DNA of 64,000 bases from an uncultured Bacillota bacterium (GTDB taxonomy: Bacteria > Bacillota_I > Bacilli_A > RF39 > UBA660): positions 9,722 through 73,721 of the forward strand of contig CAOJZV010000003.1 in NCBI GenBank assembly GCA_948466255.1, given 5' to 3'. The notes beneath the pieces were generated by a model. The model did not search any database and had not been told where the DNA came from. It worked only from the letters and a program-made list of their open reading frames with translations. Numbering within the stretch: position 1 is the first letter of the stretch; each line of letters opens with the position of its first letter. Below are positions 1 through 64,000 of this stretch, one piece after another. A program made the translations under genes and the position numbers.

Positions 1-71
1 AAGATTTACCTTTTTAGATTTACTTCTTAGTACTTGTTCATTTTTATCAATTGTAATTATTTTCATCATTT

Positions 72-626
72 TCACCTTAATATTTTATTAACTTTATCCT
101 TAAATTCTGGATATATCTTTAATAACTTTTCAATTGCCCCTTTATTTCCTTTCTTTTCAGAGTTAACATACTTTTCTATTAAATCACTATTATCGCTAGG
201 CATGTTATCTGGTCTATTAGGAAATTCATATAATATTAAATTACCTTTTTTGGTTTCTTCTCTTAAGACATCTAAAATATTACTATAATATATTTTATTT
301 AGTGGTTTAATTTCTTTTTCAAATGAAATGACTTCAAGTTTCCATAAATAATCATAATGATTAAAAGTACTACCATCTAGCTCATAAATATAACCTTCTT
401 TGTTATATAGTTTATCTAATACACCTTTTCTTCTTTCAACAACTTCAGGTTTACCATTTACTGATGATACTCTAGTATCTAAATCACCATTTCCTCTTGC
501 CATATATAACATTGCGACAACTTTACTTTCAGTAGCATATATACATTGTTTTTGATGTGATGAAATGTGTGATTTTATTACATCTAAATTGCCATTAGGG
601 CTACCATGATATACAATATTTCCCAT
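72..626 (-). CDS. Hypothetical protein, possible ADP-ribosyltransferase-like (Arr-type) fold
   Basis: ORF with AGGAG RBS before the ATG at 626 (MGNIVYHGS). Motifs YHGS...IYAT...GYIYEL resemble the His/Tyr strands of Arr-like ART folds; the fold call is tentative. Confidence 0.6.
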   Translation of the reverse strand: MGNIVYHGSPNGNLDVIKSHISSHQKQCIYATESKVVAMLYMARGNGDLDTRVSSVNGKPEVVERRKGVLDKLYNKEGYIYELDGSTFNHYDYLWKLEVISFEKEIKPLNKIYYSNILDVLREETKKGNLILYEFPNRPDNMPSDNSDLIEKYVNSEKKGNKGAIEKLLKIYPEFKDKVNKILR

Positions 627-696
627 TTTTAAAGTCTCCTTTTTACCATTATAACACAAAGCTACTAGATTATAACCCTAGTAACCTTTATTATGT

Positions 697-868
697 CTAT
701 TTAGACATTGTATTAGTATGATTTTCTTCTACAGTTGATATTTTACCTGTTTCTTGTAATTCTTTTAATTATTCTATGCTTAAATTAGATAATTCTTGTA
801 GCCTCTTCTTCTAATAATCCAATCCAATTAATAAGTGCTTCTTTAACAACTTCTCTATATTGGGCCAT
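697..868 (-). pseudogene. Possible decayed small ORF
   Basis: MAQYREVVKEALINWIGLLEEEAT, then a +1 frameshift into ELSNLSIE*LKELQETGKISTVEENHTNTMSK. The composition looks coding but there is no clear RBS. Confidence 0.3.
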
Positions 869-995
869 ATGGAGCCATTTTTTATTTATTTCTTATTTTA
901 AATACAAGGTAAGGTAAAGTGTCAATATTTTAATTTACTTTACAATTATATAAACAAAAACCATAGGGTTCTAGCTATGGTTTGTATTATTTTAA

Positions 996-1268
996 TTAAG
1001 CTTTTTTTTGCATATATCTATCTTCTGTATATGCTGATCTATCTTGGACATATGATTGTGAAGCTATTACTTCTATTAATTGATTTTTATTTTCAACATC
1101 TACATCATATCCAAATATGTCGCAGTTAGGTTCTAAATTTCCTATTGAAGGAGTTGGAAAAACTTTAGAGATTTTAACTTGTAAATCATTTAGTCCTTTA
1201 TTTGTTGAACCTTCTTGATTATATCTACCCCAATCGTTTAAAAATTCTTCTAATTTTATTTTTTCCAT
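996..1268 (-). CDS. Small hypothetical protein
   Basis: GGAGG RBS before MEKIKL at 1268; followed by a hairpin (aaaccatag/ctatggttt, 958-983). Confidence 0.7.
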   Translation of the reverse strand: MEKIKLEEFLNDWGRYNQEGSTNKGLNDLQVKISKVFPTPSIGNLEPNCDIFGYDVDVENKNQLIEVIASQSYVQDRSAYTEDRYMQKKA

Positions 1269-1269
1269 C

Positions 1270-1803
1270 TTATTTACCCTCCGCTTCAATCATTGCCCTT
1301 ATTACACTTTCTGAATCGTTATTAAAATAAGCATTATATAGAGTATCTTCACCAATAGCTTTACCTATTATATTAGTTAAAACAATATCACCCATGAAGA
1401 TATTGTTTTCAACATCTCCTACTAAATTATTAGTAATGATTTCCGTATATCCTTCATTAAGTCCAACTAATGTGTTTTCTTCATTGTTAAGTCCATAATA
1501 ATTTTCTTTAGCTGTTATCATTCCTAGAAGTGCGTGCATTAACCAGTGTTTGGCATCGCAATCTTCAAACAATCCTAAGTTAATTAATAATTCATTTGTA
1601 TATGGATTATATTTACATGGAAGTTTTACTAAAAACATACTTTCTCTTTTTATGATTAGAGTTTTAAGTCGTTCATTAAGATTAGCTAAATCAATTTCTT
1701 TAAAATTATTGTTAAAGATGGTTATTAACTCTAATAAGTTTTCTTTTACTTCGTTTGTAATATTTTCATTATTATTAAGCGTCATCTTAATAGTTTCGAT
1801 CAT
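1270..1803 (-). CDS. Hypothetical protein, degenerate gluzincin-like fold
   Basis: AGGTGA RBS. HWLMHALLG stands where HExxH would be, followed by GLNEGYTE, the typical gluzincin third-ligand helix. Confidence 0.6.
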   Translation of the reverse strand: MIETIKMTLNNNENITNEVKENLLELITIFNNNFKEIDLANLNERLKTLIIKRESMFLVKLPCKYNPYTNELLINLGLFEDCDAKHWLMHALLGMITAKENYYGLNNEENTLVGLNEGYTEIITNNLVGDVENNIFMGDIVLTNIIGKAIGEDTLYNAYFNNDSESVIRAMIEAEGK

Positions 1804-1974
1804 ATTTCCAATCACCTGCTTTGTATTATATCACAACTAGATAAAAATAACAATAATATTTTTTTATTTATTTTACACTTTTGGTTGACACTTCCCTATT
1901 TGACATTTGATTGTAATGTGTTTAACGTTTGCTTTAATATTTAAAATATTATATAATTATTAAAGGTGATAAAA

Positions 1975-3129
1975 ATGTATAGAAATACTTATGCTTTAAT
2001 AGACCTAGATACTTTAAAAAATAATGTAAAGGATATTGTTAGTAAATATCCTTATAAGTATTATATTGGGGTTGTAAAGGCCAATGCTTATGGTCATGGT
2101 GACTACGTTGTCAATAGCTTAATTGAAGGTGGGATTAACTATTTAGCGGCTGCTACTTTAGAGGAATGCTTAAGTTTGCGCGAAAGAAACAATTCTATCC
2201 CTATTTTGTGTTTAGAGCCTATTGCTCATAAGTATCTAAATCTATGTGAATCTAATAATATTACAATTACAATTCCTGATATGGATTATTTTAAAGGGCT
2301 TGATAAAAATTTAAATTTAAAAGCTCATATTAAAATTGATAGCGGAATGAACCGTTTAGGTTTTAAAGATAAAAATGAAGTTAAAAATGTTGTAGATGAA
2401 CTTAATGAAAGTTCTATTGCTTTAGAAGGAATTTATACTCATTTTGCAACTAGTGGAATGTGGGATAAACATTGGGATGATGGGCTTAATAATTTTAAAG
2501 AAATTACTAGTTTAATCGATTTATCTAAAATACCTATTGTCCATTTAGGTAGGTCTTTAACTTTAGTTCAACACAAAATGCCTGATTTTGTTAATGGAGT
2601 TAGACCTGGAATTATTTTATATGGTTTTGCTCAAAAAATTAATGAACCTACTGGGCTTAGACTTATTAAAAGAAATCATTATCTTAAGAAAAATGGAATT
2701 AGTCCTGTTAGTTTAAATAATGATTTAAATTTAAAATCAGCTTTTAGTTTACATTCTGAAATTATGTGTATTAAAGATGTTAAAGCTGGGGAGTATATCA
2801 GTTATGGAGCTAAATACGTAGCTGATGAAGATATTAAAATCGGAGTTATGCCTATTGGATATGCTGACGGTCTTTCAAAGAACAATGAAGGTCTTATGGT
2901 TAAAATTAATAATAAAGAATATCCAATTGTGGGAGATATCTGTATGGATATGACAATGATTAAAATTGATAATTCGGTTAAACTTCATGATGAGGTTGTA
3001 ATTTATGATGATATTTCTAAAAGAGCTAAAGAACTTGGAGTTAGTGCTTATCAGTTATTAACTTCTGTTACTAACAGAGTTCCTAGAGTATATAAAAAGG
3101 AAGATAAATTTACAGAAATTAAATACTAG
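1975..3129 (+). CDS. alr: Alanine racemase family PLP-dependent racemase
   Basis: VVKANAYGHG (PLP Lys), DSGMNRLG, THFA, RPGIILYG, SYG (catalytic Tyr), CMD. Confidence 0.9.
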   Translation: MYRNTYALIDLDTLKNNVKDIVSKYPYKYYIGVVKANAYGHGDYVVNSLIEGGINYLAAATLEECLSLRERNNSIPILCLEPIAHKYLNLCESNNITITIPDMDYFKGLDKNLNLKAHIKIDSGMNRLGFKDKNEVKNVVDELNESSIALEGIYTHFATSGMWDKHWDDGLNNFKEITSLIDLSKIPIVHLGRSLTLVQHKMPDFVNGVRPGIILYGFAQKINEPTGLRLIKRNHYLKKNGISPVSLNNDLNLKSAFSLHSEIMCIKDVKAGEYISYGAKYVADEDIKIGVMPIGYADGLSKNNEGLMVKINNKEYPIVGDICMDMTMIKIDNSVKLHDEVVIYDDISKRAKELGVSAYQLLTSVTNRVPRVYKKEDKFTEIKY

Positions 3130-3143
3130 AAGGATTTGATAAT

Positions 3144-4352
3144 ATGGATTTTGAAGTAGTTATTTTAGGTAGTGATGCGAATGCATATTACATGGCTAGA
3201 TGCGTTCATGAGGCTTATGGTCGTAAGGCTAAGGTTATTTCTAATACACCTATGAGCTTTGTTAATCACTCTAATATTATAGAGGCTACATATGATAATA
3301 GATTATGGGATATAGATAAGTTCCCTTTAGCATTAAATGAATTTGTTAAAGGGATGGATGCTAAAAAAATAGTATGCATTAGTTCTAATGAAACTTATGC
3401 AAGAGGACTTGTAGCTAATAAGGATAGATTAGATCCTCGTATTGTTTTTAATTATGTGGATTTAGAATTTTTAGAATCTTTAATGATGAAGGATTTATTT
3501 TATGAAAAATATAAAGATTCTGGATTTTTACCTAAAACTATTATTTATGATTTAAATGACGAACTTAAAATTGATTTTGACTTCCCTATTATTATTAAAC
3601 CTAATGATGTTATTGATTTTAATCATATTAATTTTGAGGGTAAGAAAAAAATATATAAACTTAATAATATGGATGAAGTTAACCATACTATAGATTGTTT
3701 TAGAAAAAGTTCTTATAAGGGTAAATTAATTATTCAAGAATATATTCCTGGTGATGACAGTGCCTTATTTGATGGAGTTGTATATTGTTCTAGTAAAGGT
3801 AAATGTGAATTATTTGCTTTCGCTCAGATTGGCCTTCAAGAACATACTTCTAAAATGGTTGGTAATGCAGCTTGTCTAATTAATGGTTTTAGTACTAATG
3901 GTTATGATAAAGATGTTATTATAGGCTTTAAGAATTTTATGGAAAAAATCAATTTTAAAGGTCTTGCTGAACTTGATATTAAGTATGATTCTCGTGATGG
4001 TAAGTATAAAATTTTAGAAATTAATGCGCGTCAAGGTAGATGTAGTTATTATGTTACTGCAGCTGGTTATAATTTAGTTAAATTAGTTGTTGACGATTTA
4101 GTTTATGGCAAAGAAAAAGATTTTGTTTTAGCTGACAAAGAATTATTGTTAACTTATGTACCTAAACGAATTATTAAAAAATATGTGGTTAATAAAGAGT
4201 TTAAGAAAAAGGCAATGGAATTATATAAATCTGGTAAGGTTGTTAATCCTATTATTTATAAAAAAGATATGCCTTTTAAACGTATTTTGTTTTTAGTAAG
4301 AAAACATTTTAGATATTTTAAAGATTATAAAAATGGGTACTGGAAATATTAG
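3144..4352 (+). CDS. D-aspartate ligase (Aslfm/AslA-type ATP-grasp carboxylate-amine ligase)
   Basis: LGSDANAYYMAR..HEAYG, QEYIPGDDS and DIKYDSRDGKYKILEINARQGRCSYYVT match E. faecium Aslfm-type motifs. Confidence 0.85.
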   Translation: MDFEVVILGSDANAYYMARCVHEAYGRKAKVISNTPMSFVNHSNIIEATYDNRLWDIDKFPLALNEFVKGMDAKKIVCISSNETYARGLVANKDRLDPRIVFNYVDLEFLESLMMKDLFYEKYKDSGFLPKTIIYDLNDELKIDFDFPIIIKPNDVIDFNHINFEGKKKIYKLNNMDEVNHTIDCFRKSSYKGKLIIQEYIPGDDSALFDGVVYCSSKGKCELFAFAQIGLQEHTSKMVGNAACLINGFSTNGYDKDVIIGFKNFMEKINFKGLAELDIKYDSRDGKYKILEINARQGRCSYYVTAAGYNLVKLVVDDLVYGKEKDFVLADKELLLTYVPKRIIKKYVVNKEFKKKAMELYKSGKVVNPIIYKKDMPFKRILFLVRKHFRYFKDYKNGYWKY

Positions 4353-4366
4353 AAAGGAAAATTTTT

Positions 4367-6214
4367 ATGTGTGGTTTTTGTGGTTATATAAATAAAAAAG
4401 AAAAATCAAAAGAAGAAATTAAAAAAATGACTGATGCGATTAGTCACAGGGGTCCTGATGATGAAAACTATTATATTGATAACTTTATTGCGATGGGATT
4501 TAGACGTTTATCTATTATTGATTTAAAAAATGGTAGACAGCCTATGAGTAATGAGGATGATTCTATGGTTATTACTTTTAATGGTGAAATTTACAATTTT
4601 AAATCTATTAAAGAAGATTTAATTAGTAAGGGTCATATCTTTAAGACTAATGCGGACACTGAAGTTATTTTACATGGTTATGAAGAATATGGCAAAAACA
4701 TTTTAAGTAAATTACGTGGTATGTTTGCATTTGTTATTTGGGATAAGAACAAAAAAGAACTATTTGGAGCTCGTGATCATTTTGGTCAAAAACCTTTCTA
4801 TTATTGTAATATGAATGGAACTTTTATGTATGGCTCTGAAATTAAGAGTTTCTTATATAATTCTGATTTTATAAAAGAAGTTAATGAGGATTCTTTAAAA
4901 CCTTATTTAACTTTCCAAACTTCGGTATTAGAGGAAACATTCTTTAAAGGTGTTTTTAAATTATTACCTGGGCATTATTTTAAATATAATTTGGAATCTA
5001 ATGAATTTTTTACTAAGAAATATTACCAAATTGTCTTTGATGCGAAGGAGCAGGATTTTGATAGTTTAGTTAAAAAGATTGATGATACTATTACTTCTTC
5101 TATTGATACTCATATGATTAGTGATGTTGAGATTGGTTCTTATTTATCTGGTGGGATTGATTCATCTTATGTTGTATCTTATTTGAAACCTGATAAGACA
5201 TTCTCGGTTGGATTTGATTATAAGAATTTTAACGAAGTTCCTTTTGCGAAGGATTTATCTGATATGCTACATATTGAAAATATTAATGAGTTAATTGATT
5301 CTGACGATTTCTTTGATGTTATTGATAAGGTTCAATATTATGCGGATGAACCTACAGCTAATTTATCGGCTGTACCTCTATATTTCTTATCAGATTTAGC
5401 GAGTAAACATGTTAAGGTTGTTTTATCTGGTGAAGGTGCAGATGAATTATTTGGTGGATATACTTTTTATAAAGAAGATGATTTATTAATTAAATATCGC
5501 AAGTTACCTAAATTTTTGCGTAAGATGGTTAAAGGAATTGTTAGTCCCCTACCTGAGTTTCATGGTAAAAACTTCTTAACTAAAGGTGGAAGTAAAATTG
5601 AAGATTATTATGTAGGTAATGCCTTTGTATTTGATAATAGAGATGCGAATAAGGTTTTATCTTCTAAATATCAAAGTAAAGTTAAATTCCAAGATATTAC
5701 TAAGCCTTATTATGATGAAGTTAAGGATAAGGATGATTTAACTAAGATGCAATATCTTGATATGCATTTTTGGCTTCCAAATGATATTTTATTAAAGGCT
5801 GATAAAATGGCAATGGCTAATTCTTTAGAATTACGTGTACCTATTTTAGATAAGGAAGTTTTTGCATTAGCAAGTACTATTCCTAGTGAATATAAATTAT
5901 CACATGGAACTACTAAATATATTTTAAGACAGGCAGCTAGTTCTAGAATTCCTGAGGAATGGTATAAGAGACCTAAGAAAGGTTTCCCTGTTCCTATTAT
6001 TAAATGGTTTAGAGAAGAGAAATATTATAATTTAGCTAAGGAAATATTTAATGCTGATTTTGCATCTGAATTCTTTAATGTTAAAGAAATAAATAAAATG
6101 CTTGATGAACATTATAGTGGTAAAAAGAATCATTGTCGTAAGATATGGACTGTTTATGTTTTCTTAGTTTGGTATAAAACTTTCTTTGTAGATTTTGGTA
6201 AAAGTATGGCTTAG
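4367..6214 (+). CDS. asnB: Asparagine synthase (glutamine-hydrolysing), probably an AsnH-type peptidoglycan D-Asp amidotransferase
   Basis: N-terminal MCG Ntn nucleophile, HRGPD, RRLSIID, LSGGIDSS, SGEGADELFGGY; co-transcribed with the D-Asp ligase. Confidence 0.92.
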   Translation: MCGFCGYINKKEKSKEEIKKMTDAISHRGPDDENYYIDNFIAMGFRRLSIIDLKNGRQPMSNEDDSMVITFNGEIYNFKSIKEDLISKGHIFKTNADTEVILHGYEEYGKNILSKLRGMFAFVIWDKNKKELFGARDHFGQKPFYYCNMNGTFMYGSEIKSFLYNSDFIKEVNEDSLKPYLTFQTSVLEETFFKGVFKLLPGHYFKYNLESNEFFTKKYYQIVFDAKEQDFDSLVKKIDDTITSSIDTHMISDVEIGSYLSGGIDSSYVVSYLKPDKTFSVGFDYKNFNEVPFAKDLSDMLHIENINELIDSDDFFDVIDKVQYYADEPTANLSAVPLYFLSDLASKHVKVVLSGEGADELFGGYTFYKEDDLLIKYRKLPKFLRKMVKGIVSPLPEFHGKNFLTKGGSKIEDYYVGNAFVFDNRDANKVLSSKYQSKVKFQDITKPYYDEVKDKDDLTKMQYLDMHFWLPNDILLKADKMAMANSLELRVPILDKEVFALASTIPSEYKLSHGTTKYILRQAASSRIPEEWYKRPKKGFPVPIIKWFREEKYYNLAKEIFNADFASEFFNVKEINKMLDEHYSGKKNHCRKIWTVYVFLVWYKTFFVDFGKSMA

Positions 6215-7101
6215 ATCATACTTTTTTTATTTATCAAATTATCAATATTTGATTTATCCATTTTACTTATCGCAAAACATTTCTTACCTAAGTCTTTTAA
6301 TGAGGCGCCTATATGATATAATTCTTCATTATCAAGGATTATAAATCTATCATGAAAATTATTTACTTTCTTTATGATTACATTTGGGTATTGTAGGTTA
6401 AATTTTTTAATATCTAAATTTGACTTTATATTTTTAGTCCATATTTCTACTTCTACCTCTTCATTTTTATATATTAATATATCTAATATGGTCTTATCTA
6501 TATAATTATCTATTATGATTATTTTATCTTTTGCTTTTCTTATTATATTTATAAGTAGACTATAGGCATCATATATTTGTCCATCAAAAAATAGTTTTTC
6601 TTTTAATTCATAATTATTTTCAAATTTATTAAATAATTCATTAATATTGTTTTCGTGGTTTTCAAGTTTATTATTAATCATTGATAAATTACTTTCAACA
6701 TTATTAAGCTTTAAAAATAAATTTCTATTTTCAAAAATAAACTTTCGCATTTCTACAAAGGCATTCATGATATTAACACTTATTTCTTCAGCTCTTTCGG
6801 TTTTTAAAACACCCGATAGCATAGCAACTCCTTGTTCTGTAAATGCATAAGGTGTATTTTGTCTACCACCTTGGGATTTTGCTATTCCATTTTGGCATAG
6901 CAAAGAATTATATTCATCTTCTGTTAATCTAAAATAGAAATTTTTCGGAAATCTCTTGGGATTTCTTTTAACAGCTCTATTTATATTTCCAGTCAAAGTG
7001 CCATAAACCCTGGCCAAATCAGAATCTAACATTACTTGTTTTCCTCTTATTTCATATATCATATTTTTTATTTCTTTTTCTTTTACAATAATATCTGTCA
7101 T
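6211..7101 (-). CDS. ORF6N-domain DNA-binding protein with C-terminal PLD-like (HDRF) domain
   Basis: IYEIRGKQVMLDSDLA..YG...RFP..F.F.LT..E, PYAFTEQGVAMLS; C-terminal FHDRFIILD...GASLKDLGKK. Confidence 0.85.
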   Translation of the reverse strand: MTDIIVKEKEIKNMIYEIRGKQVMLDSDLARVYGTLTGNINRAVKRNPKRFPKNFYFRLTEDEYNSLLCQNGIAKSQGGRQNTPYAFTEQGVAMLSGVLKTERAEEISVNIMNAFVEMRKFIFENRNLFLKLNNVESNLSMINNKLENHENNINELFNKFENNYELKEKLFFDGQIYDAYSLLINIIRKAKDKIIIIDNYIDKTILDILIYKNEEVEVEIWTKNIKSNLDIKKFNLQYPNVIIKKVNNFHDRFIILDNEELYHIGASLKDLGKKCFAISKMDKSNIDNLINKKSMI

Positions 7102-7143
7102 TTTATTTCCTCCTTTTTTGTATTGTTAAAAGCCCCTTCTATT

Positions 7144-7183
7144 TGTAATATACGATATTTTATAGGCAAATTCCTTGTTAAAA
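7144..7183 (-). repeat. Dispersed ~40-bp element, copy 1
   Basis: tgtaatatacgatattttataggcaaattccttgttaaaa; 36/40 identical to 18001-18040. Confidence 0.9.
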
Positions 7184-7212
7184 TTAAAAAAACTTTAGAT
7201 TTTTCTAAAGTT

Positions 7213-9504
7213 TTATACAGTTTGACCTATTTCTTTTATATTTATTTCGGTTTTATTATCAATTAAAGCTTCAATAACTAATGTTTCAATTTCATCTTTT
7301 ATGACTTTATTTACTTTTCTTGCGCCATATTCTTCATAGTTTGTTTCTTTGATAATATCATTTATAACTTTAGGTGCGATTTTAATATTAATTTTATCTT
7401 TATATTTTTCTTTTAAATCTTTTAATTTCATATTTATTATTTTTGTAATATCTTTTTCATTTAGGCTATTAAATTTAATCACACTATCAACTCTATTCAT
7501 AAACGGAATTGAAAATTTATCATTTAATTTTGTTTTGACTTTATTTTCGTTATTGAAGCCAACATTGATATCATGAAAACCAACATTTGAAGTCATGATT
7601 ATAACAACATTATCAAATCTAACTATATTTGATTTACTATCTTTTATTTTCCCTTCATCTAAAACTTGTAAGAAAAGATTTATTATGTCACTATGGGCTT
7701 TTTCTATTTCATCTAAAATTAAAACTGAATATGGTTTGTTTTTTATTTGTTCTAAAATGTTTGTAGTGTCTTCATAACCAACATATCCTGGAGGGGCTCC
7801 TACTATTTTACTTATACTATGGGCTTCTTTATATTCGCTCATATCAAGTCTAATAACGTTTTTAGAGCCAACTAGATTATTACCAAACAATTTAGCAAGT
7901 TCAGTTTTACCTACTCCAGAAGGGCCACAAAATAAGCAAGAATAGCATTTATCATTTAAACCTAATTTTATTTTTTTAGCTATGTTTGAAACTTTTTTAA
8001 CTGCTTCATCTTGACCAATTAGTTTTTCTTTTATTATTTTTTCGGTTTGTTTAATAATTGTTTTCTTTTCATTTAATAATTCATAAATAGGAATTCCTGT
8101 TTTACTATTTACAACAATAGCCACATCTTCTTTAGTAACTTTTTTAGGTTTCTTTTTATAAAGCGTTAATTCTAAATTATTTATTTCATTCATTAGTTTA
8201 AATTCTTCGTTTTTATATTCTGAAGCTTTGGTAAAGTCATTGTTAATAATAGCTTCTTTTTTATTTGCAATCATGTTTTTTAATTCTTTATTATATTCTT
8301 TATAAAGGCTCATATTTTTACTTTCTTTTAAACTTGTTTTAGCACACACTTCATCTAAGATATCTATTGATTTGTCTGGTTCATTACGATTATATATGTA
8401 TTTTTCCGATAATTTAATTATTAAGTCTATAATTCCATTTTCAATAGTTACGTTGTGATAGGACTCATAAATATCTTTTAGGTTAGTTAGTATATCTTTG
8501 GTTGTTTCTTTTGTTGGAGCTTCGATTGTTACTTTTTGAAATCTTCTTTCTAGGGCACTGTCTTTAGCAATATATTTTTTATATTCATCAGTTGTGGTGG
8601 CCCCTATACATCTTAATTTACCTCTAGCTAAAGCCGGTTTAAATATATTGGACGCATCTATTGCACCTTCGGCACCCCCTGCTCCTACTAAAGTATGAAC
8701 TTCGTCTATGAAAAGAATAATATCATCATTTTCTTCTATTTCTTTTAGGATTTTATGCATTCTTTCTTCGAATTCACCGCGGTATTTTGTTCCGGCAACA
8801 CAGGCCCCCATATCTAGGCTGATGATTCTTTTATTTTTTAGAGAAATTGGAACATCGCCACTTATTATCATTCTAGCAAGTTCTTCGACTATTGCAGTTT
8901 TCCCTACTCCTGCTTCACCTATCAATAAAGGGTTGTTTTTAGTTCTTCTAGAAAGTATTTCTAGTACTCTTTTTATTTCGTTATCACGACCAGTAACAGG
9001 GTCTAATTCGCCATTTAAAGCTCTTTTATTTAAATCTACTCCTAATTCTTCTAAAAAGAGCTTTTTATTACCTTTTTGGCTCGTTAATTTAAATGTAAAT
9101 TCATTATATAAGTCATCTATATCTATATCCATGCCAATTAGAACTCTGATCGCTACTCCTTCTCCTTCTTCTAATAAACTGGCGAATAAATGACTTACGG
9201 TAACATTACCATTATTATTTTCTTTGGCATCTAAAGTAGCATTTTCAATTATTCTTTTTAAAAGTGGTGTATAAAGGAAAAATTCACTAGGTTTAGTACC
9301 TTTACCTATTATTTTTATTATTTCATTTTTAAATGTTTTATAATCTAATTCATAATCTTTTAGTCTTTCACTAATTTCATTATCACATTTTAAAATAGCT
9401 AATAGAAGATGTTCGGAAGATACATAAGGATGATTTAAATTTTGCATTTCTCCTTTAGCTACTATTAATACTTTTCTTGCTTCTTCTTCAAAATTGCTGA
9501 ACAT
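7213..9504 (-). CDS. clpC: ATP-dependent Clp protease ATP-binding subunit
   Basis: Clp-N repeats, two AAA modules (GEAGVGKT, GPSGVGKT), GTKYRGEFEER, GAPPGYVGY. Confidence 0.92.
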   Translation of the reverse strand: MFSNFEEEARKVLIVAKGEMQNLNHPYVSSEHLLLAILKCDNEISERLKDYELDYKTFKNEIIKIIGKGTKPSEFFLYTPLLKRIIENATLDAKENNNGNVTVSHLFASLLEEGEGVAIRVLIGMDIDIDDLYNEFTFKLTSQKGNKKLFLEELGVDLNKRALNGELDPVTGRDNEIKRVLEILSRRTKNNPLLIGEAGVGKTAIVEELARMIISGDVPISLKNKRIISLDMGACVAGTKYRGEFEERMHKILKEIEENDDIILFIDEVHTLVGAGGAEGAIDASNIFKPALARGKLRCIGATTTDEYKKYIAKDSALERRFQKVTIEAPTKETTKDILTNLKDIYESYHNVTIENGIIDLIIKLSEKYIYNRNEPDKSIDILDEVCAKTSLKESKNMSLYKEYNKELKNMIANKKEAIINNDFTKASEYKNEEFKLMNEINNLELTLYKKKPKKVTKEDVAIVVNSKTGIPIYELLNEKKTIIKQTEKIIKEKLIGQDEAVKKVSNIAKKIKLGLNDKCYSCLFCGPSGVGKTELAKLFGNNLVGSKNVIRLDMSEYKEAHSISKIVGAPPGYVGYEDTTNILEQIKNKPYSVLILDEIEKAHSDIINLFLQVLDEGKIKDSKSNIVRFDNVVIIMTSNVGFHDINVGFNNENKVKTKLNDKFSIPFMNRVDSVIKFNSLNEKDITKIINMKLKDLKEKYKDKINIKIAPKVINDIIKETNYEEYGARKVNKVIKDEIETLVIEALIDNKTEINIKEIGQTV

Positions 9505-9605
9505 ATTTATCTCCTTTCATTTAATTCTATGTATATATTGAGCAGTTATTTTAATTTCTAATCAACAATTTTTTCGAAAAATAAAAAGGATATTTTTTTC
9601 TATCC

Positions 9606-10580
9606 TTACATTGTATAAACTCTTTTTATATTGTATATAGCTTTTATTGTTTTTGGTAAGTTTATAATAACTAATCCTGTTATTAATTCTTTTGGTTGTG
9701 GTGTTGGGATTAGTTCTTTTGGGGTACCAAAAATATCTGGTGTTTCTTCTATTTTTTGTTTGGCGACTTTTACTTGTTCTTCATTTATTGCATCTACTAG
9801 ATTAATTGGTTTTATTTTTTCTTTACCTATCAATGTTTTATCTAATGGGTCTTCTGGTTCTAGTGGTTCTAGAGGTTCTAAAACTTCTATTTTTGGTTGT
9901 TCTATTAAGGTTTGTTCTTTTGATTCCTCTAGTTTATTAGGCGCAAATAATAATTCTTCTGGCTCTGTAGTGCTTAATAATTTTGCTCTTTCAATATTAC
10001 GATATTTTTTTACTTGTTCATCTTTAGCATCTAGTTTTTCAGTTATTTTTTCTATAGCTGTAAAGATTAAAACGGCTAAAACCTGAAGAGCAAATGCTCC
10101 CATTAGTAATTGCATAAGAGTTAAAACATCGCTATTTGAATATAAAGCATTTTCTTTATATATATCGATTTTGTTTACTTGAATAACAGTTAAGATTAAA
10201 CAAAATATTGTTTGTACTATTGCAAATCCTGTAATATTTATTATTTTGTTTACTTTAAGCATATATTTTTTTAAAAATGTGATTAAGGCAATAATTGCAG
10301 AGGCAATTACTACAATAAATAATGTGACAAAATTTGGGAAGTATAGTACCATAAATAAGCTATCAATTACATTATCTAATAAAGCAAATATGGCTCCTTT
10401 TCCAACAAATAAAACTATTAAAATAATGGCTATATAAATGGCAATTATAAATTTTTTATGTATTTTTTTATTTAAGGCGAAAATTAAAATTGGTGAAAGT
10501 AGTAAAAGAATAAAAACTGGGTGGGCAATTATATTTTCCCATAAAATTCCTAATTTTTCTAAAAAACTCAGCCTTTCCAT
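9606..10580 (-). CDS. Hypothetical membrane protein with acidic Pro/Glu-rich tail
   Basis: About 5-6 hydrophobic segments followed by an EPLEPLEPEDP-type tail. Confidence 0.75.
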   Translation of the reverse strand: MERLSFLEKLGILWENIIAHPVFILLLLSPILIFALNKKIHKKFIIAIYIAIILIVLFVGKGAIFALLDNVIDSLFMVLYFPNFVTLFIVVIASAIIALITFLKKYMLKVNKIINITGFAIVQTIFCLILTVIQVNKIDIYKENALYSNSDVLTLMQLLMGAFALQVLAVLIFTAIEKITEKLDAKDEQVKKYRNIERAKLLSTTEPEELLFAPNKLEESKEQTLIEQPKIEVLEPLEPLEPEDPLDKTLIGKEKIKPINLVDAINEEQVKVAKQKIEETPDIFGTPKELIPTPQPKELITGLVIINLPKTIKAIYNIKRVYTM

Positions 10581-10604
10581 ACTTTCACTTCCTTTTTTAT
10601 TCTT

Positions 10605-12251
10605 TTATCTTTTTATTAATTTTCCTTTTATTTTTATTGCTATTTTTTGAACTGCATTTTTACCTAATATTTCATCAATGGTTTTTGATTTGTAAGCTAC
10701 TATAAAGTATATTACTACACCTATTATACCATATATTATTAGCTGCACGATAGCTAATAATCTTGAAGTTGTAATATTTGGTATAAATGTGTTTAATATT
10801 GTTAAGCTGGTTACCATTATAGCTGTACATAGTGTAACTTTAATTAAAGTTCTTACTGATTTCAAGTAACTAATATTGGTTTTGTGTTTAATTACGCTAA
10901 GTAAGTATATGCTTGCACTTGTATCTATAATCATGTTTAATACAATCGGAGCATAATAAGCCTCTAATCCTATACTATTAAACAAATGCATAAATGGAAT
11001 GTTTAAAACTATTTTAGCTAAAACAGATCCACCAAGTGCGATAATTGATTGTTTTGTATTGTCTAAAGTTTGATTAGCGTTTACCATTACTGAACATATT
11101 GAAAGTGGGATTTGTGATAGAATCAATATTCTAAAAATAGAAATATTTAATTCATTATATCCATAGAATACTGTCCACACATCTGCAGCCATAAAACTAA
11201 TACCTACAGCAAGTGGAACTGTTACTAGTAACAGTGTTTGTATCGCTTGGTTAATTTTGGCATTTACTTCTTTATAGTTTTTAATGGCATAACTTGATGC
11301 AATAGCTGGAATCAAGCTCATAATAATACCTGTTGAAATTGACATTACTATCATATTAAGTTTTGATCCCCATGTAGCGATTACACTTAAGACATTTTCA
11401 CTTATGGCAGTTGTATAGCCTAAACCTACTAAAGATTTTACAACTGTAAAAACATCCACCATTGTAAACGCTGATTGTAATACTGAAATAGCTACGAATG
11501 GTAATGCATAAAGTATTATTTTTTTAGCAATAGCTTTATTATCAATTTTTGCTTCGTCTCTAGTTCTTGTAGCATCTCTATTTAATTCTTTTTTATTTTT
11601 TCTTATTTTATCATAAACATAAAAATATGCTGCAATGGCTCCTACAGTAGCACCAAATACAGCTATTCCTACAGCTGTAGTAATAGATGTATGAAATACT
11701 TTTACGGCTAAAAAGCTTCCCGCTATAATAACAATTACTCTAACGATTTGTTCTAAAATGTTAGCCACGGATGATACCTGCATAATTTTATGCCCTTGCA
11801 AATACCCTTTTGAAACACTTAAAAATGGCACTACTAAAATAGCAGTTGAAATTACTCTAATTACGAAAGTTACATCTTCTACAGTATTTCCACCTTTAAC
11901 ATCACCTATTATTAAATAAGCAAGCTGTGGGGCAAAAATAAATAGTAATAAAAATACGGTAATACATAATACAGCAATTATTTTTAAACCGATTTTAAAT
12001 GTTTGTTCCTTGGTAAAATATAATTTTAAACTATTAAACTCACTAACTATTTTACTCATTGCAACTGGTATTCCACTAGTTGCGAGATTTAAAAACATAT
12101 TGTAAATTGAATAGGCATAACTATATAAAGCTCCTCCTTGAATACCAATAATGGCATAAAAAGGAATAACATATATTAGTCCTATTATTTTTGTCACTAC
12201 TATACCTATTGTTGAAATAGCTGCTCCACCTAGAAAGCTATTTTTTTTCAT
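10605..12251 (-). CDS. MOP-superfamily flippase (MurJ/YtgP/SpoVB-like)
   Basis: KIIGLIYVIPF, YSYAYSIYNMFL.LATSGIPVAMSK, KGYLQGH, EQIVRV; GAGGT RBS before the ATG at 12251. Confidence 0.88.
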   Translation of the reverse strand: MKKNSFLGGAAISTIGIVVTKIIGLIYVIPFYAIIGIQGGALYSYAYSIYNMFLNLATSGIPVAMSKIVSEFNSLKLYFTKEQTFKIGLKIIAVLCITVFLLLFIFAPQLAYLIIGDVKGGNTVEDVTFVIRVISTAILVVPFLSVSKGYLQGHKIMQVSSVANILEQIVRVIVIIAGSFLAVKVFHTSITTAVGIAVFGATVGAIAAYFYVYDKIRKNKKELNRDATRTRDEAKIDNKAIAKKIILYALPFVAISVLQSAFTMVDVFTVVKSLVGLGYTTAISENVLSVIATWGSKLNMIVMSISTGIIMSLIPAIASSYAIKNYKEVNAKINQAIQTLLLVTVPLAVGISFMAADVWTVFYGYNELNISIFRILILSQIPLSICSVMVNANQTLDNTKQSIIALGGSVLAKIVLNIPFMHLFNSIGLEAYYAPIVLNMIIDTSASIYLLSVIKHKTNISYLKSVRTLIKVTLCTAIMVTSLTILNTFIPNITTSRLLAIVQLIIYGIIGVVIYFIVAYKSKTIDEILGKNAVQKIAIKIKGKLIKR

Positions 12252-12261
12252 ACCTCTCACC

Positions 12262-12432
12262 CTATCTATAAACGATAAGTGCAGAAAAACAGTATACTTG
12301 CTCTTCTGCAAAAATACTAGTACTAACAGAGAATTTTATTTCAATTATTTCTGGTTCTTCTTCTGCTATAAATTCATTAATTGTTTTTTCTAAATCTTTT
12401 TCGTGACTTTCGTCAAATACTTTCACTTTCAT
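12262..12432 (-). CDS. cse60: Sporulation protein Cse60-like (56 aa, missing from the ORF track)
   Basis: MKVKVFDESHEKDLEKTINEFI...IKFSV...EQVYCFSALIVYR, with AGGTGG RBS. Confidence 0.8.
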   Translation of the reverse strand: MKVKVFDESHEKDLEKTINEFIAEEEPEIIEIKFSVSTSIFAEEQVYCFSALIVYR

Positions 12433-12507
12433 TATACCACCTTTTTATATTATAACGAAATAAAAAGTTCCTTTTTGTCAAAAAAAGAGGAATATTTATT
12501 CCTCTTT

Positions 12508-13692
12508 TTAATTTCGACTGTTAAAGCGGCCTTGTTCTCCAGGTGCTTGTGTAAGCCAAACTCTTGGATTCATATGTGGACCACTTGTTAATGACTTGAA
12601 GTCTTGACCATATTCACCTTTAAATAATTTAAAATCTAAATGTGATCCAGTTGTGCATGAATCATAGCTAGGATTCCCACCTTGTGTTCCTATTTGTGTT
12701 TGAGCCGTTACCACTTGTCCAGCACTAACATTAACTGTTTTTAAATGATAATAAACTGTTGTATAAGTTTTTCCATCAACTTTGTGCTTAATGAATACTA
12801 CAATATGTCCACATCCATCTGATGGCCTCCATACACTTATCACACTACCCGCTACAGGTGGAAATATAGGTGCACCCTCATAATTTGTCATATCTATAGC
12901 ATTATGCTTGCGTGAATTCGTATTATAATAATTTTGTGTTATACGTCCTTTTTGTAAAGGCATTAAAAATCCACTAAATGCTCCACCAGTTGATACGTCA
13001 GGTGCGGTATTTCTGTTAAGACAAGTATTGATTTCCTCATTTTCTTTACACCCCATAGATTTAAGCGAGTTAATATAATTCATTAATGCATTATATTCTG
13101 ACTTATAAGTTTGAATTTGATCAGAAAGTCCATCTATTTGAGTTGCTAATTTCCTAACTAATTCATCTAATTCAATTTGTTTTTTTCTAAGTTCTTCTTT
13201 TTTTACTGCAAGTTCTTTTTGTTTTTGTTCAGAATCCTTTATAGCTTTATTATATTCAGCAATTAATTCATCATTATAATTTGATAATTGTTCTGCAACT
13301 GAAACGCGATATATAAAATCAGTAAATGAACTAGCGCCAAAAGCATATTCTAAATATACAGACTCACCATTAGAAACTTGAACAAATTTCATTATTTCCT
13401 TTATTTCTTTATCTTTTTTCTTTATTGATTTTTGAAGTTTGGAAATTTCATCTTCTAGTCGTACTATTTCTTCTTCTGTGTTTTTAATATCTTTTGCAGT
13501 TTGTTCTTTAGCTGCTAATGCTTCTTTTTTTTCTTTTTCTGTCATTTCTTTTTGTGCTATTTTAGATCTTTCTGCCCTTAATGCGGCATCTGCTTTATCA
13601 ATATATTGTTTTAATGTTTCTGCACTTGCATCACTAAGAAACATAAAACAAGATAACATAAAGGTTAATACAATAATACTAATTTTCTTCAT
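12508..13692 (-). CDS. Secreted coiled-coil protein with C-terminal M23 peptidase domain (CwlO/PcsB-like N-terminus)
   Basis: Signal peptide, long coiled coil with YLEYAFGASSFTDFIYR, HNAID, YYHL, TGSHLDF. Confidence 0.85.
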   Translation of the reverse strand: MKKISIIVLTFMLSCFMFLSDASAETLKQYIDKADAALRAERSKIAQKEMTEKEKKEALAAKEQTAKDIKNTEEEIVRLEDEISKLQKSIKKKDKEIKEIMKFVQVSNGESVYLEYAFGASSFTDFIYRVSVAEQLSNYNDELIAEYNKAIKDSEQKQKELAVKKEELRKKQIELDELVRKLATQIDGLSDQIQTYKSEYNALMNYINSLKSMGCKENEEINTCLNRNTAPDVSTGGAFSGFLMPLQKGRITQNYYNTNSRKHNAIDMTNYEGAPIFPPVAGSVISVWRPSDGCGHIVVFIKHKVDGKTYTTVYYHLKTVNVSAGQVVTAQTQIGTQGGNPSYDSCTTGSHLDFKLFKGEYGQDFKSLTSGPHMNPRVWLTQAPGEQGRFNSRN

Positions 13693-13705
13693 ACTTCTTA
13701 CCTCT

Positions 13706-14350
13706 CTACTCCTTTAATGTTTTTACAGCCTTTTTATATTCTGGCATGTATTTTTCTACTGTTTTCCAAAAGTTTTTTGAATGGTCAAAATGAACTAAAT
13801 GAGAAAGCTCATGGATTATAACATAATCTATTATATATAAATCATATCTTATTAATTTTGAATTTATTGTAACAGATGTATCTCTTCTATTACATACTCC
13901 CCATCTTGTTTTCATTTTTCTTATTTTTAATTTTGGAAAAGGAATATTTTCTTCAAATAATTTATAACAATATTCTAGCCTTTCTTCAAAGACTTCTTTT
14001 GTTCTCTTTTTTAACCACTTTTCTATAGTTATTTCATCTTTGGCGTATATTTTATCATCTTCTATTTCTACTTTATTAAAGGGTACTATTATTATATCAT
14101 ATTTTTTACCTAAATAATAGAACTCAGCATCTTTTTCCTGCCTTCTTTTTACTTTGATTAACACTTTTCTTAAAAAATCTTGTTCTTTATCTAATAGGTT
14201 TTTTATCATTCTTTTTGTTGTAAACATATTTGTAGTTACATATATCGTTCCATCTTCTTTAACTTTTATATAGGTATTTTTATTGTTTTTAATGACGACT
14301 TCAACAGTGTATTTTTCACCATCTAGTTTGTATTCAAATGTTTTTATCAT
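13706..14350 (-). CDS. YgjP/DUF45-family (M48-like) metallohydrolase
   Basis: MKTRWGVC, YVIIHELSHLVHFDHSKNFW. Confidence 0.88.
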   Translation of the reverse strand: MIKTFEYKLDGEKYTVEVVIKNNKNTYIKVKEDGTIYVTTNMFTTKRMIKNLLDKEQDFLRKVLIKVKRRQEKDAEFYYLGKKYDIIIVPFNKVEIEDDKIYAKDEITIEKWLKKRTKEVFEERLEYCYKLFEENIPFPKLKIRKMKTRWGVCNRRDTSVTINSKLIRYDLYIIDYVIIHELSHLVHFDHSKNFWKTVEKYMPEYKKAVKTLKE

Positions 14351-14421
14351 GTTTACCACCTTATATTATTTTATCATATTTCAGGTATAAAAAAAAGAAC
14401 CCATAAGGTTCTTTTAGTTCA

Positions 14422-15969
14422 CTAAATAGCTGTTAGAATGCAGCAAACTATTAGTAATAGTATAAATACTGCTAAAGCGAATTTCCAAATGTATTTAAAC
14501 CAATCTTTAAATTTAACATTGAAATAACTAAGTCCAGCAATTAGAATAACACTTGTTGGGAATACGATCATTCCTACACCATAGATAGCTTGAACTGCTA
14601 ATCCAGCGATTGAAAGTGCTGAAGCGTCAAAGCCCATTAAGAATGTTTGCATTCCAGCTAATAAGTAGTATAAGTCATTATAGAAGAAACTTCCGAATAA
14701 TGCTGCTACTCCTGTAGTTACTGCGTTAAAGTCATCTGTTAAACCAAATGTTTTAGCATATAATGTATCTACTAATGTTCCAGTTCCAGCGTATGAAGCT
14801 TGATATAAAACAGTTAAGATTACACTAGCTAATGCAGCATAGATTGCTGTTGGTAACATCTTTTTAACACCAGCGATAAAGCTTTCAACAAATGTGTTTA
14901 ATTTTAATTTGTAAATCCATGCGATTAATGCTGCAGCAATAACCATCATAATTACAAATTCAGTATTTCCCCAATAACCAATTTGGCTAATTCCACTTAA
15001 TAAGTGTTCGAAGATTGGGAAATCACCGATTTTAACACCCATAATAGATGTATGAATATCGTTGAATACTTCGATACCAAATGCATAATACCAATTATAC
15101 ATTCCAACAAATGTAACTAATACCATTAAGACAAAAATTACGATTAATGGAAGTGTATTAATTCCTTTCTTAGCATTTACTTTCTTAACATCTTTAGCAA
15201 CTGCTAAACTTTGAGTGTTTTTCTTAGTTGTTTTCTTAGTAGTAGTTTTCTTTGTAGCTGGTTTTTTAGTAGTAGTCTTTTTAGCTGCTGCTTTTTTAGG
15301 TGCTGCTTTAACTTCTTTAACAGCTTCTTTTTTAGCAGCTGGTTTTTTAGCGGCTTTAGCTTCTACTCTCTTACTAAATTTTAAGATGAAGAAGATTAAA
15401 GCTGCTGTAACTAATACTAAAATAATTAATTTAGCCCAGATTTGATTGTTCATATCTAATGCTAAAATATTTTTAGTATAACCAGTTACATTAAATCCAT
15501 ATGTTGAACATATAGAACCAACTAAAACTGCTCCTACTGTTGATGCCATTGCTGTAATTTTGTCATAATTCATTGCAAATAAAACACCTGCAAATAATGG
15601 AATTAAAACAAATAGTGGCAATGTTAAACCTGTAACTGATGAAAGAATTACGAAGAAAATAATTGTAAAGATTAAGAATCCTTTTTCTTTACCAGCAAAT
15701 TTCTTAGTAATGTTTTCAATCCATGCAGGTAATGCACCAGTTTTTTCCATAACTCCATACAATCCACCTATTGCAGCAAATACTACAATATATAAAGCGA
15801 ATGTAAGAAGTGTTGAAATTGGAATGCTGAATAAATCAAACACACCAACGGCGTCGATACCATTCGTAGTTAATTCACCATTTGAATAAGTACCAACAGG
15901 AATGATCCAGCTTAAAACTACAAAGATTAAGAAAGATATTCCAATTGCTTTAAGTAAATTTCTTTTCAC
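14422..15969 (-). CDS. YfcC-like/DcuC-type membrane transporter with a Lys/Ala/Thr-rich insert
   Basis: LSWIIPVG.Y, GGLYGVMEKTGAL, about 12 TM segments, IFPTS..LIAGLS...V.F.DW.KYIWK; GTG start. Confidence 0.7.
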   Translation of the reverse strand: MKRNLLKAIGISFLIFVVLSWIIPVGTYSNGELTTNGIDAVGVFDLFSIPISTLLTFALYIVVFAAIGGLYGVMEKTGALPAWIENITKKFAGKEKGFLIFTIIFFVILSSVTGLTLPLFVLIPLFAGVLFAMNYDKITAMASTVGAVLVGSICSTYGFNVTGYTKNILALDMNNQIWAKLIILVLVTAALIFFILKFSKRVEAKAAKKPAAKKEAVKEVKAAPKKAAAKKTTTKKPATKKTTTKKTTKKNTQSLAVAKDVKKVNAKKGINTLPLIVIFVLMVLVTFVGMYNWYYAFGIEVFNDIHTSIMGVKIGDFPIFEHLLSGISQIGYWGNTEFVIMMVIAAALIAWIYKLKLNTFVESFIAGVKKMLPTAIYAALASVILTVLYQASYAGTGTLVDTLYAKTFGLTDDFNAVTTGVAALFGSFFYNDLYYLLAGMQTFLMGFDASALSIAGLAVQAIYGVGMIVFPTSVILIAGLSYFNVKFKDWFKYIWKFALAVFILLLIVCCILTAI

Positions 15970-16123
15970 TTTTCTCTACCTCCCATTGTAATTATACCAA
16001 AAATGCCCTTTAATATAAAGTTTTTTTGGTAAAAAAAGTATATTTTAATAAAATCTACAATTAATTTTATGCTTTTTTTAATTTTTTATTATCCTTTATG
16101 TTATACTAATTTTAGGTGATTTT

Positions 16124-17059
16124 ATGAATGAATTTTTATATTCTAACACTAATAAAAGATATCATACTTTAGATTATTTTTATAAGCAAAAATTCGGATG
16201 TAAGGTATGTAAAATAAGCCTAAACGCTGGTTTTTCTTGTCCAAATATGGATGGAAAAGTTGGAACTGGTGGATGCATATATTGCTCTAAAAGTGGTAGT
16301 GGTGAATATGGTGGAAATAAAAATGATGACTTAATTAAGCAGTTTAATGAGGTTAAAAAAGTTATGGATAGAAAATGGCCTGACAGTAAATATATCGGAT
16401 ATTTTCAAGCTAGAACTAACACTTATGCTCCTTTAAATATATTAAAAGAAAAGTATGAAACTATTTTAAATTTGGATAATGTAGTTGGTTTAGCAATCGC
16501 AACTAGACCTGATGCAATTAGTGATGAATGTTTAGATTATTTGGAAGAACTTAATGAAAAAACTTTTTTAACTATTGAGCTGGGATTACAAACTATTCAT
16601 GAAAATACTACTGACTTAATTAATAGATGTCATGATTTAAAATGTTTTGATGATATGGTTAAGAAGTTACATGATAGAAATATTTTTGTAGTGGCCCATG
16701 TTATTAATGGATTACCTTATGAAACTAAAGAAATGATGATAGATACAGTTAAACATTTAAATAAGATTGGTATAGATGGTATTAAAATACACATGCTTAG
16801 TATTTTAAAAGATACTCCTTTAGAAAAAATGTATTTAGAAAATCCTTTTCATTTACTTAGTGAAGCTGAATATGTTGATATTGTATGTGATCAACTTGAA
16901 TGTTTAAAATCTGAAATTGTTATTCAAAGATTAACTGGAGATCCTATGGCTAGTGAATTAATTGGTCCTGATTGGCTTATTAAAAAGGTCCAAGTTTTAA
17001 ATGATATTGATAAAGAAATGGTTAGAAGAAATTCTTATCAAGGAAAAAATGTAGATTAG
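16124..17059 (+). CDS. TIGR01212-family radical SAM protein (YhcC/YtqA-like)
   Basis: GFSCPNMDG..GTGGCIYC, YFQA.TNTY, ATRPD, ELGLQT, GIKIHML. Confidence 0.9.
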   Translation: MNEFLYSNTNKRYHTLDYFYKQKFGCKVCKISLNAGFSCPNMDGKVGTGGCIYCSKSGSGEYGGNKNDDLIKQFNEVKKVMDRKWPDSKYIGYFQARTNTYAPLNILKEKYETILNLDNVVGLAIATRPDAISDECLDYLEELNEKTFLTIELGLQTIHENTTDLINRCHDLKCFDDMVKKLHDRNIFVVAHVINGLPYETKEMMIDTVKHLNKIGIDGIKIHMLSILKDTPLEKMYLENPFHLLSEAEYVDIVCDQLECLKSEIVIQRLTGDPMASELIGPDWLIKKVQVLNDIDKEMVRRNSYQGKNVD

Positions 17060-17076
17060 TTTTATCTACATTTTTT
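17044..17076. terminator. Bidirectional intrinsic terminator
   Basis: aaaaaatgtagat / atctacatttttt inverted repeat between convergent genes. Confidence 0.75.
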
Positions 17077-17962
17077 ATATTTGTAATTTATATGTGGTTG
17101 TAAAGATTCTTTCGTCTGTACAATATTTTAAAACATATCCATTTATATCCTTACAAATAATGACCCCTACTGTTTTATCATTAGATGTTTCTTTTATATT
17201 TTCATCTACATAATTTATATATTTTTTAACTTGTCCAATATACTCAGCCTTAAATTCAGTTACTTTTATTTCTACTACTACAAAACAATTAAATTTATAA
17301 TTAAATAATAGAAAATCTATCGAATGATTATCCTTACCTATTTTAATTTTTACCTCATGTCCAATATAAGCAAAACCTATGCCAAGTTCTTTAAGAAAAC
17401 CTTCCATATTTTCTAAAATTAAATTATGAAGTGCATATTCTGTTACCTTTTCAGGTATATTTTTAGATTTAATAACAATTGGATCTTTAATTAATGTATT
17501 TACTTTTGGTTCAGATAACTCTTCTTTATATCCAATTCTTTCATATTCTTTTGATTTGATTCTTTCTTCTAATTCTCTATATGAGATATTTTGACTGATT
17601 GCAATATTAATGTAATAATCCAATGCTTTATTATCTTGTATAGATAATAAATAACGATAATGTGTCCATGACAATTCGGCACGCATTGCGTGCCCTTTTT
17701 GTACAAACAAATAAAATTTACGCATATATTTTAAGTTTCTAGCAGAATAACCTTTTCCAATTTCTCTAGTTAATTTCTCAGAATATTCCTTAATAAGTTT
17801 ATTTCCATATTTAGCCCTTTCCTCACCACCTTGGGCTTCTATAAGCAATTTCCCTACTTCATAATATGTTTGTAAATCACTTTTGTTCTTTGAATAATCT
17901 TTAGCCTGTTTATACATTTCATTTTTTATTAATGTATCTTTTATTTCTGTATAATAGTTCAT
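17075..17962 (-). CDS. YhcG/DUF1016 PD-(D/E)XK nuclease-family protein
   Basis: YYEVGKLL, GYSARNLKYMRKFY, LSWTHY, IKDP, ELG.GFAYIG, IDFLLFN...CFVVVEIK, GQV..YINY. Confidence 0.88.
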   Translation of the reverse strand: MNYYTEIKDTLIKNEMYKQAKDYSKNKSDLQTYYEVGKLLIEAQGGEERAKYGNKLIKEYSEKLTREIGKGYSARNLKYMRKFYLFVQKGHAMRAELSWTHYRYLLSIQDNKALDYYINIAISQNISYRELEERIKSKEYERIGYKEELSEPKVNTLIKDPIVIKSKNIPEKVTEYALHNLILENMEGFLKELGIGFAYIGHEVKIKIGKDNHSIDFLLFNYKFNCFVVVEIKVTEFKAEYIGQVKKYINYVDENIKETSNDKTVGVIICKDINGYVLKYCTDERIFTTTYKLQI

Positions 17963-17990
17963 TTTTCATCTCCTTTATTTACTAAAATTT

Positions 17991-18040
17991 GCACCTCTAA
18001 TGTAATATACGAGATTTATAAGGCAAATTCCTTGTTAAAA
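17991..18040 (-). repeat. Dispersed ~40-bp element, copy 2
   Basis: gcacctctaatgtaatatacgagatttataaggcaaattccttgttaaaa, directly upstream of the DUF1016 gene. Confidence 0.9.
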
Positions 18041-18096
18041 ATGAAAAAAGTTGTAAAAAAATGAAATTTCTTTTAAAAAAAGAAAATAGCTTTTTA

Positions 18097-19869
18097 CTAT
18101 TTTCTATCTATAAACCAATTTGTGCTTATGTCACAGCTACTACTTGATGGGGCTGGATTTGGTTTATCTAATTTTACGAGTACTGGTACCCTAAAAGCAT
18201 TACCAAAGGCAATACAATTACCTGGTTGTAACACTCTTAAACGTTTGATAATTTCACTTGTAATATTAGGTACCATTTCTTTAATATAGTTTATATCTCT
18301 TGGATGAAGCATTTTAAAAATTAAGAAGTTTGAACATTGTGAGATTGATGTTTCTGATAAATCAGATGGTCTTTGTGAAATAAGTCCTAGTAAAACACCA
18401 TATTTTCTTCCTTCTTTAGTAATTCTATCAAAAATATTATATCCTAATAAATTAATATCATTATCATTTTGAACATATCTATGTGCTTCTTCTAGAATAA
18501 TGTGGAATGGTAGTGATGCTCTTTTATCTAAATTTTTAGCATATTCGAATAATAATCTTGAATAAATTTTTGTTAATGTTTTAGCAAATCTATCATCAAC
18601 ATAGTTTATATTAAAGTTTATTATTTGAGCTTTTCTACCATTCCCTACTAATAATAAGTTTTTAATATAATCATCTATGCTTATGTATTCTTTGCAATCA
18701 AAATATGTAGCATAGTCACTATTAATTAAGGTTCTTAATCTAACTTTTAAGACATTGGCTTCATCATATATTTTTTCGCTATTTAGTGAACCTTCTGAAA
18801 TAAGTGCGAAGTCCAAAGCTAATTTTAAATCATTTAAACCATATTTAAATGAACCATCTGGCATTGTAAGTTCAATACTATTATCTAAGAATGATTGCAT
18901 GTATTTTGTGATTAATTCCATTTCTCTTATTTTCCCGCTGGAATCAATTATTAGACATTGTTTTAATGACCTAACATATCCCGGCTGATATATTTGTGAA
19001 TCTAAATTTAAATCTTTTGTTTTATAATTTGATAATACCGAGAATATTTGGTCTCTTATTTGAGAAGCTGATTTACCACTTGATAAAATATCTAAGATTG
19101 CTCTTGCAATAATGTCATTTTTTTGTTTTATTACTTCTGCTTCATCTCTTGCAAAAACATTTACTAGTTTTAGGGCTTTTTCAATGATTGGAAGTTGTGT
19201 TGGTTTTTCCGCATTTAAAAGTAAAGCGATATCATCAACATCAAGTAACCATAATGGAATTTTTATAGTTTCTGAATCTGAAAATTTTGTATTTGTTGTA
19301 TAAGCTTTAAATGATACCTCTGGAGCTAGTTTACTAATTTCTTTAAAAGCTGAATGATATTCACCGTAAGCATCAAATATGAATATGCTAGCTCTATAAG
19401 CAACTGTATTTTTTTTATCAAAAATACTTTGAATCAAATGCGCAGTTCCCCAAGATTTTCCTGAACCACTATTTCCAAAAATGGCGAAATGATTTGAAAA
19501 GAAATCATTAATGTTAAAGCCAATTTTAACACCATCATAAATTGGGCTTGTTCCGATATATAAGTCTTTTCTTTCCTTATAATTATCAACACTGATAATC
19601 ATTGGAATTTTTTCTTTAGATATTAATTTTACTGATGATCCAAATGATGGCTTTCTCATAACACCAAAAACAAATTTATTATCTATTATTTCTCCTAATA
19701 AATTTATATATGCAATTCCATCTTTAATACTAGCAATTTCTCCTACTATTATTTTGTCGTCATCTTCCATGACAACGTGTAAGTTTACTAAATTTTGAAA
19801 CTCTTTTAATTCGATATTTAATTTAACTAGAACTGTATCTTCTTCTAGCCCCATTATTACTCCTAACAT
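18097..19869 (-). CDS. HerA/FtsK-like ATPase (DUF87) with N-terminal HAS barrel
   Basis: HFAIFGNSGSGKS, ILEEAHRY, KEGRKYG, ISQRPSDL; AGGTGA RBS before MLGVIMG. Confidence 0.85.
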   Translation of the reverse strand: MLGVIMGLEEDTVLVKLNIELKEFQNLVNLHVVMEDDDKIIVGEIASIKDGIAYINLLGEIIDNKFVFGVMRKPSFGSSVKLISKEKIPMIISVDNYKERKDLYIGTSPIYDGVKIGFNINDFFSNHFAIFGNSGSGKSWGTAHLIQSIFDKKNTVAYRASIFIFDAYGEYHSAFKEISKLAPEVSFKAYTTNTKFSDSETIKIPLWLLDVDDIALLLNAEKPTQLPIIEKALKLVNVFARDEAEVIKQKNDIIARAILDILSSGKSASQIRDQIFSVLSNYKTKDLNLDSQIYQPGYVRSLKQCLIIDSSGKIREMELITKYMQSFLDNSIELTMPDGSFKYGLNDLKLALDFALISEGSLNSEKIYDEANVLKVRLRTLINSDYATYFDCKEYISIDDYIKNLLLVGNGRKAQIINFNINYVDDRFAKTLTKIYSRLLFEYAKNLDKRASLPFHIILEEAHRYVQNDNDINLLGYNIFDRITKEGRKYGVLLGLISQRPSDLSETSISQCSNFLIFKMLHPRDINYIKEMVPNITSEIIKRLRVLQPGNCIAFGNAFRVPVLVKLDKPNPAPSSSSCDISTNWFIDRK

Positions 19870-19932
19870 ATTATCACCTAATATAATGTTATCACAAACC
19901 AAAAATTGTGTAAAGAAAAAGTGTTAGATTAC

Positions 19933-20901
19933 CTAATTTCTAACACTTACTTTTACATTTTTATCTATATATAATTTTATTTTTGTATTATTAGTAGATT
20001 TTATAAATCCTAAGCCTTTAATAACTATGTCCCCATTTTCTGGAACATTTAAATTATGGCATTTTAAATTTTCTAATTTATTTGTAGGTTTATAGATTCT
20101 TTCTAATTTTAAATCATTAGATATATAAAATATTAAATTGGTTCCTTTTTTTGCATCAATTCTAAATAGATTATCTATTATAATAGTTTGATCTACTTTT
20201 ACTTGAATAACTGAAGGTTTTAATTCTTTTTTGGGAAGAATTTTATTTAATAAATCGCTATTGGCATCTAATATTATACTTCCTTCGTCTAATAAACCCG
20301 GGGTATCAATTATATTTAAATTATCATTAATTTTTACATCAATTAAATCTAAAGTTGTTGATGGCAAAATACTAGTTGTTATTTCACGATTGTTTTCACT
20401 ATAATCTTTTATTAATTTATTTATAAGTGTACTTTTCCCTGCATTGGTATATCCAACCACATAAACTTTATTTGACTTTTTATATTTATTTATTTTTTCA
20501 TATAATAAATCTAAATTATAGTTATTTTTACTACATACTATTACTTTATCTACAATGTTTAGTTCGGTTTTTATACTATTCAATAATTTATTCTCATCTA
20601 GATGTCTTGGTATTAAATCTCTTTTAGCAAGTACTAATAAAACTGGATTTTTGATATTTAATTCATTTAAACTTTCTAGATTTAAAAAGTCTGTAACTAA
20701 AATAACTAAATCATTTGTTTTTTCTATTTGTTTTATAATATTTAAATAATATTCATTATCTTTATCTATGAATTTATAATCGTTATAGTGTCTTATTCTA
20801 AAACATCTTTCACATAGGTTTTTGGTTAGATCTTGTACATATCCTTCTTTATTTATATCTTCATTTTGTAATATGGCACCACAACCAATACATTTAGTCA
20901 T
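19933..20901 (-). CDS. yqeH: Ribosome biogenesis GTPase YqeH
   Basis: CIGCG...LCERCFRIRHY zinc finger, VVGYTNAGKSTLIN, DTPG. Confidence 0.9.
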   Translation of the reverse strand: MTKCIGCGAILQNEDINKEGYVQDLTKNLCERCFRIRHYNDYKFIDKDNEYYLNIIKQIEKTNDLVILVTDFLNLESLNELNIKNPVLLVLAKRDLIPRHLDENKLLNSIKTELNIVDKVIVCSKNNYNLDLLYEKINKYKKSNKVYVVGYTNAGKSTLINKLIKDYSENNREITTSILPSTTLDLIDVKINDNLNIIDTPGLLDEGSIILDANSDLLNKILPKKELKPSVIQVKVDQTIIIDNLFRIDAKKGTNLIFYISNDLKLERIYKPTNKLENLKCHNLNVPENGDIVIKGLGFIKSTNNTKIKLYIDKNVKVSVRN

Positions 20902-21415
20902 AGTATCTTCCTTTACAAAATAAATTTTTATCTCTTAATTTTTTCATTTTGCGATTTTCTATACGGCGAATTAATTTTGAAAATATAAAGTTTTTATTAG
21001 AAGAAGGATTAATTAAAATAGTTGTAATACCTATTTTATTTCCTCCTACTATATCTGTTAAAAGTTGATCACCAATAATTGCAATTTCATTTAAACTAAA
21101 ATTGCTGTTATTAACTAGCTTTTTTAACTTACCTTGCATTGGCTTGCATGCAAAATATACACATTCTACATTTAATATTTCACTAATTTTTTTAACACGT
21201 TTTTTGGGGCTATTTGAAAAAATAATTACTTTAAATCCTTTTTGTTTTAAACTAATTATTAGTTCCTTGGTTTTATCAGAAAGTTCATCTTGCCCTACTG
21301 GAACTAAAGTATTATCTAAATCAAATAAAAGTAATTTAATTCCTCTACTTAGTAGTTTTGAATAATCAAGGGTATAAATACTCTTCTGATATATATCTGG
21401 TATGTATTTTTCCAT
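20894..21415 (-). CDS. yqeG: YqeG-family HAD IIIA phosphatase
   Basis: DLDNTL, SN, KP, IGDQLLTDIVGGN; upstream of yqeH. Confidence 0.92.
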   Translation of the reverse strand: MEKYIPDIYQKSIYTLDYSKLLSRGIKLLLFDLDNTLVPVGQDELSDKTKELIISLKQKGFKVIIFSNSPKKRVKKISEILNVECVYFACKPMQGKLKKLVNNSNFSLNEIAIIGDQLLTDIVGGNKIGITTILINPSSNKNFIFSKLIRRIENRKMKKLRDKNLFCKGRYYD

Positions 21416-21503
21416 AATATCCCTCCGTTTATGTATATAATATCATAATTGTTGTATAGTGAGCAAGCGATTTTTACTTTATATAAAAGAAAAACTTGAT
21501 ATT

Positions 21504-22361
21504 TTATTTGATATCAAGTTTATTATTTTCTTCTAAATATCTTCCGCCTATATTATTTTCTTGTTTGACAGCTTTTAGTTTTGTTTCTTTTTCATAATAG
21601 TCTTTAGCAAGTTTAGAGATATTTCCTCCTCTTTTTGCGACACTTAAATTAGCTTCTAATCCTGTAGGCTTTTCTGTTTTTGCTATATCTCTTGTTGTTA
21701 ATTCACCTAAATCAGTTAACACTAATTCTATATCACTCATATTATCTCTTAATGATTCTTTTCTAATTCCTTTTAATTGTTTGTATTCTTTGGCTGTCAT
21801 CCCTGACCATGTTTTATAAATTTCGTTTGTTAACATAGCATATTCATAGTTTTCAGTTATGCCACCTTCTTTCCAAATATCGGTAAGCTTTTTTCTATTA
21901 AGTATGCCATTAACTCGTGATTTTATCCACTCATCTGAATAACCCTTTTTACGATAATATTCTATAGCTCTATTGATTGCTATTTCTGGATCGAATACTT
22001 CATCAATTCTTTCTTTACCTAAAGTAGCTAACCACATTTTAAAAGGCTCCGCTTTAGGTGAAGGAACTGATTCAATTAATCTTAAAATGCCCTGTGTATC
22101 TAATGTATCAGTTAAATAATATTTACCATCTTTTTGAGACTTCATTTTCAGTTGTCCGATATTTGCGGACAACTGGCTTCCTTCCTGTTCTAGCCTAGCT
22201 TTTAAATCATTCCAATACTTTCTTGGTCTTGGACTTTCTGTCAAAACACTTATGACATCGACAACAGAAAAATAATAATCCTCTTTTTCGGCATCCCAAA
22301 TACTTCTTATTTCACTACCTTCGAATAAATTTGTAATTGTTTGTAATTTGTTTTCTTGCAT
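21504..22361 (-). CDS. Bro-N / phage antirepressor-like protein
   Basis: IRSIWD....YYFSVVDV..VLT....RKYW..LK, RLIESVPSPKAEPFKMWLA..G.ERIDE..DPE. Confidence 0.85.
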   Translation of the reverse strand: MQENKLQTITNLFEGSEIRSIWDAEKEDYYFSVVDVISVLTESPRPRKYWNDLKARLEQEGSQLSANIGQLKMKSQKDGKYYLTDTLDTQGILRLIESVPSPKAEPFKMWLATLGKERIDEVFDPEIAINRAIEYYRKKGYSDEWIKSRVNGILNRKKLTDIWKEGGITENYEYAMLTNEIYKTWSGMTAKEYKQLKGIRKESLRDNMSDIELVLTDLGELTTRDIAKTEKPTGLEANLSVAKRGGNISKLAKDYYEKETKLKAVKQENNIGGRYLEENNKLDIK

Positions 22362-22505
22362 AAATTATTCCTCCCTTCGTTATTAATTATCAAGAAAAAG
22401 AAAAAGTACCTCCTTCCTTTATAGATTTGCCCTATACTTAAAATCAAAATAATATAAACTCACATTTCCCCGTACTAAGCGAGGTTAGGCCCTAATATCA
22501 ACTTA

Positions 22506-22535
22506 ATTATAACATTTGTTCGTGTATATAGTCAA
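22506..22535 (-). promoter_or_regulatory. SigA-type promoter with a LexA-like box in the spacer
   Basis: Minus strand TTGACT-18-TATAAT with extended TG. CGAACAAATGTTAT (22509-22522) compared with the Bacillota LexA box CGAACRNRYGTTYC. Confidence 0.6.
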
Positions 22536-22573
22536 TAACTTTTTGTTAATTATAAAAAACAAGCTGTGCTTGT

Positions 22574-23731
22574 TTATATTGTAATATCACCTGTTAAAAT
22601 ATCTTTTAAATATCTTAAGTAAAGCTCTCCTACATTGGCTTTTTTAACATCTTCTTTTATTGTTAAATCAATTGTTCTAATATGTTTGCCATTTTCTTTT
22701 ATATTTAGTTTCCCTACCACATCGCCTTTTTTAATTGGGGCATTTAAATTATTTAATTTTACTTCATAAGTAGCATTCCCTGTTTTTTCACTTTTCTTTT
22801 TTAGTACGGTTGCACTTTCTTTTGGCACTACTTCTATATATTTTTGTTTTGCTTTAGTAATTGCATATTTTCCTAATGACTGTTTATTTTTTAGTAGATC
22901 TTCTACTTTGTACTGGGCAAAGGAATAATCTAACATTTCACTAACTTCTTTATTTCTAGTTTTACTATCTGGCTCACCCATAACTACAGCAATAATTCGC
23001 ATACCATCTTTTTTTGCTGTAGCGGTTAAACAGTAACCGGCATCTTTTGTATATCCTGTTTTTAGCCCATCTACTCCATCGTAAAATCTTACTAATTTAT
23101 TTGTATTTACTAACCATATTTTTTTATCAGTATTTTCTCTTAAATAGTCTTCGTAAACTGATGTGAATTCTAATACTTTTTCATGTTTGACTAATTCTTT
23201 TGCAATTAATGACATGTCTCTTGCACTGGAGTAATGATTAGCGGCATCTAATCCATGTGGGGTTTTGAAATTAGTATTTTTTAAGTTTAATTCTTTAGCT
23301 CTTTTATTCATCATATCAACAAAGCCCGCTTCACTTCCGGCGATAGCTTCACCTAATGCGACTACAGCATCGTTTCCACTTGCAATGGCAACACCCTTAA
23401 ATAAATCTTTAACGGTCATTTTTTCGCCAGTTTCTAATAATATTTGACTACCACCCATTCCTGATGCATTTTCGCTTACTGTAATTTTTTGATCCCATTT
23501 TAATACTCCGTTTTCAATATTTTCAATAATTAAAAGCATACTCATCATTTTTGTCATACTAGCAGGTACTAGTTTTTCATCGGCATTTTTTTCAAATAAT
23601 ACTTTTCCTGTACTTGCTTCTATAATGATTGCAGATTTGGCACTTTCAGCTAATTTTAATTCTTCAGCTCTTACTGTAGTAATTGGCAAAATAAGTAAAA
23701 TGCTTAGTAATAATCCTAATAATTTTTTCAT
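22574..23731 (-). CDS. dacF: D-alanyl-D-alanine carboxypeptidase (peptidase S11)
   Basis: PASMTK, SGNDA, GLKTG; N-terminal signal; dacF-like sporulation context elsewhere in the window. Confidence 0.85.
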   Translation of the reverse strand: MKKLLGLLLSILLILPITTVRAEELKLAESAKSAIIIEASTGKVLFEKNADEKLVPASMTKMMSMLLIIENIENGVLKWDQKITVSENASGMGGSQILLETGEKMTVKDLFKGVAIASGNDAVVALGEAIAGSEAGFVDMMNKRAKELNLKNTNFKTPHGLDAANHYSSARDMSLIAKELVKHEKVLEFTSVYEDYLRENTDKKIWLVNTNKLVRFYDGVDGLKTGYTKDAGYCLTATAKKDGMRIIAVVMGEPDSKTRNKEVSEMLDYSFAQYKVEDLLKNKQSLGKYAITKAKQKYIEVVPKESATVLKKKSEKTGNATYEVKLNNLNAPIKKGDVVGKLNIKENGKHIRTIDLTIKEDVKKANVGELYLRYLKDILTGDITI

Positions 23732-23833
23732 AATCCACCTCTACTATAAAGTTATGTTATTTAGGCTTTTATATGATTTTTATTTGTATAGGTTTTATGT
23801 TAGAATATAATTATAAAGAAATGGAGTGATTTT

Positions 23834-24397
23834 ATGGATACTTTTCCAACCATCAATACTAAAAATTTAATTTTAAGAAGATTAAAAAATGAAGACTTTG
23901 AAAATTATTATGAATATATTTCTGATGATAAAGTCAAAAAACAATTTAATTTTAATTATAATGAAGAAGAATGCAAAGCCAGATTAGAAAATTTGGTTAA
24001 ACGTTATGATGAAGAAATAAAACCTTTTGTTTGGGGTATAGCTTTAAAAACTACTAACGAACTTGTTGGAATAATATCAGTAGATAGTTATTCTATGGTA
24101 AATAAAAAATTTAGTCTTGCTTGTGGAATTACAGAAAAATATAGAGGTCATGGTTATGCTTATGAAGCAACATATCAACTTATTGATTATATGTTTGAGA
24201 ATGTTGGTATGCATCGTTTAGAAATTGCCCATATAATAGGCAATATTGCCTCACAAAAGACAATTGAAAAATTAGGAGCTAAATTTGAAGGGGTTGCTAG
24301 GGAATCAAAGTTTTATATTGATGGCTTTGAGGATAGAAAAATATATAGTATTTTAAAACCAGAATGGGAAGAAAATAAAAAGGATATGATAGGATAA
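23834..24397 (+). CDS. RimJ/RimL-type GNAT acetyltransferase
   Basis: TKNLILRR, YRGHGYAYEA, NIASQKTIEKLGAKFEG. Confidence 0.85.
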   Translation: MDTFPTINTKNLILRRLKNEDFENYYEYISDDKVKKQFNFNYNEEECKARLENLVKRYDEEIKPFVWGIALKTTNELVGIISVDSYSMVNKKFSLACGITEKYRGHGYAYEATYQLIDYMFENVGMHRLEIAHIIGNIASQKTIEKLGAKFEGVARESKFYIDGFEDRKIYSILKPEWEENKKDMIG

Positions 24398-25206
24398 TGA
24401 ACTATAATGTTTCAGCAATTAGTAAAGTTAAAAACAAATATATCAAAAAGAAAATCTATAATTTAAATAAATTTTTATTAAAACAAAATGAAAAAGTTGC
24501 TTATGCGTATAGAAATTTAGAAACTGATGATATGTTTTCATTTAATCCTGACGTTTGTTTTTATAGTGCAAGTGCGATAAAATTTCTGGTATGTTTATAT
24601 ATTTATAAACAAGCCGAGGAAAATCCAACTTTATTAGATAAAAAATTAAACTTAGTAGAAGAAGATTTTAAAGGTGGTAGCGGTGTTTTAAGTGATGATA
24701 AATCTGTAACTGAATATACAATAAGAGAATTAGTTTATTATGCACTTAAAGAAAGTGATAATACAGCTTATATAAAATTAGTAAATTTTGTTACTCCTGA
24801 AAAATTAAAGGAATTTGGTTTATCATTAGGAGCGAATCACACTTTGGAAGGTAAAGATTTATTTGGAATAACTAACGCGTATGATATGGGAGTATATTTA
24901 ACCCATTTATACAATTATTTAAATACAAATACTAAACTTAGTAATGAATTAAAAGAAAGCATGCTAAACCCATCATATCAAATAATTAAATCAAAAAGTA
25001 TCGACAATAATTTATTTGTACGAAAATATGGAAGTTTTGGAATTGCTTTTCATGAGGTCGGAATTGTATATGATGAAAATCCATATATTCTAATTATTCT
25101 AACGCAAAAAAATGAACTTAAAGAAAAGATTAATTATATTAATAAAGTAGCTAAGAAAATTAACAAAATACACAAACTAATTAAAAATCGAAGTAGAAAA
25201 GGATGA
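24397..25206 (+). CDS. Class A beta-lactamase-like serine hydrolase, no signal peptide
   Basis: SASAIK (SxxK), ESDN, RKYG (KTG-like), HEVGIV...PYILIILT. Confidence 0.75.
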   Translation: MNYNVSAISKVKNKYIKKKIYNLNKFLLKQNEKVAYAYRNLETDDMFSFNPDVCFYSASAIKFLVCLYIYKQAEENPTLLDKKLNLVEEDFKGGSGVLSDDKSVTEYTIRELVYYALKESDNTAYIKLVNFVTPEKLKEFGLSLGANHTLEGKDLFGITNAYDMGVYLTHLYNYLNTNTKLSNELKESMLNPSYQIIKSKSIDNNLFVRKYGSFGIAFHEVGIVYDENPYILIILTQKNELKEKINYINKVAKKINKIHKLIKNRSRKG

Positions 25207-25210
25207 TTTT

Positions 25211-25939
25211 ATGATTAAAATTGGAATTTTACCAACAACACAAATTAACGAAAAAGATAACCCATATAATGATGTATATATGTTTTATAATATTGTCACA
25301 AAACGGATTTACGAATCTGGCGCCATTCCGGTTGGAATTATTTTGAATGACGGAAAATTAGATATAAATAGTTTAGGAATGTGCGATGCTTTGCTTATAG
25401 GTGGTGGTAAAAAAATTGAACCATACTTTTTAGAGGCAATAAATTATGCCATTGAAAATAATGTTCCACTTCTTGGTATATGTTTAGGTATGCAATCAAT
25501 TGGAGTATTTTCATATTTAGAAACATTATTAAAAGAACAAAATATGGATTTATCTACTCAAAATGTTTATGCTATGTTTGATAAAATTAAGGCAGAAAAT
25601 ATTCAGTTCTTAAGACCAGTAGATAATCATTATAATGTAAAAATTACTAGAAGTAATTACCCAGAAAATATGCATAAAGTGAAAATAAACAGAGATTCAA
25701 AGTTATATGGAATATATAATGAAGATGAAATTGATATTGTTAGTATGCATAGGTATGCAGTAAATAAATATGGTGAAAATGTTTTAGTAAACTGTTTATC
25801 TGAGGATATAATTGAGGGTTTAGAATATAAAGATAATGACTTATTTATTTTAGGTGTACAGTGGCATCCAGAGCTTGAAGAAAGGCATAATAAATTATTT
25901 AAAACTTTAGTCAAAGAGGCTAAAAGGAGAAAAAAATGA
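25211..25939 (+). CDS. Peptidase C26 (gamma-glutamyl hydrolase, PuuD-like)
   Basis: DALLIGGG, PLLGICLGMQ, S.H, GVQWHPE. Confidence 0.85.
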   Translation: MIKIGILPTTQINEKDNPYNDVYMFYNIVTKRIYESGAIPVGIILNDGKLDINSLGMCDALLIGGGKKIEPYFLEAINYAIENNVPLLGICLGMQSIGVFSYLETLLKEQNMDLSTQNVYAMFDKIKAENIQFLRPVDNHYNVKITRSNYPENMHKVKINRDSKLYGIYNEDEIDIVSMHRYAVNKYGENVLVNCLSEDIIEGLEYKDNDLFILGVQWHPELEERHNKLFKTLVKEAKRRKK

Positions 25940-26541
25940 AATATAATATTTTAGTTAACAAAGAAAATCCAATTGATAAAAATTTTAAAGTAAATAATTT
26001 GGTATCTGTTGGAAAAAATTATAGTGGTGAAAATGACTGTTATACCGATGAAGATATTTTATTAGAGGAAGAAGCTGCCTTAGCATTAAAAGAAATGCTT
26101 GATGCTGCAAATAAGGTAGATTCTAATATTACAGTAATCCCTGATTCTGGTTATAGAAGTTATGAGTATCAAGTCCGCGTTTTAAACTACTATATTGAAA
26201 AAGAAGGAGAAGAAAAAGCAAGACATAGGGTTGCAATACCTGGAACTTCTGAACATCATACTGGTTTGGCTATTGATGTAGCTATCTTTGATAATGGCAA
26301 ATATTTAGATGATGTCACAGGTAATGAAGGGCCTATTAAATTTCTTCATGAAAATTGTTATAAATATGGGTTTATTTTAAGGTATCCTAAGGGTAAAGAA
26401 GATATTACAGGTGTTATGAATGAACCATGGCATTTTAGATATGTAGGTAAAGATCTTGCTGAAGAAATTATGCTTAATAATTTAACTTTAGAGGAATGGC
26501 ATGAAAGAAATAAAAATTTAGATACTGGAAAAAATTTATAA
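25936..26541 (+). CDS. M15B D,D-carboxypeptidase (VanY/LdcB-like)
   Basis: SGYRSYEYQ, PGTSEHHTGLAID, YGFILRYP, EPWHFRYVG. Confidence 0.88.
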   Translation: MKYNILVNKENPIDKNFKVNNLVSVGKNYSGENDCYTDEDILLEEEAALALKEMLDAANKVDSNITVIPDSGYRSYEYQVRVLNYYIEKEGEEKARHRVAIPGTSEHHTGLAIDVAIFDNGKYLDDVTGNEGPIKFLHENCYKYGFILRYPKGKEDITGVMNEPWHFRYVGKDLAEEIMLNNLTLEEWHERNKNLDTGKNL

Positions 26542-26579
26542 TAAAAATACTAGTTTTTTGCTAGTATTTTTTTTATGGC

Positions 26580-28436
26580 TTATTTTACTAATGATAAATA
26601 TGTATCGATTGCATACTTTGTTATATTACTTCTATTGATAATACCTACCATTTTTCCATTGTCCATTACTGGAGCTTTTTTAAGATGTTTATCGTTTAAG
26701 ATACGACATACATCTTCTACGCTTGTATTTATATCAATAGTAATGGTTTTCTTTTTAGCAACATCTTTTGCTTTACTCTTCATTAAGTTAGCTAATTTTT
26801 CATCAAAGTTGTTTTCTTCATTTACTATAGCAAATGAGTATGCATTAACAAATAATGGATGTGATTTTGATAGGTATCTCATAATATCTCCATCACTAAT
26901 GAAACCTGTTAGATTACCTTTTTTATCTACTACTGGAACTCCACTAATTTTCTTATCAGAAATTGTTTTTAATACAGTTAATAAATCGTCTGTTTCTTTA
27001 ACGGTAAAGACATCTTTTTTCATTATAGTACTTAATGTAATATGTTTTACTTTAGCTGCACTCTTTTCATAACGTTTAACTGATAATGAAATGATAAATC
27101 CAATAATTGATATTAACGCAGCTACTAAAAGAGTAATTAGAAATGCTGTATGAAGTCCTTCTACTTCTGAAGCACCACTAGCTATACTAACACTTATCAT
27201 TAAGGAATATACACCAGTGAATAATGATGATCCTGCACATCCAGCAATTTGGAAACCTGTACTCATCATTGTTACACCATGTGGATTTTGCTCACGGCTA
27301 AGGTGTGATAATGCAAAACTTTGAACTGGTCCAATTATAAATGCTGAGCCTATTATTACAGGCACATATAAAATTCCTATTAATAATAATGAATTTATAT
27401 TGTTTGTTAGTCCTAGTAAAATTATAAAGATAAACATTAATATAAATCCAAATGGTAAAATTTGTTTAGCGCCTTTTTTATCATAAATTCTTCCGGCAAT
27501 TGGGGCAATTATGCAAGAACAAATTATAGCTGGGAATAATGTTAATGATGCAGTAAATGCTGGAACGTCTAATGCATTTTGAATAAATAATGGCATGATA
27601 ATATTCATAGCAAATACTATCATTAATGCTAGCATATTTAAAACTATTCCGGTTTTAAATTCTTTTACTTTTAATGGTTCTAAACTAATTAATGGTTCTT
27701 TTATTTTCTTTTGTCTATTTACAAATAAGATTAAAAATATTATTCCTATTATTATTCCTAGTAAGGCAATTATTAAGTTACCTTGAAATATAGTTGAGAT
27801 TCCATATAAAAGTCCAATTAAAGTTAAGCTTATAAAGATAACTGATATGATATCTAGTTTTGGATTACCTAATCTTTCTGATTTACCTAGGATAATAGAT
27901 GCCAAGATAAATAAGATACATGTTAAGGCTCCAAATACCCAGAATAATACATGCCAGCTTCTAATACTAAGTAAGAATCCGGCTCCAATGATACTTAATG
28001 ATGGACCTAATGTTGTCATGGCTCCCATAACTCCCATATAAGTTCCTATTTTTTCTTTTGGAACAACACTTAAGGTTAAATTCATTCCGATTGGAATTAA
28101 CATTCCTGTTCCTAATGATTGAATTATACGTCCTGTTAGTAAGACTTCAAAGTTTGGAGCAAGCGCACAAATTAAACTACCAATTATTAATAAGCCTACT
28201 GTAAACAAGAATAATGGTTTTGTTTTGAACTTCCTAAATAAGAATGCAGAAACTGGTACCATTATAGCAGCACCTAACATATAGGCTGTTGTAAGCCATT
28301 GTACGGTCCCTACTGATACACCAAAGTCCTTCATAATTGGTGTGAATGCAATATTTAAAAAGGTTTCATTAAATGTTGCTAAAAAAGATGCAAATGCTGT
28401 TACTACCAATATTAATATTGGTTTTTTTGTTTTCAT
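26580..28436 (-). CDS. DHA2/LmrB-like MFS efflux transporter fused to C-terminal CBS domains
   Basis: FNETFLNIAFTPIM.DF, VQWLTTAYML, GRIIQSLG, 14 TM segments, tandem CBS (ISGVPVVD, APVMDNGKMVGII). Confidence 0.88.
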   Translation of the reverse strand: MKTKKPILILVVTAFASFLATFNETFLNIAFTPIMKDFGVSVGTVQWLTTAYMLGAAIMVPVSAFLFRKFKTKPLFLFTVGLLIIGSLICALAPNFEVLLTGRIIQSLGTGMLIPIGMNLTLSVVPKEKIGTYMGVMGAMTTLGPSLSIIGAGFLLSIRSWHVLFWVFGALTCILFILASIILGKSERLGNPKLDIISVIFISLTLIGLLYGISTIFQGNLIIALLGIIIGIIFLILFVNRQKKIKEPLISLEPLKVKEFKTGIVLNMLALMIVFAMNIIMPLFIQNALDVPAFTASLTLFPAIICSCIIAPIAGRIYDKKGAKQILPFGFILMFIFIILLGLTNNINSLLLIGILYVPVIIGSAFIIGPVQSFALSHLSREQNPHGVTMMSTGFQIAGCAGSSLFTGVYSLMISVSIASGASEVEGLHTAFLITLLVAALISIIGFIISLSVKRYEKSAAKVKHITLSTIMKKDVFTVKETDDLLTVLKTISDKKISGVPVVDKKGNLTGFISDGDIMRYLSKSHPLFVNAYSFAIVNEENNFDEKLANLMKSKAKDVAKKKTITIDINTSVEDVCRILNDKHLKKAPVMDNGKMVGIINRSNITKYAIDTYLSLVK

Positions 28437-28462
28437 AAAATCTTCCTTTCTACTTATAAAAG

Positions 28463-28588
28463 GCCAAAAAAAGACACGGATAGATAGCTCTTTCCGTGAT
28501 CAGATTTACGTGTATATGTATACACCACTTGTTTCCTGGGCTTTTATTTACAAAATAAATTTTAACATATTTTTTTATTTTTAGTCAA
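28463..28588 (-). promoter_or_regulatory. Promoter and structured 5' leader with a terminator (candidate attenuator)
   Basis: TTGACT-18-TAAAAT (28583-28588, 28559-28564). The leader has a GTGTATA/TATACAC hairpin and a CACGGA/TCCGTG hairpin followed by a T-run, upstream of the RBS. Confidence 0.55.
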
Positions 28589-28685
28589 GTAGTTTTTTTT
28601 ATTTTTAAGTAAAATATCATAGGTAATATTCTCCAAAGACTTACATTTTTTGCGAAGGTGTAAATAAAAAAGAATAGATTTTTAT

Positions 28686-30434
28686 CTATTCTAATATAGC
28701 TTTTATTCTTCTAACGCCTGCACTACTTGCTTCTTCTTTTTTAATTTTAAAATGTCCTAATTCATTTGTATTTTTAACGTGTGGTCCACCACAAAGTTCT
28801 TTTGAAATATTTCCGATTGAATAAACTGTTACTTCATCTGGATATTTTTCTATGAACATGCATTCAGCACCTGATTTTAAAGCTTCTTCTTTATTCATAA
28901 CTTCATGAGTAACTTCTAATCCTTCTTCTATCCATTTGTTTACTAAATCTTCGGTTTGTTTCTTTTCTTCATCGGTTAATTTATGATCACATGAGAAATC
29001 AAATCTCATTCTTTCTTCGGTTATGTTACTTCCTTTTTGATGAACATCTTTATTTACTACTTCTTTTAAAGCGGCATTTAATAAATGTGTTGCTGTGTGA
29101 TATTTTGTTTCAATTTCACCATTTCCTGAAAGTCCACCTTTAAATTTGCCTGCTGAAGCTGTTCTTGATTTTTCTTGATGTTCTTTAAATTTTTGTTTAA
29201 ACCCTTCGATATCGACTTTTAGGTTATGTTCTTTTGCAAGTTCTTCTGTAAGTTCAATTGGAAATCCGTATGTATCATAAAGTTTAAAAGCTAAATCTTT
29301 ATTAATTGTATCATTATTTAAATGATTTTTTATTTTTTCAAATTCTCTTAGTCCCTTCTCTAAAGTTCTACCAAATTTTGCTTTTTCATTTGTAAGCACT
29401 TCTAATACAACATCATGATTGTCTTGTATTTCTTTATAATATTTTTTATATTTTTCCATGATAACTTCAGCTATTTGTAAATCCCAATCACTATTTATAT
29501 CAATATTTAATTGTTTAGCATGTCTAATGGCTCTTCTAATTAATCTTCTTAAAATATAACCTTGATCAGTATTGCTTGGTTTTACCCCCGCTGGATCAGC
29601 TGAAATAAATACAGCTGTTCTAATATGATCAGCAATTATTCTCATTGATTTTTCATTACCTTCATATGGTAGGTTTGTTATTTCTTCTATTTTTGTGATT
29701 ACATCTTTCCATACCGAACTTTGATAGTTGTCGTTAATACCTTCTAAAACGGCAGCTACTCTTTCTAGCCCCATTCCTGTATCAACATTTTTTTGTGGAA
29801 GTTCTGTAATGTTTCCGTTTTCATCTTTATAGAACTCCATAAATACGTTATTCCAAATTTCAACCCATCTATCGTCTTCTGGATCAAATTTTTCTGGAAT
29901 TTCATCATTACTTCTAAAATAAAATATTTCAGTATCGCTGCCACATGGGCCTGCTTCACCTGCAATCCAAAAATTGTCTTCGGTTGTATAGGCTATTCTA
30001 TCTTCCTTAATTCCAAGTTCTTTCCATTTGTTAGCAGAAACTTCATCTCTTGGAATTTTATCATCACCAGCAAATACGGTTACAGCTAATCTTTCTACTG
30101 GTATATTTAATGTTTTTGTTAAAAATTCAAAACTAAATGTAATACTTTCTTCTTTAAAATAATCTCCTAATGACCAGTTCCCAAGCATTTCAAAAAATGT
30201 GTGGTGAGTTTTATCTCCAATTTCGTCTAAATCGTTTGTTCTTATACATTTTTGATAATCACAAAGTCTTGTACCATATGGATGTTTTTCTCCCATTAGA
30301 TATGGAACTAATGGCTGCATTCCAGCTGTGTTAAATAGTACGGTTGGGTCATTTTCTGGTACGACTGGAGCACTTGGTATTTGTTTGTGGTCTTTACTAA
30401 TAAAATAATCTATATATAAATCTTTAATATTCAT
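28686..30434 (-). CDS. alaS: Alanine--tRNA ligase (short form without C-Ala domain)
   Basis: LFNTAGMQP, HHTFFEMLGNWSLGDYFK, GPCG, DTGMGLER, HTATHLL, ELCGGPHV. Confidence 0.95.
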   Translation of the reverse strand: MNIKDLYIDYFISKDHKQIPSAPVVPENDPTVLFNTAGMQPLVPYLMGEKHPYGTRLCDYQKCIRTNDLDEIGDKTHHTFFEMLGNWSLGDYFKEESITFSFEFLTKTLNIPVERLAVTVFAGDDKIPRDEVSANKWKELGIKEDRIAYTTEDNFWIAGEAGPCGSDTEIFYFRSNDEIPEKFDPEDDRWVEIWNNVFMEFYKDENGNITELPQKNVDTGMGLERVAAVLEGINDNYQSSVWKDVITKIEEITNLPYEGNEKSMRIIADHIRTAVFISADPAGVKPSNTDQGYILRRLIRRAIRHAKQLNIDINSDWDLQIAEVIMEKYKKYYKEIQDNHDVVLEVLTNEKAKFGRTLEKGLREFEKIKNHLNNDTINKDLAFKLYDTYGFPIELTEELAKEHNLKVDIEGFKQKFKEHQEKSRTASAGKFKGGLSGNGEIETKYHTATHLLNAALKEVVNKDVHQKGSNITEERMRFDFSCDHKLTDEEKKQTEDLVNKWIEEGLEVTHEVMNKEEALKSGAECMFIEKYPDEVTVYSIGNISKELCGGPHVKNTNELGHFKIKKEEASSAGVRRIKAILE

Positions 30435-30976
30435 TATTCCACCTCTTCTAATATGTCTATTACTTTCTTTTCTAAGTCTTTTATATTACCATCATTGGTA
30501 ATTACATAATCATAATTGTTGTAGTCATCTAAAGCATGTTCTGTAATATGTTCTTTTTGTTTTTCAGTTAATTCGTTTGTAAAGTTTGGTCTTTCAACTT
30601 TTATTACTTTAACATTTTTAAATAGTTTTTTGGGCACTTCTAATTCATTTGGAAATCTTGCGCCGGATATTATTATAACATCAAAAAAATATTTGTAAAC
30701 AGTTATATCCTCACATAAACGATTTATAAAAAAATCTTTATTTATTTTGTTTCTAACAATATCGGTTCCTAATATTTGTAAAAGTTCTCTAGGTTTTGTT
30801 TCATCGCTACCATCCCAATTAGTTATTTTCATGGCATAATTTTTTATATAATCTGTAAAACCTAGATTAACTACTGATTGTTTTTTATTTTCGTAGTATT
30901 TTGTAATTATTTCCATAACTGTATCTTTTCCACTTCTCGCTTTTCCAGCCAAAAGATATATTTTTGTTTCTTTCAT
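30434..30976 (-). CDS. P-loop kinase, dNMP-kinase/phosphomevalonate-kinase-like
   Basis: GKARSGKDT, FTDYIK, RELLQILGTD, IISGARFPNE, H.TE..LD; GGAGG RBS before MKETK. Confidence 0.75.
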   Translation of the reverse strand: MKETKIYLLAGKARSGKDTVMEIITKYYENKKQSVVNLGFTDYIKNYAMKITNWDGSDETKPRELLQILGTDIVRNKINKDFFINRLCEDITVYKYFFDVIIISGARFPNELEVPKKLFKNVKVIKVERPNFTNELTEKQKEHITEHALDDYNNYDYVITNDGNIKDLEKKVIDILEEVE

Positions 30977-30987
30977 TTTGTCCCTCC

Positions 30988-31160
30988 TAAAAGAAAAAGA
31001 TACCACGTGTTCTAGGAACGAAAAGCCGTGGTACCATCCTAATTAATCTTAATTTATATAACGGTTTTACCCGGATGTGTTTGCACATCACTAAAAAGGA
31101 GCTTTCAGTTAATTTGTTTTACTAGTTTCCACCTAACACTAGCTCTCTATAAAAACTAAA
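30988..31160 (-). ncRNA. T-box riboswitch leader (Ala specifier)
   Basis: Minus strand AGAGAG..GGTGGAA stem I boxes, GAAA-GCT-CC specifier (31100-31102), T-box AGGATGGTACCACGG (31026-31040), terminator TACCACG/CGTGGTA plus T-run; upstream of alaS. Confidence 0.85.
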
Positions 31161-31165
31161 TTAAC

Positions 31166-32374
31166 TTACTTTTCTTTTTTTGCGTTTTTATTTATTTTTT
31201 TTACTCTAATTTTTGTATCGGAGACTTCTAAAAGTTCAGGCTGCCTATCAATAATACCATATTTCTTATCAAAGAATTGGAATATTGTTTTTCCAACTGC
31301 AATACATGGAGTTGAAATGATCATTCCTAATATTCCAAAGAAATATCCAAATACTAATAGTCCTAGCATAATTGTTACTGGATGTAGTTTTGTTGTTTTT
31401 GACATAATAAATGGCTGTAAGAAGTTCCCCTCTAAGAATTGAATTACTACAATTACTATTAATGATAAAATTCCGATTGTTGGGCTTTGAGTAAATCCAA
31501 CGATTACGGCTGGGGCTCCCCCGATATATGGTCCAGCATATGGGATAAGATTTGTAAGGCCACAGAAGAAACCGAATAAGGCAGGTGCCTTTAATCCAAC
31601 TAACCATAAACCTATTGAAGTTAAAATAAATACTGCTGAACAATCTATTATGGCGCCATTTACATATTTTCTAAGTGAATTATTAACATCGTTAATTAAA
31701 TCCATACTTGTTTCTCTAAATTTTCTTGGTAAAAAATTAATAAGTGCAGCTTTTGATGTAGAACTTACAAGTAGGAAAAATCCGATGATTAGCCCTAATA
31801 CAAGTGTGCCCATACCAGAGAAGAATCCCGATATAATGTTAAATAATACTGCTGGAAGTTCTTTGGTTATGCCTGCTGCTGTTTGATTGAATTTACTAAA
31901 GAATTCATCCTTTATGGCGTCTGCATCAATATTTTGAATGTTATTTATGTGTTCAAATATTCCTAAACACCATGTTTTTATAGATTCAAATACATTGGGA
32001 GCTATTTTTGCAAATTCCGTTATTTGATTTGCAAGGAGTGGAATTAAAGCAGCAAGTACTAAAAATACGATTAGGAATAAAATTAAATATGTTATTATGG
32101 CTCCAAAGGTTCTTTTTATTCCTTTTGTTTGCATCCATTTTACAAAAGGATCAAATAGCCAAGCTATTAAAATACCTATAAATAATGGGGCAACAATTTT
32201 TATTACTGTCCATATAAAGCTTAAAATGTTTGTTTCTTTAAATAATAGTATAATTAAATATAAGCCTAGTGCGACTAATAGAAAGTATGTAACATTTAGT
32301 ACTTTTGAAGCACGATCAGCTACTTCATTTATTTTCTGCTTATCTATATTTGTACTAGATTTTTTTCTAAGCAT
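31166..32374 (-). CDS. AI-2E family transporter
   Basis: IAWLFDPFVKW, GLTNLIPYAGPYIG, QFLEGNFLQPFIM, LHPVTI. Confidence 0.9.
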   Translation of the reverse strand: MLRKKSSTNIDKQKINEVADRASKVLNVTYFLLVALGLYLIILLFKETNILSFIWTVIKIVAPLFIGILIAWLFDPFVKWMQTKGIKRTFGAIITYLILFLIVFLVLAALIPLLANQITEFAKIAPNVFESIKTWCLGIFEHINNIQNIDADAIKDEFFSKFNQTAAGITKELPAVLFNIISGFFSGMGTLVLGLIIGFFLLVSSTSKAALINFLPRKFRETSMDLINDVNNSLRKYVNGAIIDCSAVFILTSIGLWLVGLKAPALFGFFCGLTNLIPYAGPYIGGAPAVIVGFTQSPTIGILSLIVIVVIQFLEGNFLQPFIMSKTTKLHPVTIMLGLLVFGYFFGILGMIISTPCIAVGKTIFQFFDKKYGIIDRQPELLEVSDTKIRVKKINKNAKKEK

Positions 32375-32389
32375 TGTTGTTCACCTTCT

Positions 32390-32932
32390 TTATACTTGTA
32401 ATAGTTCTGCTTCTTTTTCTTTTAATAATACATCAACTTTTTTATTATACTCATTAATTAAATCTTGAACATCTTCTGACATACCTTTTTTATCATCTTC
32501 AGTTGCTTCTAACTTTTTGATGTCGTTATTGGCATCTTGTCTTACATTACGTAAGGATACTTTGCAGTCTTCTGCAATTTGTTTTACTTGTTTTACATAT
32601 TCCCTTCTTGTTTCTTCTGTGAGTGCGGGAATATTTAAAATTATGCTTTCTCCGTTATTGTTTGGAGTAAGTCCAATGTTAGCTTCAAATATTGCTTTTT
32701 CAATAGTGCTTAAGCTTGATTTATCAAATGGTTTAATCATAAGTTGTCTAGCTTCAGGGATTGAAATTGTAGCTAACTGTTTTAATGGGGTATCAGTTCC
32801 ATAATATGATACCATAATTCCATCTAAAATAGCTGGATTGGCTCTACCGGCTCTAACGTTCGTGAATCTTCTTTGCATAGCTTCAATAGCTTCCTGCATT
32901 TTTGTTTCTGTTTCCAATAAAATATCTTCCAT
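32390..32932 (-). CDS. frr: Ribosome recycling factor
   Basis: RAGRANPAILD, TPLKQLA, IPALTEETRRE, RNVRQDAN. Confidence 0.95.
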   Translation of the reverse strand: MEDILLETETKMQEAIEAMQRRFTNVRAGRANPAILDGIMVSYYGTDTPLKQLATISIPEARQLMIKPFDKSSLSTIEKAIFEANIGLTPNNNGESIILNIPALTEETRREYVKQVKQIAEDCKVSLRNVRQDANNDIKKLEATEDDKKGMSEDVQDLINEYNKKVDVLLKEKEAELLQV

Positions 32933-33061
32933 TTTTTTCTTCCTTTCTTATTATTACTATTATAATATATATATGAATTTGCTGCAAGTATGAATTGTAA
33001 GTTTTATATTATTTTTATTATATATAAAATTATATTGAAAAGAAAAAACCTTAATAGGTTT

Positions 33062-34189
33062 TTATAAATATTGTTTTATATTTTCAAATTCTTTTCCACT
33101 ATCTAAATCAGTTTTAGAAAGTGCTTCAAATAATTTCTTTTGTTCTTTAGTTAATTTTTCTGGAGTTTTAACTTTTAAAACGATATACATATCACCTTTT
33201 CCAAACGAATTTATATTTTCTACTCCTTTGCCTCTTACTCTATGTTTATCATTACTTTGACTTCCTGCTGGGATTGTTAAAGTAATTGGCCCATAAAGAG
33301 TTGGAACTTTCTTTTTACATCCTAAAGCAGCTTCTGAAATAGTAAGTGGTAAATCTAAGTAAATATCATTACCTTCCCTTACATATATTGAATGTGGTTT
33401 TACAATAAATTCTATGTATATATCACCATTAGGTCCGCCATTTGTTCCAGCCTCTCCTTTGTCTTTAATTCTTAATTGGTTACCTGTATCTACACCAGCT
33501 GGCACTTTGACTTCAATTTCTTTATTAGCTCTTACGGCTCCTGTTCCATGACATTTTTTACATTCTTTTTTATATGTCTTCCCTTTTCCTTCGCACTTTG
33601 GACATATTGTTTTGGTCATGAAAGCCCCAAAGATTGTTTGTTGTTCACTAGTAATTTGTCCTGAACCATGGCATTCATCACAGGTTTTCTCATCAAATCC
33701 ACCTTTACCGTGGCATTCATCACATGTTTCATTTAAGGTTAAAGTTATATCTTTTTTTGTTCCAAATACGGCTTCTTCAAATGTTAATTCCATTTGAATT
33801 ACTGTATCTGGTCCTTTCGTTGGTCTTGAAGTACTACCTCCACCAAATCCACTAAAACCAAAATCGCTGAAATTACTGAATCCTCCACCGAAGCTTCCAC
33901 CGAAGGCTTCTCTTATAATGTCTGAAAAGTCAAAGCCACTAAAGTCATATCCACCTGCGCCATTATTATCAAATGCACTATGGCCAAACTGATCATATTG
34001 CTTACGTTTTGTTTCATCTGATAATACTGCATAGGCTTCTTGGGCTTCTTTAAATTTTTCTTCAGCATCTGGTTCTTTTGAAACATCTGGGTGATATTTC
34101 TTTGCTAATTTCCTAAAGGCACTTTTGATTTCATTTTGGGTTGCGTTTTTGTCAACGCCCAAAACTTCATAGTAATCTTTTTTATTCAT
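33062..34189 (-). CDS. dnaJ: Chaperone DnaJ
   Basis: J domain with HPD, G/F region, four CxxCxGxG repeats. Confidence 0.97.
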
Positions 34190-34200
34190 AATTCCACCAC

Positions 34201-36000
34201 CTAATTACTTAATAACTGTTCTAATTCGTTTAAATATTCTTTAAACATATCCATAGCACTTTGGATGACCTTTGGATCTGTTAAATCTACACCGGCAATT
34301 TTTAATTCATCTAATGGATACATACTACCACCTGTTTTTAGGAATTCTAAATAGTTTTCTTTAGCATTTTCTTTACCTTCTAAAATTCCTTTTACGATAT
34401 GGCAAGCAGCTGCAAGTCCAGTTGAATATTTATAAACATAGAAATCATAGTAGAAATGAGGAATTCTTTCCCATTCATATTGTATTTCTTCATCTATGAT
34501 TATATCATTACCAAAGTATTTTTGCACTAATTTATAGTAAGTATCATTTAAAACTTCGGCTGTTAATATTTCACCATTTTCATTTTTTTCTGATATTATT
34601 TTTTCAAATTCAGCAAACATTGTTTGTCTAAATATTGAAGCTTTAAATAATTCTAATATTTGGTTTAATATATTTATTTTTTCTTCTTTGGTTTTAACTT
34701 TATTTAACATATAATTATTAAATAAAAGTTCATTTACTTGGGACGCTACTTCAGCGACAAATATTTCATAGTATCCATATTGAATAGGGTTGTTTTTATG
34801 TGAATAATAACTATGCATAGAGTGACCTAATTCATGGGCTAAAGTAGAAACATCATGATATTTCCCTTCAAAGTTTAATAGAAGAAATGGATTTGTTAAA
34901 TAAGAGCCACCTGAATATGCTCCACCTCTTTTGTTTTTGTTTGGATAAATATCTATCCATCTTTCATTAAAGGCTCTATTTAGGTTTGTAATATAATCAT
35001 TACCTAAAACGTTTAAAGCATCTACTACAAAATGTTTAGCTTCTTCAAATGTGTATTTGTTATTTACTTCTTTAGAAATATCTACATATATATCATATAA
35101 ATGCATTTCATCTAAATTTAATGCCTTTTGTTTTAATTTATAGTATTTATATAAATTATCTAAATTTTTACTTACGGTTTCTATTAGATTATTATATACA
35201 TCGACACTTACGTTATCACTAAATAGTGAAGCTTCTAAACTACTATTAAAATGTCTTACTTTACTAAAAGCAGTTTTTTTGTCTACAAAAGCAGATAGTG
35301 CGAGTGCGAATGTATTATTAAACTGTTTCATCACTTTATAATTAGTTTTAAAAGCAGCTTTTCTAACATTTCTATCTTTTGACATTATATATGTACTATA
35401 ATTTGTGCTTGTTAGTTTTACTTCGTTTCCTTCTTCATCTTTTATAGTTCCATAATCTATTTCAGAATCTGAAAGCATATTAGATATTTTTACTGTATTT
35501 GAAAAGGCTTTGCTTAAAGATGAAATAAGTTTTTCTTCTTTTTCAGAAAGTATATGTGGTTTTTCTCTAAAAATATTTTCTAAAACAAATCCGTATTCTT
35601 TTTCTAATTTAGGATTTTCTTTATAGTAGCTTTCTATGTTTTCTAAACCAAATTCTAATAATTTTGGCGATAGAAAACTAGCATTTTCTGAAAATATTTC
35701 ATATAATGTATGAATCTTTTCTTTCCATGCTTGATTTTTATTGTTTGCGATATCTTCATCATATTTTTGACTTACATATGTCCATAGTTTATCTAGGGTC
35801 ATATCGATATCATAATATGTTTTTAGAGTATTATATAGATTATCACTACTATTTAGAAATGTAGTTTCGTTTTCTTTAAACTTTTTTATTCCTTCTGTTA
35901 CTTTATTATAGTCTATTTGTAATTCGCTTTCATTTTTATAAACTGTGCTTAAATCCCACTTATATTTTTCTTCTACTTCTTCTCTGGTTTTTTCATTCAT
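34201..36000 (-). CDS. pepF: Oligoendopeptidase F (M3B)
   Basis: [38 protein letters not shown]. Confidence 0.93.
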
Positions 36001-36056
36001 GTTTGTCCCTTTCTAGAAAGAAAGTTCTAGCTAACTAGAACTTATTTTTCTTTTGA

Positions 36057-37871
<1,815 letters not shown>

Positions 37872-37886
37872 TCATCCTCTCTTTTT

Positions 37887-38483
37887 TTATTCGCTAACTT
37901 TTACCATAGCGCTTCTTATAACTTTATCTTTTAATAAATATCCTTTTTGTAATACTTCGATTACCATACCAGGTTCTACCCCTTCTACTTTTTCGGTTAG
38001 CACAGCTTGGTGGTAATTAGGATCAAATGGTTTTTTATTGCCATCAATCGCTTTGATTTCAAATTTATTTAATACATCAGTTAAATGACAATATATCATT
38101 TTAAATCCTTCTAAAAATTTTGATAGTTCATCTTCTAGATTATCATCATCTAAACTTATTGCTCTTTCAAAATTATCGATGATTGGAAGTAATTCTTTAG
38201 CAATATCTTCATTTGAATATTTTAGCATTCTAGTAACTTCTTCTTCTTTTCTTTTTCGGTAATTTATCATATCAGCATCTTTTCTTAATAGTGCTTCTTC
38301 TAAAGATTTTATTTTTTCTTCAGATTTATTTTCTTTTTTTATTGTTTTTTTTAGTTTATCTGTCAGTTTTTTTTCTTTACTTTCGTCTTTTGCTTTTTCT
38401 TCTTTTATATTTTCTTGTTTGTCTTCTGTTTTTTTAGTTTCTTCTTTTTTCAGTTTTTCTTTTTCTTCCATTTTATCACCCAT
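37887..38483 (-). CDS. grpE: Nucleotide exchange factor GrpE
   Basis: AD..NYRKR, LLPIIDNFERA, FDPNYHQAV, QKGY.L.D.VIR.AMV.V. Confidence 0.95.
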   Translation of the reverse strand: MGDKMEEKEKLKKEETKKTEDKQENIKEEKAKDESKEKKLTDKLKKTIKKENKSEEKIKSLEEALLRKDADMINYRKRKEEEVTRMLKYSNEDIAKELLPIIDNFERAISLDDDNLEDELSKFLEGFKMIYCHLTDVLNKFEIKAIDGNKKPFDPNYHQAVLTEKVEGVEPGMVIEVLQKGYLLKDKVIRSAMVKVSE

Positions 38484-38508
38484 TCATTTTATTTAACTTT
38501 TTCTAAGT

Positions 38509-39501
38509 TTATATTTTATTTATGTTCTCTTTGATATAGTTTAGCAAAGCTTCAGCTCGGTCATATTCCATACGTTTTGGTCCAATTAAAGCTATTGTTC
38601 CTTCAATACCATCTTTGGTATAATATGTTCTTATAACTGAAACATCATCATCTACTCCATTTTCACTACCAATATGAATATTTATTCCGTCTTCAGTAGT
38701 ACTAATGTTTTTAATTAAATTAGAATCTTCAAATTTGTTTAATATATTACGTACTTTGGTAATATCATCAAATTCTGGTGAACCTAACAATTTTGCTTTC
38801 CCTGAAACTTTAATATCTGGATGGACAGCAAAGTCATTAAATGCTGTATAAAATGCATTATACAATGCTTCATGTTGTTTAACATATTTACCAATAATTG
38901 GTTTTACCTCAAATTCTAAGGCTTTACTAACTTCAGAAAGTGGTGTACCGACGATTAATCTATTAATAATATCAACTGTTTGTTTTATTTCTGCTTGTGA
39001 TACTGTTTCTTTTATTGTGACATTTCTATTTTCTACGTGACCTTTATCGGTTATTACAATTGCAGTCATTGTATTTGGACTAGTTGGTACTGCTTCTATT
39101 TTTACTACTCTATTGTTTTCTGAGGCATTACCTAAAACTACTGCTGTATAGTTTGTTAATTCTGAAACGATTTCCATACTTTTTTCAATTGCATCACTTA
39201 AAACTAGTGAATTGTTTCTGAAAATTGTTTGTAGTTTTAACATATCTTCGCCAGTTAATTCTTTGGCCTGCATAATATTATCAACATAATATCTATAGCC
39301 TTTATCACTGGGTACTCTGCCTGATGATGAATGTGTTTTTTCAAGCATGCCTTCGCTTTCTAATGCGGCCATTTCATTTCTAATGGTAGCGCTAGAACAG
39401 TTCATAATATCACATAAAGCTTTTGAGCCTACTGGTCTTGCAGTTTTGATGTAATTTTCAACAATGAGTTTTAATAAATGCTCTTGCCTTTCTGTTATCA
39501 C
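38509..39501 (-). CDS. hrcA: Heat-inducible repressor HrcA
   Basis: YIKTARPVGSK, SSATIRNEM, HSSSGRVPSDKGYRYYVD, IGPKRMEY. Confidence 0.95.
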   Translation of the reverse strand: MITERQEHLLKLIVENYIKTARPVGSKALCDIMNCSSATIRNEMAALESEGMLEKTHSSSGRVPSDKGYRYYVDNIMQAKELTGEDMLKLQTIFRNNSLVLSDAIEKSMEIVSELTNYTAVVLGNASENNRVVKIEAVPTSPNTMTAIVITDKGHVENRNVTIKETVSQAEIKQTVDIINRLIVGTPLSEVSKALEFEVKPIIGKYVKQHEALYNAFYTAFNDFAVHPDIKVSGKAKLLGSPEFDDITKVRNILNKFEDSNLIKNISTTEDGINIHIGSENGVDDDVSVIRTYYTKDGIEGTIALIGPKRMEYDRAEALLNYIKENINKI

Positions 39502-39534
39502 AATATCACCTCGTTTGTGTTTATTGGCACTATT

Positions 39535-39608
39535 TTAGCACTCTACTTTTTTGAATGCTATTTGAATTATAACATTATATGTTAGCACTGTCAATAGTAT
39601 ACTGCTAA
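39535..39608 (-). promoter_or_regulatory. Two CIRCE elements flanking a SigA promoter
   Basis: TTAGCACTC-N9-GAATGCTAT (39535-39561) and TTAGCACTG-N9-TACTGCTAA (39582-39608); minus-strand TTGACA-17-TATAAT (39589-39594, 39566-39571). Confidence 0.9.
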
Positions 39609-39644
39609 TTTCACATATTTTCTCATATTCTTCCATTTTCACTA

Positions 39645-40622
39645 TTATAAAGCTTTATTTATTACAGATTTTGTTGTTTTTTGACCAATGCTTTTTTTAT
39701 TTTGGTAAGTTGTTATTTTTATGTTATCTGTATTTAGATACTTTTCTATATTTTCATCGCCTTTTCTACAGATTAATATTCCTATCGTTGGATTATGGTG
39801 AGGCTTTTTTAATTCTAAATCAATATAGTTAATGTAAAATTGTAACTGTCCAATATCTTCTTTTTTTAGGTCTTGAATTTTTAATTCAATAACTACATAG
39901 CAATCTTTTTCAACATTAAAAAATAATAAATCTATATAATGAAATTTACCGCCTACTTTTAGTTTCTTTTCACTTCCCATAAATGAAAATCCTGCACCTA
40001 ACTCTAAAAGAAATGTCTCTATTTGTTTTAATATTGCCTGTTTTAAGGCCTTTTCGTTTAGTTCTTTATCTTTTAATTCTTGTAAATCAATTAGAAGTGG
40101 GTCCTTTATAAATTCCATTATGTTCATTGTGTCATCCTTTCTCATTATTTCAATATTTTCTTTTGTCTTATCATCCAATCTTTCAAAAGCATTGTTTTTT
40201 ATTTCTTCTTGCAACTGCCTTACTGAGATATTATTCTTATTTATTAAATTAATATAGTAATTTCTTTTGCTTTTATCTTTGATGGGTAATATATTTACTA
40301 TATGTGTCCAAGTGATGAAATGTTGCGTCAGTGACGCAACATTTGGAAAAAGTAAATAAAATTTTTTCATTCTTGTTAATGATGTATAATTATAACCGGC
40401 TCCGTATAAATTGGTTAGTTCTATTCCAAGTTCTTTTATATAACTATTTCCATATCTTATTTTGTCTTCATTGTAGGCATTTACTATTTCTTTTCCAATA
40501 TTCCAATTAGTAATTAATTTATCTCTTTCTTCCTCTGAGTTTCTTACTTTATTTTGTACTATATTGTTCTCAATTAGTGTTTTTATGTTTTTTGTATAAA
40601 TATTTTCTTTTATTTGTGGCAT
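39645..40622 (-). CDS. YhcG/DUF1016 PD-(D/E)XK nuclease-family protein (second paralog)
   Basis: NWNIGKEI, ITWTH, IKDP, LLELGAGFSFMG, YIDLLFFN...CYVVIELK, GQLQFYINY. Confidence 0.88.
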   Translation of the reverse strand: MPQIKENIYTKNIKTLIENNIVQNKVRNSEEERDKLITNWNIGKEIVNAYNEDKIRYGNSYIKELGIELTNLYGAGYNYTSLTRMKKFYLLFPNVASLTQHFITWTHIVNILPIKDKSKRNYYINLINKNNISVRQLQEEIKNNAFERLDDKTKENIEIMRKDDTMNIMEFIKDPLLIDLQELKDKELNEKALKQAILKQIETFLLELGAGFSFMGSEKKLKVGGKFHYIDLLFFNVEKDCYVVIELKIQDLKKEDIGQLQFYINYIDLELKKPHHNPTIGILICRKGDENIEKYLNTDNIKITTYQNKKSIGQKTTKSVINKAL

Positions 40623-40651
40623 ATTTTTCTTCCTTTCTTTTTGTTTTTTTG

Positions 40652-40723
40652 CACCTCGTATATATCCTACGAGATTTATATAGTGATTTCCTTTTTATTT
40701 TTGAAATTTTTGTATATTTTTTT
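40652..40723 (-). repeat. Dispersed element copy 3; left copy of a 72-bp exact direct repeat
   Basis: cacctcgtatatatcctacgagatttatatagtgatttcc...gtatattttttt, identical to 41321-41392. Confidence 0.95.
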
Positions 40724-40843
40724 GATTTTATCTATATTATATAAGTGATACTGCTATTTGACTTGACAGTTATTTTGTAGTATCATTTGTTATAGATGTG
40801 GATGAACTGTTACTACCTTCCGCTTTGGGCGTATAACAAAGGA

Positions 40844-41315
40844 TCAAGTTTTACTTGAAGCATGAGTTAAAGTAGTAGGTTCTTTCCACATTGTTTTTAT
40901 TTTTAAATATTTACTTTTTTGTGGAACAATTTCTACTACATAAGTCGTAGTATTATTTAATATTTTTATATATCTTATGGAAACACCTTCTTTATTGGGT
41001 GTTCCTTTTATTATGTAATCTGGTTTATTTATTATTTTAGGAATATTTTTAATATCTTCTTTTGTGATAGGAATTTGTTTTTTTGAATTTTCTACTTTTT
41101 TATTACCATGATTATTTAACATATGACGAATATCATTATCTAGTAAAATATGTATTCTATTATCTACATTTATGCCTAATAATAAATGTTTTTTTTGATG
41201 CTTTAATATTGATTTTACCTAAATAATTTTTATTTTTTGAGTTTTTGTTTAAAATGGCATTTTCGATTTGTTTTTCTAAATTTAAAAATAAAATATTATC
41301 TTTGTGTTGGTTCAT
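40844..41315 (-). pseudogene. Frameshifted PBECR-like (Barnase/EndoU/ColE5/RelE-superfamily) nuclease
   Basis: ATG at 41315 with GAGGTG RBS. Removing one base from the T8 run (41189-41196) joins it to ORF 40844-41122, giving about 156 aa with IRHMLNNHG..PITKEDIKNIPKIINKPD..YIK..YVVE..KTMWK. Confidence 0.65.
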
Positions 41316-41320
41316 TTTAT

Positions 41321-41392
41321 CACCTCGTATATATCCTACGAGATTTATATAGTGATTTCCTTTTTATTTTTGAAATTTTTGTATATTTTTTT
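41321..41392 (-). repeat. Dispersed element copy 4; right copy of the 72-bp direct repeat
   Basis: Identical to 40652-40723; its GAGGTG arm serves as the RBS of the PBECR-like gene. Confidence 0.95.
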
Positions 41393-41425
41393 TATTTTTT
41401 TTAAAACTATTATTAGGTGAACTAT

Positions 41426-41923
41426 ATGAATATATTAATTTATGCTGGAATTTTTATTTTTAAAGCGATTGAAGAAGCTCTTAGAACACTTCATATTATT
41501 GTTGTTTCTAATGGTAAAAAATGGCTTGGGGCGATTGTTCAATTTTTTGTAGCAATTATTTGGCTCGTAGTTACAGGTACGGTTATTGTAGACATTAAAG
41601 AAGATCCTTTGAAAATTTTCTTTTATGCGATTGGGTCTTTATTTGGTTCTTATTTAGGTAGTGTTTTGGAAGAAAAAATTGCTTTGGGTTATGTTGTTTT
41701 GATGGCTGAGGTAAGTGATGATGTAGCTAAGTCATTGATTATTAGACTTAGAAAAGCTAGATTTGGGATTAAAAGTGTTTTAGGAGGTAAAGAGGAAACA
41801 GTATTATTAATGATTACTGCAAAACGTAAAAAAACTGATGAGGTTATTGAAATCATCAGATCTTTTGATAAGGATGTAGAGATTATGACTGAAAGTGTTA
41901 ATATTGTGAAATCTCATTTATAA
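41426..41923 (+). CDS. DUF5698/DUF2179-like membrane protein
   Basis: IFIFKAIE..LRTLHII.V..G.K..GA...FF...IW, YAIGSLFGSY.G...EEKIALG. Confidence 0.75.
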   Translation: MNILIYAGIFIFKAIEEALRTLHIIVVSNGKKWLGAIVQFFVAIIWLVVTGTVIVDIKEDPLKIFFYAIGSLFGSYLGSVLEEKIALGYVVLMAEVSDDVAKSLIIRLRKARFGIKSVLGGKEETVLLMITAKRKKTDEVIEIIRSFDKDVEIMTESVNIVKSHL

Positions 41924-42533
41924 ATTCATGTATTTCTTTACTTTTATCAGTGATAATATTTGCTTTGTTTTTTATTTTATTAAATATTTCTTTATTATTT
42001 ATGGTCCAAGCAAAAGTCTCTTTTTTAGGGACTTTTTCTATATGTCTATAATTTACTGAATTAAAATCAAAATTATTTTCTAAATGATTTGTATTTAGTT
42101 TTATTCCGATAATTAAACCTGCTTTATATTTTGGATATCTTTTCTTTAGTGTTTCTAATAGTTCATAATTAAAACTACACAAATAATAATTTAAATTATA
42201 TTTTTTTAATAGTTTATTTAGTTTAATTAATAATAAATTATTATTTTTCTTTTCTTCTTTTATTTCTATTAATAATATTTTTTTTGAATTTATTTGTTCT
42301 AATACTTCTTCTAAGGAGTTTAATCCTTTTTTTTGAAGTATTTTTAATCTTGTTTTTTCTATATAATATCCAGCATAAAATGGATCGTGATGAATAACAA
42401 AATTATAGTCTTTTGTCATTCGTATATCTATTTCTATTCCATCTATATAGGGAATTGTTAAACTATTTAAAATAGCCTCCATTGTATTTTCTTTATGGAT
42501 TTCATCATTGGCTCTATGGGCAATTATTTTCAT
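41898..42533 (-). CDS. Glycerophosphodiester phosphodiesterase family protein
   Basis: IIAHRA, KENT, IEIDIR.TKD...VIHHD, IEIK, CSFN, AWTIN. Confidence 0.85.
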   Translation of the reverse strand: MKIIAHRANDEIHKENTMEAILNSLTIPYIDGIEIDIRMTKDYNFVIHHDPFYAGYYIEKTRLKILQKKGLNSLEEVLEQINSKKILLIEIKEEKKNNNLLLIKLNKLLKKYNLNYYLCSFNYELLETLKKRYPKYKAGLIIGIKLNTNHLENNFDFNSVNYRHIEKVPKKETFAWTINNKEIFNKIKNKANIITDKSKEIHEFINEISQY

Positions 42534-42552
42534 GGTTACACCTCTAATAAAG

Positions 42553-42589
42553 TATATGAAAAAAGAACAATTATTTATCTAATTGTTCT
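42553..42589. repeat. 37-bp exact direct repeat, left copy (terminator hairpin)
   Basis: tatatgaaaaaagaacaattatttatctaattgttct, identical to 45289-45325. Confidence 0.95.
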
Positions 42590-44462
42590 ATCTAGTTTTA
42601 CCTTGCTCTGGATTGTGTTCTACATAATTATCAAAATCAATCCATAAAGCGTTTCTCATATCCTGTTTTTCTTTTTCAGTTAAATTAGGATTATTATTGA
42701 TTTCTTGTTCTAATTTAGTATAACCTTCTAAATTTTGATCAACTGAATAATCTGGTGAAAGTTCAGGTTGATTTAATATTTCTTGACTTTCTTCTAATAA
42801 TTCTTGGGTCTTAGGTGAATATTCTGAATTTTTCTTCTTAATTATTTCATCTACTTGATCTTTTGTCAAATAGCCATATTGTTTTCCATCAGTTTTCTTA
42901 AGTTCCTCTGAAAGATTTTTTACTCTAGTTGCTTCATCCATAGGAACAATTTCTTCTTTAAAGTCTAAATTTTCTTCAGCTCGTGCTGTTATAGTACCAT
43001 TTGCAAGGCCTTCTGCAAGTTTAACGACATTTTCTTTTTTGGATTCTTCTACATCTAATTTCTGCTCCATATCATCATCTAATAAAATATTTTCAGCTTC
43101 TTTTGATATTTGAGAATTTAAATAATCAAACAAATCTACATATTGGTCTCTATGATAAGGTTCTTTTTCAAATTTTGTATTTGTATATGCATTTTTTCTT
43201 TCCTCTTCTAATTTAACTCTATCACAACTTTTTGCCATAGCTAATGCCATATCATCAGATAATCCATATATTTCTTGTTGTAATGCAAATAAATCTTTAT
43301 TTAATTCATCAATAGATTTTTCATCATATCTATGCTCATTAATAAAGTCTGTTCTTGTAATTTGAGATAGAGCTTGTTTTGCCTGCATAGCGATTTTTTC
43401 TTTTTGTGCCAAATCAAGTATAGATGTCTGTTGATGCTGATTATTAATAGCACTTGATTCTACTGCAATTTCCGTTTTTACATTTACGGATAAGTTATTT
43501 AAAAGTTCTACCTTTTTTTGCTCATATAACATTGGATCTTCAAGTTTCTCATCACTTAACCTTTTATTAAGAAGTTCTGCGACATATCCGCTCGTAAATA
43601 ATTCAAAGTATTTTTCATCTTTAATACCTAAATCATGTGCCCTATTAATTAATCCATTTATTGATGGATAAGTTTTTGTCACATCTTCATTAATTAAAGA
43701 CACAATCATAGCACTATTCATTAACGCTTCTTTAACTTCCTCCTCATTCATTTGCTCAAATAACCTATCCCATTCTTCATGATTTAACTTCCCGTATTTA
43801 TCTAATTCAGATTTTACCTCTTTCGGAAGCTCTTCCATATTTTCATTAATAGTAGTTAATCTTCTTTTTTTCTCATTAATTGTATCAGTAAGTTTATCAG
43901 CTAATTCATCCGCTTTTTCACCTGCTAAACTTGATTTTAAATTTTCCAAAGCTATTTCTGATTCAGTTATATCTTGAGTTAATTTTTGTTTAGTATCTGA
44001 TAACAAAGCATACATCCCACATTTAGCTGGTTGTGATGCTAAACGGCTAACTGAAGTCGCAGTATAGTTGCTTACCTTTGAAAAAATATCAACATACTTA
44101 GGTGTGCCCAATATCCATTTAATATTTTCTGGTAAATTACATAAAAGTTCATACTTTTTTTCTTCATAATCCCATTTACCATAGGCATTTTTTTTACTTA
44201 ATCTCTTATCTAAAAGTTCCGCAACATACCCATTTGTAAATAATTCATAACTATGACTATCATTAACATGCAATTGCTTCGCTCTTTCAAATAAACTGGT
44301 AATTGACGGATAACTTTTAGATACATCTTCATTAATTAAAATAGAAATTATATTTTTATCCATTAACATCTCTTGTATCTGTTCAGCATTCATTTGTGCA
44401 AATAATTTATCCCATTCTTCATGAGTTAAATTTGCATAATCTAATTCATTCATTTTACTCAT
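42588..44462 (-). CDS. 624-aa acidic hypothetical protein with two ~110-aa internal repeats
   Basis: Duplicated HEEWD.LF.QMN...INEDV.K.YPSI...ELFT.GYVAELL.KRLS...KK.ELL.NL; ends EQGKTR. Confidence 0.85.
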   Translation of the reverse strand: MSKMNELDYANLTHEEWDKLFAQMNAEQIQEMLMDKNIISILINEDVSKSYPSITSLFERAKQLHVNDSHSYELFTNGYVAELLDKRLSKKNAYGKWDYEEKKYELLCNLPENIKWILGTPKYVDIFSKVSNYTATSVSRLASQPAKCGMYALLSDTKQKLTQDITESEIALENLKSSLAGEKADELADKLTDTINEKKRRLTTINENMEELPKEVKSELDKYGKLNHEEWDRLFEQMNEEEVKEALMNSAMIVSLINEDVTKTYPSINGLINRAHDLGIKDEKYFELFTSGYVAELLNKRLSDEKLEDPMLYEQKKVELLNNLSVNVKTEIAVESSAINNQHQQTSILDLAQKEKIAMQAKQALSQITRTDFINEHRYDEKSIDELNKDLFALQQEIYGLSDDMALAMAKSCDRVKLEEERKNAYTNTKFEKEPYHRDQYVDLFDYLNSQISKEAENILLDDDMEQKLDVEESKKENVVKLAEGLANGTITARAEENLDFKEEIVPMDEATRVKNLSEELKKTDGKQYGYLTKDQVDEIIKKKNSEYSPKTQELLEESQEILNQPELSPDYSVDQNLEGYTKLEQEINNNPNLTEKEKQDMRNALWIDFDNYVEHNPEQGKTR

Positions 44463-45115
44463 TATATATCACTCTCTTCCTTATTTTCTAAATTAATTCT
44501 TTCTATATCAGTTACTTTTTTATTTTCATAAGTTATTTTATAAATATCAGGTGCTGATGGTGTTCCATTTAATATTTCTTTTCCATTAAAAGTAATATTG
44601 AATTTTTTTCCATCGAATGTTTGAGTTGCAATGCTTCCTAGATATGATAGTAATATTATTCCATGGATTACTACTGCAGTACTTTCTTTTTCACCATTTA
44701 ATACTTCATTAATGAAATTTTGTACTCTTTTATCCATATCATTAAAGGATTCATGAGTATTTAGTTTTAAATTTTTGTTGCCAAACATTTGCTTATTAAA
44801 ATCATCTGGCATTTCTCTATAATATTCTACATCAAAATCTATTTCATTAATTCTTTTATCTAATTTTATAGAAAGATTTTTCTTGTCTGCTAAATATTTT
44901 GCAGTAGCAATTGCTCTAGGAGAACTACTCGCATATAATTCATCAATATTATTTAATTCTTCTATATCGCAAAGTTTTTTCGCCTTTTCCTCACCTTGTA
45001 CTGATAAAATCATATTTCTATTATATTCTTCCCAAGGTACATTCTTATAATTTTCATAATTTTTAATATTCACGCCTGTCATTGAATGCCTTATCAAATA
45101 AATAGTTTTTATCAA
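44462..45115 (-). CDS. Histidine phosphatase family protein
   Basis: YLIRHS, LS..G, YASSSPRAIATA, LNTHESF, VIHG; TTG start with GGAGG RBS. Confidence 0.82.
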   Translation of the reverse strand: MIKTIYLIRHSMTGVNIKNYENYKNVPWEEYNRNMILSVQGEEKAKKLCDIEELNNIDELYASSSPRAIATAKYLADKKNLSIKLDKRINEIDFDVEYYREMPDDFNKQMFGNKNLKLNTHESFNDMDKRVQNFINEVLNGEKESTAVVIHGIILLSYLGSIATQTFDGKKFNITFNGKEILNGTPSAPDIYKITYENKKVTDIERINLENKEESDI

Positions 45116-45209
45116 TGTAACCCCTCCATTTTTAGTATTTGTAGTAATTCTTATATTACCATAACGAATAGCAACACTTTGTTCAATGTATATTTTACTT
45201 TATGAGTAT

Positions 45210-45244
45210 ATTATACCCCCCCCCCCCCCCCCTGGTTTTGGCAA
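45210..45244 (-). promoter_or_regulatory. SigA-type promoter with a G17 homopolymer in the spacer
   Basis: Minus strand TTGCCA (45239-45244), 23-bp spacer containing 17 G (C run 45216-45232), TATAAT (45210-45215). Confidence 0.7.
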
Positions 45245-45288
45245 GTGTTTTTGGGCATAAAATAGCACAAGGGGTAAAAAAATGTAAA

Positions 45289-45325
45289 TATATGAAAAAA
45301 GAACAATTATTTATCTAATTGTTCT
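45289..45325. repeat. 37-bp exact direct repeat, right copy (tmk terminator, overlaps the tmk stop)
   Basis: Identical to 42553-42589; contains the last codons of tmk (EQLDK*). Confidence 0.95.
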
Positions 45326-45990
45326 TTAACGTATTCATATACATCTTTGTTTATATCTTCGATTGTTCTTATTTCTTCATTTGCACATTCTATTGTTTTA
45401 AAGTTATATTTATCTGCAAGTTCAATATAAGAATTTTCAGCATGTATTAGATGATTTGTATCTTTTTCATGTTCATCTGGAGCTTCTTCTACTCTACCTG
45501 CTTTTAATTCTTTAGCTTTTTCAGTTGGCATATGAAGAAATATTGCGATATCTGGACGAGGTAATTCTAAAAGTTCAAATTCTAAATTAGCTAGCCAATC
45601 ATACATTTCTAATCTTTCTTTTTTGTCTTCTATTTTTCCACCTTGGTGTGCCATATTAGAATATATATATCTATCTAATATTATATTTGCACCCTGTTCT
45701 AACAAAAAGTTTATTTTATCAATATTATACTTTCTATCAGCAGCATAGTAAAGTGAAGCTACTTTTGGATCTACATGAGTAGCACCTTCTTTGAAAAGAC
45801 TTGGTCCAATTTGAGGTTTTCCTAGATATGCGCCACCGATAATTTTTCCGGTCGGAGAATCATAATTTGGAAAACTAAAATTATCTACTTTTATGCCAGC
45901 TTCTCTTAATTTTTTTATTAGTAGTTTTGTTTGTGTTTCTTTTCCTGAACAATCTGTTCCTTCAATAACTATTAATTTACCTCTTGCCAT
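45307..45990 (-). CDS. tmk: Thymidylate kinase
   Basis: IVIEGTDCSGKETQ, FPNYDSPTGKII, LYYAADR, LDRYIYSNMAHQG, PRPD. Confidence 0.9.
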   Translation of the reverse strand: MARGKLIVIEGTDCSGKETQTKLLIKKLREAGIKVDNFSFPNYDSPTGKIIGGAYLGKPQIGPSLFKEGATHVDPKVASLYYAADRKYNIDKINFLLEQGANIILDRYIYSNMAHQGGKIEDKKERLEMYDWLANLEFELLELPRPDIAIFLHMPTEKAKELKAGRVEEAPDEHEKDTNHLIHAENSYIELADKYNFKTIECANEEIRTIEDINKDVYEYVKEQLDK

Positions 45991-45992
45991 GG

Positions 45993-46481
45993 TTATCTCC
46001 TTTTATATAAAACGTGTTTAAATTTAATTCCTGTTTTTTCGTCCTTAAAATGTGTGAGTTCTGTTCTATCAAAATCTTCTTTATTAAAATTTGGAAAATA
46101 TACCTCAGCTTCTTTATCTTCAGCATCTATTTCAGTTAAATAAAGTTTATTTGCATATTCTAATAATTCCTTATATATTGAAGCTCCTCCAATATCGAAA
46201 ACTTCGTCCTCAATATCTTTATAAGCTTCTAAAAACTCTTCTACACTTTGATAAACTTCTACTTCTTCTGGAAATTTTAAATTACTACGTGTTAAAACTA
46301 GATGTTTTCTACCTTCTAATAATTTAGGTAATGACTCAAATGTTTTTCTACCCATAATTATATGGTGTCCCATAGTCATTTGTTTAAAAAATTTCATATC
46401 TTCTTTAAAGCGCCATATTAAATCATTGTTTTTTCCAATTTCGTTATTTTTGCCGACAGCTACTATTAATGATAAGTTCAT
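45993..46481 (-). CDS. folA: Dihydrofolate reductase
   Basis: IGKNNDLIWRFKEDMKFFK, IMGRKTFESL, IGGASIY, YLTEI. Confidence 0.93.
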   Translation of the reverse strand: MNLSLIVAVGKNNEIGKNNDLIWRFKEDMKFFKQMTMGHHIIMGRKTFESLPKLLEGRKHLVLTRSNLKFPEEVEVYQSVEEFLEAYKDIEDEVFDIGGASIYKELLEYANKLYLTEIDAEDKEAEVYFPNFNKEDFDRTELTHFKDEKTGIKFKHVLYKRR

Positions 46482-46492
46482 AAGTTCACCTC

Positions 46493-47527
46493 TTACTGTG
46501 CGATTGGAAAACTAATTTTTCCATGATGTTTATAATTTAACACTTTAACATCTTTGCATTCTTTTGAATGATCAAAATCATAAAAATCGGTTACTTCAGG
46601 ATTTATCCATACCTCTGGAGCTGGTAAATCTTCAAGTTCTTCGCCTCTTTTGATTTGTTCTTTTATTCCTTCTATTTGATTTACATATATGTGGGCATCT
46701 TTAATACTCCAGTCTAGTATTCCAGGCTCTAAACCTGTTACCTGAGCAAGCATATGAAGTAGTACTGAATATTGTGTAACATTAAATGGAAGTCCTAGCG
46801 GAACATCACAACTTCTTTGATGTACCCAAGCATTTAATTTTCCATCTGTTACATCCCATTCACTTGACCAAACACATGATGGAAGTACTGCTGTTCTTAA
46901 ATAGTCATTTTGCCATAAACTAATTATTCTTCTTCTATCATTTACATTATTTTTTAAACTATCAATTAGATGATCAGTTAATTTAAAACGATTTACAATA
47001 TAGCCGTAAGCTGTTCCTATTGTATGAGCGTATTCTTTTCCATAATATTTAGCTTCAATAATATTTTTTTGTTTTTCACCATTATATAAACTTTTAGTGG
47101 TCATTGGAGTTCCAAGTTCATCGCATTTAGCTTTCAATTTTTTGTCATAATCTTCAGGTGGTACACTAAGTGGATCTAAAACTAAAACTTTTTTATCTTG
47201 TTGAAATGGTGTTTCCATGCCTTCTTGTTCATATAAGCGATAAATACCATCTTCATCAATTTCCCATTCATCCCAAATATGAACATTTCTTTCTTGTAAC
47301 CATCTTACATCGTTACTTTGTACTTGATAAATCCAAAGCATTTCTAAAATAGCTTGTCTAAAGAAAAGCTGTTTGGTTGTAAGAACTGGGAATTCTTCTT
47401 CAAAGTCGAAGTGGAAGTGATGTGAAGGCACTTTTATAGTGTTTATTCCTGTTCTATTTTCAACTTCTTTGCCCTCTTCTAATATTCTTTTACATAATTT
47501 AAGATATTCTTTATCCCATTTTGACAT
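46493..47527 (-). CDS. thyA: Thymidylate synthase (long form with insertion)
   Basis: NRTG, PVLTTK, IWDEW, RRRII, LPSC, QRSCDVPLGLPFN, DAHIY.N. Confidence 0.93.
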   Translation of the reverse strand: MSKWDKEYLKLCKRILEEGKEVENRTGINTIKVPSHHFHFDFEEEFPVLTTKQLFFRQAILEMLWIYQVQSNDVRWLQERNVHIWDEWEIDEDGIYRLYEQEGMETPFQQDKKVLVLDPLSVPPEDYDKKLKAKCDELGTPMTTKSLYNGEKQKNIIEAKYYGKEYAHTIGTAYGYIVNRFKLTDHLIDSLKNNVNDRRRIISLWQNDYLRTAVLPSCVWSSEWDVTDGKLNAWVHQRSCDVPLGLPFNVTQYSVLLHMLAQVTGLEPGILDWSIKDAHIYVNQIEGIKEQIKRGEELEDLPAPEVWINPEVTDFYDFDHSKECKDVKVLNYKHHGKISFPIAQ

Positions 47528-47538
47528 TTTGTTTCCCC

Positions 47539-48111
47539 CTAACCTATGATGTTGTCACCATCGAATTTTATATCTAAAAATTTCTTACTAGCAAGTAAAT
47601 CACACATGTGGACAAATTTTTGATATTTATTTTGTGGTACTGGTAAGACTACGTTGCTATATTGGTTTGTATTAAATGGACCCATATGACTTGAAACGGT
47701 AGTTGTTAAAAACTCTATTTCTTTATCATTAAAGGTTGTTTTATTTTTATTTTCTTTGATGAAATTAGCGGCTAATAATGGGTGATCAAACCTTACATAT
47801 TTATCTTTTGGAATTCCGTATTTTAGTCCATCGTGTAAGATTAATGTAAGTATCATTAGGTCTTTTTCATTTTGATTAAAGACATCACCAATAATACTGT
47901 TTAATAATTCATTGGCAATTCTGACAGCAGCTTTAGTATGTCTAACTAATCCACCTTCACCTTGAGCGAATGATGGATGATATTTACCAGTTGAACTAGC
48001 ACCTACTTCAAAGAAATAGTCTGGAAGTTCTTCTATTAGATTTTCTGCATTCTTCCTGTAATCTTCATTTTTAATATAGCTTAATTCTGTTTTAAATTTA
48101 TCTTTCTTCAT
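47539..48111 (-). CDS. HD-domain phosphohydrolase
   Basis: ASSTGKYHP, GGLVRHT, LILHDG.K, HP, SHMG, HMCD. Confidence 0.8.
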   Translation of the reverse strand: MKKDKFKTELSYIKNEDYRKNAENLIEELPDYFFEVGASSTGKYHPSFAQGEGGLVRHTKAAVRIANELLNSIIGDVFNQNEKDLMILTLILHDGLKYGIPKDKYVRFDHPLLAANFIKENKNKTTFNDKEIEFLTTTVSSHMGPFNTNQYSNVVLPVPQNKYQKFVHMCDLLASKKFLDIKFDGDNIIG

Positions 48112-48141
48112 CTTACCACCCTAATATAATTATACCACAAA

Positions 48142-49227
48142 CTATTGTTTGTGGAAATGGATATCTATAAAATTCATAAGAATTTCATTTGAATAATATA
48201 AATATTTGGGATTAATATATATATAATCTTCATTGTCTAATATTTGTTTTTTATTTATTAGTTCTTTTATTATTTTTAAATCATTTATATTTATATTATA
48301 TTTTTGTTTAAATTTTTGTTTATTAATCCCTTTTATTTTTCTAAAACCCAAAATAAATTCATTTTGCATTGTTTCGTTTTGATCTAATATATGACTTGTT
48401 TCTTTATAATTACCTTTTAAATATTTGGTTATATTTTTTGTATTTTCATATCTCTCATTATTTATATAGCCACTGGCACCTAATCCAAAACCATAATAAT
48501 TTTCGTTATTCCAATATGTTAGGTTATGTTTTGATTCATAGCCTTCTTTAGAATAGTTGCTTATTTCATAATGAATATAACCATTTTCTTTTAATATTTT
48601 ATTTATATATTCTTCGTTATTGGTATCTTCATTTTTTATTTGATAATTTTTGATATATAGTTTGGTGTGAGGCTCTAGAATAAGGCTGTAGGTTGATATA
48701 TGTGGAATATCTAATTTTAGAAGTTTTTCTATATCATTTTTTAAAATATCTTTTGTTTCTTCATTGAAATTATACATTAAATCGGCATTTATATTTTTAA
48801 AATATTTTTTAGCTAGTTTTATGTTTTCAATGTTTACTTGTTTTCTATCTAATAATTTTAAAAGTTTATTATTAAATGTTTGAATTCCAATGCTTAATCT
48901 ATTTATCTTATTTTTTAGAAATTCTAATTTTTCTTTTGTTAAATCTTCCGGGTTAGCTTCAAAAGTTATTTCTGGATTTTTATCTAAATTAATTATTTTT
49001 AATATTTGAAATAATTTTTCTAATTGTTTTATATTTAAGATACTAGGAGTCCCACCACCTATATAAATGGTTTTGATTTTTTCACCTTTATAATTTTGTT
49101 TTATTTCTTTTTGTAGTTCTTCTAAATAATCATTAATCCATTTTTCATTTTTATGTAACTTACAAAAATCACAATATGAACAAATATTTTCGCAAAATGG
49201 AATATGGATATAAACTGCTTTTATCAT
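48142..49227 (-). CDS. hemW: Radical SAM heme chaperone HemW (HemN-like)
   Basis: YIHIPFCENICSYCDF, YIGGGTPS, EANPE, HYEISNY, HN..YW...YYGFGLGA. Confidence 0.9.
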   Translation of the reverse strand: MIKAVYIHIPFCENICSYCDFCKLHKNEKWINDYLEELQKEIKQNYKGEKIKTIYIGGGTPSILNIKQLEKLFQILKIINLDKNPEITFEANPEDLTKEKLEFLKNKINRLSIGIQTFNNKLLKLLDRKQVNIENIKLAKKYFKNINADLMYNFNEETKDILKNDIEKLLKLDIPHISTYSLILEPHTKLYIKNYQIKNEDTNNEEYINKILKENGYIHYEISNYSKEGYESKHNLTYWNNENYYGFGLGASGYINNERYENTKNITKYLKGNYKETSHILDQNETMQNEFILGFRKIKGINKQKFKQKYNININDLKIIKELINKKQILDNEDYIYINPKYLYYSNEILMNFIDIHFHKQ

Positions 49228-49652
49228 CTTGTTTTCCCTGATAAATTATTTAATTCATTTGTATCATTAATTATATCGATTTTTGTTAAGTATTCTGATG
49301 CGATATACTGCATTGATTTTGTTATGTGTTCGTTTACTTCATCAGCGCATCCTTTTTGAAATGCTTCTTCGTATTGTTTTTGAAGTTCAATTATTCTTTC
49401 ATTATAGTCTTTATTATCTTCTGCTTCATCAGTATTACCTTTTGGAAATTCTTCTAACATGATAGAAGAATCTGTATCTTTTAGGTCTTCTAAATATCCT
49501 TGATAAATATCATCACGTGAAGCTAGAGTATCCTTAAAATATTCGTCTGCATACTTTCCATAATCAAAATCTTTATCTAAAATAATATTAGGTTCTGGTG
49601 TTTCTATTATTACTGACTGCTTACCTATTTTTCTCCATGGTCCTTTACTCAT
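49224..49652 (-). CDS. Acidic hypothetical protein inserted between lepA and hemW
   Basis: 142-aa ORF, RBS in the lepA 3' end, stop overlaps the hemW start; ends LSGKTR. Confidence 0.8.
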   Translation of the reverse strand: MSKGPWRKIGKQSVIIETPEPNIILDKDFDYGKYADEYFKDTLASRDDIYQGYLEDLKDTDSSIMLEEFPKGNTDEAEDNKDYNERIIELQKQYEEAFQKGCADEVNEHITKSMQYIASEYLTKIDIINDTNELNNLSGKTR

Positions 49653-49657
49653 TATAT

Positions 49658-51457
49658 CTACTCCTCATCCATACTTAATACTGCAAGGAAAGCTTCTTGC
49701 GGTACTTCAACACTACCAACCATTTTCATTTTTTTCTTTCCTTCTTTTTGTTTTTCTAATAATTTTCTTTTTCTTGATACGTCTCCGCCATAACATTTGG
49801 CTAAAACATTTTTACGCATAGCTTTTATATCAGCTCTAGCAATAGCTTTACTTCCAATAACAGCTTGAATTGGTACTTCAAACATTTGTCTTGGGATTTG
49901 TTTTTTAAGAGCTTCTACAATTATTTTCCCTCTTTTATAGGCAAAATCTTTATGCACTATTACACTTAAAGCATCAACTACTTCACCGTTTAATAGGATA
50001 TCCATTTTTACTAGATTGCTTTCTTTATAGCCAATTAAATCGTAATCAAAAGATGCATATCCTCTTGTTGCTCCTTTTAGTTTATCGAAGAAATCATAAA
50101 CTATTTCTGATAGTGGAATTTCATAGTGAATATTTACTCTTGTTTGGTCTAAATATTCCATACTTATATAGTTTCCTCTTTTATTTTGGCATAGTTCCAT
50201 GATTGGTCCAATATATTCACTTGGGACTAATATATTAGTTCTTATATATGGTTCTTCTATTGTTTTTATTTTTTGTCTATCTGGCATTTTTACTGGACTG
50301 TCAACATCTATTATTTCATTATTAGTTTGGGTAACTTTATAAATTACTGATGGACTAGTAGCAATTAGTTCGATACCAAATTCTCTTTCGATTCTTTCTA
50401 GGGTTATTTCCATATGGAGTAAGCCTAAAAATCCACATCTAAATCCAAAGCCTAAAGCTTTTGATGTTTCTGGTTCAAAATCTAAAGCGGCATCATTTAG
50501 TTTTAATTTATCTAAAGCTTCTCTTAAATCTGGGTATTTGCTAGATTCTAATGGATATAATCCACAAAATACCATTGGTTTCATTGGACGATAACCTGGA
50601 AGCGCTTTTTGTGCCGGATTATTTTCTAAAGTTATTGTATCCCCAACTTTAATATCTCTAATACTTTTAATACTCCCATTTATATAACCTACTTCACCTG
50701 TTGTTAAGGTATCTTTTATGTGTTCTTTTGGATTATATATTCCTAGTTCAACCGCCTCATGAGTGGCATTTGTTGCCATCATTTTTAATTTATCTTTTGT
50801 TTTGATTTCTCCATCGAATATTCTAACTAGGGCAATTACTCCTTTATATGGATCAAAATGGCTATCAAATACTAAGGCTTTTAATTTATCATTTTTGTTT
50901 CCTTTTGGAGCGGGAATTCTTTCTACTATAGCATCTACTAGTTCTTTTATTCCTTCGCCTGTTTTAGCACTGGTTAAAATTATTTCTTCATCATCAAAAC
51001 CAAAAGTATCTTTTAATTCTTTTTTTACTTTCGGAATATCGGCATTGGGCAGGTCTATTTTATTTATTACTGGAATTATAGTTAAATCATTTTCTAAAGC
51101 TAAATATACATTAGCTAGGGTTTGTGCCTCTATACCTTGGGCAGCATCAACAACTAAAACTGCTCCTTCACAAGCAGCTAAACTACGTGATACTTCATAT
51201 GAAAAATCAACATGGCCTGGAGTATCTATTAAATGAAGTGTATAATCTTCATTATTGTATTTATAATTTAATTGAACAGCATTTAGTTTGATAGTTATCC
51301 CACGTTCTCTTTCAATATCCATACTATCTAACAGTTGATCTTGCATTTCTCTTTCTGTAATAGCACCTGTTAATTCTAAAATTCTATCTGCGATGGTACT
51401 TTTTCCATGATCTATATGTGCGATTATAGAAAAGTTTCTAATATTTTCTTGTTTCAT
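49658..51457 (-). CDS. lepA: Elongation factor 4
   Basis: [47 protein letters not shown]. Confidence 0.98.
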
Positions 51458-51532
51458 GTTTTTCACCTGTATTTATTATAACATGTATAATAAAAGATAC
51501 AAAGAAAAAACAGGAAATTTAAATGGTCTTTT

Positions 51533-51883
51533 CTAATCTCTAGGTTTAAAAACTAAAGACATAAAGAATGCACATATAATAGCTGCACATATACCTGCTG
51601 AAGTTAAATCAAAAGCTCCAACAAATAATCCCATAAATCCCTGTTCATTATATCCCATAATTGCGCCATGAGTAAGCATATGGCCAAAACTTGTAATTGG
51701 AACTAAAGCTCCGCCACCGGCCCATAGGACAAATTTATCATATATATCAAATACATCTAGGAAAGCTCCTACTACAACAAATATAACTGTAATATGGCCT
51801 GGAGTAAGTTTTGTTTTATCTAAAATGATTTGCCCAATCATACATACTAAACCAGCGAATAAAAACGCATTAAAGTATAACAT
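51533..51883 (-). CDS. spoVAE: Stage V sporulation protein AE(b)
   Basis: AFLFAGLVCMIGQ, GGGALVPITSFGH, AGICAAII. Confidence 0.9.
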   Translation of the reverse strand: MLYFNAFLFAGLVCMIGQIILDKTKLTPGHITVIFVVVGAFLDVFDIYDKFVLWAGGGALVPITSFGHMLTHGAIMGYNEQGFMGLFVGAFDLTSAGICAAIICAFFMSLVFKPRD

Positions 51884-52869
51884 TATATCGCCTCCAAACT
51901 AACGGCATGAGCAATAGCCGGAATTGTTAATTTTTGATTAGCAAGTGACTGACTCATTAAGGCTCCTGTTGCTACTAATAAAACTTTTTTAAGTTTTCCT
52001 TTTTTCATTTGATCAAAAATATATCCATAAGTAACTAAAGGGGCACATACTGGACCGCTTGCTCCTGCATATACTGGTTGCCTTTTTATATCATAAAGCA
52101 TAACTCCTGTATCATCATAATTTTTTAAAGTAATTCCATATTCTGTCTGCATATATTCTTTTAATATTTCTTTTCCATAAATTCCTAAATCTCCTGTTAA
52201 AACCAAATCATAATAATCAATAGTTCTTCCTGTATCATTTAAATGTTTATGAATAGTATCAGCTGCTGCAGGCGCCATAACTGCTCCCATATTAAATACA
52301 TCATTAATCATAGAATCGGTTACTGTTCCTAAAGTCGCACTTTCTATTTTAATATCAGATTTTTTAGAGGAAAGTAAAGCTACTGCACTTCCAGTTGAAG
52401 TAAATGTTGTTGTTTTGGGTTTTGGTCCTCCATATTCCACTGGATATCTAAATTGTTTTTCAGCTCCATTATTATGTGATGAAGTTGCACATAATACTCT
52501 ACCGGCTTGCTTACTTTCTATCATATTTGCCCCAACGCAAAGACCTAAAGTACTAGTCGCGCAGGCAGCATATACACCGATATAAGAAGCTGGCATATTA
52601 GTTCCGGCATAGTTAGAAGCGGTTATTTGATTTAATAAGTCTCCGGCTATAAATACATCAATATCGTATCTTGTCATTCCTATTTTATTAAGTAAGATAT
52701 CAGTGGCATCACTTATTGATTTACTTTCTGCTTGCTCCCATGTTTTACATTCAAAATATAAGTCTTCATAACTGTGATCGAAATATTTTGAAAGTGGTCC
52801 TTTTCCTTCATAAGGCCCGGTTACGGTTGCAGTTTCGTTTATGTAAACGTTATTGTATTTAAATGTCAT
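51883..52869 (-). CDS. spoVAD: Stage V sporulation protein AD
   Basis: GPYEGKGPL, AGDLLNQI, ACAT, AEKQFRYP.EYG, MGAVMAPAA, TGDLG. Confidence 0.95.
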   Translation of the reverse strand: MTFKYNNVYINETATVTGPYEGKGPLSKYFDHSYEDLYFECKTWEQAESKSISDATDILLNKIGMTRYDIDVFIAGDLLNQITASNYAGTNMPASYIGVYAACATSTLGLCVGANMIESKQAGRVLCATSSHNNGAEKQFRYPVEYGGPKPKTTTFTSTGSAVALLSSKKSDIKIESATLGTVTDSMINDVFNMGAVMAPAAADTIHKHLNDTGRTIDYYDLVLTGDLGIYGKEILKEYMQTEYGITLKNYDDTGVMLYDIKRQPVYAGASGPVCAPLVTYGYIFDQMKKGKLKKVLLVATGALMSQSLANQKLTIPAIAHAVSLEAI

Positions 52870-53309
52870 TAAATCACCCCTATCAAAAGTCTAATTAGAC
52901 TGAATGTCCAAGCACTGACGACTCCAAATATTACAACAGCTCCAGAAAGTTTCAACATATTTGCCCCTATTCCTGTAACTAATCCTTCTTTACGATATTC
53001 TAAAGCGGCACTCATTGTTGCATGAGCAAATCCTGTAATTGGAACTATAAGTCCGCATTTAGCAAAGTTTACCCATTTATCAAAGAATCCTAAACTTGTA
53101 AATAAACAACTAAAGAATATTAGTGTAACTAACATACAAACTGTTGCTTCTTTTGTTGGAATTGTTAAATAATAAGAATAAAAGTCAATAAGTCCTTGTC
53201 CAATTATTCCCATAATTCCTCCTGTTATGAAAGCAATTACAGCATTATAAAATACATCTTCTTTGGGTGTGTGTTTTGTAACCAAATTTTTATATTTTGT
53301 TTTTTCCAT
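52869..53309 (-). CDS. spoVAC: Stage V sporulation protein AC
   Basis: AFITGG..G..GQ, G.IVPITGFA....SAALEYRKEG...GIG. Confidence 0.92.
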   Translation of the reverse strand: MEKTKYKNLVTKHTPKEDVFYNAVIAFITGGIMGIIGQGLIDFYSYYLTIPTKEATVCMLVTLIFFSCLFTSLGFFDKWVNFAKCGLIVPITGFAHATMSAALEYRKEGLVTGIGANMLKLSGAVVIFGVVSAWTFSLIRLLIGVI

Positions 53310-53361
53310 AAACTTCCTCCTTCAAAGTTATTATGGAAAATTTTTTTATTTTTATACAAAT

Positions 53362-53383
53362 AAAAACTACGAATAATCGTAGT
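53362..53383. repeat. 22-bp exact direct repeat, left copy (terminator hairpin)
   Basis: aaaaactacgaataatcgtagt, identical to 55171-55192. Confidence 0.9.
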
Positions 53384-53385
53384 CT

Positions 53386-53559
53386 CTACATTTTGTTTTT
53401 TTCTTTTGGTGAAACAAAATATACTTTTCTCTTTCCTTCTAAAACTTCTTTAGGCCATTTAATTGGAATTACATCTTTTAAAGCTTCTTCCATAGTGATT
53501 TCAGGTCTAGGCTTTTCAAAAAAACCTTTTGGAAAACTTGGCTTTTTTTTCTTTTTCAT
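53386..53559 (-). CDS. Small basic hypothetical protein (57 aa, missing from the ORF track)
   Basis: GAGGTG RBS; MKKKKKPSFPKGFFEKPRPEITMEEALKDVIPIKWPKEVLEGKRKVYFVSPKEKNKM*. Confidence 0.7.
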   Translation of the reverse strand: MKKKKKPSFPKGFFEKPRPEITMEEALKDVIPIKWPKEVLEGKRKVYFVSPKEKNKM

Positions 53560-53593
53560 TTTCCCACCTCGTTTTTCTTATTAATTATAATTT

Positions 53594-55090
53594 TTATTTT
53601 TTTGTAATATATTTTTGATTTCTTGCATTAGGATATCTTTTATTTGTATATTCCAAAATATTATCATCCACCAATGGTTTGATTATATTACGCGCTACAT
53701 ATGGCTTAGAAGTCATACCAATAAATTCTCTTATTTCTGCCGCTGTTTTTGGTGTTTGACAAAAGGTTTTTATTTTAGAAACTAAATCAGCACTAGTATC
53801 ATCTTGTGTATCACTTTGTGTATCACTTTGTGTACTAGTATTTTCATCTAAAAATTCATTTTTCAAAATAACCTTAAATGAGCCACGTTCCTCAATAAAT
53901 TCTGGTTCAGGCAAATTCATTTTTCTCATTTCTCTTCGCATTGTAGGAATTCCAGAATGGCGATTTTCAATTACAGATCCTTTTTCTTCTAATATTCTTA
54001 CAATTGTAGCATTACGAGATTCCATAATTGTATCTGTTCCTAATTTTTCTAGTTTATTAATTCCATATAATGCACCCGGATTTTGAATTACAATTCTATC
54101 ATCATACATATAAACTTGTATATAAGCATTTTCGGTTTGTACACTATAATCTCTATGGATTAGGGCATTTGCTACTGCCTCTCTCAATGCTAGCATTGGA
54201 TATTCTGGAACGTTTTTTCTTTTACCAGTAACTGAATCTATTATAACCCTATTTTTCATATTCTTTCTTAGAAAATTAAGTGTTCCTTCTAACATTTGTT
54301 CAATTGTACCTTCAATACGTTTATTATCATCAAATCGTTGTCCCATTTCTCCTATTTCACCCAATTCAGTCCCAGGAATTACTGCACATGCAACAAATAG
54401 TTGTGGATAATAAGCTTGTGGGTATTCACCAAATATCATAGTACCCGCCAATGTAGGATAAACAGTTCCATCACTGTTATCCGTTATGCCTGACAACTTT
54501 AATATTTTTTCATTATTACTTTTAGCAAAATTAGGTTTATCTGTTTTAACAATATCAACATAATTTTCTAATTCTTCTGATACCAAATCGCCCAAAGAAG
54601 ATCGTTTATTAGGACGCAAATCTTCTCTTATACCATCATTATAACTTTGTAAAGCATAAATTTCATAATCTGTCATCACCTCATCACTATCACCAACTCG
54701 CGTATATGATCCTTTAGTCATTCCCTTCGGTTTATAATAACAAGGTTTTTGATTTTATAAAATTTCATCAACTTTAACAGCTAATATATTCTTCCCTTCA
54801 ACTTGTAAAGGTAAAATTTCGGGTCTAATTGATGGCATCATAGAATCACTACATAAAGAAGATATTTTCTTCTGTAGATCATTGATATCATATACATTTT
54901 CGACTGCAAATTGATTATTTTCATCAATTCCAAAAATAATTATACCACCATATTTATTAGCAAAACTAGAAATTGTATCATAACATTTTTTAGGAAATCC
55001 TTCTTTTGCTGACTTCGCTTCTATTGTATTAGTTTCCATATTAAATTTTTTTAATGTTTGAATTGCAGATAATACTTCTTCTTTTTGCAT
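53594..55090 (-). pseudogene. Schlafen-like AlbA_2 + HATPase (RecG-C-like) + wHTH protein split by one in-frame TAA
   Basis: EAKSA...TISSFAN..GGIIIFGIDE; REAVANALIHRDY, NPG; the TAA at 54755-54757 is in frame with both halves. Confidence 0.8.
53796..53834. repeat. 12-bp tandem repeat (about 3 units) encoding a TQSD linker
   Basis: gtatcatcttgt-gtatcactttgt-gtatcactttgt-gta. Confidence 0.8.
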
Positions 55091-55170
55091 AATAATCAAC
55101 TCCTTATAATTATTATACCAAAATTTAAATGTTTTTACTTGTCGAAAAATAAATTTTACAAACTTTATTA

Positions 55171-55192
55171 AAAAACTACGAATAATCGTAGT
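55171..55192. repeat. 22-bp exact direct repeat, right copy (sodA terminator)
   Basis: Identical to 53362-53383; overlaps the last base of the sodA stop. Confidence 0.9.
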
Positions 55193-55800
55193 TAGCCAAC
55201 TATGTTTTCATATAATTTGTTTGCATAATCAAAATTAGCTTTATTCCAAAAATTTTCTATATAACTGTTTCGATCATTTTTATATTGTAAATAATAAGCA
55301 TGCTCCCATAAATCTATAGTAAACAAAGGTATTAAGTTATAAGAAAGTGGTGTTTCTTGATTGATCATATTTACAATTGTTAAATCTCCCCTATTATTAC
55401 TTACTAAAAATGTATAGCCTGAACCTACTAAATGTTTAGCTCTATTTATAAAATCTTTTCTAAAATTTTCAAAATTTCCATATTGAACATTTATTTTATT
55501 AAGTAAATTTCCTCTTGGATTACTTTTTTTGTTATTCATACTATTCCAATATAAGTTATGATTAAGTACTCCACCAGTATTATATAAAATATCTCCTCTA
55601 TCAGCTAAAGGAAATTCTTCTATATGACTAGGTATTTCATCTAATGAAAACCTGCCATCATAATTGCTTCTAGCTAAAGCTTCATTTAAGTTATTTACAT
55701 ATCCTCTATGATGTTTATTATAATGAATATCAACTATTTCTTCATTGATATCTGGTTCTAAAACATCATAAGGATATGGTAAATTCATTAATTCATACAT
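55192..55800 (-). CDS. sodA: Fe/Mn superoxide dismutase
   Basis: LPYPYDVLEP, HYNKHH, NHNLYW, DLWEHAYY. Confidence 0.9.
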   Translation of the reverse strand: MYELMNLPYPYDVLEPDINEEIVDIHYNKHHRGYVNNLNEALARSNYDGRFSLDEIPSHIEEFPLADRGDILYNTGGVLNHNLYWNSMNNKKSNPRGNLLNKINVQYGNFENFRKDFINRAKHLVGSGYTFLVSNNRGDLTIVNMINQETPLSYNLIPLFTIDLWEHAYYLQYKNDRNSYIENFWNKANFDYANKLYENIVG

Positions 55801-55897
55801 ATAATCCCTCCAATAAATTATATTTAATTGCAAAGAAAAAAGTAGTTCAAAAACTACTTTTTTCTGAATCTTGAACTTTTATTTATTGAAAATTGAG

Positions 55898-56341
55898 TTA
55901 TTCAATTACTTTATATTTTACTTTAGATAAATCTATTTTAACTGAAGAAGTTATAGTTCTAGTTTCCCCAGGTTTCATAGGATCTCCAATATTACCTAGT
56001 AAAACTACTACCAAATTACCATCTTTATCTTTTAAGTCAATATTAATGGTTTCCATATTGATTTCATCCTGTGTTGGATTAATTACGTCCATTGATAGGA
56101 CATATTGTTTACTATCCTTAATTAAAGTAGTATTGGTAAAATTTAAATTACCGAATGTTTCATCTTTTATAATACCCTGTTCAGTAATAGCTTCTTTAAC
56201 ATCATTATTTACCTTCTTTTTTGAATTTTCATTCTCATTATTATTAATTAATAAAAATGATATTACAGCAATAAAAACTAATAAAACAACCATTAATAAA
56301 CTCATTATAACTTTTTTAATTTAAAATTTACTCTTATTCAT
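55898..56341 (-). pseudogene. Membrane-anchored Ig-like (FxLYD-like) protein, paralog A, with a premature stop at codon 7
   Basis: AGGAG RBS, then MNKSKF*IKKVIMSLLMVV. TAA at 56321-56323 is in frame with ORF 55898-56305; clear paralog of 58931-59371. Confidence 0.6.
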
Positions 56342-56435
56342 AAATAATCTCCTATAGTCTAATTAAATAAAATTTAGTTCTATTATTATTTCATTTCCTA
56401 ATAAATGATACTATTTCTTAATTATAGAATGCTTA

Positions 56436-58721
56436 TTACCAATATTCTTCTTCAGGAGGATCATACTCATAACAATACGCATCACCCGTACTTGTAACTT
56501 TACATTGCAAATTTACTACACCTGAAGAATCAGTGGTATAGGCCTCCACCTGACCATTAGTATTAGCCGTAAAATTGTAACGGGAATATTTTGAACAACG
56601 GTAGAGTGCTGAATTAAAATAATTACAAAATCCACCAATATTTTTAAACCATGTTTGCTGGTCTTGTAATAATGTTTGATTTGATGTAAAATAACTTGAA
56701 CTTCCACCCTGCAAACAAACTTCTTTATCCGTTACAAAACATACATATGATGCTGTTATTTTATTACTAGCATCTATCCTATGTTTTAAATAAAAATCAC
56801 GCTTTAATGTTGACGGATCTTTAGTAGTAGATTTCCCAGTTATACTATCTCCTATCTTTAATGTGCTTTCTGACCAACTATATACCTCTGCTGGTTTTAC
56901 CGTAACTGTATAACTACTACTTACTGTATTTTTTCCATCACTTACTGTTCCAGATAATGTTCCTGAAGCTGTAAATGATACATTTGCGGTTGTACTTGTT
57001 ACATTTACTGCTGCTGCACTATCTTTTTTATATGTACATGTATAGGCGCTTCCACATCCTGATGGATATGTTATTGTTACAGTCTTTGTTGTTGTTCCGG
57101 TTTCTTTATAAGTTGGTACTGCTATTGAATTTGGCTGTACTGATGTACTTGCTGATGTTGTTGTTTTTTCTATACCTGATGTTACTCTTACTCGTATCTG
57201 ATATGATTTGGTATTTACTAAATTATTAAATGTATATGTCTTATTTGTTCCGTTACTTACCCATGTGCTTCCACCATCATTACTAAACTCATATTTTGTT
57301 ATTCCACTTGTTGCGGATGCTGTTGCTACTACAGTTATTGACTTTGTTGTTTTTGATGTGGCAACTGATAATGTTGGATTGCTTATATCATATCTAATAT
57401 TGAATGATTGTGAAGAATCAGAAACATTTCCAGCCGTATCAATTGCTCTAAAAATAACTGTTTGGTTTCTATTAAATAGGCTCCATCCTTCAACACCGTA
57501 ATAGGTGTTTCCCTCTTTTTGAATACCACTAGTATATCCGAATGAAAAAGTTGTCCATGTTTGTCCATTATCCAATGAATATTGCATTGAAGCTATTCCG
57601 CTGCCCTCTTCTTTAGTGGATATTTTAGTTAATACTAATTTATCAGTCCATGTTCCACTTGTATATTTTGAGCTTTCGCCTTCATCGGCATAATAGGCTA
57701 TATATGTTGGTGCAGTTGGTTTTATATCGTCTACAGCTTGTGCAGTTAACGTTATATTTTGATTTATATTTATTTTATCTCCTGCATTACCTACTTTTGT
57801 TTCACCATTATACCAGCCTTGTATTGTATATCCAGTTGCAGTTATAGATGGTAATGTTATTTCACAGTTTATTGCATTATTATATAAATAACATGTTTCA
57901 TTTTCTTTTCCGATACTTGTTATTCCGTCACCTTTGGCATAATTTACTTTTAAACCTTTTCTAAATATTGCATATAAGGTTGTATTTTGCGATGGCATAT
58001 TTATACTTGTTAAGGCTTCTTTTGCATCTTTATTAGTATTCCAACCAACAAGTTCATATCCTTCTTTATTAGCGGTTTGATTTAAGTTTATATTTGAGTT
58101 TTCAGCAAAATATTCATTATAAGTTGTACAATTACTTCCTCCATTTGTGATGCAGTCATAGGTTACTAAATATCTATCTGGAGATATTATTTCTCCTCCT
58201 TCTCCTTGGCTATAATTATCATTTTGGGTATAATTTAATTCTATACTTACTTCTCCTGATCCTTCTTCTATCGTTCCCGTAAATTCTGGATTATACTCTA
58301 CTTTTACTTTTATTACTTGGTTCTTTCCTTTTTCTAGTTTTTGTCCTTTTGTATATCCTGAAAAACTTATTTTTACTGCTTCGTTACTTGATTTTATATT
58401 ATCGGTTATATTTTCTAATTTTGCATCTAGTGTTCCTTTATTTTCTACGGTTACATCATATTCTACATAGTCACCTTTTTCATATAGGTTTGCTTCCATA
58501 TAAGCTGTTAGGTTTGTCCATGTAGGCGCACCTACTGTTTCTGCTCCGCCTGCTTTATTTGATTCCGTTACGCTTGTTATAACAACTTCCCAATTACTAT
58601 TTATATTACTTGTTCCTTTTATTTTTAAATTGGTTTGAAAAGCTGCATAGCCTGCTGTCATGATACATAATAGTCCTAGCAATGATATTATTATTGTTTT
58701 ATTTTTTCTTTTTTCCCTCAT
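56436..58721 (-). CDS. Large secreted surface protein: TasA/SipW-class-like N-terminus, InlB-B/Flg_new-like repeats, Ig-like domains, Cys-rich C-terminal domain
   Basis: N-terminus KTIIISLLGLLCIMTAGYAAF; K.GY...GW..., TLYA repeats; Thr/Ser-rich beta segments. Confidence 0.75.
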   Translation of the reverse strand: MREKRKNKTIIISLLGLLCIMTAGYAAFQTNLKIKGTSNINSNWEVVITSVTESNKAGGAETVGAPTWTNLTAYMEANLYEKGDYVEYDVTVENKGTLDAKLENITDNIKSSNEAVKISFSGYTKGQKLEKGKNQVIKVKVEYNPEFTGTIEEGSGEVSIELNYTQNDNYSQGEGGEIISPDRYLVTYDCITNGGSNCTTYNEYFAENSNINLNQTANKEGYELVGWNTNKDAKEALTSINMPSQNTTLYAIFRKGLKVNYAKGDGITSIGKENETCYLYNNAINCEITLPSITATGYTIQGWYNGETKVGNAGDKININQNITLTAQAVDDIKPTAPTYIAYYADEGESSKYTSGTWTDKLVLTKISTKEEGSGIASMQYSLDNGQTWTTFSFGYTSGIQKEGNTYYGVEGWSLFNRNQTVIFRAIDTAGNVSDSSQSFNIRYDISNPTLSVATSKTTKSITVVATASATSGITKYEFSNDGGSTWVSNGTNKTYTFNNLVNTKSYQIRVRVTSGIEKTTTSASTSVQPNSIAVPTYKETGTTTKTVTITYPSGCGSAYTCTYKKDSAAAVNVTSTTANVSFTASGTLSGTVSDGKNTVSSSYTVTVKPAEVYSWSESTLKIGDSITGKSTTKDPSTLKRDFYLKHRIDASNKITASYVCFVTDKEVCLQGGSSSYFTSNQTLLQDQQTWFKNIGGFCNYFNSALYRCSKYSRYNFTANTNGQVEAYTTDSSGVVNLQCKVTSTGDAYCYEYDPPEEEYW

Positions 58722-58930
58722 ATTGTCACCTTAGTCTATCTTAAATAGATTATACCTTCTTTTTAGTTAGAAATGCAAGTGTTTATGGTAGTAAAGTGTG
58801 TAAAAAATGGTATAGTACATTTTTAATATAAATGTTTTTATTCAAATTATTACAATTAAGATTAGAAATCTAATTTACAAAATCCAAAAATTTAGTTATA
58901 ATTAAATTAAAAATAAAGGAGGCTATAGTT

Positions 58931-59371
58931 ATGAACAAAAAGAAAATAATTGCAATTATAGTAATTATTTTAGTATTAATATTAGTAGTAACTGGTGCAA
59001 TATTGTTAGTTAATCATAATAATAATTTAGAAAAGAAATCTACTATAGAAAAGAAAAACACAATAGAAGCTATTACAGAGAAAGATATAATAAAAAATGA
59101 AAGTGTTAATGGATTGGAATTTTCTAATACCACTCTTATAAAAGAAAATGGACAATATACTATGCAAATGGATGTAACAAATCCATCAAACGAAGAAATC
59201 GATTTAGAAGAAGTAAATATTATTTTTAAAGACAAAGATAATAATGAAATTGTAAGTTTATTAGGATATATTGGTACTCCAATGAAAGTTAATGAAACTA
59301 GAACTGTAACCTCTTATACGAGAAATGATTTATCAAAAGCTAAATCAAAAACGATTGAAATTAAAAAATAA
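58931..59371 (+). CDS. Membrane-anchored Ig-like (FxLYD-like) protein, paralog B
   Basis: N-terminal TM segment; AITEKDIIKNE...F.NTTLIK...Y...MDV.NP...KDKD.N....LLG.IG.PMK..ETRT shared with 55898-56305. Confidence 0.8.
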   Translation: MNKKKIIAIIVIILVLILVVTGAILLVNHNNNLEKKSTIEKKNTIEAITEKDIIKNESVNGLEFSNTTLIKENGQYTMQMDVTNPSNEEIDLEEVNIIFKDKDNNEIVSLLGYIGTPMKVNETRTVTSYTRNDLSKAKSKTIEIKK

Positions 59372-59468
59372 TTTTTTTAGAGCCGTGAACAAAATTAGTT
59401 TTGTTCACAGTTTTTTTATAATAAAAAATAGATATTATTGTTAATAATATCTAAAATAATATATTGTG

Positions 59469-60527
59469 TTATAAAATTTCCCATTCTCCGTTTCTTTTTC
59501 CATTTTTTCTAATTATTAATCCTTTTTCTTGCATTTCAATCATTCTAGTTTTTACAGTTCTTAATGATTTACCAATAATTTGAGCAATTTCTTCTTGCTT
59601 AGTAGTTGAATTTTCTCTAATTACATTTAATATAGCTTGTTCTTCTAAAGTGCAAAAATTGCATTTTGAGTCTTCGGTTGTTGCACTTTGAATATAATCA
59701 ACATGGGTATATCTATTTTTTAATTCATATTTAGCATCTGACAAAAGATTATAAAAGAACTTTTCTAAATGACTTATATCTTCAAAAATATTTTTTTCAA
59801 AATTTTTATAGTTAGCTCTAACTAATGAATTTCTAAAATACCAGGAATTATTAGCAAATATCTCATCATTAATATTAAATCCAAACGTTTTTAAATATTT
59901 AATAATAAAAACAGCTGTTGTTCTAGTATTACCCTCACAAAAAGGATGTACTTGCCATATATTTGAAGTAAATCGGCACAAATGTTTTATAGATTCATCA
60001 AGCGATAAATCTTTATATGAAAAATTTCTTTCTTGTTCAAAATCATATTCTAATGCTGGCATAATAGTTTCAAAAGAAGCATATATAACTGTATCTTTAT
60101 TTAAAATCCACTCATTCTTTGTAAAATTATAATCTCTTATAATACCTGCATGTTTATATACACCAGTAAATAATTTTTTATGAATACTTATTAGCTCAGT
60201 AGGATTAAAATTAAATGATTTATCACTTAATATTTCTGTGATCCTTACTGATACTTTATCTGCTTCTTCGCTATTTTCTTTTTCTTCTGATTTTCTATTA
60301 TCCAAAACTTTATAATAATTATTTATTTTTTCCTTAACTTCATCTAAATCAATCTTACCTTCAATATGTTCTTTAGCAGTTTCAACTAAATATTTTGAAG
60401 GTTTTAATCCATCTACTTCTTGAAGTCCTATAGCTGTTTCCCAGGCTTTGGTTTTTTCTACTTGAGTGGGGTCACCTTGTTTTATATATTCAGATAATTC
60501 TAAATTCCATTTTCCCTTTTTTTCCAT
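59469..60527 (-). CDS. Fic-domain protein with antitoxin-like N-terminus and C-terminal wHTH
   Basis: HPFCEGNTRT Fic motif; AWETAIGLQEVDGL; QEEIAQIIGKSLRTVK; AGGAGG RBS before MEKK. Confidence 0.9.
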   Translation of the reverse strand: MEKKGKWNLELSEYIKQGDPTQVEKTKAWETAIGLQEVDGLKPSKYLVETAKEHIEGKIDLDEVKEKINNYYKVLDNRKSEEKENSEEADKVSVRITEILSDKSFNFNPTELISIHKKLFTGVYKHAGIIRDYNFTKNEWILNKDTVIYASFETIMPALEYDFEQERNFSYKDLSLDESIKHLCRFTSNIWQVHPFCEGNTRTTAVFIIKYLKTFGFNINDEIFANNSWYFRNSLVRANYKNFEKNIFEDISHLEKFFYNLLSDAKYELKNRYTHVDYIQSATTEDSKCNFCTLEEQAILNVIRENSTTKQEEIAQIIGKSLRTVKTRMIEMQEKGLIIRKNGKRNGEWEIL

Positions 60528-60577
60528 TAGATTCATCCTCCTAACTATAAATATTATACCACATTTTCTCTCTTTTA

Positions 60578-60614
60578 TCAATTTCAAAGTGCAAAAATTG
60601 CACTTTGAAATTGA
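60578..60614. promoter_or_regulatory. Perfect 17-bp-arm palindrome upstream of the fic gene (candidate operator)
   Basis: tcaatttcaaagtgcaa-aaa-ttgcactttgaaattga. Confidence 0.7.
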
Positions 60615-60669
60615 ATGCATTTGCACTTAAAAAATAGTATTTTATATAAAAAAGAAGCTAAATTAGCTT

Positions 60670-61068
60670 CTAACATGTTTTACTTTCAGAATATTCATAA
60701 ACATATTTGGAACCATTCCATGATACTGTAACTGTACCATCGAAATATTCATTTTGTTCCTTTTCTTCATTACTATTTTGCTTATAATTTGGGTTTATAA
60801 TAGCATCTTTAGATAAAAGACCTTCTTTTTTTAATTGTTCAACAGTTATACATTTGCTAGAATTATTCTCTTGTTTAGGAAGTTCTAAAGAATGACTAGA
60901 CATATATGTTCTAGCTGTATCTTCAATCATTTTTATTTGATTATTATAGGCTTTTTCTTTAGAATCTTTAATAACACTATTAACAGTAGGAACTGCTATA
61001 ATAGCGATAATACCTAAAACTAAAATAACCATAACTAATTCTATTAAAGTAAATCCTTTTTGTTCCAT
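60670..61068 (-). CDS. Type IV prepilin (ComGC-like N-terminal methylation motif)
   Basis: KGFTLIELVMVILVLGIIAIIAVP. Confidence 0.88.
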   Translation of the reverse strand: MEQKGFTLIELVMVILVLGIIAIIAVPTVNSVIKDSKEKAYNNQIKMIEDTARTYMSSHSLELPKQENNSSKCITVEQLKKEGLLSKDAIINPNYKQNSNEEKEQNEYFDGTVTVSWNGSKYVYEYSESKTC

Positions 61069-61093
61069 ACGTTTCACCTATTTTAATTATAGG

Positions 61094-61756
61094 TTAATTA
61101 TTATTTAAAGTCAACCTGCTTCTAAGTTTAGTTAGAACCTTTTTTTCTCTTCTAGACACATCTACTTGACTGAGTCCTAAAGTATTTGCAATTTCAGTTT
61201 GGGTCATATCTTCATAATATCTACTTATCATAATAGATCTTTCTGGTTCTTCTAAATTTTCAAGTTCAGTTTTTAAAAATAGTAAATCATTTATATCTGC
61301 ATGAGGACTACTAAGTATTTCATGAAGCATCATGTTGGTATCACCCACATTACTATCGATACTTTTTAAACTTAATCTAGAGTTTAAAGCTTCAACGATA
61401 TAATACTCTGGGATTTCTAAATAATCGCTTAATTCTTTTAGTGTTGGTTCATGCATAAGTGTTTGTGATAATAAAGATTTAGCTTTTTCTATTTTATTGT
61501 GAAGTTTATTAATATCTCTACTAATTTTTATACTTTTGTCTTCTCTTACAACTTTCTTCATTTCTCCTAAGATATAAGAATAAGCATATGATGTGAATTT
61601 AACGCCTTTAGTATGATCAAATTTATTATAAGCTTCAATCATACCTTTACAGCCAGCTTGATATAAATCATCTTTATCTTGATAATAAGGAAAATAGCTA
61701 GAAAGTTTGTAAATTAATTTTTCATTTTCCATGATTACTTGTGCTATATCTTGCAT
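61094..61756 (-). CDS. sigF: Sporulation sigma factor, SigF/SigG family
   Basis: DDLYQAG..G...A..KFD...GVKFTSYA...ILGE, KISR, R..EDMTQTEIA..LGLSQVDVSR; follows a spoIIAA-like gene. Confidence 0.75.
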   Translation of the reverse strand: MQDIAQVIMENEKLIYKLSSYFPYYQDKDDLYQAGCKGMIEAYNKFDHTKGVKFTSYAYSYILGEMKKVVREDKSIKISRDINKLHNKIEKAKSLLSQTLMHEPTLKELSDYLEIPEYYIVEALNSRLSLKSIDSNVGDTNMMLHEILSSPHADINDLLFLKTELENLEEPERSIMISRYYEDMTQTEIANTLGLSQVDVSRREKKVLTKLRSRLTLNNN

Positions 61757-61764
61757 ATCTCCTC

Positions 61765-62106
61765 CTATGAATTTATTAAATTTACTGCAGCTAATTCGTC
61801 AGATATAAAATTAACTTTGGAAAAAATAGGAGTTAATTTATCTGATATCTTATCATTATCACCAAGACAAATAAAACTTTGTCCTTTGTTTTTTATACAC
61901 AAATTAAAACTATTAATTAAAGCATATTTTCCATAATTATCAATTTCGTTAAGTTCTTCAATATTAAAAACTATATTTTTAATACCAACGGTTTTTTGAA
62001 ATTTGATAACTTCTGTTTCTAGTTTACTAATACTTTTTTTATCTAAACTTCCTTTAAGTCTTACAAATAGGATTCCTTTAAATGGTCTTATATCTATCTG
62101 TAACAT
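61765..62106 (-). CDS. spoIIAA: SpoIIAA-like STAS anti-anti-sigma factor (divergent)
   Basis: ILFVRLKGSLD, IKNIVFNIEEL.EID..G; directly upstream of the sigma gene. Confidence 0.7.
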   Translation of the reverse strand: MLQIDIRPFKGILFVRLKGSLDKKSISKLETEVIKFQKTVGIKNIVFNIEELNEIDNYGKYALINSFNLCIKNKGQSFICLGDNDKISDKLTPIFSKVNFISDELAAVNLINS

Positions 62107-62118
62107 ATCATCACCCTA

Positions 62119-63300
62119 TCATACTGTAGCACACTCTTTTTTCTTTTTATATAGTTTCGACAAAACTAGAATTAATATGACCAGTAATAATATCATTGGT
62201 AAAAAGGCATATAATAACCCTGATGTTTTAACTTCTTTTAAGTCGTCAATTTTTTGAATATTTAATGGATATGAAATTGCTTTAGAAGGTATTTTATAAA
62301 CATTATCAGTTTTATCTGAAACAATATTCATTTTTTTTGAGTTATCAGATTCATCTAGTTTATCATAATGTTCTTCGTTTATATTATTTACTACTTCAGG
62401 AAGAATTGTTCTTGTTCTTTTGGAATAATAATCTTTATATAATGTTTCATCTTTATATATAAAATCTTCAAAAGGCATCGTTGTATATTCATCATAATAG
62501 ATTTTGTTTAATTTATAATTACGATATAAAATGTCTTTATATTTATATAAAGTAACTTCTTCTATTTGTTTAAAAGCGTTTCCAGTTGGAAATTTTTCTT
62601 CAGAATAAAAATCTTCATATATATTATTAGGACATGAAATATCCATACCTTTCCATAGTGTATTCCTATTTTCTAAAAAAGAATGCATCATTTCATTATA
62701 AACTTCATCATCATTTCCACAATAGATATAAATTGTGCATACAGAACTACTTGTCTTATTAAATCCACTATAGGATAAAGTTAAATATCTAAGTTCTAAA
62801 TCTTCTTTAAAATTAAATTTAATATACCCATTTGGCTCAAATTCAAAATTATCATTTACATTTTCCATTTCCATATCGTATTCTATTTCTTCTCCCTTGT
62901 ATAAAATTTTAATATCAGATAAAGCTATATCGGACATTAACACTTTAATCTTTAAAAAGTTTATATCTTTAACTTTGTGATAGTGATAACCATTTATAGT
63001 TTCTATAATTCTTCCTTCTTTTTCTGATGGTTTTTCTATACTAACATCTGAATAATCTGTATAGATATAATCATCTTTATCTATAAATGGATATTCTACT
63101 GAATCGTTCTCACCATAACCTCCTAGTTCTTTTTCTAACTTATAATACTTATACCTTCTTTCTATTTTAACATCTGTTAAATCATTACTTTGAATATAAT
63201 TTTCGGTATATTCACTAAAGTCGGTATAATCCGAATATTCTAAAGCACTCGCATTTCCTACTGCGAAAAATAGTAAAAATAAAACTAAAATTTTTTTCAT
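62119..63300 (-). CDS. Secreted protein with C-terminal membrane anchor
   Basis: Signal peptide MKKILVLFLLFFAVGNASA; C-terminal hydrophobic helix followed by KKKK. Confidence 0.8.
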   Translation of the reverse strand: MKKILVLFLLFFAVGNASALEYSDYTDFSEYTENYIQSNDLTDVKIERRYKYYKLEKELGGYGENDSVEYPFIDKDDYIYTDYSDVSIEKPSEKEGRIIETINGYHYHKVKDINFLKIKVLMSDIALSDIKILYKGEEIEYDMEMENVNDNFEFEPNGYIKFNFKEDLELRYLTLSYSGFNKTSSSVCTIYIYCGNDDEVYNEMMHSFLENRNTLWKGMDISCPNNIYEDFYSEEKFPTGNAFKQIEEVTLYKYKDILYRNYKLNKIYYDEYTTMPFEDFIYKDETLYKDYYSKRTRTILPEVVNNINEEHYDKLDESDNSKKMNIVSDKTDNVYKIPSKAISYPLNIQKIDDLKEVKTSGLLYAFLPMILLLVILILVLSKLYKKKKECATV

Positions 63301-63314
63301 ATTTTTCTCCTTTC

Positions 63315-63407
63315 TTGCATAATATATTTAAATATGATAAAATAAATTTAGTGAGGTGGCCACTAGGCCCAACCTCCGGTGGGTACCTAGCTTAAGCTAG
63401 GTTTTTT
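63315..63407 (+). ncRNA. Promoter and ~57-nt sRNA, candidate type I antitoxin
   Basis: TTGCAT-17-TAAAAT with extended TG (63315-63343). The predicted transcript from about 63351 carries AACCTCC (anti-SD) and ends in a CCTAGC/GCTAGG hairpin plus T6. Confidence 0.6.
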
Positions 63408-63408
63408 A

Positions 63409-63474
63409 TTAGTGCTTTCGGGGAGATTCTCTTAGTAAAACTAAAAGTACAACAAGAATAACTAAATATTCCAT
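63409..63474 (-). CDS. Small hydrophobic peptide, candidate type I toxin (MEYLVILVVLLVLLRESPRKH)
   Basis: 21 aa, hydrophobic core with basic tail, AAGGAG RBS; overlapped by an out-of-frame 34-aa ORF (63392-63496) whose strong RBS is sequestered. Confidence 0.55.
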   Translation of the reverse strand: MEYLVILVVLLVLLRESPRKH

Positions 63475-63540
63475 ATTCTCCTTCTAAAGTTTTCATAAAT
63501 AACACCTCCTTTCATTTGGAGGTTAAACCTAGCTTTTCCG

Positions 63541-63587
63541 CCTCGTATATAATATACGAGATTTATATAGCAAATTCCTTGTTAAAA
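63541..63587 (-). repeat. Dispersed ~40-bp element, copy 5
   Basis: cctcgtatataatatacgagatttatatagcaaattccttgttaaaa; 63548-63587 is 37/40 identical to copy 2. Confidence 0.9.
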
Positions 63588-63668
63588 ATAAAAAAAAGTC
63601 CGTTTTTACGAACTTTCTTTTTTTGTATGTTTTTTTATGCGAATTTCCGATTTTTGTAATAAAAGTTT

Positions 63669-63998
63669 TTAACTATTTATTGTATATGGCTGATCACTTG
63701 TTCCTTCTCCATCGAGTGTGATGTTAGGAATTAGATAAAGAGCTGGTAAGACGCCGGTGCTGGTACTTTCCACCCCAGTACTACGCACGCTACTATTCTT
63801 TGTGATAATGAACGCGACGCCTGTATTACCCATACGAGGCGAAATAGCCCAATAAGGAGCTGATGATGGTACTAAATAATTTGTTGTTTGACATGTTGCA
63901 TAATTTGTATTAGTTAAACTAAAATTACCACATTCTGTTGTATTTGTATTTGCTCTTAAATAATCACTTACACTTATCAATCCTATATTCCCGTTCCA
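63669..63998 (-). CDS. 3' end of a larger gene (runs off the window) with a DUF6273/CLec-like C-terminal domain
   Basis: The frame stays open to the window edge: WNGNIGLISVSDYLRAN...YWAISP...GVLPALYL...LDGEGTSDQPY. Confidence 0.75.
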   Translation of the reverse strand, partial: WNGNIGLISVSDYLRANTNTTECGNFSLTNTNYATCQTTNYLVPSSAPYWAISPRMGNTGVAFIITKNSSVRSTGVESTSTGVLPALYLIPNITLDGEGTSDQPYTINS

Positions 63999-64000
63999 TG

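Follow-up and report, generated by a model that had tools for sequence, protein, structure and literature searches.

A candidate type I toxin-antitoxin family with a mok-like upstream ORF and a fold-back antitoxin target in uncultured gut Bacilli

[quoted passage not shown] An antisense RNA located on the 3′ side is the layout of the Gram-positive family (PMC8594479). In mok/hok, described along with RNAI/RNAII, an upstream ORF overlaps the toxin ORF and the mRNA is closed by its 5′ and 3′ ends (PMC4147584). Here we analysed a locus located in a 64,000-nt stretch of DNA (the window) from the metagenome-assembled genome (MAG) of a reduced-genome, uncultured member of the gut Bacilli (1.05 Mb, 27.8% GC, 68%-complete). 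From comparative sequence analysis we consider it likely that this locus represents a new type I toxin-antitoxin family, with a mok-like upstream ORF and a fold-back element of the mRNA that would be the target of the antitoxin. Since zero Rfam, Pfam and NCBIfam models were matched at threshold, the locus is not a member of any described family. At a permissive E-value, Rfam gave sub-threshold matches exclusively (the best being istR with 21.8 bits for a cut-off of 45 and BsrG with 15.5 for a cut-off of 55), and a full-text literature search returned zero papers describing a type I system in Mollicutes.

The module covers about 250 nt, with the toxin ORF on the minus strand and a convergent sRNA gene on the plus strand. 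Its features and their surroundings are as follows:

Up to 63669, minus strand: upstream surface-protein gene (end of gene).
63590–63621, no strand assigned: terminator-like hairpin after the surface-protein gene, 14-pair stem and T-run, with A-/T-runs on both sides.
63551–63580, minus strand: toxin promoter, AAGGAAT (63580–63574), TATAAAT (63567–63561) and CGTATATT (63558–63551); predicted start of the toxin mRNA at about 63556–63545.
About 63545–63518, minus strand: 5′ leader of the toxin mRNA, GAGGCGGAAAAGCUAGGUUUAACCUCC, predicted to pair with 63353–63377 and resembling the 5′ half of the sRNA.
63504–63523, minus strand: SD1 hairpin, ACCUCC (63523–63518) with GGAGGU (63509–63504), sequestering the strong SD1.
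63392–63496, minus strand: ORF1, 34 aa, ATG 8 nt 3′ of SD1, in a frame other than that of the toxin ORF and ending inside the hairpin.
63478–63483, minus strand: SD2, AAGGAG, 3 nt ahead of the toxin ATG, weaker than SD1.
63409–63474, minus strand: candidate toxin ORF, 21 aa, MEYLVILVVLLVLLRESPRKH, ATG at 63474, stop at 63411–63409.
63353–63377, minus strand: 3′ UTR segment (second hairpin), GGAGGUUGGGCCUAGUGGCCACCUC, putative fold-back partner of the leader and exact complement of the sRNA 5′ hairpin.
63385–63407, plus strand: intrinsic terminator of the sRNA, ACCTAGC/GCTAGGT (63385–63402) followed by TTTTTT; helix 3, with 98.5% of cells paired.
63350–63407, plus strand: candidate antitoxin sRNA, about 58 nt, with a 5′ hairpin GAGGUGGCC-ACUA-GGCCCAACCUC, a G/U-rich linker and the terminator.
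63315–63343, plus strand: sRNA promoter, −35 TTGCAT (63315–63320), 17-nt spacer and TG-extended −10 TAAAAT (63338–63343).

The preliminary description of this locus had reported the SD hairpin, the 21-aa ORF with its overlapping 34-aa ORF and a near-duplication GGAGAATAT/GGAATAT, and all were found where it had placed them. The homologous loci which it proposed to look for do exist. Searches by BLAST, by nhmmer and with an sRNA covariance model detected the module in 18 of the 65 genomes of the genus (38 sRNA matches), with the 21-aa peptide conserved, and did not detect it in 126 other genera of the order. A scan of all species genomes with the exact hairpin motif yielded mostly chance terminators (Acinetobacter, Colwellia and others), the module itself being present only in MAGs of this genus. 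More than 20 diverged homologous loci were obtained in this way and every element is conserved among them. The host genome carries a second copy on contig C15, with 84% identity.

In other species, the neighbours of the module are unrelated genes (rpoC, topA, mutS, ABC transporters and a PBP), and the modules are often convergent with neighbour genes or organized in tandem arrays, some of which consist of two full copies and one orphan sRNA gene. Three orphan sRNA genes (L023 942–1024 in G034, L026 527–610 in G024 and L029 23–106 in G006) have the promoter and the terminator without a toxin ORF; they lie directly 3′ of the terminator of an unrelated gene and adjoin tandem full modules. Decay was observed as well. 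In two G014 copies (L054 and L056) TTA replaces the toxin start codon. L054 is moreover devoid of the sRNA 5′ hairpin and promoter, and no other locus has so weak a 5′-3′ duplex (−13 kcal/mol, rank 21 of 21). Given these unrelated neighbours, tandem arrays, orphan sRNA genes and decayed copies, the distribution and the behaviour of the copies fit an autonomous, duplicating module and not the leader of one operon.

Comparison of the two copies of the host genome (window and L002, on contig C15 of G000) reveals a mosaic. Both flanks, corresponding to window positions 63290–63345 and 63515–63655, are virtually identical. The left flank of the duplicated block comprises the upstream terminator and the toxin promoter, while the right one extends from the sRNA promoter to the initial codons (ATGAAAAAA) of the secreted-protein gene that follows, which is otherwise unrelated. 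Between these flanks, the toxin ORF and the 3′ UTR have diverged. Such an arrangement of identical flanks and diverged centre points to gene conversion, or to promoters that are under strong selection. The hairpin at 63590–63621, identical in the C15 copy, forms the left edge of the block; by a simple scan, four terminator-like hairpins were seen in 1.1 kb vs 0.3 expected.

The 21-aa ORF was examined in 21 unique loci, where the peptide follows the consensus MEYL[VIT]ILV[VI][LI]L[VFY][LI]L[KR][DE]xPxKK. Pairwise pN/pS in these loci was 0.33 for the toxin frame, compared with 1.34 for that of ORF1 and 0.50 for the remaining one. Variation in the toxin frame affects 16 of 16 third-codon positions vs 8 of 16 second positions, and translation would begin with ATG at 13 loci, with GTG at four and with TTG at two, so that only valid starts interchange. 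On account of these three properties, the 21-aa hydrophobic, membrane-type peptide is, as judged by its substitution pattern, a selected coding product. A small (<60 aa), hydrophobic and truly coding ORF, as required of a type I toxin, is therefore found at this position. It is generally preceded by an SD of its own, since GGAGG-like motifs occur 3–6 nt ahead of the toxin start in most members. Neither the toxin peptide nor that of ORF1 had a Pfam or NCBIfam match above cut-off. Ibs_toxin (PF13956) appeared below threshold (11.1–12.2 bits for a cut-off of 27, E 0.2–0.4), a match which probably reflects composition. Hok/Gef (PF01848) gave zero Pfam matches with these peptides, and no Fst-type toxin sequence was found either.

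Upstream of the toxin start, an anti-SD preceding SD1 is present in the members inspected by eye, and a start codon lies 7–9 nt 3′ of SD1 in nearly all members (one G030 copy lacks a well-spaced upstream start). Wherever an upstream start can be identified, a single locus excepted, the distance between the two starts is 7, 10, 13, 16 or 22 nt, always 1 modulo 3, although this rule rests on about five related indel states and provides modest evidence for a functional relation between the frames. At the exceptional locus (L182 1431–1769, in G078), ORF1 is reduced to MEV-stop and its TAA abuts the toxin GTG (TAAGTG), a layout that suggests termination-reinitiation coupling. ORF1 was also considered as a real protein and rejected: its pN/pS is above one, as given above, and NTN codons of the toxin frame cannot make stops in the ORF1 frame, which keeps ORF1 open automatically over the hydrophobic stretch. 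ORF1 would instead be a mok-like or decoy frame whose amino-acid sequence is not under selection.

The origin of this two-start arrangement can be proposed from the G034 and G024 copies, where the two starts form an exact tandem ATGGAAT ATGGAAT. Because of this tandem, a 7-nt duplication probably created the upstream start, and we regard it as an old, conserved trait of the family and not as a lesion of the copy studied here. The preliminary description had taken the near-duplication as a sign that the toxin may be frameshifted. This view is abandoned, as the two-start arrangement occurs in nearly all members and the toxin frame has its own start, its SD2 and a low pN/pS.

Of 22 unique loci, 21 have on the opposite strand a promoter of the type TTGnnn-17-TAnnnT, with TG in most cases and at the same distance from the hairpin; a pattern search gave 18 of these promoters, and three with a TATAAA −10 were recognised by eye. 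In the window, its −35 matches TTGACA at 3/6 positions and its −10 matches at 5/6 plus TG; the promoter is fair and was unlisted by a simple scan. The plus-strand promoter announced in the preliminary description is thus present and conserved, but ‘near-perfect’ overstates these matches. The sRNA gene ends at the toxin stop codon without overlapping the toxin ORF. Per-locus folds gave for each member an sRNA composed of a 5′ hairpin, a G/U-rich linker of 9–13 nt and the terminator, and the covariance model R1 scores 65.8 bits at the window sRNA, whose GC content is 53% vs 28% for the genome. Under the modelled structure, paired cells make up 89.4%, and both partners have changed in 8 of 14 pairs; 0 of 500 shuffles reached these values. 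This count leans towards the modelled structure because the alignment was fitted to the model. The covariation score is 0.220, vs at most 0.118 with slid partners.

The CCTAGC/GCTAGG hairpin had been described as a terminator shared by the two convergent transcripts. The hairpin is indeed there, but in all 16 aligned members a U-tract follows it on the plus strand only; on the mRNA strand, the hairpin comes after an A-run and is followed by, for example, UACCCACC or AAACCAAA. Since the U-tract is confined to the plus strand, this hairpin would terminate the sRNA only. Asymmetry between the strands of the sRNA hairpin, counted as G-U vs A-C pairs, was not significant. Promoter and terminator on the strand opposite to the toxin are conserved whatever the neighbours, which predicts a convergent RNA of about 58 nt. 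In the window, the sRNA promoter (63315–63343) lies inside the 5′ UTR and ribosome binding region (63298–63312) of a 393-aa gene on the opposite strand; because of this position, transcription of the sRNA and expression of that gene could interfere, in the four copies having this junction.

The toxin promoter is of another kind. About 20 copies of its module occur in the genome ahead of diverse genes, five of them in the window (63551–63596, 7131–7192, 17988–18049, 40648–40709 and 41317–41378), and it precedes dnaG, Bro-N-like, ORF6N-like and C39-peptidase genes as well as both toxin copies. AAGGAAT and CGTA are invariant, with the spacing AGGA-N18-GTAT, and the strict pattern AAGGAWWT...GTAT was matched upstream of 16 of 22 family members. 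This layout resembles that of Bacillus sigma-H promoters (AGGAwww-N11-12-RnnGAAT), with GTAT replacing GAAT. The toxin would be placed on a special multi-copy promoter, in contrast to the candidate antitoxin, which has an ordinary promoter of the sigma-70 type.

The mRNA leader pairs with the 3′ region through two helices. The first is the 11-nt complementarity between 63535–63525 and 63404–63394 already pointed out in the preliminary description, which is present and conserved: its length is 5–11 bp in the family and 7–11 in all but one member, and compensatory changes are seen in the loops (AA/UU here, AU/AU in G017, GG/CC in G014). RNAalifold recovers this 5′-3′ pairing. The second, stronger helix had been missed at first reading. 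In minimum-free-energy folds, 63533–63518 pairs with 63377–63362 over 16 bp, to which GG/CC and GAGG/CCUC pairs are added. Across the family, the duplex of leader and 3′ UTR spans 18–29 bp, with energies from −20 to −46 kcal/mol. The mean is −33.8 kcal/mol for cognate pairs vs −25.8 for non-cognate ones, and the cognate partner usually ranks first or second of 21. Moreover, each of the 19 loci compared has a more stable duplex in the mRNA sense than in the reverse one (means of −36.0 vs −28.1 kcal/mol; Wilcoxon p = 1.3e-4, the loci not being independent). Several Watson-Crick types of pair were found at single helix positions (for example A-U, C-G, U-G and U-A at one). As judged by these comparisons and folds, the 5′ leader and the 3′ region form a covarying long-range helix of 22–29 bp.

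Two consequences can be drawn. As the leader pairs with the region complementary to the sRNA, the mRNA must span this whole region, and it probably reads through the terminator hairpin. Furthermore, since the leader mimics the 5′ half of the sRNA, leader and sRNA would be rivals for a single 3′ UTR site.

We propose the following mechanism. An RNA of about 200 nt would be transcribed on the minus strand from the multi-copy promoter, through the hairpin and over the whole sRNA complement. This mRNA would be nearly untranslatable, owing to superimposed layers: its 5′ leader is folded back onto the 3′ UTR, the strong SD1 is held by the local anti-SD hairpin, and SD1 feeds the start of the out-of-frame ORF1, leaving the toxin start dependent on the weaker, closely spaced SD2. 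The sRNA would pair with the 3′ UTR (58 nt of perfect complementarity) and displace the near-identical leader. RNase III, whose gene is present in the genome, would then cut the long sRNA-mRNA duplex, and the mRNA would decay as with RatA and SR4. In the window’s clade, the released anti-SD would in addition close SD1 and stop translation of ORF1 and toxin, a behaviour that would recall SR4 on bsrG joined to the logic of mok/hok. Blocking the 3′ UTR in silico raises the energy needed to open SD1 from 4.4 to 9.1 kcal/mol at this locus and in its clade. Among the 20 loci modelled, this switch is predicted only there; in the G034, G024 and G017 clades SD1 is closed in both states or slightly opening. 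We keep the SD1-closing step as a hypothesis because the effect is absent from these other clades.

Direct pairing of the sRNA with the SD was also evaluated and rejected as main mechanism. The anti-SD ascribed to the sRNA in the preliminary description is present in the window, but absent in the G034/G024 clade (AAAUCUUUAG), and its pairing is not clearly above that of shuffled sRNAs: energies are 0–5 standard deviations below the shuffled ones, mostly 1–3. We also envisage, tentatively and with more doubt than confidence, that the sRNA acts by mimicry, as a copy of the mRNA leader. Without sRNA, the fold-back would free SD1, so that ORF1 and, through ORF1, the toxin are translated; with sRNA, the anti-SD would lock the SD and the duplex would be cut. 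ORF1 would then be the gate of toxin synthesis.

Could the peptide be something other than a toxin? With the same architecture, it may be a harmless small membrane protein, for instance one modulating a membrane complex, with its level adjusted by an antisense RNA in cis. The analysis covered sequence features, purifying selection is expected of any functional small protein, and the module which forms the toxin promoter also drives ordinary genes such as dnaG. Multiple copies, tandem arrays, orphan sRNA genes, a patchy presence in 18 of 65 genomes and unrelated contexts are however typical of toxin-antitoxin systems and unusual for housekeeping small proteins, and the stacked repression of translation makes sense mainly for a dangerous product. 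We thus judge this explanation unlikely, while giving it some weight.

Downstream of the locus, an operon encodes the 393-aa membrane protein, a STAS protein and a sigma factor of the SigB/F/G type. The first gene matched zero NCBIfam models; the sigma factor (61094–61756, minus strand) scores as a member of the SigB/F/G family but stays below all curated cut-offs (SigF 175 bits vs 321). The minus-strand RNA might be read as a cis-regulatory leader or attenuator of this operon, with the small ORFs as leader peptides. Its hairpin without U-tract would permit read-through to the next gene, and in four copies (two in this genome and two in G030) the conserved block reaches the first codons of the downstream secreted-protein gene. 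Neighbours nevertheless differ between species, the modules often being convergent with them or in tandem arrays, and the plus-strand promoter and terminator are maintained regardless; a leader function is rejected on this ground and appears very improbable. That the locus is a dead copy, in which the 7-nt duplication split an ancestral 26-aa ORF, is hardly credible: the near-duplication is real and probably made the upstream start, as in the G034 and G024 tandems, but nearly every member in the 18 genomes has two starts, the toxin frame keeps a start codon and an SD2 of its own and evolves under purifying selection, most members have no single fused ORF, and the truly decayed copies look different (TTA for the start codon, one of them without sRNA hairpin).

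Taken together, the type I-like nature of the locus put forward in the preliminary description gains comparative support from selection on the peptide, the sRNA gene, covariation and the patchy multicopy distribution, whereas the frameshift and the shared terminator which accompanied it have been dropped. A candidate type I toxin-antitoxin module of this compactness, with more than 20 diverged and covarying copies, makes questions of mechanism testable: how translation at the 5′ end can be controlled by an antisense RNA binding the 3′ end, whether toxin synthesis in a system of Gram-positive type is favoured or impeded by an out-of-frame ORF placed upstream, and why the toxin has a special promoter when the antitoxin has an ordinary one of the sigma-70 type. 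Small orthogonal RNA switches are being reused as regulatory devices (PMC12721322).

Compared with described systems, the candidate toxin resembles the Ibs peptides of the Ibs/Sib systems of Escherichia coli, which are likewise very short (about 19–21 aa) and composed almost purely of Leu, Val and Ile. Sib however spans the whole ORF, whereas the sRNA described here lies off the ORF, and the phylum is another one. With par (Fst, RNA I/RNA II of pAD1) and SprA1/SprA1as, the locus shares an overlap limited to the 3′ UTR and a hairpin (PMC8594479, PMC4147584). Unlike in par, this hairpin would terminate the sRNA only, the two RNAs begin with similar, not complementary, sequences, without DRa/DRb-type pairing at the ribosome binding site, and the peptide has no Fst motif and zero Pfam matches.

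Similarities with hok/mok/Sok of plasmid R1 are found in the mRNA. The upstream ORF has the good SD and shares part of its length, in a different frame, with the toxin ORF, and the 5′ and 3′ ends would pair into a closed, inert fold as does the tac-fbi pairing of hok, which we regard as an analogy of design and not as homology. As in hok/Sok, the duplex is an expected substrate of RNase III (PMC4147584). In contrast to Sok, which binds the 5′ region around the mok start, the sRNA has its gene 3′ of the toxin ORF and would bind the 3′ fold-back element; the organism, unlike the hok host, is of the low-GC Firmicute type.

Finally, as in bsrG/SR4 and txpA/RatA of Bacillus subtilis, a convergent antisense RNA would pair with the 3′ part of the toxin mRNA and decay by RNase III is expected, and like SR4 the sRNA of the window’s clade is predicted by modelling to tighten the SD-hiding helix remotely. 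The locus has no sequence relation to these systems and differs from them in its build. The sRNA is only about 58 nt long and stops at the toxin stop without overlapping the ORF. The candidate toxin has 21 aa vs 38–59 and is accompanied by an upstream out-of-frame ORF. In addition, the target of the sRNA is here the partner of the mRNA’s own 5′ leader.
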